A program made the position numbers and the translations under genes. The notes beneath the pieces were generated by a model that ran no database searches, was not told the origin of the DNA, and saw nothing but the letters and a program-made list of their open reading frames with translations. From positions 1-34,796 of the forward strand of contig JYFJ02004109.1 in assembly GCA_000934665.2 (NCBI GenBank): a stretch of DNA of 34,796 nt, in the 5' to 3' direction. This stretch comes from Catajapyx aquilonaris. Its lineage: Eukaryota. Each line of letters begins with the position of its first letter. The stretch's first letter is position 1. Positions 1 through 34,796 of this stretch are shown one piece after another.

Positions 1-1042
1 TCGTTCTCTCCAGGTTAGTTCCAGCCCTGCCTCCCCATGACTCCTTATTTCCAGGCATGAGGCATCGCTAACCCAGCGCCATTGTGGCCTTTTCAGAGCA
101 ACTGTACGAGATAAGGAAGGCGAGGCTGGCGCGGGTGATATGCGACAACAGCGACCTTCTCGACACCATCCAGCTCTACCCCATGGTGCTTCCGGATCAC
201 GAAATGTACGTGTCTCTTCACCAGAGAGAAATCCTTTAATGTTTTGTCTCCACAGCTTCAACAAGATAGTTGTTTATTCCACTAATTTTTATTCAGAATA
301 TTGAAAGGCTCCATTAATAATGTCCCTATCGTGGTAATGTTCCATCAGGTGCTAACACACTCTTCTTCCATCTGGATTGATCGACCCAGATTGACCCTCG
401 AACCTATTCATAACCCACTGTCTCCACTAGAACTCGATGTAAGGTTGCCAGAGGAACCAGAGGAACCTGATGATGTCAATGTTTTCTAGTAGTCAGAGTC
501 TTATTTCTTCTGTCTTAGTCAAAAGATTAATGTTATGTATGAGATATGAAAACCTTTGCACAATTTGACATAAGCACAACTTGAGTTAGTTATTAATGAA
601 ATTAGTCAGTTTCGACACGAAACATAAGTTACACTAACGCCATTGCTGCTTATGTTCAGTCGTGTTTATATTAAAATGCGCTTTATTTATTTATTTATTT
701 ATTCATCTGGCAACCTTCAGCAAAATCAAGTCTAGAAACTGCTTGTTGGTTCAAATCGGTTGTAGAGTCGCTCATGGTCCAGCCAGAAGGATATTAAGAG
801 ACGGATCCACATAATGTAGCATAACGCGAACGTTTTCCACCGATTTCTGGCTTGTACCTCCAAATCTATAGTTATCACATTTTAACATTTGCCCCCCCCC
901 CCCTTTCCCCGGCCTCCCACCTCCCTTTTACAGCAACCCCCGTGTGCCATGCCGCAGCAGCATAATCCCCCACCTGGACCTGAGCAAGTGGGCGGACTAC
1001 GACGGGGGAGGTGCCTACGCCTCGCATGACTCCCATGTTCTC
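1..1042 (+). CDS. Animal heme peroxidase (peroxidase-cyclooxygenase family, chorion peroxidase/peroxinectin-like), 3' exons only. Exons <1..13, 97..205, 934..1042
   Basis: GT-AG introns 14..96 (phase 1) and 206..933 (phase 2) join SFSP-EQLYEIRKARLARVICDNSDLLDTIQLYPMVLPDHEI-NPRVPCRSSIIPHLDLSKWAD. This matches the C-terminal signature of the An_peroxidase domain (QL.EIRK..LAR.ICDN...NPR..C...LDL..W). A phase-0 donor GTGAGT follows at 1043. The gene starts upstream of the window. Confidence 0.9.
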
Positions 1043-1807
1043 GTGAGTAGTCTCAGTGACATCTTCACCTCGTGGGAGAAAAAATGATCGGATGATGATG
1101 CTGACCACATACGACCACATTTACACACGTCACATGGACAACGCAACAACTGTTAAGGCCGTCCAAATACTCCAATTCATGACGCGACTCGACCTTTTGT
1201 CCCCTATGTTTTATGTGGACGTCCCCCCTGTACAGTGTACATAGTTCTACCTTATGTAATGAGCGTGATTGGACAACCAACCGACCGACCGACCAATCAC
1301 GTGCAAGTGCCGTTTTGTACCTACCATTTCTTCCCCCCCACTTTTCTATTGTACATTAGAACATTAGATGGACGAGAGTGGTTTTTGATCGCCAGCCCTG
1401 AAAGGATTCGACCTGCACTCGGTTTCTTACGACCCCTTTATTTCCAACCTTATATGTTTCCAAGCCCTGTCTCGTTCTATGCATGCAGCTTGCGCTTTCG
1501 TTCGTCCTTCGTCTTGTAAACGTCACTCACCCCCGCTTCCACCAATACGCGCATCAGGCTCGAATAGGCCACGCCCTTTTTTGGAGGGATGACGTCACGG
1601 AGATAAGGAGCCTGTCATTGATTGGCTGACTATTCGTGACGTCATCCATCCTCAGGCCATTTTGGGAAATGTGACATCATGAAATGGGAAGCCATCTTCA
1701 GTTAAATGCGCGTTGCGACTGTTGTTGATGACAACGCGAGAGTAGACGCGACATTTCTCGTGTAATAATAACCGGCCAAGTGACAGACTGACCGACGATC
1801 CTCTTTC

Positions 1808-2125
1808 TGACCCTGTGAACCAAAGAAGGGAAGTTGGGCATAAGGGCATGCTGGGTCTATCACTCCGCCTGATTGGAGGGTCTCTACGACTTTACGGCCC
1901 GTTAAAAAGGGGGTGGATAAAGAGCACGGCTGACTGAGTATAGCCGTCCATTAACTCTTAATTGCTGTTCAGTTAAGCACTAACATATCCTCACTCCTTG
2001 CTGATTCAACTTCCCAGTGTAGATTTTGATTTTGGATACACTTGGAGGGGGCAGGTGAACCAGGCTTGATTTTTGTTGACTCTTAAGGCTGGCTCTCATT
2101 TAACTTGGTTTGGTTCACAGGGTCA
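1808..2125. mobile_element. MITE-like element with 17-bp terminal inverted repeats
   Basis: TGACCCTGTGAACCAAA (1808-1824) and its exact reverse complement TTTGGTTCACAGGGTCA (2109-2125). No coding capacity; target-site duplication not resolved. Confidence 0.6.
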
Positions 2126-2689
2126 TAATTATACTCTACTACTGATCCTACCCTCCCTCGCCTCCCCGGCTACCCCGCGAGTAGTTCGGCGTTACCACCA
2201 ATCGCAGCTAGAGAAAACAGGGTAAGAAAAGTATCAGGATGCCAACTGGAAAAGCTTTTGTGATTCAGTCAGAAAAACGCACTGGGAACGAACATGTTAT
2301 TTTCAATATTGGCATCTTGCTACGATTCTTTCCAAGAATTCCCTATACGGTACCACAACAATGCATTGCTGCTTCGACAGTGTTGCCAGATCATATTCTT
2401 CTAATGGTCCTATTATGCTCTTCCTTTACTCAAGCCGCTTTCTGTGTTGACATCGCCAAATGTGACTAATCCATCAACTTTCCCCCGTCCCACCCTCATC
2501 TGATCGTCAACATGGGCAGAGAAACACACTCTTATACAGGCTGTGTTTCTCACCCACCCTCGTATACGTGCCCCCCTGTATCTGGCAACCCTGTCATTGC
2601 CGTGGCCTATCGGTTGGTGGGACGGTCCTCCTTGGCTCCCGTGTTTGGTAGCGGGTCGTGTACCGTGAGTTCCGTCTATCCCACCACAG

Positions 2690-2842
2690 GTACCTGCCCC
2701 AGAGGGCACCATACTAACAGGCGGCGTCCACCACCAACAACTCCTAGAACCCGTCGCCGCAGTCGCCGAAGGGCCTTCTCCGCATATGCTAGGACGCACT
2801 TTCCACGGGAAATCCTCCCTGGCACCTCTCTTTGACCTGTGA
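2690..2842 (+). CDS. Candidate terminal coding exon of the peroxidase gene (VPAPEGTILTGGVHHQQLLEPVAAVAEGPSPHMLGRTFHGKSSLAPLFDL*)
   Basis: Acceptor TCCCACCACAG ends at 2689 in phase 0, matching the donor at 1043. It opens 50 codons, then TGA. A long U-rich UTR-like tract follows, with AATAAA at 4273-4278. Confidence 0.5.
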   Translation, partial: VPAPEGTILTGGVHHQQLLEPVAAVAEGPSPHMLGRTFHGKSSLAPLFDL

Positions 2843-3532
2843 CCTCATTCACTGGCTCCTATCGCTGCTGCTGGTGCTGCTGCCTTTATTACTATCTCTA
2901 TGTGACGTCAACTCTCTATATGCCGCTGCCATCGACGCCGCAACCGACATCGCTGTTGCCACTGCTGCCTCTGGGTCACACTACGTCACTATACCTATCC
3001 GATAACGTCACTTTTTACTCAAAGGAGACCGTCAGTACATTACGTCACGCCGGCCTTAAACGTCGTCACGTGCCCGTCACGCTCCGTCCATGTCACTTAT
3101 TGGCAAAAAAGACGCATCTGCAATCATTGCGTCACTCGCTTCCCCATTCTTCCAGGGTCACGCTACGTAACGTTTCAGGCTTGACGTAATTTACGTACGG
3201 CCCCTTCTGTCCTGTGTCACTCTGGCTTCCAGGCTCGTTTTGATATTACTCTTATTACTACCACCCTTGTTGCTCCTTTGACTTCTGTATAAAAACTGTC
3301 CGTGTCTGTATATTATTGTTTGTTCAGTTTGTTTGCCTCCATCTTGTTCTTGAATGCAACGCGCATCAGGCTTTCTAGATCAGCAATTGGCTGTCTGTAC
3401 ATATGTCGTACATATGTGCGCGTGTGACTTAATGAGGCGTGATATCATGAAACGCAGTTTTCTTTGTTCATACCTACATCTTCCTTCGTCTGTCTCTGCC
3501 GCTGTTCTTTCCCCTCAATTCGGCCTCAGTTA

Positions 3533-3552
3533 AGGTCAAAGGTCACTGATCC
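3533..3552 (+). promoter_or_regulatory. Composite nuclear-receptor element: perfect DR1 overlapping an IR1/EcRE-like palindrome
   Basis: AGGTCA-A-AGGTCA (3533-3545) continues as AGGTCA-C-TGATCC (3540-3552), one mismatch from the RG(G/T)TCANTGA(C/A)CY ecdysone-response consensus. Motif match only. Confidence 0.35.
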
Positions 3553-5039
3553 ATGACTTTATCTGAGGTCACTGGTGGTGTGAACTTTTTCCCCTCTCTC
3601 CCCACACTCTCTGTAACTATATTATTTATTGCCTACTTCCCCTTTTGTACGAGTTGAAAATAGTCATAGGAGGAGACACGTCTCCCCAATAATTGCCCCC
3701 AAACACTAATACGTAATTTACATAAATTATAATTAATATTATTTGTAATTACTCCGATTTCTATATAATTATGAGACGCCATCTTTCTCTCTGCCTCTCT
3801 ACTTTTTGTACGTGAACTTCTTTTTTTACTCTTTTCGTGTCAACACATCATTTTGCAGTACTGTACACTTATTATTTCTGGTACCCCATAGTTTGAAGTG
3901 TGGCAGTATTTGTGCGTCACTTTCTGCTGCACCCTGTGCTTTTTTTAGACACGCTGATTGGGCACGGTGAATAGCGTAACGGCTAGAGAGAAAAAAGCGA
4001 CTTTTAATGAAGCGGCCAAAATGGGACTCGAATATTACTTCTGTTTTTAATTTTAAATATTATTTTAAATGTGGTTTTTGTGTTGGTGAATGTACTGTAC
4101 ATGTGTGTTGATCATAATTATTTTTGTCCTATTGGTCGGTCCTTATACTTCACTCGTTGTAACGTAGCGTTATCGTACCGTAGCGCACTCCCCCAGCACT
4201 GTAGCCCACGTTACGTTATTTTTATTACTTTTTTTTTGCCCCCAAAGCGGATAAAAGAAAAAAAAGCAGTGAAAATAAACCTCCTCTCGTTGTATATCTG
4301 TTGTACATAATTTTTACATATATGTTTTTTCGACTAACCTGCCATCGACTTGTCATTTCAGGACCATTCAGCAGATATGCTTTTGTTTCCACTGACTCAC
4401 TTGACAAAGACTATTATTCTAACGCAGCAAAGCAGCCAAGACTTGATCTAATTGTTACAACTGCTATCTGTGCAGGGCTATGATTTATGCTCGCAATTTT
4501 AATACAGTAACGACTCTTAATGACAGTTGTAAAATTATAACAGTTGTAGCTTGTCAGTGTCTGAAAAATCAGTTCTACGTAATAATATGAGCTATTCAGG
4601 CTGTTTTTTGTACGTACGAGCCTTAGCTGTTCGTTGTAAGAGAGCGTGCGTTTTTTTTCACGTGTGTGTACAAAGAGCTTTTAAAGTTTGATCTTAAATT
4701 AAGATACACATTCAGGTGTGCAAGCCAGTACACTTTTCCGGGCGAAGAAATGCGATTCTATTAAAAATCCCGTATTAAAGGAGACACTTTTCCAGGCCTG
4801 CAAGCTTCAGAAGCGTCTTTAAAAATAATTCAACTATTACGAAAAGGATGTCGACTTAAGAATTTTGTGAACAATATTTTCTTGGTGAAAGGACCAACTT
4901 CGAGTCTTGACTGGCTTTTTCTATGTGCGTGTAAATGACTGACCAGCTGACTGACCTCTGGACTGACCTACTGACCTCTGCTGAGTGTTGACACCTTCCC
5001 ATACAGTTATTAAAATTCCATAACTCCATCACCTGTGTG

Positions 5040-5195
5040 TATAAAGAGAAAGCAAAAAAAGAGACCTTCCAGTGGCCTTATTTCCACCTGGCGCGCCTTC
5101 ATTCGCTCCAGGGCTGTACATAATGTACTCTCTATGTGTACACTCTCTATGTACTGCCGCCCCACTACTGCGCACAAGCACGTCCCCAGGTAAGT
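5040..5195 (+). promoter_or_regulatory. Putative TATA promoter and short first exon ending in a consensus donor
   Basis: TATAAAGA at 5040-5047, Inr-like CCAGT about 30 nt downstream, and CAG|GTAAGT donor at 5190. Confidence 0.4.
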
Positions 5196-6097
5196 ACTGT
5201 ACATTACGCACATTTTTTTTCTTCTGGTGGTGGGTATGTCGTATACGAAATACTGACTTTTACGTATTGAAAATTACTGCCTCGACAACAATGGGATCAC
5301 ATCAGGATGTTGCCCTTGTTGGAAGACTCTGACGTCATTCCTTTTTCATCACATTCCGACGTAATAACGGCGGTGCTACTTGTAACAAGGATAATCCTTA
5401 GGAAAAGAGCAATAACTGCATATTACAGTTACGGTTTTCTTTCCAACTAGGACGTAAAATTGGGAGGGGCTCAAATAGCAACGATAATAATTATGAGCAT
5501 AAAATTGTTACTCTCACCCTCCAGAGTAATTATTGTGACAACCTACGAGGACCCAGAACGAAACGGCACTTAGATATATACAGTTTTGTTGCAGCAACAG
5601 CTTTCAAATTTATTCGCTACAGGTTCGGAATGGCATAAAACGTGACAAAACTCTAACTTAAAACGGCATCATGCAGTCTCCAGTAAAACATGCCTAACTT
5701 CTAGTCTAAGACATAAGGCTGGGTTGCTTAAAAGTTGGTAAGCCCTGAGCAAGTAATATTAATCCCCACTTGTTTTTACCACGTGATGACCCGAACCTCC
5801 GCCTGCCATCGGCTGATAAGGCTTGTGGTTGTCGACGTTATGCTCTGGTCATCACAAGCTCGTAACAGTCATAAGGCAGAGCCCCTTTTGATGACTTGGA
5901 GATGATCAGGCATCTCACCACTCGTGTGTACGAGTATTTAGGCAGATTTACTCCTGGTGTTTCCTAAGTACTCAAAAGGGGGTCTGGTCGTGCTTGATTG
6001 CATTCTGAACACGCGGTCGAGACGCCGCGCCGGCCACGCATCTCGAGCGCGTCTTCCCTGTCCTGGTATCTGATTGGTTCCCCCTGGCCTCTTGCAG

Positions 6098-6904
6098 AAG
6101 GACACCCTGGTGATCTACCACCCTTTCCCCCTGGATCCAAACCTGGCCTCCGCTTCTAAAGGAAAGTACGTGAACCAGAAGGGCCTGGAGCAGCTGCGCC
6201 ACGCCTTGAAAGATGGCCAATACGCAGGGATCTACTCGCGTCACCCGGAGAAGCCTTTCAACGGATACATCAAGAACATCCTCACCCCTAGGCCCATAGT
6301 GGTGGCCCTACACCCGGGACCCAGGCCAGCCTCCACTGACCTCTTCTCCGGGTCAGGATCAGGGTCCGGGTCCGGATCAGGAACCGGGTTCGGCCCTCTT
6401 CCTCCTCCGCCGCCTCCCCCGCCGCGCAGGCCCAGACCTCTCTTCAGACGTCCCCTGATGCGACACAGGCAGTTCCTCCACGGCTCCCCGTCCGCCCCTG
6501 TGCTGTCCTACGGCACAGGCAACGCGCTGCACTACGGATTCAGACCCACTCACGGGCCGTACGGAAACGTCTCGTACCTGGGGCTACGCAGGTACGGTCT
6601 GCCGGACGACGACGTCTTCCCCGTCCGGCCTAACGTCAGGGTCACCAAGGACGTCTCGGCCGCTGCTGAGGACAAAACTGAGGTCGAATCCACCACCGAT
6701 TCGGACACCAACACCACTGCGACCACTGATGCGCCCGAGCGGTCCAGACGGAGCCCGGACGACCAGACGGTACCGGAAAGAAACGTCACCAGCAGGGCGG
6801 ACACTACTGGTCCGACCAAGTCCAGAGGCATTCTGGACAACATCTTCGAGTTTGTGCAGTCCGTTATCACGTCCGTCAACAGGCTTTTGAACGGAGGGAG
6901 CTAA
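6098..6904 (+). CDS. Large terminal coding exon (268 codons) of a low-complexity Gly-Ser/Pro/Thr-rich, probably secreted or cuticular region. Either an alternative last exon of the peroxidase or the last exon of a separate gene
   Basis: Acceptor CCCCTGGCCTCTTGCAG ends at 6097 (phase 0). Long GC3-rich open frame to TAA 6902-6904 with a (GS)n tract, poly-Pro, an RSRR furin-like site and an amphipathic C-terminal helix. Confidence 0.7.
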   Translation, partial: KDTLVIYHPFPLDPNLASASKGKYVNQKGLEQLRHALKDGQYAGIYSRHPEKPFNGYIKNILTPRPIVVALHPGPRPASTDLFSGSGSGSGSGSGTGFGPLPPPPPPPPRRPRPLFRRPLMRHRQFLHGSPSAPVLSYGTGNALHYGFRPTHGPYGNVSYLGLRRYGLPDDDVFPVRPNVRVTKDVSAAAEDKTEVESTTDSDTNTTATTDAPERSRRSPDDQTVPERNVTSRADTTGPTKSRGILDNIFEFVQSVITSVNRLLNGGS

Positions 6905-7286
6905 ACCGGGTGGCAGGTCCGATGCATTGTCTTTTGCACCGGCGGGTTTTTTGTTTTTCTTGTTTGTTTTTCATCCTTTTCAAACGACACGCACACAAAA
7001 AGAAATAGTAACCAAAATTTGTTGTCTACTTTTGGTGGCTATATCCGACGGTTCGTATTCTGAAACACGGACTAGTGAGGTCTAACTGTTAAGCTGGTGA
7101 GACTAGGCAGGACTGTTGTAACTACTACACAATAACTCTGTGCCTGCTCAATCACGGGGATAGGCCATGAGGTACAGTACGTCACTCTGGCCCCAACTCA
7201 CCTCAAACAGCACCATACGTAACGCCTGTGTTTTTCTTTTCACAGCGAATTTAAATTTCAGACACCTATTTTTTGAAAGAATATTG

Positions 7287-8147
7287 ACAAGGGACATTTC
7301 CCGGGTGATAATGACGGATCATGATGATGAAACTTAACATGCTAATACAGGACAATATATGATAACCAAAAATGAAATATTTCGGTCTGAGGGCCATATT
7401 TGCAAAAGTTATGACGTCTTAAAGAGCCAAAAATAATACAGTTTCACACACAATGGGATTACATTAGCCACCACATATAGTAATGACATTGAAGTGTGTA
7501 ATCTGTTACTAGACCTTTTCTCGTCGGAAAAAAGTGTCCTATAGAACTGCCCTGTCCGTTAGGCCGTCCGTCTGTGGACAGGTATCAAGGCCTAAACCGC
7601 AAGAGATAACGACAAACGGTCCACAACCCCTGTGCCAGAGCGCCAAGTAAATCCTCGAAAAACACGGTCGGGAATCCACGGAAACTAACTTCGAAATCCA
7701 AAGATAAGCCGCCTGTAAAGTAGACTTGTGCGAATAGAGTAAACCCGGAAAGCCGTAAGTGGCGGGTCACAGGAAATTGACCATGAAACCTATTTTGGCC
7801 AAGCATAATCCGAATATGAAAACCGTTTGTCGTTATCATTTGCGGTTTAGGCCTTGATACCTGTCCACAGACGGACGGACGGACAGAGCCGTTCTATAGG
7901 CCTTTTTCTGATTAGAAAAAGTCAAGAAACTGATAACACCCTTCAATGTCATTATATGTGGTCGCTAATGTAATCCCATCGTGTATAAAAATGTATTATT
8001 TCTGACACTGCAAGACGTCATAACTTTTGCAAATATGGGCCTCAGCCGGAAATATTTCATTTTTGGTTATCATATACTGTATTGTCGTGTATTGGCATAT
8101 TAAGTTTCATCGAGATCAGTCATTATCACCCGGGGAATGTCCCTTGT
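7287..8147. mobile_element. Foldback / long-inverted-repeat non-autonomous element (arms about 330 bp, spacer about 200 bp)
   Basis: The left arm ACAAGGGACATTTCCCGGGTGATAATGAC...GATAACGACAAACGGT (7287-7620) is the diverged reverse complement of the right arm ACCGTTTGTCGTTATC...GTCATTATCACCCGGGGAATGTCCCTTGT (7823-8147). Each arm contains a GTCC/GTCT microsatellite. Confidence 0.85.
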
Positions 8148-8480
8148 GAGTATGACGTAATGTTCGTCCGAACCCCCGACACCCAAGTCACGCTGCGTAA
8201 CGCTAGAGTCAACCCCCCACCAGCGTGACGTACTTTAAGGAAGCCTAGAGGTGGAATTTTAGTATCTCTGCTATAGTTATTGCAAGGTTAGCAGTGACAA
8301 AGAAGTGGGACGAAAATTCGATCCACAGACTTTTGTGGTTCGAAGCTGCTAAACCCGTATAGGTCAGGAGGATTATGGAGTTATATTGATTGGTGGGGAG
8401 CGACATGGGGCGGGACTTAGTCTGGAATGATTGTCAGGACCAGAGTTATCGTGTAGCCACTGTAGCTGGGTCTGGAAAAG

Positions 8481-8880
8481 GGCTCATGCAAAAACACGGA
8501 ATTAGTTTAAACCTCTTTTTTAAAAATCCCCTAACCCGAGACTAGCGTGGACTAAGGGGAAGTTTCAGGATAGGGAATAGATCCGGAACAAGTGATAACA
8601 CGAATCAAAATTCAAACAGATTATTCTGGATTCGCTACTGATCATGCAACGTACTCTAACAACGTTAGACCAGGATTTGGATGGACTAGCGGGGTCTAAC
8701 TATTTACAACTCTAACTTCTTACAACGATGAGGTCATATTTCATGGTGGTACTCGCGATGTTGCCATTGTTGTGCTTTCTAATGCCAATAGCGACCGACA
8801 CTCTTTGTCCACCCTAGTCTGCCTTAGTCCGGCCTAGTCCCGGGCCTAGCGCCGATTAGCCAGTGTTTCTGAATGTGACC
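8481..8880. mobile_element. Degenerate MITE-like element (possibly PIF/Harbinger type)
   Basis: Imperfect termini GGGCTCATGCAAAAACACGGA and CAGTGTTTCTGAATGTGACCC, with internal GGACTAG/CTAGTCC motifs. A related fragment (ATTCTGAAACACGGACTAGTGAGGTCTAACT) lies at about 7057-7087. Confidence 0.35.
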
Positions 8881-10320
8881 CAACTAGTTGTAGCTATTTA
8901 TTCCCCCAAAGTGGGAGAAGCCGGTGCCTCCCTCCCCCCTAGGAGACAATTAAAGCGCGACAAGTGCCAATTCACTCCTTCCCAAATTAACACGTGCGAC
9001 CACGACTCTAAAATCACTCTACTTCCGCAGCTAATACTTTCGACAGCCACTAAAAATAACTGCTTAGAGCAATAAAAGTTGCAAGCTACAATCTTACATT
9101 GCAATAGGGACAGGCTGTGCTCTGTATATAGGGAGTAGAGTGATTGAAGAGTGTCCGTGAGCAGAGCACCTGGCATTAGTGCAGGTCTACGCAGCATGAT
9201 TGTCGCATCATGTACGTCCCGCCTCCGGTACGTGCGTCTCGTCGGTACGACACAGGTTTCGGGTCATCGCTTTCCTTCCTCCTCCTCCTCTTCTTCTTCT
9301 TCGTGTATTATTATTTTTGTTGCAATTTTTTATTGGGGGAAAATAAAAAGGCCTGTATCGCGCAGACTCAGTGCGAGACACGCGGTGTGAACGGACCTTG
9401 TTGCTATACTGTACATATTGTAGATGATGCGTGTGAACCGGGACACATGTGATTTGGTGGTTGACGACGACGTGCGAAAGAGAGAGAGCGAGAGAGAGAG
9501 AAAGAGTATATACTGTTGGCATGTCCACGAATTAATGGAGACGTGTCGGGATTGTTTGTCGACGACACTTGAATGAAGAACCAGTGATGATGCTGACGAG
9601 TCAAACCGTCGCCTTTTTCTTTCCCCCTTTTTCATTTACAGATAAACCCTCGTTACTTCCAATTCCTTTTGTCCCTTTTGTGTTGCTTTCAGGACCCTCG
9701 CCCCCTTGGCACTAATCAGTTTTGGAGAGCAAAGGCACCTCTGCATGCCCAGGAGTTTGCCCCCGAGGTTTGCCCGGATAATAATTCTGAAGCACCTTGT
9801 GCATGACTCTAAGAGCAGCAATCTGCTACATGAACATATTTTTAAAACAATGGTAAGAATAGGCAGGCGACCTGAGGAATAATGGTTGTAGCTTGTTGTA
9901 GCCAATCCCTGCCGTTATTTACAACAAGAATCGAAGGCTTACTTTCTATCGGTGCGTGGCTTACAAATGAGCGCCTGGAATATTTGCATTTATATTAAAA
10001 GCGAGAGGTGCTGTATATACGTAGAGCTGCTTACACACTCGACCTTCTTTTTGCGAGCTTACTAATTAGTAACTGCGTGGTCTTGCAGCAGGAGGTTCGT
10101 TAGTCCAACGCAATTAGCACTCGTTCAGGTGTCGACTGGTCCTGTCTATACGGGGCTGTTGACATAACCTATACCTATAGCCAGGGATATCATTTCAGGT
10201 GTTGTGTGGTCTCCGCAGCATCGTTAACCGGATGATTGGAATCAAACAAACCAGAGGTACAGTAGCTACGTACATGCAGAAATATCCTGGCAATAATGCG
10301 TCACTCCTTCATTTCAAGTA

Positions 10321-11452
10321 TACGAGGGGCTGTTCAAAAAAGACCAAACTTTTTAAATAGCGCGTCAACCGGCACAAAGAGCGTATTGCGGCTTCTAACA
10401 GCACCTAGCGACATGTCTCGACAACAAATAGCCATTTGCCACGTTCCGGTATGACCATTGGTCATCGAGGTACTCGGTCATTGAGTACTTGGACGAGCTG
10501 TTCGTCGAATTAGTGAGAAATAAAGTGAAAATGAGAGTTTGAAAAACAACGTCCTCGTGTGAAATTTCGCTAAGAAATTGGTAAAAATTTTACAGAGACA
10601 TTTCAATTTCTTTACCAACCAAGGGTGTCCTCGACCAAAAGAGGCACAGATCAGTCGGTCAAGGGTCAAGGTCATGTTGGTTGTGTTTTTGGATTGGGAA
10701 GGCATTTTTCTTTATGAATTTGGACCATGTCTGGACCATGTTGTCAGTTTGAAAGACGAACAGTGTTGTACCAGAATGTTTTAGTGCGGTCGGTTGAGAG
10801 ATTCTGTGCCCAGGAATGGCCTAAATTGTGGGAAAGGCCGACTTGGATATTGCGCCATGCGGCGCCATGGCAATGCGCCGGCTCACACATTGCTCCTCGT
10901 CATCATTATCTGGCAAAACATCAGACATCCGTGGTGTCAATCTACCCAATTCTCATGACTTACAACCAAAGTGACTTTTCTTACCCTCCTGAATTTTGAA
11001 ATTTTTTGGATTCTTTAATTCGGCTTGGCCTATACCCTATAGTGCTGAGAAAGCATCACCTCCGCTGCTAATTTCCACGTTAGCAGGGTGAAAATACAGC
11101 CAAAAGGCACTATAGGCCAAGCCGAATTAAAGAATCCAAAAAATTTCACAATTCAGGTCACTTTGGTTGTTAGCCACACTAGACTTTTTGGTATATTCAA
11201 AACTTAAAACCAATTTGAAATGAAGTCATTTCCGAACCATAGAGGCGATTTAGGACAATGCGATAAGAGCACTGCGCGCCATCACGGAAAGTGCGTCCAG
11301 GAAGCATTCCAACAATGGAATGAAAAATTAAAAACTGTCTATCGCCAGTAGAGGGAACTATCTTGAATGGGACAGTGATTCAAATGCTGCAAATTAAGCA
11401 ATATAGTAGTCTGTATAGAAAAAGTTCGGTCTTTTTTTGAACAGCCCTCGTA
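10321..11452 (+). mobile_element. Decayed, internally deleted mariner (Tc1/mariner) DNA transposon
   Basis: TIRs TACGAGGGGCTGTTCAAAAAAGACC...ACTTT and AAAGTTCGGTCTTTTTTTGAACAGCCCTCGTA, flanked by TA on both sides. Frameshifted transposase remnants: PRPKEAQISRSRVKVMLVVFLDWEGIFLYEF, WPKLWERPTWIL, NAPAH, YLAKHQTSVV, SHDL/ATLDFLVYSKLK (the YSPDLAP.DF motif) and IASRGNYLE. Confidence 0.92.
10963..11169. mobile_element. 207-bp hairpin MITE nested in the mariner, TTA target-site duplication (PIF/Harbinger-like)
   Basis: Arms CAACCAAAGTGAC..CCTGAATTTTGAAATTTTTTGGATTCTTTAATTCGGCTTGGCCTATA and TATAGGCCAAGCCGAATTAAAGAATCCAAAAAATTTCACAATTCAGGTCACTTTGGTTG. TTA at 10960-62 and 11170-72. Removing the element restores in-frame SHDL-ATLDF. 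Confidence 0.85.
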
Positions 11453-11516
11453 TACCTTGGACGTCTCATTTAAACTCCAATGACTTTGGGTGTAGCAGGA
11501 ACTCAACCTCGGTCTA

Positions 11517-11571
11517 CAGGGTGTTCAATAATCATGCCATTTTATACCGGGCGGTTCGGTGGGCCACCCTG
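11517..11571. mobile_element. Tiny TA-flanked CAGGGTG...CACCCTG remnant (Tc1/mariner-type MITE ends)
   Basis: TA|CAGGGTG at 11515-11523 and CACCCTG|TA at 11565-11573; same terminal heptamer as the elements at 13098 and 20521. Confidence 0.4.
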
Positions 11572-12430
11572 TACCCGATTCCTCCAAATGGGAAACGGGA
11601 TGATTCTATAGTATGAGGCGCCACAGGTGTCATCAACTGAAATGTGTGGCAACCCGGCAGCACCTGTTGCTGGCATGGTTAGAATGTTCCACAAATCTTT
11701 TGAACCGTCGCGTCGGTTAATGGCTAACTGCTGTGCAGCAGTGTCATTTCAGATGGCCATTTCAAAAAGATTAACCAGCAGATAGAGGCTTAACTGACGA
11801 TTTAGAAAAGGTTGAGATTATACCGTCCCACTATATGATGTTTGTCCCTTGTAAATTAAACAAAAAGGTTTGGCGCTGAGTTATTCCCTGGCCTGTTGAA
11901 ATACATTTGAAACCAAAAATCGATCGGTCAAACTCGGTCGGGGTCAAGCTGACCTTTTGGGGTCATTCGAACCTTACGTAACTAGTTCACATTCATACAC
12001 CCACCTGCACTTGATAAATTGTTGATTGGTCCCAACCCTTCTCCCCCCAATGGCAAGCAGTGTTGACCCAGAGATGGTGGGTGGGTGGGTGGGTGGGGTT
12101 GACCAAATTATGCATAATCCCCTGGCCTAGGGTCACGCAGACCAATAAATCAGGAGGTAGGCTGCCGCTGCTGATTATTATTGGCGTAGTTAGTGCGACG
12201 TGTTTGCCCAGATGAAGAGAAGCAGGTAGGGAGAGGAGAGGCTCGAATGCAATAAATCCAAGCAAGAACTCGATTAGTATCGGAGGGGGAGGGAGCAGGG
12301 GAGGGTATGGGAGTAAAGGTTGGGAGGGATCGTTGCAAAAGAGGGGAATGGGGTGGGGGGGTTGGATGTGCGCATACACATCCCCCCTCCCCCCAAACAT
12401 ATATGGATGGAGAGGTGGGGGGATATACTC

Positions 12431-12438
12431 TATATAAG
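12431..12438 (+). promoter_or_regulatory. TATA box of the + strand eclosion hormone gene
   Basis: TATATAAG lies about 110 nt upstream of ACCATG|GTGAGT (start codon directly followed by a consensus donor). Confidence 0.6.
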
Positions 12439-12544
12439 AAGAAGACGAAGGGGCAGAGGTCGCAGGAAGATATTTCATCAAGAGCTGGACATATACAAAT
12501 CTACAGCTGCTCGCCATTTCTCATCGGACAAGACCAACCTGACC

Positions 12545-14291
12545 ATGGTGAGTGTCCCATCGGGCCTGTCCATCCATCCATCCACAAACGACAAAAAAGT
12601 GTGTCTTAACATAACATTTCATACTCTACAGTCTACACATTACGTGTGGTGATAATCCAAAGGTTGGATATTCGGGGTGAACTTACCCATTGGGTTATTA
12701 ACAGTGGTAGCCGATTCTAGGATGTTAGAAGTAAGCAACAGGTTAGCCAAGTGATGGCCTGACTATGGGAGCCTAAATTACCCCGGTGGATTCCCCTCAA
12801 ATTTACCCAAATTCTCTTCGCTTCCTGTGTACACGGGATTCCCCTCGTCTTAGCAAAAAAAATGCACCTGAATCCTGAGTAGTGTTGAAACCCCCCCAGT
12901 TTTTTCAGGATAAAACAGAATATTTGTGGTGTTTTGGCCACGGGTAATGCAAAAATTTAGGGGCTGTCTTACGGTAGACTGATGTGAACCTCGTTTGTCT
13001 ATTTTTAACACGTTTTAAGTAAACAGGCAGGATTGACTGATTGGCATACTTTCCATCTTTTAAAAAAATTGATTTTAAAAGTCACAGTTAGTAAATACAG
13101 GGTGTATGTGAATTCTTCTGCCAATATGATGCGGGTGGTAGGGGTTGCGTATGGTAAAGGCATGGCATTGGTCAGAAAGGCCGGCGACGATCCGCTTTGG
13201 AGATGCCAACCTTTGACTTCGACAATGTGTATCCTGACAAGTGTGAATACCTCCGTGCATGCGTGCATTGCTGGTTGCCGGGGCCAGGCGCTCGCACTCC
13301 CAGACCAGGCAACCAGCAACGCAGACTTGTACTGGGGTATCCATACTTGTCAGGATAAACATCGTCGCTGTCAAAGGTCGACATCTCCAAAGCGGATCGT
13401 CGCCGGCCTTTCTGATCAATGCCATGCATTTACCAATACACAACCCCTACTACCCGCATCATATTGGCAGATGAATTCACGTACACCATGTACATTGGCA
13501 ATGTGGAAAAAAACCTATAGGTTTTTTTAAAAATATTTCACTGTTTCGCTAAAATATGACATTTTTGTCAAAAAAAAAAGCCGATTTCCCACTGCGTAAA
13601 TAAGTCCGGACCTCGAAATGGTTCAGAATTCCCTCCAAACCCTTTGGATTCTCTTCTGATTTCCCGGCTGCAAAGTTTTGACGCAATCTCCGGAGAAGTA
13701 GTTGGCAACCTACAGTTGAAGGCCCCATTACAAGAAAGATAACATTCACAACACTGATCTCCCTCAAGTGGCGTAGTGGACATGAGGCAACGAGGAGCGG
13801 CCATTTCTGGCAGCCCCTACGATCGGTTTATTTGCATGGATTCATGCGATTATCAGGCTTGCCAGTGGTATATCTGTCTAGTCTATAGGACCAATAATTC
13901 CGCTAGTTGTGCTCCTTTTGACAAAATCCAACCCCCGATTGGTCCATTCCTCCAGGCCTGTTCTTCATGCGTGCTGGTGTTTGGCCTGCTGGCCTCGCTT
14001 CAAATGACAGTCAGCGGTGCCAACAACTGGGAGAGAAACGTGGTCGGCATCTGCATCGCGTGAGTACAGGCCTATTAGGCTGGTCCACGTCCGCCTTCCA
14101 TCCCCCATTTGACTTTTCGATATACCCATCTACCTTCCAGTAACTGCGGCCAGTGCCAGCAGATGTTCGGCGACTTCTTCCAAGGAAAGGCGTGCGCCGA
14201 GGCCTGCCTGGCCACTGGAGGCCTCTCCGTACCCGACTGCAACAACCCTGCCACCTTGAGGAACTTCATCAAAAGATTCAAGAAGTACTAG
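12545..14291 (+). CDS. Eh: Eclosion hormone prepropeptide, EH2/crustacean-like paralogue (85 aa). Exons 12545..12547 (ATG only), 13956..14059, 14141..14291
   Basis: Spliced product M-ACSSCVLVFGLLASLQMTVSGA-NNWERNVVGICIANCGQCQQMFGDFFQGKACAEACLATGGLSVPDCNNPATLRNFIKRFKKY*. It has a signal peptide, the EH six-Cys spacing CX3CX2CX12CX3CX10C and a PDCNNPAT..F.KRF tail. All junctions are GT-AG and in phase; the first exon is inferred. Confidence 0.92.
13098..13490. mobile_element. 393-bp almost fully palindromic Tc1/mariner-type MITE in intron 1 of the + strand EH gene
   Basis: TA|CAGGGTGTATGTGAATTCTTCTGCCAATATGATGCGGGT... pairs with ...ACCCGCATCATATTGGCAGATGAATTCACGTACACCATG|TA. Arms of about 180 bp around a short loop. 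This explains the near-identical ORFs predicted on both strands here. Confidence 0.88.
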
Positions 14292-15247
14292 CCAATGGGG
14301 AACTTTGAACTCGAGCAGCTACACAAACCAGCCCTTCTTTGTCTTCATCCGTGTTTTGGCAGACATCTTGTAAGATCTGACTTGTTCGGTTCATGGTTTC
14401 GCTTCTATTTAATAATAATAATAATCAATAACGCGCTTGCCGGGCTGCCTAAGCTTGGCTCAATGGCTGCTTAAGCGCAGATTAGTGATGACTTAAGCAC
14501 TATTGGCTGGCTGCGTAAGCGGTGCTTACGAGGGGCCGTGCAATCACCTGGCTCTCGGAATGTTCAGTCCCTCGAGTAAGCCGTTCTCTTCTCAACTCCG
14601 CTCTACATCACCGCCATTTCACCGACCGACATTTATTTATTAATCTTTGGTTTCTGCAGATGACGCAGTGCATGATTGTAATTTGCCAAACTCATTAGTT
14701 CAACAGTGCTGTACACACAACGCGTGATAATAAACCTGGTCGCTACGTGACTCTTGGCGGGTTTTTATCCCCTTGCAGGAGCCGGCCAGATGACATCATC
14801 CGGTGGGGGATACTGCTGGTGACAGGCCTTGACATGGGGGGCAGGGTGCATGGGGTTTGGATACTGTTTAATTACCGTGTTACTCGTAATTAATAGCCAA
14901 CAGGTCAGGAGGGTGGCTCTGGTGGGAGGGGAAGGTGTTTGACCCGAATTTAAAATGCATCAGCAGTTCCTAGAAACATTGGTTTATTATTTGGTAACTT
15001 GTTCCAGCAGTAATGCAGGTGGGTCATGCACACATGTGCAATTGCAGATCGTTGACACCCGAGTGACCCTGACCTGCAGAGATGCACTCGGAGCACGCCA
15101 CGTTGCGTGACGTCGTGACTATCTGACGTCATCTTGGCACATAGTCTATCATTTGCCCCAGGCCTTGCAGGAATGGGCATCTTGCAGGTACGAAATTGCA
15201 GGAGTGTGACGTCACGGACAGCCATCTTGTTGTTGGATGGCGTCACT

Positions 15248-15580
15248 TCACTCCATCTTGGAGAGGAATGGAGCGATGGAGGTTGCGTTTGCGCAGTCGG
15301 GCATGAGCTTCCCTCGCAGCTTGAGACAGGCCTCTGCGCAGACGGGCCCCTCGAAGTAGTCCCCGTACATGGTCTGGCACTGCCCGCAGTTCTTCAGGCA
15401 GACGGAGACAGGGCCGGGGAGGGCGCACCACACCTGGTCCGCCCCGGGGCCGCCCCCCCACCACCCGAACAGGATCGCCGCCCACCACCACCACCACCAC
15501 CAACAAGGCCTCCTCCCTGATCCTCCTCTTCCAGATGGCGGTGGTGACCTGTGACCCCGACGCCCCACCCCGCCGCGCAT
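15248..15580 (-). CDS. Eh: Eclosion hormone prepropeptide, insect-EH-like (EH1-type) paralogue (110 aa), single coding exon
   Basis: MRGG...PCWWWWWWWAAILFGWWGGGPGADQVWC-ALPGPVSVCLKNCGQCQTMYGDYFEGPVCAEACLKLRGKLMPDCANATSIAPFLSKME*. EH Cys spacing plus FEGP.CAE.C.K..GKL.P.C...SIAPFL.K, as in insect EH. Acceptor TCTTCAG at 15599 opens the exon at 15598. Confidence 0.93.
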   Translation of the reverse strand: MRGGVGRRGHRSPPPSGRGGSGRRPCWWWWWWWAAILFGWWGGGPGADQVWCALPGPVSVCLKNCGQCQTMYGDYFEGPVCAEACLKLRGKLMPDCANATSIAPFLSKME

Positions 15581-16726
15581 CTCCACATGCGCCGGGACCT
15601 GAAGATCATTCAAAGCTCAATTAAATCATTCTGACAGCTAATGCAGATCCCTATACAATGCCGGGGCTGATTGTTCGCGCTAAGAAACCCCAGTTGGAAG
15701 CCAAGCAATAACACGGACAAAACAGTGGCCCGCCCTCTTGGTTATGGGTTGCTGCAAATTAAACAATCCGCAACTTTTGGGGGGTCAACTCCAGGATGGT
15801 AGCCAACCTGGTGGCCGTGAACTGGCCTGGAGTGTGGGGGGTGAGAATGACCCTGAATGGTCACCCATCAGCTAGGCGCATGTCCATGCAGCATGTGCAT
15901 GCCGGATGATGAGTAATTATTCATTGATTGTTGCGATGGGAGTAGGTCCCGTTAATGATCCTCTTTACAATGCGTTGTATACCGTCGGCAGGCAGCTAGG
16001 TGATGAGTTGCGCCGATGAATTAGTCATAGTTGGCCCGACTAATTAATGCACCAGCTAATATACCGACACGCTAGCCCCCTGTTCCCTCGAGAGAAGACA
16101 CCAACATTGGTGGAGGCCTACAAGCGCTTCGCAATAATTCGGGCTCAATCAGCATCTGCTTACTCATGTAATGGTGCTCATTTAGGCTCGCAAGCTGCAT
16201 GGCCGAGGCAGCACTGTGGGGAATACAGCCTAAGACACTTCCATCCCTGAAGGTCTCTTGGAGAAAATAATGCACACTTCCCAGTACACATCACGGTCTA
16301 ATTTGTCCGTTTTCATTTAATTGGCACTCAGCTGCTTATTCTTAAGCTATTACCTTCAAAAGTATTAGCTGGTTATATTCGAGCTCGGAAGTTCCACGAA
16401 TTTTCCGTTGGCAATGGCCCAATGCATCTAATTTCAATGACACGACTCGGTGTTATTATCAAGTAATACTTTTGCCAACCACTGAATAAAGTGCCGATCA
16501 TTGTGCAAGAAATGGCTAGCTGAATCATGCAGTTCACTTGGGTTGAGCTGCATTTATACCTCCCTTTGATGCCCATTATATTTTGGTAACAAAGTTGCGA
16601 ATACCAAATGATATGCATTCTAGCGATCGCCTTGCTGCCAGACATGCGCGAGAAGCGATTGCGTCTGGAACGCGTCTGGCTTTGAACCTCGCGCCTTTTG
16701 TGTTAGTATGGAGAGTTAATGACCAC

Positions 16727-16769
16727 TGATGATGATGATGGTGGTGGTGGTGGTGATGGTGGTGGTGGT
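16727..16769. repeat. (GAT)n/(GGT)n trinucleotide microsatellite
   Basis: tgatgatgatgatggtggtggtggtggtgatggtggtggtggt. Confidence 0.85.
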
Positions 16770-16771
16770 AC

Positions 16772-16915
16772 CTTAGAAGCGAGTCCTGCAGCGATGAGAG
16801 GGGTGTATCCCCCCGAACTGGACTGGCCCCCTTCGGACGGAGCGAGAGTACCTCAGAGTGTACGAAATGTGTTGCGAGACTCCGTAAGGTCTCCCCCCAC
16901 AGTTCCTTTTATATA
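16772..16915 (-). promoter_or_regulatory. TATA box and probable non-coding first exon of the - strand EH gene
   Basis: TATATAAAAG on - at 16915-16906. An ATG-free leader follows, ending at donor AAG|GTACCA (16771) or GAG|GTACTC (16851). Confidence 0.55.
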
Positions 16916-17013
16916 CACTCGCTCCAGTCCCTCTTCCCATCCAGGGTCGGGGTGATCAAACTCTGCAAGTGCAAGAGAGTAGTATCCTTTTTGGCCTGTA
17001 CTTCCGCTAACTA

Positions 17014-17040
17014 AGAGAGAGAGAGAGAGAGAGAGAGAGA
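17014..17040. repeat. (GA)n microsatellite upstream of the - strand EH promoter
   Basis: About 13 AG units. Confidence 0.9.
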
Positions 17041-19029
17041 CATGCCGGGGTACGTACAAGGACAAGGTCGGTCCCCGGAACCAAACAACAAGCCATTGAA
17101 CGGACGGACGGACAGACGGACGGACAGGCGACACGGACCGATGAACGCACGCTCCACAAAACTCGCTCCTGTCCAAGGCCCTTCCTCGTTGGGGCTGCTG
17201 GGATGGAGCAGAACCGGTACCGGATCATCAACAGGTCTGGTTATCCCATGTCGATATATATGTCAACACACATGCCCAGTATATGGAAATGTCGAACCTG
17301 CACCGACGTGGACGACGTTACAGGACGAGGCGCATTGCGGGTGGCCGGGGGTGTCTCAGCAGGGGCACGTTGACGACATTTCTGGCCCCCCATACATTTT
17401 GGGCACAGTGTAGTCGGACTGGCGATGACCTGGAGTTGTGCCCCACCCTGTATGTTTAAGTGCTTGTCCTTGCCCAACAGGTGCAGCATCGTCGCTATCG
17501 GAGAGGGATCGTGTTGAAACCCAAGGGCGCGCAACCGGAACTGGTTCCGTAGTACAGTACATTCAAGGCGAGGCACTTTTGCCTCGACCGAGAGTGGTCA
17601 CCTCGCCTTCTCCCTCCCTCCCTCCATCCACCCCTGCATACACACTTGCGTACTATCTTGCCATGCACGCACGACGGACCCATTTCACGTCGAGATTCCT
17701 CAGAGGTCGTTCATTCCTCCGGTGGGTGTGCACCTCCCGAGGAATTCCCCACCACCATCGCATCATGTGCAGGGTGGTCCCCCCCAACAAGAGGGACCGT
17801 GCACAGAGCAGAAGGCATTACTCTTGGTGTAGTACTACGTACGTCCTTGCCTGGTGTATGACTCTGCTTGTGCCCGGTTGCCTGTTGCCACTCCCACGCC
17901 CGCCATACGGATGCAAGCGTGTTTATGCATATGAACCTGATGTGGGCAAGGCCGGTACTGACCTCGCTCCTCCGATCCCGAAGGAAACCTCTCTTTTTTT
18001 ACTCTCTCGTTATCATCATCATCATCATCATCATGGGCGTCTGAGGGAGCAAAATGCAGCGGATGGAATTTGGCAGGACAGCCGAGATCAAAGGGCGGGT
18101 GCAGTTAGTGCTCATCAGGCAATCTCCTTTTTGCACGCACACTATGCGCAGGTGACCATCATCTCTCTCTCTGTCTATATGGTGGGTGTGACGCCGTGAC
18201 GGCATCCAAGGGGGGTCGGTATTTGCGTCTGACTCCAGCAGCAGCGGAGGAGGCAGAGGGTAAGTGAGTTACCCCCACTTTTATATTGGGTTTAGTGAGA
18301 GCGACGCAGGTATCTACACACAGGGAGTGGAGAAGGGGTGGAAAATGGGATTAGAGGTGCTCACTGAGGTGGGTGGGTGGGAGGGAGGGAGGGGGAAGAG
18401 CATTCAATCAGTCGACTCTTCTTCATAATGTGACACACTTCATACCTTATATAGACACATGCATGTAGTACACGCCGGATCATACCCGCACTTGATTATT
18501 GTCGCATCATTAAACCATATGCGCTGTTCTCTTATTGCCCAGAAACACAAGGGGAGGCTGCTGAATGACTTACCCGTAAGAAGCATCATACCAGGAGTAC
18601 CTGACTAGCTGGCAATGTTCTTTCTCTCGGGAAGATATTTCGGCCTGCGCCTGTGCAACGCCAAAGAAGCACTTCCGTTTTGTTTTTGTTTTTGAATCGT
18701 GTCATCATCGGGCAGATTGTCATCCGGGATAATCCCGTCCGTGTGATTGGAAACATGTAGTGTAGGCTACTCCTCAGTGGCAGAGGTTGGTTGGTGGTTA
18801 TGAAACATATTAAACTTTCCTGCCGAAAAAAAACATTGCAGCGCTAATTGCGATATGCGTGTATCCAACAAGAATGCTCACCATGTCCAGCGCAATTAGC
18901 GACATAATCTCCTCTCTCCAGGACGCTGCTTTTGCGCCACAAACCAGGCCTTTCTCATACGTCTTCTTCTCTCCATTGGTAGACGTCACTCAAGGGGTAA
19001 TCACTCGACTGAAAAGTGTACCAAATTCA

Positions 19030-19146
19030 AGGAGTACCAAGGAGTACCGAGGAGTACTTGGGAGTACCGAGGAGTACCTGGGAGTACCAAGGAGTACCAA
19101 AGGAGTACCGAAGAGTACCACTGCAGGTGTACACCGGAGTACCGAA
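19030..19146. repeat. 10-bp tandem minisatellite, consensus GGAGTACC(A/G)A
   Basis: About 9-10 slightly variant copies (ggagtaccaa ggagtaccga ggagtacttg ggagtaccga ggagtacctg ggagtaccaa ...). Confidence 0.85.
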
Positions 19147-19537
19147 GTGATTATCCCTGACGTCACTATACTGTATGCTTATACCTACGGCTACAGTACG
19201 TGTGATATATCCTTATTGTCTCGCACCTTGGGAGGCGCATATACAGAAAACTGCCTCTCACTGGTTTAAAAATTATTTTCCGCGCTAAAAAGAAATATTT
19301 TTACTGCTCTGTAGGGCGGCACTGTCGTCGAGTGGTTATCATTGCACACTTCCACCTCTAAGGTCGCGAGATGGATCCTCGGATCGGACAGATGATGGTT
19401 ATAATTGATTAACTGTGTGGATAGAGTTTCGATGGGTTCTCTCCGTGTGCGCGTGAGTCTTCTCGGGGCTCTCCCGTTACCTCCCACTTGCAACAGCGCA
19501 ACGCAGCACGAATATTAATCAAAATTCTAGTCGGTAT

Positions 19538-19748
19538 GGTGTCAACTCAGATAATGCGGGAAAAATATAAAATTAGAAAATACAAAAAAATTAAGAAATC
19601 TATCTGGCATTCCTCGAATTTACAATGACTATTAATATTTCATCTTCACCCACACTGCCATCTAGGCTACTGTACATTCAAGCCCATAACTTGCTCCTTT
19701 TTTTACCACGAATCAGTCGGGTGTCAACTCAGATAATTCGGGAAAAAT
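19538..19748 (+). repeat. 29-bp direct repeat, spacing 182 bp
   Basis: GGTGTCAACTCAGATAAT(G/T)CGGGAAAAAT at 19538-19566 and 19720-19748, one mismatch. Confidence 0.75.
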
Positions 19749-20520
19749 TAAAAACACGAAATAAATAAAACAGGAATAAAGTTGAATTCGGATATGACCG
19801 ACTTCGAGGGACCCCGAATAAAGTCAGTTTTAACCTATAGGTCTGTTATATCCAAAACGACACTTTTTTCAGCGAATACGCAAGTTTTCTGCTTTCCATA
19901 TTATATGCTTATAATGCACACTATACTGCAGCATCAGTACTGATTAATTAGGCGAAGCATGCTTCCCACCCCTCACAATGTGAGAATAAAATTTTCACCG
20001 TCATCGAATTCTACACACTTGCAAGTATTAAATAATTTTTATCATACAGTTTGAGTCAAATTACATGCTCGCAATATTATTGTCTAAATTCGTACGGAGG
20101 CAAATAATGCAGCGTCGGAAAAGAGAAGAGTCCAACATCCCATCAATGTAGTGTTACTCACTCACTCATGTGTCATACGTATAAATACCGTAGCCTCTAA
20201 TTGCCATATACAAAATAATACGGCAAGTCTTTTGCCAATTTCAATACATACGACCTCGGAATATATCGGTAATGCCGCAATGATAATAGCTAATCTGTTA
20301 CAAAAATGACAATTCTTAGTGGCGCCGCTTTTTTTTGCAAGCGCGAATAAACGATCAATATGGTCATTTTATTATCGCATTATGAAGGTGTAAGGACGTA
20401 TGTTTTTATCATTTTTGTATAATATATAGAGTCGTGTTTGAACATATGCGAAATTTTGAAATTACAGTGGGTAAAAAGTAAAATGCTGTTATTGTCCATA
20501 GATTCAATGACCAAGAAGTA

Positions 20521-20691
20521 CAGGGTGTTCCAAGTTCGTGGGGTCGTTTGGGGGTGGATATAGAATAGTCCAAATAGGGCAATATTGATTTAATAGGGGC
20601 ACAACACTAGCTACAAAAATATATCCGCTATTAGCGAAATTTCCAATAATAATGGCTATTAGAAAATGCCCCACGAACTTGGAACACCCTG
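20521..20691. mobile_element. 171-bp Tc1/mariner-type MITE
   Basis: Perfect 23-bp TIR CAGGGTGTTCCAAGTTCGTGGGG / CCCCACGAACTTGGAACACCCTG with TA duplications at 20519-20 and 20692-93. Confidence 0.9.
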
Positions 20692-21858
20692 TATTTGCGA
20701 ACATCTGGGTCAGGTATGTTCCTCAATCACGCAACAACTGCTGGGTCATGCAATAATATAATATTCCAATGTATAACCCATCATACTGGATATTTTTAAC
20801 TAGCCGCATTTTTCCATCTCCAGTTGACGCAGCTTGGCACGTGAAATCATAATTTCGCCTATAGTTACTGGTGTCGAATCGGAATTTCTCCTGTAGTACA
20901 GGGTATACAGGCTCCCAATTATTTTTGGAAGCCGATATAGTATATCTACAGTACCGTACCGTTTATTTTGAAGGGTTCAATCCATATGAAGTTGCTGGTC
21001 CACTATTTTAAAATCTGTGTGGTTTTTTTTGTACAATCCGAACATGTCGGTAGTCCAAAACGGCGGTTACGTTAATTGAATTGGTTTTAGTTTTGTTTGA
21101 TATGGCGGATCTTTTTATTGAAATAAATTTCAAGTGCTTGTGGGAACTGAAATATTTTGGCCCCTGATTGTCCTACCACCATTGGATGAAAATCAATTTG
21201 TTCACAGAATATGGATGCCGTGATGCGGCATGCACTTACCACCTATTTTGGTCGCTTATGATGGCGGGTTTCCTCTTGCCTTTCAGTGGGTGTATAGAGG
21301 CCGACTCGAGACGCCTTGCTGTCAACCAGGTGTATAGCTCGTAGTTTGATTCCAGTCCTCTGAAGACATGATTGTGTGTCCACGGTCCACCTCCCGCGCA
21401 CAGCCGCACACCGACTCTCACCCAGCACCATTATCGTGCCCGATTGAGCCCTACACCCCTCTACTCTATCTAGTACAGTCCATACATAAAATTGCCTTTT
21501 GACATCTGGCCCTCTTGACCAGTATTCGCGCGACAAAATGCGCCGGAGTCACGGGGAGACAATTCGTATCTTATTAGGTCACAATCATGTGGATGTGTGC
21601 CAACGTCGCCTCACATCAATATATAGGCCTATACTACTGTAAATGATGAGTCTACAAGCGGTACACACTGTGACCCAATGTGATCAAACACACCTCCCGT
21701 AAAACACGATCTCAACTGCTCGTTTATTATTGGAAACACAAATACACAAAGACTCGGTTGGTGGGTGACAACAATGTATATAGTTGCTGCCTGCCTTGCC
21801 TTATCATGCTGTGGCTGCAATAAGAATAGATGGAACCATTCATGAACGCAATAATATA

Positions 21859-23216
21859 TTATTTAGTGTGAAATGTATATATCGTGTGCAAACCTTGTGC
21901 TGAGGAGGGTCTGGTGGCTTCCTGGTTGTTTGGTGGTAATGGAGGTGCTGGTTGTTTGGCCTCCCAGCAGCAGAAGACACGAAAGCAGAAGGTCCCGAAT
22001 GCGTCTGCTGCCCTGCTAAGGCCACTGGGGCTAGTGGATGCGGCAACATAAGCCTTATTCTCTCCCGCCCCCGCCCCTGGCACGGCCCCTCCTTCGCCCC
22101 CGCTGCTGCTGACGTCATTGTCGCTGTCTCCGTCTCCCTTGTTAATGTTGGAAGGAGACTCGTCCTGACCCTCCGGATCCTTCCCCTTCTCTGCCTTGTA
22201 GAGGGCATTTCGAAACCTCCTCCCCAGAAGACGCTCCTTCCAACCTGTCTTCCTCTTCCTCCTCCTCCTCCTCTTGTTGTTCCCGTCCACTGAATCGCCC
22301 TCCTTCATGTGCAGCAGGGCTAGAGCTGAAGCACAGGGGGGGGGGGGTGTCAACAACAGTCAGTGTTATATTAGATGATCCTATATATACATGCAGGTGG
22401 AAATGTAAGTCCCTATATTATGACCCACCGTGTATGGTGGCGATGTAGTGGGCCTCTGCCATGGACTTGGCAGGTCCCAGGATGGGCCTGTAGGATGTCA
22501 GGATGTCCCTTCTCTCCTGCTGGGAGAAGTCCGGGAAGCTGAGCTGGAGGCGTCGACGGTCGTGCTCCCACCACCGACACTCCTCGTCGTCGCAGACCTC
22601 CACGGCCACCCTCACCCTGCCTTCCACCCGGCCCATCTCCGTCACATGCAACTCCTCCTCCACTTCTTCCACATCATAATCAGCATCGTCGTCGTCGTCG
22701 TCGTAGGACGAGGAAGGACCAGCAGCGTCTTTGTCGCAGCTGCTGATTGTGCTTATTGTCGACACCTCGGCAGGACATTTCTGGAGTGGGTCCTCCAGAG
22801 GCGGAAGCTCGTCGTCGTCGCTTGGCTCGCTGGTGATGTATTCCCCTTCCTCGACACTGTCGCTCAAGTCAAACACTAGGACCTCTCCATCCTCCTCCTC
22901 CTCGTCCTCTTCGCCGCTCCTCCTGCATGTCGGTGGGAACAACTTCATTATGAGCTCGTCTAAAAAATTTATTGTTGGCTGGTGCGACTATATACAATAC
23001 GCACCATACCAGCGCGCCATCATCCTCCAGGTCCATCTGGGCGACACCAGTCGTGGTTGTTCCTTCACCGCAGTAGCCTCCAACACCACCATCTCTTATT
23101 ACTGGTCCTCTTCCTGCCGTGGTCGTCGTTGGTTGCATTGTCACCACTCTCCCCCTTTCCTCCAGCTCCTCCAGCTCCCTCTCCTCCCTGATCCCCTCCA
23201 ATGTGGATCTGTACAT
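21859..23216 (-). CDS. Uncharacterised acidic protein (about 390 aa). Proposed exons 23216..23005, 22922..22429, 22325..21859
   Basis: Three open frames join in phase through introns 22923..23004 (GTGCGT...TGCAG, phase 2, less certain) and 22326..22428 (GTGGGT...TTCAG, phase 1). Features: D/E-rich tracts, a KRRRRRKRK basic cluster and an FCFRVFCC motif. AATAAA lies on - near 21725 and a TATA-like element near 23525. Confidence 0.6.
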
Positions 23217-24925
23217 CTTGCAACAATAAGGATTGCAGGTGGCAAAAGATGATTCGGGGGCATCCAACAATAATCCCTCATCGGAAGAGGGAAGACGAAG
23301 GAGCCAACACACGCACACAACAGAAGGAAGGGGTCAACAATCGAGGTGGAAATGAACAGTAAACAAATGGAAGCCAACAGGAGCATGGATTGTCGAAACC
23401 GTGGTCGCAACTTGCGTGCCACAACCATCAATGTCTTTGGCCACAACAGAATCAGTACATGAGGAACATTGGCTAATGATGCCAATTTCTGGGATTCATT
23501 GTCCTACGAGTTGGAATGAATATTTATAATAATAATCACTAATCACTGACTATGTGGGTCCCTGAAAGAAACATGCAGTACATACCTGTAATGCCATCCA
23601 TGAATAGTTGAGGCACCATCAAGCTCCATCTAAAATACATTCGTAAGCAGTTATTGTTTTACGTGATCAAAAGTATTACCTCACTTAAGCTCTTTCACGG
23701 CAACATTTTCAATTAAAAGTGCAAGGCTGCAAGAAGGGAAGCACACCCATCATGATAATTCATACGTTGGCCAACGTATGAAATTGATTTGGATTTTATT
23801 ATCTGATGAGTAACGAGGCTTCTCAGACAAATTGATACCACTCACAAAGTGATCCTCTGATTGCCGACGAGATCTGAGACCGACCAAGTATTTAGCAAGA
23901 CGAAGGACTGAAGGAATTTGCCTCGACCCTTTGTCTTCAAGTGACTTTACGTGAGGTAATACGGTAGGGCAAACCAAGCTATAAATTGCATCATGTTTCT
24001 AATTGGGAACGACCCAAGATATTGGCATTCAACTGGGTAATGAGAGAACTGCAAAGACCCACAGGTTGATGCAGTATAACCAGTCGCACAACAATCGGCT
24101 CCAACAACAGTCTTCTGCCTGAAAGAGTGCACTAACAGAACACGTGCGTCAGGTAACCTCAACTGTAATTAATCAAGGTACACAAAAATGACATGGCGTA
24201 GACGCTGATTAGCCAGGAGCCCGGCTTTTTTTTTCCGTTTTCCACTTTTTTTGTTGTTGTCGACAACAACAATTGGGTTGGTATGGGTGGGAAGGGATCA
24301 CAAAGCAGTTCAAGGTAGAAAATGGCACAAACATAAGTGTTGTGGATATGATGGAAATTTTGGTCAAAAAATTTTCCTCTTCCAGGTGGAACATGAGGTA
24401 GAAAGTGTTTTTTTGAGCAGCCTCCATTATTGTTTCACTCTCTTCACTTCAATGTTTGTTGGGGGCGAGGTAGGGGGAGGGGGTAGACAAAAATAATTAA
24501 AAAAAACAACAACAACATTGCTCGTGGTCCATAAGCCAACAATCAATAAGGGGGGTGTCGGGACAGAGGGAAAACAACAATCACTACGCCTCTATGTTAT
24601 ACTCTTTTGCACAAAATAAACAATAGGCAGGTTTGGCAAGGAGGAAAGAAAAAAAAACGAAACAATTTGGCAACAATAGTTACTGGAAGCGCAACAATAG
24701 CACTGTTCTCTTTCCGTCGCTGTTTGGCACACAGAATATATATTTATATACTTTCTTAAAAAGTTTCTTTTAAACAATTGATTCGTGGGGAAGATCGCCT
24801 CTGGAAGCATGTTGATAATAAATCACGCGGTATGAGGGGGGGGATTCTTAAAAAAATAAAAACTGAAGTTTGGGGAGGTCATTTTGCGATGCACAAACAC
24901 TGCACACGCACACCGGTTTCATCAG

Positions 24926-27900
24926 TTACTGGTGCTTCCCCTGCTGCTGCTGCTGGTGGACCTGCAGGTGGGCCAGGAGGTGCTGGCGGGTAGGGAACCC
25001 AGCGTCGCAAGTCTCGCACACAAACGGCCTGGGCTGTGCATGGAGAAGCAGGTGCTGGAAATGGCCAAAAGAGGTGGTGAGAATCGGCATGTGAAACCTT
25101 GCCGGCTCGTCTTTACCTTCTTAAGAGCAACCGGGTTGTGGAAGATGAGTCCACAGAGATCACATGGGCAGCTGCTGGTTGACCCTGGCGGTTCTGCGAT
25201 GGTCGGGGGCAGGGCAGGTGGCAGCCCAGGGGCAGAAGAAGGTGGCGACTCGTACCCCTCCTCCTCCTCCACCTCTTCACCCGAAGACTGCGACTCTTCC
25301 GCCTCCTCCGCAGCTGGGATGTGGCTGGCAGGTGGCCCCATGGGAGTCCCTGGCCCCTTTCCCTGCAGCCTGACGGCCATTTCCTGCAGGCTGGTGAGTG
25401 AGTTCCTGCAGTCTGAGGTGTCGATGTCATTCAGGTTGACCCCCGACCTCTCAATCTCGGCATAGGTTCCAAAGGGAAGCTTCCCGAGGCACTCCAGCTT
25501 CATGATGTGCATCTTGGAGCGCAGGTGCTTGGCCAGGTGTCCGTGGATGCGGAAGGCAATCTTGCAGTCGGCGCACTTGAACGGACGAGGGTTCTCGGTG
25601 GTGGGCGCCCCAAAGGCCTGGTTCATGCTGACCTTGTTGGAGTGGGACACTGACCGCTTGTGCTTCTGCAGGTGGCCTTTGGTGCGGAAGGACACTGCGC
25701 ATGACTCGCACCTGGAAGTGTACATGTTCTCAGTGAACAACCTAGACAATTCACTTTAAATCCCCAAGAATGTTGACAAATTTACAGCCAAAATGTAGAG
25801 CTACAACGGTGTGTGCCTCACCTGAATGGCCGCTCAAAGTAGTGTATGTTGAGGTGTAGACGTAGCTGGGAGGGCTTTCCAAAGACCTTCTGGCAGACGG
25901 AGCAGACGGAGCGACCTTCCCCTGCGTCCACTGGCATGGGAGGGTTTGGAAGTGTGGGCTGCGGGGCAGTAACACTGGCTGAGGTTGGATGGTGATGGTG
26001 GTGGGTGGAAGGAACCTGGTGGTGCTTCATGGAGGAGTCCCTCAGGGCTCTGGCCGTCAGGTACGCCTGGAGCATAGGGGTAGGAGGCTGCTCCGTCTGG
26101 TGGGACACCAGAGGAGGGCCATGGGCAGGAGGTCCAGTGGTGGTGGTGGTGGTGGTAACAGCAGTGGTGGTGGTGGTCATCACCGGAGCACCCTTTCCGC
26201 TCAGGTCCAAGGCAGACTCTGGGTTCTGAGCAGGTGGTGGTGGCAAAGGAGGGGATGCTGGGGCAGGCGGAGGGCCAGGGGCAGAGGAGGAAGGAGGAGG
26301 AGGAGGGGCCAGTTCACGCCTCGATGGAAAGTAGTACCTGGAAAAGAGCAAGAGAACAGCATAGAGAATCTTGCCCACACTATCTCTCCCAGGTGGATTT
26401 TCAAAAACATTTAACCACGCTGCGTTGCCAAGTTGCTAATAGGAACACCACACAACATCTGCAGTTTCTCTGCAGCTTTATATGGCATGTTAAAGCTGCC
26501 AATCCCTCTTGACTTAGCTCACTATGCAGTACGTGCAGGTTTTACTAATCTCTTTCAGTCATCATCAATCCCCATGCTAAGGACTGGTCCCCTGCTATAG
26601 CCAACAAATAAAGTGAAGCGGAAGAATTGCGAATCGATGAGCACTATGGACTGACCTGGGTGCTTCCCCTTGGAGGATAAAAGTTCCGCCCTGAGGCCGC
26701 ACCACCGGACCCTGGGGCTGCCCCTGGGCCTCGTTGCCATCCTCCTCCTCCTCCTCCTCTTCGTCGTCCCCGTCATCCTCCTCTTCCTCTCCACCCTCCT
26801 TTCTTCTTCTCCTTTTCCGCTGCCTCTTTCCCTTCCTCCGTACCTCCCCCCTGTCCTCGGCCTTCTCCTTCTTCCTCTCCTCCACCACCGCCGCTTCCCA
26901 CTCTCTACTAGCTGACGATGACGATGACGACGACGATGATGATGCGGTGGTGGTGGGCAGTGTTGGGGTGTGTCGGGAAGGCAGCTCCTGCTGCACTGAC
27001 AACATGTGGTGCTGGTAAGGGTAAGTGTTTGGCTTGGCCGTGGGTGGGACCACCCCGGCATGGACAGGGAAGTGGGGCGGCGCAGACCCAGATGGGCCGT
27101 TGCCGCCACCCACCGCCCCAGAGAGATCCAGCAAGCTCCTGGCAGCGTCCTCAGTCTCAAAGAGTTTGGCAGACTTTCCCCCTTCCTGGTCAGCATCCTC
27201 AAACTGACCCTTCGACCCCTCGTCATCCTCCCCCTCCTCGTCATCCTCTTCGTCGTCCTCATCCTCCTCCCCTTCAGATGACTCGTCCTCATCCTCGTCT
27301 TCGTCCTCGTCCTCTTCATCGTCCTCCTCCTCCGCACTCCCTCTCCCTGCCTCCCCCTGCAATGCAGGTAAGACCAAAATTATTTCACATCTTCCGAACA
27401 GGCGCAACACCAACCACAACGTAACACTTACCAGCTTGGCAAGTGACTCAGCATCAATCTGAGTGTCATCCACTGTTGTCGGGACAGGAAATATCCCGAG
27501 TTCCACGCACTTCTTGTGGTGGGCCTTGGATTTCATGTGCTTCGTCAGGTTGCCCTTGGTCTTGAAGCTGTAGAGACGGCTGAGATTAGACGAGATAACA
27601 AGCATTGTTGGGTTTGGCTGGCTGGCGGGTGACCTCACCTGAAGTTGCAGTGCCTGCATGCAAATGGCCGGACGTCCGTGTGTGTCCTCAGGTGCTTCTT
27701 GAGCATGGACGGCTTCCGGCACCGGATCCCACACTCCTCGCACACATACCTTCCCCTTCCCCTACCCCGCACATACGTGTAGTCCTCGTTTGACTCAAAC
27801 CCGCCCTCAAATATCTTAACCCTCTTCGGCTGCTTCTCCTCGTCTTCGGTGGTTGTGTTGCTGCTGCCGCTGTTGTTGTTGTTGCCAAGACTGTTGTTGG

Positions 27901-30900
27901 CTGTGGTGCTGCCGCCACTCTCCTCTCCTTCCTCTTCTTCCTTCTCAAGCCCTGCAAACAATTTAATGATTAGTGTCACATTATTCCAATTTTAATGTTT
28001 CATACACTTGAGAAGCGTGCAGTACGTACGTGGGGCAGTTTCTTCCTTTGTCGCGGCGGGTAGAGGAGGTGGAGAAGCATCAGGGAGTGGAGGTGGAGAC
28101 GCAGCAGCAGGAGGAGGTTGAGCAGATGGAGGCGAGCTTGGGTCTGGAGTGGCCACCTTTGCCTTCCAGTGTGACGAGGAGTGAGTGGTAATCAGCTGCT
28201 GCACCTGTGTGGCCACGGAGTATCCTGGCGGCCTGTGCCTGGAGTCGTAAGCAGCCATGGCCTGACTGGGGGCCAGACCAGGGGCTGCCCAGGATGATGC
28301 CCTGCACACCTGCCAGTTGCAGTACATGGAAAGGGTTGGGTCTGTCTCCTGGGGGACGTACATGGGCTGGGGCTTGTGCAGGGTGCAGAAGGTCACTCGG
28401 GTGGAGCACTTGAGCCCCAGGTAGGTGTAGGCATGGCCGTTCAGGTAGAGCTGGCCGTACGCCTTGCGGGGACGGGGAGTCTCTGGGCTGACCAGGCCTG
28501 GGGGCAACCCAGTTGCCAGAGGGGAGAGACCAGGGCTGTTGGCCATGCCTGGCGAGGAAGCCACGGCTGCAGCCAGGCGGTGCTTCTTCAGGGCAAAGGT
28601 GCCAGGTTTCAGAGGCAAGGAAGTGGGACGCAGGAACCGGGGGCCTCCCCCGGATGGCTCCTCCTCATCCGACTTGGAGTCTGCGGTGGGATCGACCCGG
28701 ATGAGTGGGGGTGGCAGGTTCCTGGGACTACTCTTGGGCTGGGAGGTCAAGTTTAACGGAGAGGGTGACGAGGGTAAGGACAGAGAGTCCGAGTGAGGAC
28801 CAGGGATGCCCGGCACATGTCGAAATGCGGGTGGGCCAGAGACAGTCCCTGGGTTCTGCAGTTTGGGAGCAAATGATGACGGCAGAGAGAGTCCTGATAG
28901 TACCATGGGGCCTGGCGTGGACATGGAGGCAGCCGCAGCAGCAGCAGCAGCTGCCGCGGCCGCTGCAGCCGCAAGTGGCGAAGTTCGCTGGCCCAGAGGC
29001 GACTCCTGAACTTGCACTAAGGAGCCGGCAGTAAGTAGGCCTGATCGCAGCACCAGATGAGACGGTGTGGGAGGCGTGCTAGGTGGCGGGGTGGGACTTG
29101 ACACACTGGGGAGTGGACCCGAGGTGGCACCAGGGCCCGGCCAACTTGTTGGGGGACTGGGAGCACCTCCACCGCCACAGCCCTCGATACGTATGGTCCT
29201 GGTAGCCATCCCTTCCCGGATGCGGACTTCACCACCAAACATGTTCAGAGCACTTCCTGCTGGCCTGTTGGCCCCTGGACTGGGGCAGTCTGTAGGGGAA
29301 GGGGCCACCCGGCCCAGGGAGGGTGACGGAGGGCACTCGAGCACTAGCCGCCTCTTCTTCAGCACGGGGCTTCCGAAGTAGCTGCTGCTAGACTGCCCCT
29401 GGATCAGAAGAGTAGAGCCAAGCGATGGCCCAGGACTGGCTGCTGACAACTCCCTGGACTTGTTGAGCAGGAGGTCCTTGATGATGGATCCTTCTGGGTT
29501 CTGCGGATGGGCAGATGCAAAATCCAGCCTGGGAGTCTTGGACCCACCGGGGCTGACCAGGAGCTCTCGCACCATGGACGTCTCGGAGATGGTCCTCTTG
29601 CGGATGTTGGTGGGTAGGGTGAGGTTCAGGGGTTGGGGCGATGGTGATGCGGTGGCGATTGGGACGGGTGTGGGCGCAGGCGAGGAGCCAGCAGCCCGCT
29701 TGGAAGATGCGGACGATGAGGAGGAAGAGGACGAGGAGGAAGAGTTTGAGTTTGAATTGGAAGCCCAGAGAGGGTCTGTGTTGTCCAGCAAAGCCTGGTT
29801 CTGGCTGATCAGCCTGTTTATTCGCACTCTGACCTCCTCAGAGGTCAGAGTCATTGCACCACTGGATGTTCCCACAGACGGGCAAGGCGACTGCCCACCA
29901 CCGGCTCCACCGAGCACCACCTGATTGTGTGAAATGAGCCTGGCGATGTGCCTCTGCAGCGACTGGGCCTCCACTTCCTCAGCATTTTTGGCACTGCGAG
30001 GAGGAGGCCCTGGCGAGGAGACGGGAGGTGGGTCCTCGGTGAAGACCAGCCTCTTCATATGGAACTTTGGCTTGTAGATGCCTTTCTGCGGAGGATTTGT
30101 CTCCTCTGCGGAGGGTGCCGCCTCTGCAGGGGCTGCCAGCTGGGGCTTGTCCATGGCAGGCTCTGGCCGGTCTTCTTCATCGTCCTCGTCCTCATCATCC
30201 TCCGCACTGTCACTGTCCCCGCTTGGTCCAGTGCTGCTCTTGGCCCCCGGGCTGGCCCCACCTTGGCCCCTAGATGGCCGCGTGTCAGCCTTGAGTGCAT
30301 GCGACCTGCTCTTGCAGTGCTTGGACAGGTTGCTCTTGGTCTTGAAGGCGAAACCGCAGGCCAGGCAAGGATACGGCCTCTCGTTAGTGTGCGCCCGCAC
30401 ATGCTTCTGGAGGACACTTGGCTTGGCGCAGGCCAGGCCGCAGAAGGGGCACACGTGCTTGCCCGCCCCTGATCCACCAACAGGTTTGTGACACTGCCCG
30501 TTGACCAGCACAGGACTTCCATCTTCCTCGGCCCTGCTGGATGAAGAAACAGGCCAATGAGGCATCCGGTTTGCTACAATTTTCGTGCAGTGCTATGTAA
30601 ACAGTACCATTACAAAAATATAATTCATATATCGGTTTCTCTGACAGTGAGTGTGGGTACCTGGTGGCAGCAGGTGCAGGAGGTGAAGGTGCCTGTGCCA
30701 CCGGGGATGCAGCAGGGCTGGACGAGGAGTGTGTGGCCGCCGTGGCCGCAGAGGTGGTGGCCACCTTTTTGAACTTCTTGTGCAGGTATCGCAGGTGGCC
30801 TCCCCACGAGGAAGCCGACTGCAAGGTTGGCGTGGCCATCTCTTTGGTTGAGACGCCTCCGACGGAGACGCCCCCGTCCTCCTCCTCCTCGTTGTTGTTG

Positions 30901-30946
30901 TTGGCACTGCTACTGCTGTTAGCACCGCTGCTGCACTGGCCTGTAC
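24926..30946 (-). CDS. shn: Schnurri / HIVEP (ZAS family) C2H2 zinc-finger transcription factor, BMP/Smad cofactor. Exons 30946..30661, 30536..28030, 27951..27639, 27567..27432, 27356..26656, 26337..25822, 25711..25117, 25054..24926
   Basis: Diagnostic motifs: [146 protein letters not shown] followed by an acidic tract; and the triplet ..[31 protein letters not shown]. All seven introns are GT-AG and in phase. 5076 nt from the in-frame ATG at 30839 (1691 aa); the true start may lie in an upstream exon. Confidence 0.95.
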
Positions 30947-31606
30947 CTGTAATTAAAAACACAGCAATTAGCTAAATGAAGCTTCCTCTCCACACTAAGT
31001 GCTAATACGATATTCTATTAATCGTAATCATTTTGTGGCAATCCCCAGAGAACTTTGATTGAAATAGTTTCAATGCGTTCTCTCCTATTGTTGTTATTTG
31101 GTGGGGGTTGTTTGCACCTAGTGTACGACTGACTGAGTGCAATGCATCACATCCGGTCAGCATATCGGGGTGCTGACAGACAATGTCTGCAGTGCATATG
31201 GGTGTAGTACGCAGCCTGGCTGTCCAATGAGGGTTGGAGGATGAGAAGGTGGGTCGGCCGCAGGGGATGATAATGTACACACATTAATAGCATGCTTCAT
31301 GTGCAGTGTATGTAATGACATTACGAGCCAGTGGGGGGTTCAGATAAAGTCTTATCGCAAAATATGAAAAAAAAAAAAGAAGAGGAGAGTCGACCTCTGC
31401 ACCATCGGACCAGACGGTCTGATCCAATCAAAAGCTGGCATTACGTGTAGTGTGGAGTGGAGGGTTGTGGGGAGGGTAGGGCAGGGGCTATATGCACAAG
31501 GTCAAAGGGCAATCTGGAGGAGGGGGCCACAGGACATCATTGTCTGGTTGGCCGGGAAATCCCTCCACCTGCTATCTTTTCATAGGTACCGCAATAAGCA
31601 TCAAAA

Positions 31607-31752
31607 GAGCATCACTGGGTGAGACTCCCATGGAGCACCATCTTCTAATTCTCTCGAGAGATGCTTTTTTGTTGCTAAAAAGCATCGCAAGAGCATTAAA
31701 AAAAATTGCTGCTCCATCATGGGAGACTCACCCGGACTCACCAGTGATGCTC
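31607..31752. mobile_element. 146-bp foldback hairpin (MITE-like) in the shn upstream intron/5' region
   Basis: GAGCATCACTGGGTGAGACTCCCATGGAGCA pairs with TGCTCCATCATGGGAGACTCACCC..CCAGTGATGCTC; inner stem GATGCTTTTT/AAAAAGCATC. Confidence 0.75.
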
Positions 31753-34700
31753 ATATAAACTTTTGCGGTTTACAGTGTCGCTAACTGTAGTTTAAGTTTC
31801 TCTCGAACGAAATTAAATTGCAGATTTACCAGGTAAAAAAAAGGTCCTTCTCATCCCCCCCCCCCCCCCCCNCCCCCATATGTCACGCATGTCACTTTCC
31901 ATGTGTCACCCCCCATAAGCCACGGGCACTGTGACGTCACTGACACTGGTCACCCCCACCCCCTGAGTAGCCGACTGTCACAATATTTATCGCCTTTTTT
32001 TAAGAGCAAAATAAAGAGGAAAGTACACGTACGCTGAACTGATGTGCACACAACCGGTCGCCGTCTGTCTGCTGAATGTGCACTGTATGTGTGTGAATGT
32101 GTGTGTGTGTTACATCCCTATACTAAGGGGGTGGGTGGGAAACCTCCTCAACTCTCTATAGTTGCAGCCAGGGGTCTGCCCAGTGGAGGTTGTTGATAGA
32201 CTTATCAGCAGTTTTTCACGAGCGTCGGCAACTCGCGCATGAGGGATGTTACTCTCCATTCAGAGGGTGTGTGGGGACGGATTATTATCACACGTCGTAT
32301 GTGTTTTATATCTTGCTCAGTGGGAGGGGGTGAGGCTTCCTCGCCCTTTGCCCCCTTCACAGCACTCAACATGCAGAGTGTGGAAAAACCTACTGCCCTA
32401 GTACCTACTATTACACAGCATGATTGTACAGGGTGAACACAAAAACAACCAGGAAGAGCACAATGTATAGGCGGATAAAATGCGTCGGCATTTGGAAGGG
32501 AAAACATCTGCATTGGTTTGCTGCGGACTGTGTGACATTTGGGCAACCCTGCTTCATTAATGACGCGACATTTACCCTTCCACTATATAATAAAGGCACG
32601 AGCATTGTCGTTTGAGCATACGTAACAATTATTCCGTTTGTCGACGGAACCCTCCGAAAGAGACTCCTCCGAGTGGATCACTGCTGACGTCAGTCCCCCC
32701 CGACGGACGGTGGTCGGTGGCCAATGAATAATGTCTGGCAAACCAACCCCCGTCACTCTCGTCATTGCGCCTATAATCGACAGCTGCTTACACCCACGCA
32801 CACTACGTACGCTCGAGCACAGTGTGTACAGTGTACGTGGGCGCGGAATAAAAACAACAATCAACCCGAAGCCACTTTTGGATCAACAGCACATCATGCC
32901 GGCCGGTATAAATCGAGGGTGATCCGAAGGGTCCTCCCAAAGGAATGTGACATTACCTGACACTGGGGAGGGAGGGGTGTCTGACCTGGGTGCTTGCTAT
33001 AATTTAGGACATTGTTTGGGTGAGTAGTGTACATGGCGCGTGAGTGACTCAGGTGTGACATGAAAGGCGACCCACCCACCGAAGGAAATTCTTTTGCGCA
33101 CGATGCCAGGCACGAAATGACGTCACTTACGCCAGTTTCAAGTCGCATTTTTATCAGCTGTAGGCTCCAGCAGACTTGGGAACACTGGCGAGACGTGATG
33201 CTTCAAATCTATGTGAACTCCGTACGCAATATAATCGCTCACTTCACACCTCTTGTTCAATATATGTACAGGTAGCCCAGATTAGCAATCTGACAGTACA
33301 GTGATGGACATGTGACGTACCTGTGGCGTCCCGACCCGATGGCGACAAAAGAGCGAATCGAAATATGCCCTCCGTACGACCACCTTCACTCGATTTACGA
33401 TCAAGGGCATAATTATATCGATTCGCTCTTTTACAGACGCAGGTCGTGGCGCCACCAGTCATGTGCAGTACTGTGAGGCAAAACGGGATGACCATACATA
33501 TACGAGGGGGCCGGTATAAAGCGGGGTTGTGACGTCACTCTCCCAGATACCAGATGATGGCGAAAATGCCAATTTTGCTGTTTCAGGAGGGGGTAAGGGC
33601 CAGTGTTACAGTGCGTGACATGGGGGTGCACCTCCCCATCCCCCAATTGACTGCTGGTTTTGTGGCATTCCTCTTGTAAGTTGGGGGGGGGGGGGGGGGT
33701 NTTGAGGGTGGGTGGGGTGAGGTGAGAGGAACGCGGTTTGGCGCCATCCAGTCCAGCGCACGCTTCAGCTCAACCTCCCTAAGCCCACCCCTCCTTTGGC
33801 ATGTTTCAAAGGGGGGTGAGAGAGAGAGAAGCGGGATTCCGGGCCAGAGAGAGAGGGTACCCCCAGTGGCCTCTCTCAAAAGCAACGTTGCCGCATCTTA
33901 CGAGTCGGGATTCCCCCGGGTGGGTGGGTGGTAGTAAGGGGATACCACCATCCCCCCCCTCCTAAGGTACCAACACCAATGCACTATTTTCAAACCCCTC
34001 TCTTACCCCTCCAGCATCTCTCGACAGGATCGTGCCAGGTTGGAGGGGTTGCCTCTCAGCCACTTCCTAAATATGCAAGGACGATGACGTCGACCCCTCG
34101 AAGGACGGACAAGAGTACACGCAACACCAGCTGGCGCGGTCGCCAGACGCGATCCAGACGCGACCATGTCAGGCTTGTATCATTACATGTCCTGCAATTG
34201 GGTGCAGACACATCCGCAGAGAGAAAGAGAGAGAGAGATGAAAAGCGCCGTGAGAGCTTTTCATTTCAAGCCCAGAATCTCCATGACAACCTGCGACCCA
34301 ACACACTTCCAGGAAGAGACGTCTGAAAACTGAGTTACAATTTGCACGCTGAAGAAAACGCGCGCAGAGCAGTGCCAGCAGCGGGACAGACATCGCTTGT
34401 TTTGGACCGGAAAATCTCGCGGGAAAATGGTCAACACTGGACATTTACTGCGGAGTGTTCCGGAGGATTATCCGAGAACTATAAAACTCGTTGCCAAATT
34501 TTGGCCACACTGCTTGACCCACCGGCGGCGGCGGACGTAGTACGATAGGCCACTACCAGTTGGCGCAATACGCACACTCCTGCCCATGGTCATAGAAAGT
34601 AAAGGTCTGGACACTCCCACCTACCCCCTGCCGGGGCGTTTTGCAGAAGGTGCTCACTTGAGAGCGCCATGAGACATTTCACTCTCCGGATAAGTGGCGA

Positions 34701-34796
34701 GTGGCGACCCTACCGGACTAGGCTGAACTTTATAGGTACAAAAGGGAAGCGCTACATTGGGGGACCCAACATGGTCGCCGGCGCCCATGTTGGGTC

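What the first reader, a model, noticed from the sequence alone, without database searches (positions are those of the whole stretch)
12431..16915. Tail-to-tail pair of two divergent eclosion hormone paralogues
Seen: two complete EH genes, each with its own TATA box, converge with stop codons only 956 bp apart. Both keep the CX3CX2CX12CX3CX10C core but differ in the C-terminal half. The - gene ends LKLRGKLMPDCANATSIAPFLSKME (insect-EH-like) and the + gene ends LATGGLSVPDCNNPATLRNFIKRFKKY (like the second, crustacean-type EH). Established: EH triggers ecdysis through a receptor guanylyl cyclase, and two EH types are known in some arthropods, mostly from transcriptomes. Inference: physical linkage suggests the two subfamilies arose by an old local inverted duplication and may form a co- or reciprocally regulated two-ligand moulting module. 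I do not know whether this arrangement has been described.
Basis: partly seen in the sequence, partly recalled or inferred. Interest (0 to 1): 0.8.

Follow-up and report, generated by a model that had tools for sequence, protein, structure and literature searches.

The report
Linked pair of moulting-hormone genes
Two old, already known versions of the arthropod moulting trigger eclosion hormone sit end to end in this genome, a neighbourhood that many insects and crustaceans share and that has been noted in print for beetles.

Summary
Real. Two eclosion hormone (EH) genes converge, with 956 bp between the stop codons; they are the only two Pfam EH matches over the cut-off in this assembly. The + gene (85 aa, three exons) is EH2/EHL-type and the - gene is EH1-type. 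They fall on opposite sides of the family tree, and an AU test rejects them as sister copies (p = 0.03). So the duplication is old, as published. Linkage is not new: Veenstra 2019 reports beetle EH pairs on one contig in all four orientations, tail to tail included. I found it is wider: 14 of 18 EH1/EH2 pairs share a contig length (decapods, cockroach, hemipterans, beetles). Four of 13 EH-bearing metagenome contigs hold both genes, all convergent, and one also has the same upstream peroxidase. Convergence may therefore be ancestral, though short contigs favour it. Co-regulation is unsupported. Corrections: EH2 is not crustacean-specific, and in shrimp the + type is the neural hormone. The - gene's leader looks frame-shifted (a run of seven Trp). 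Expression is untested. The scan's notes hold no earlier EH finding.

The parts
12431..12437 (+). TATA-like box of the EH2-type gene
   Evidence: sequence; position about 115 nt before the ATG; the word alone is common in the window
12460..12547 (+). EH2-type gene exon 1 (5' end approximate), ending in the ATG at 12545-12547 followed by a GT donor
   Evidence: start of transcription inferred from the TATA box, not shown
13096..13492 (.). about 400-bp palindromic dispersed repeat (MITE-like) in intron 1 of the EH2-type gene
   Evidence: inverted arms 86-91% complementary; 97 matches among 40 of 336 candidates scored in the assembly
13956..14059 (+). EH2-type exon 2: signal peptide and first cysteine
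14060..14140 (+). 81-nt phase-2 intron just before the Asn that precedes Cys2; same position in all EH2-type genomic loci examined
14141..14291 (+). EH2-type exon 3: Cys2-Cys6, PDCNNP-type tail, stop
   Evidence: Pfam PF04736 E 8e-17; tree
14292..15247 (.). 956-bp spacer holding both 3' UTRs; AATAAA at 14729 (+), and at 14983 and 14632 (-); overlap of transcripts possible only if the distal - signal is used
   Evidence: ends of transcripts inferred
15248..15580 (-). EH1-type ORF, 110 aa, single coding exon, all six cysteines, SIAPFL-type tail
   Evidence: Pfam PF04736 E 9e-26
15483..15548 (-). leader stretch whose codon bias points to another frame; gives the Trp run in the EH frame
   Evidence: GC3 22 of 22 in the other frame, 10 of 21 in the EH frame; mature core 0.86
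16772..16885 (-). putative non-coding exon 1 of the EH1-type gene (5' end approximate)
   Evidence: donor-like site after 16772 and no ATG in it; inferred
16907..16915 (-). TATA-like box of the EH1-type gene
72..1006 (+). last two exons of an animal haem peroxidase gene, same strand as EH2; same order and orientation in locus L016
   Evidence: Pfam An_peroxidase E 2e-4, below cut-off on 49 aa; tblastx to L016 77% on both exons, E 5e-37

Best explanation
The locus is the ordinary arthropod EH1 + EH2 (EH + EH-like) gene pair. It comes from one local duplication older than the split of insects and decapods, and the two genes have mostly stayed neighbours since. Each gene has its own promoter and makes a secreted six-cysteine peptide. 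Both most likely act through receptor guanylyl cyclase and cGMP in the moulting cascade, with labour divided by tissue: one from neurosecretory cells, the other from peripheral tissue. The linkage is most likely inherited rather than a regulatory device. Shown here: gene anatomy, subfamily assignment, age, shared linkage. Taken from papers on other species: receptor route, tissue split, separate transcription factors. Inferred, about 55%: in this animal the + (EH2-type) gene is the neural one, as in shrimp, because it is the better conserved copy and has the clean signal peptide.
For: Tree of 68 rows: + gene inside a 28-row EH2/EHL group (96/90), - gene on the 36-row EH1 side (95/94). AU test rejects the two as one clade, p = 0.032. 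Each is closer to its own type elsewhere (best 69% and 65%) than to its neighbour (49%). The phase-2 intron before Asn-Cys2 is in the + gene and in 9 of 9 EH2-type genes on metagenome loci, and absent in the - gene and in 8 of 8 EH1-type genes. 14 of 18 EH1/EH2 pairs share a longest-contig length. Identifiers are consecutive or nearly so in Laodelphax, Homalodisca and Homarus and in L. vannamei. Beetles: same contig, all four orientations, no pattern. Tribolium EH and EHL promoters answer to different transcription factors, and knockdown of either gene lowers cGMP. Shrimp: one gene in gill and epidermis, the other in eyestalk and brain.
Against: The trees rest on 46-52 columns; bootstraps had not settled in two of three trees, and long branches move (spider/tick and decapod EH1-like rows change place). 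All four two-gene metagenome loci and this window are convergent at 0.2-1.1 kb, more constant than a neutral relic would suggest. No expression data for this organism. The - gene's leader is abnormal.
Confidence: 0.75

Rival explanations
1. The convergent arrangement is kept by selection: the two genes share 3' enhancers or limit each other by overlapping or colliding transcription, forming a co- or reciprocally regulated two-ligand module.
For: 4 of 4 two-gene metagenome loci are convergent with gaps of 204, 491, 614 and 1110 bp; with this window that is three separate lineages. Poly(A) signals allow a short overlap here. Knockdown of one shrimp EH raised the other.
Against: Beetles show all four orientations. 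Short contigs can hold both coding exons most easily when the genes converge, so the sample is biased. Three of the four loci are close kin (EH1 91-93% identical). blastn found no match between the window spacer and those loci, only the coding exons. Separate promoters and factors in Tribolium.
Confidence: 0.17
2. The - (EH1-type) gene is not intact as read: either the assembly has single-base errors in the G-rich leader, or the gene carries real frameshifts (compensated, or a sign of decay). This does not exclude the best explanation.
For: The only in-frame ATG gives a 110-aa ORF with a seven-Trp h-region; 15548-15483 has GC3 22 of 22 in another frame, where it reads as a basic n-region plus a Leu/Val run; the first ATG after the acceptor (15588) is out of frame. 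A decayed second EH gene is reported in one beetle.
Against: The ORF is open from ATG to stop, the mature part keeps all six cysteines, GC3 0.86 and 65-67% identity to locust EH. A 2.6-kb G/C-rich zinc-finger exon in the same contig is open throughout, so indel errors are not frequent here.
Confidence: 0.3
3. The two genes are a recent, lineage-specific inverted duplicate that diverged fast, as proposed for locust, monarch and mosquito EH copies.
For: Such recent duplications are reported in other insects. The coding cores still align at the DNA level (75% over 68 nt).
Against: Tree, AU test, type-specific tails, different intron layout and matching pairs in distant species.
Confidence: 0.03

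Closest known systems
Beetle EH1/EH2 gene pairs (Veenstra 2019, PMC6585902; section 'Eclosion hormone' read in full)
   Same: Two EH genes on one contig; tail to tail is one of the configurations listed.
   Different: There orientation has no pattern and no distances are given in the section; here the gap is 956 bp and the animal's EH1 is far more diverged from the winged-insect EH1 type.
Tribolium EH / EHL (Zhou et al. 2024, PMC11650714; part 1 of 5 and passages)
   Same: The + gene groups with EHL, the - gene with EH.
   Different: Function and promoters are tested in Tribolium, not here; the passages seen do not mention linkage.
Litopenaeus vannamei LvEH I / LvEH II (PMC11641175, parts 1-2 of 6; PMC11673531 passages)
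   Same: LvEH II (82 aa, Cys7, dibasic site at 79-80) matches the + gene type; the two shrimp genes have consecutive gene ids.
   Different: Numbering is inconsistent between papers. The decapod partner gene is long-branched; its orthology to the - gene rests on the tail motif and linkage, not on the tree.
Termite/locust analysis of EH duplication (Veenstra 2014, PMC4237046; passages)
   Same: States that the second EH gene of termite, Tribolium, Nilaparvata and Diaphorina is old.
   Different: The passage does not address genomic arrangement.

Membership tests
Eclosion hormone family (PF04736) | Profile match over the curated cut-off | tested here: met
   89.8 and 61.1 bits against cut-off 25
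Eclosion hormone family (PF04736) | Six cysteines spaced CX3CX2CX12CX3CX10C | tested here: met
   both genes
Eclosion hormone family (PF04736) | N-terminal signal peptide directly before the mature hormone | tested here: inconclusive
   clear hydrophobic core in the + gene; Trp-rich, probably frame-shifted leader in the - gene; hydropathy only, no signal-peptide predictor
Eclosion hormone family (PF04736) | Activates a receptor guanylyl cyclase and raises cGMP; released at ecdysis | not testable with these tools
   taken from papers on other species
EH2 / EHL subfamily (+ gene) | Groups with sequences named EH2 or EHL | tested here: met
   28-row group, 96/90, with Plautia, Nilaparvata and Tenebrio EH2 and Tribolium EHL
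EH2 / EHL subfamily (+ gene) | PDCNNP-type tail ending in a KR-aromatic/aliphatic motif (my own reading of the alignments) | tested here: met
   alignments A2, A4
EH2 / EHL subfamily (+ gene) | Phase-2 intron before Asn-Cys2 (my own observation, not a published criterion that I saw) | tested here: met
   window and 9 of 9 EH2-type genes on L004-L011 and L016
EH1 subfamily (- gene) | Groups with insect EH / EH1; SIxPFLxKxE-type tail | tested here: met
   EH1 side 95/94, 34-row group 99/93, alignment A3; exact place within the group unstable
Co-regulated convergent gene module | Shared cis-elements or overlapping transcripts with coupled expression | tested here: inconclusive
   no conserved spacer sequence by blastn; promoter words shared are only low-complexity; expression not testable

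The most novel reading that the evidence does not exclude
A peroxidase > EH2 >< EH1 block, with the two hormones converging within about 1 kb, is the ancestral pancrustacean state, later scrambled in beetles. The neural role sits on EH2 in decapods and on EH1 in insects, so the pair swapped jobs while staying linked, possibly because the short spacer holds shared or competing 3' control elements.
Probability: 0.3. Interest if true: 0.6.

Novelty: new member of a known kind. Interest (0 to 1): 0.35.

Why it matters
Two EH types and their age are known, and linkage is reported for beetles, so the locus itself is ordinary. What this check adds is modest but usable. Linkage extends to decapods, a cockroach and hemipterans. 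A tail motif plus one intron position sorts EH1 from EH2, which clears up the inconsistent numbering in crustacean papers. And the convergent, peroxidase-flanked layout may be the ancestral one. If so, the roughly 1-kb spacer is a small, defined target for asking how neural and peripheral EH expression were divided between insects and crustaceans.

Tried and rejected
No RNA holder listed for 12300-17000, so no reads were laid; this says nothing on expression. A single-sequence word search with the - peptide found nothing; profile searches did. Scans of viral and prokaryote collections found no EH relative. A third weak hit in the own genome (E 0.09) is noise: its frames show no EH cysteine pattern and it is not among the family hits. 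Five of the 18 metagenome loci (L017-L021) have only short, weak matches without the cysteine core and were dropped before the count of 13. End-to-end matches between the termite-like loci L005 and L014 looked like an overlap, but the same end also matches elsewhere in L005 and in L006, so it is a repeat and was not counted. Chelicerate rows joined EH2 in one tree and left it in another, so I do not claim a pan-arthropod EH1/EH2 split. Rows left out of trees: 8 truncated or doubled rows and 40 rows lacking the full cysteine pattern or tail; four long branches. The supplement held for PMC4770511 has no EH sequences, so no comparison with wingless hexapods was possible. EH receptor paralogues were not searched, as no reference sequence was in hand. 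Searches of the scan's own notes gave nothing on EH.
Full report
Setting. The window is a whole contig, G000:C2218, of a 286-Mb assembly in 20,583 contigs. The organism is an arthropod by its EH genes; I did not place it further. Its EH1 is 59-67% identical to winged-insect EH1s, while the insect-like EH1 of locus L016 reaches 87-89% with the same set. So it is probably not a typical winged insect (inference).

Observation. The + gene has a TATA-like box at 12431, a first exon ending in ATG (12545-12547), exon 2 at 13956-14059, an 81-nt phase-2 intron and exon 3 at 14141-14291. Together these give an 85-aa precursor. The - gene has a TATA-like box at 16915, a putative non-coding first exon and a single coding exon ending at 15248. 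The stops are 956 bp apart. Both match PF04736 over the cut-off and keep the six-cysteine spacing. They share 17 of 25 residues in the first part of the core and 7 of 20 in the second. They are the only two family matches over the cut-off among 7 candidates scored in the assembly.

One flaw. The only in-frame ATG of the - gene (15580) gives 110 aa with seven Trp in a row as the hydrophobic core, and the first ATG after the acceptor (15588) is out of frame. Over 15548-15483, third positions are G/C in 22 of 22 codons in another frame, where the stretch reads as basic residues followed by Leu/Val. In the EH frame it is 10 of 21, against 0.86 in the mature core. Part of the stretch is a GGT repeat and the region is GC-rich, so the count overstates the case, but the contrast remains. 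Either compensated frameshifts or single-base assembly errors would explain it. Without reads I cannot choose.

Which EH is which. A profile search gave 170 relatives, of which 150 were listed; two further profile searches added named ones. In a tree of 66 named or labelled proteins plus the two window peptides, the + gene lies in a 28-row group (96/90) with Plautia, Nilaparvata and Tenebrio EH2, Tribolium EHL and a conserved decapod type. The - gene lies on the EH1 side (95/94). An AU test rejects the two as sisters, p = 0.032. Columns are few (52) and support is rough. The tails agree with the tree. So does gene structure: the intron before Asn-Cys2 is present in the + gene and in 9 of 9 EH2-type genes on metagenome loci (L004-L011, L016), and absent in the - gene and in 8 of 8 EH1-type genes (L008, L009, L011-L016). 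For L009 only 33 bases upstream of Cys1 are on the contig, which still covers the site. Tick-like predicted proteins also start at this site, so the intron may be older than EH2. 'Crustacean-type' is a misnomer: the closest named match to the + peptide is from the stick insect Timema, 69-71%.

Linkage elsewhere. I paired EH1 and EH2 records wherever my outputs listed both for one species (17 named species and one unnamed contig). 14 of 18 share the longest-contig length. The four that differ are Timema podura, Tribolium, Tenebrio and Dendroctonus; for the last three the records probably come from different assemblies (inference). For chromosome-scale records this shows only the same chromosome. 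Tight linkage is shown by small contigs (12 kb unnamed, 56 kb Callosobruchus, 162 kb Nicrophorus) and by identifiers: consecutive locus tags in Laodelphax, consecutive accessions in Homalodisca, two apart in Homarus, and consecutive gene ids in L. vannamei. These give no orientation.

Orientation. A metagenome scan returned 18 loci, 13 with a real EH. Four hold both genes (L008, L009, L011, L016) and all four are convergent, with gaps of 204, 491, 614 and 1110 bp. L008, L009 and L011 are close kin (EH1 91-93% identical); that they are water fleas is my recollection and comes from no call. L016 is insect-like and also carries the last two exons of a peroxidase gene upstream of EH2 on the same strand, 77% identical to those at window 72-1006: the same order as here. 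Against this: nine loci hold one gene only, the eight termite-like ones with about 1.0-2.8 kb downstream and no partner; short contigs favour convergent pairs; and the independent lineages number three, this window included.

What is in print. Veenstra 2019 (PMC6585902; section read in full; supplement search showed only the legend of an alignment) says most beetles have two EH genes, often on one contig, in all four configurations including tail to tail, with no clear pattern. Veenstra 2014 (PMC4237046; passages) calls the second gene old. Veenstra 2016 (PMC4888303; passages) lists two decapod EH genes and loss of EH2 in Drosophila. Strigamia has two EH and two EH-receptor genes (PMC4244043; passages), and EH receptors are multi-copy across arthropods (PMC13449613; passages). 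PMC7818427 (one table passage) and PMC4770511 (one passage) added nothing on arrangement. Ten full-text searches surfaced no statement on linkage outside beetles, on a conserved orientation, or on the peroxidase neighbour. The library lacks most subscription papers. Tang et al. 2022, seen only as a reference, treats EH/EHL phylogeny and gene structure and may cover part of this. Figures and supplements of the decapod papers were not seen.

How it works. From established work cited in these papers, EH acts on a receptor guanylyl cyclase. In Tribolium the two promoters are driven by different factors and knockdown of either gene lowers cGMP, which the authors read as one receptor route (PMC11650714; part 1 of 5 and passages). 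In L. vannamei one gene is high in gill and epidermis and the other in eyestalk and brain, both peak in premoult, and knockdown of the first raises the second (PMC11641175; parts 1-2 of 6). By length, cysteine numbering and the dibasic site, the neural shrimp gene is the + type of this window (my mapping). Carcinus likewise has one CNS and one peripheral EH (PMC6158917, PMC13234976; passages); I did not see those sequences. The best reading is therefore two separately promoted ligands that divide neural and peripheral duty, with linkage inherited from the duplication (0.75). Selection on the convergent layout is a live but weaker rival (0.17). Which gene is neural here is open; I lean to the + gene.

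Verdict. A real and correctly read locus, and a new instance of a known gene pair whose linkage is already noted in print. The added value is the wider linkage, the intron marker and the hint of an ancestral convergent block. Interest 0.35.

Noticed in passing
window 13096-13492: About 400-bp near-perfect palindrome in intron 1 of the EH2-type gene; a dispersed family in this genome (97 matches among 40 of 336 candidates scored, 67-89% identity apart from the self match), MITE-like.
   Followed up: partly
window 6074-6901 (+): GC-rich 275-codon open frame between the peroxidase and EH2, with a Pro-rich stretch and Arg-Ser-Arg-Arg-like basic sites; no Pfam match and no usable Atlas hit; not matched in L016. 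Possibly an exon of a secreted protein.
   Followed up: partly
   Followed up: partly
window 22421-22987 (-): Acidic 189-codon open frame without Pfam match, between EH1 and the zinc-finger gene.
   Followed up: no
L008, L009, L011 (+ genes): EH2-type peptides with long C-terminal extensions containing dibasic sites and ending in an aromatic motif; L009-L011 also have an 8-residue insert before the last cysteine.
   Followed up: no
L016 2172-2336 (-): Strongly diverged EH2-type gene (best identity 46%) that keeps the diagnostic intron and the convergent position.
   Followed up: partly
P0155, P0206: Two public records labelled as spider toxin and wasp venom protein are eclosion-hormone family sequences.
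   Followed up: no
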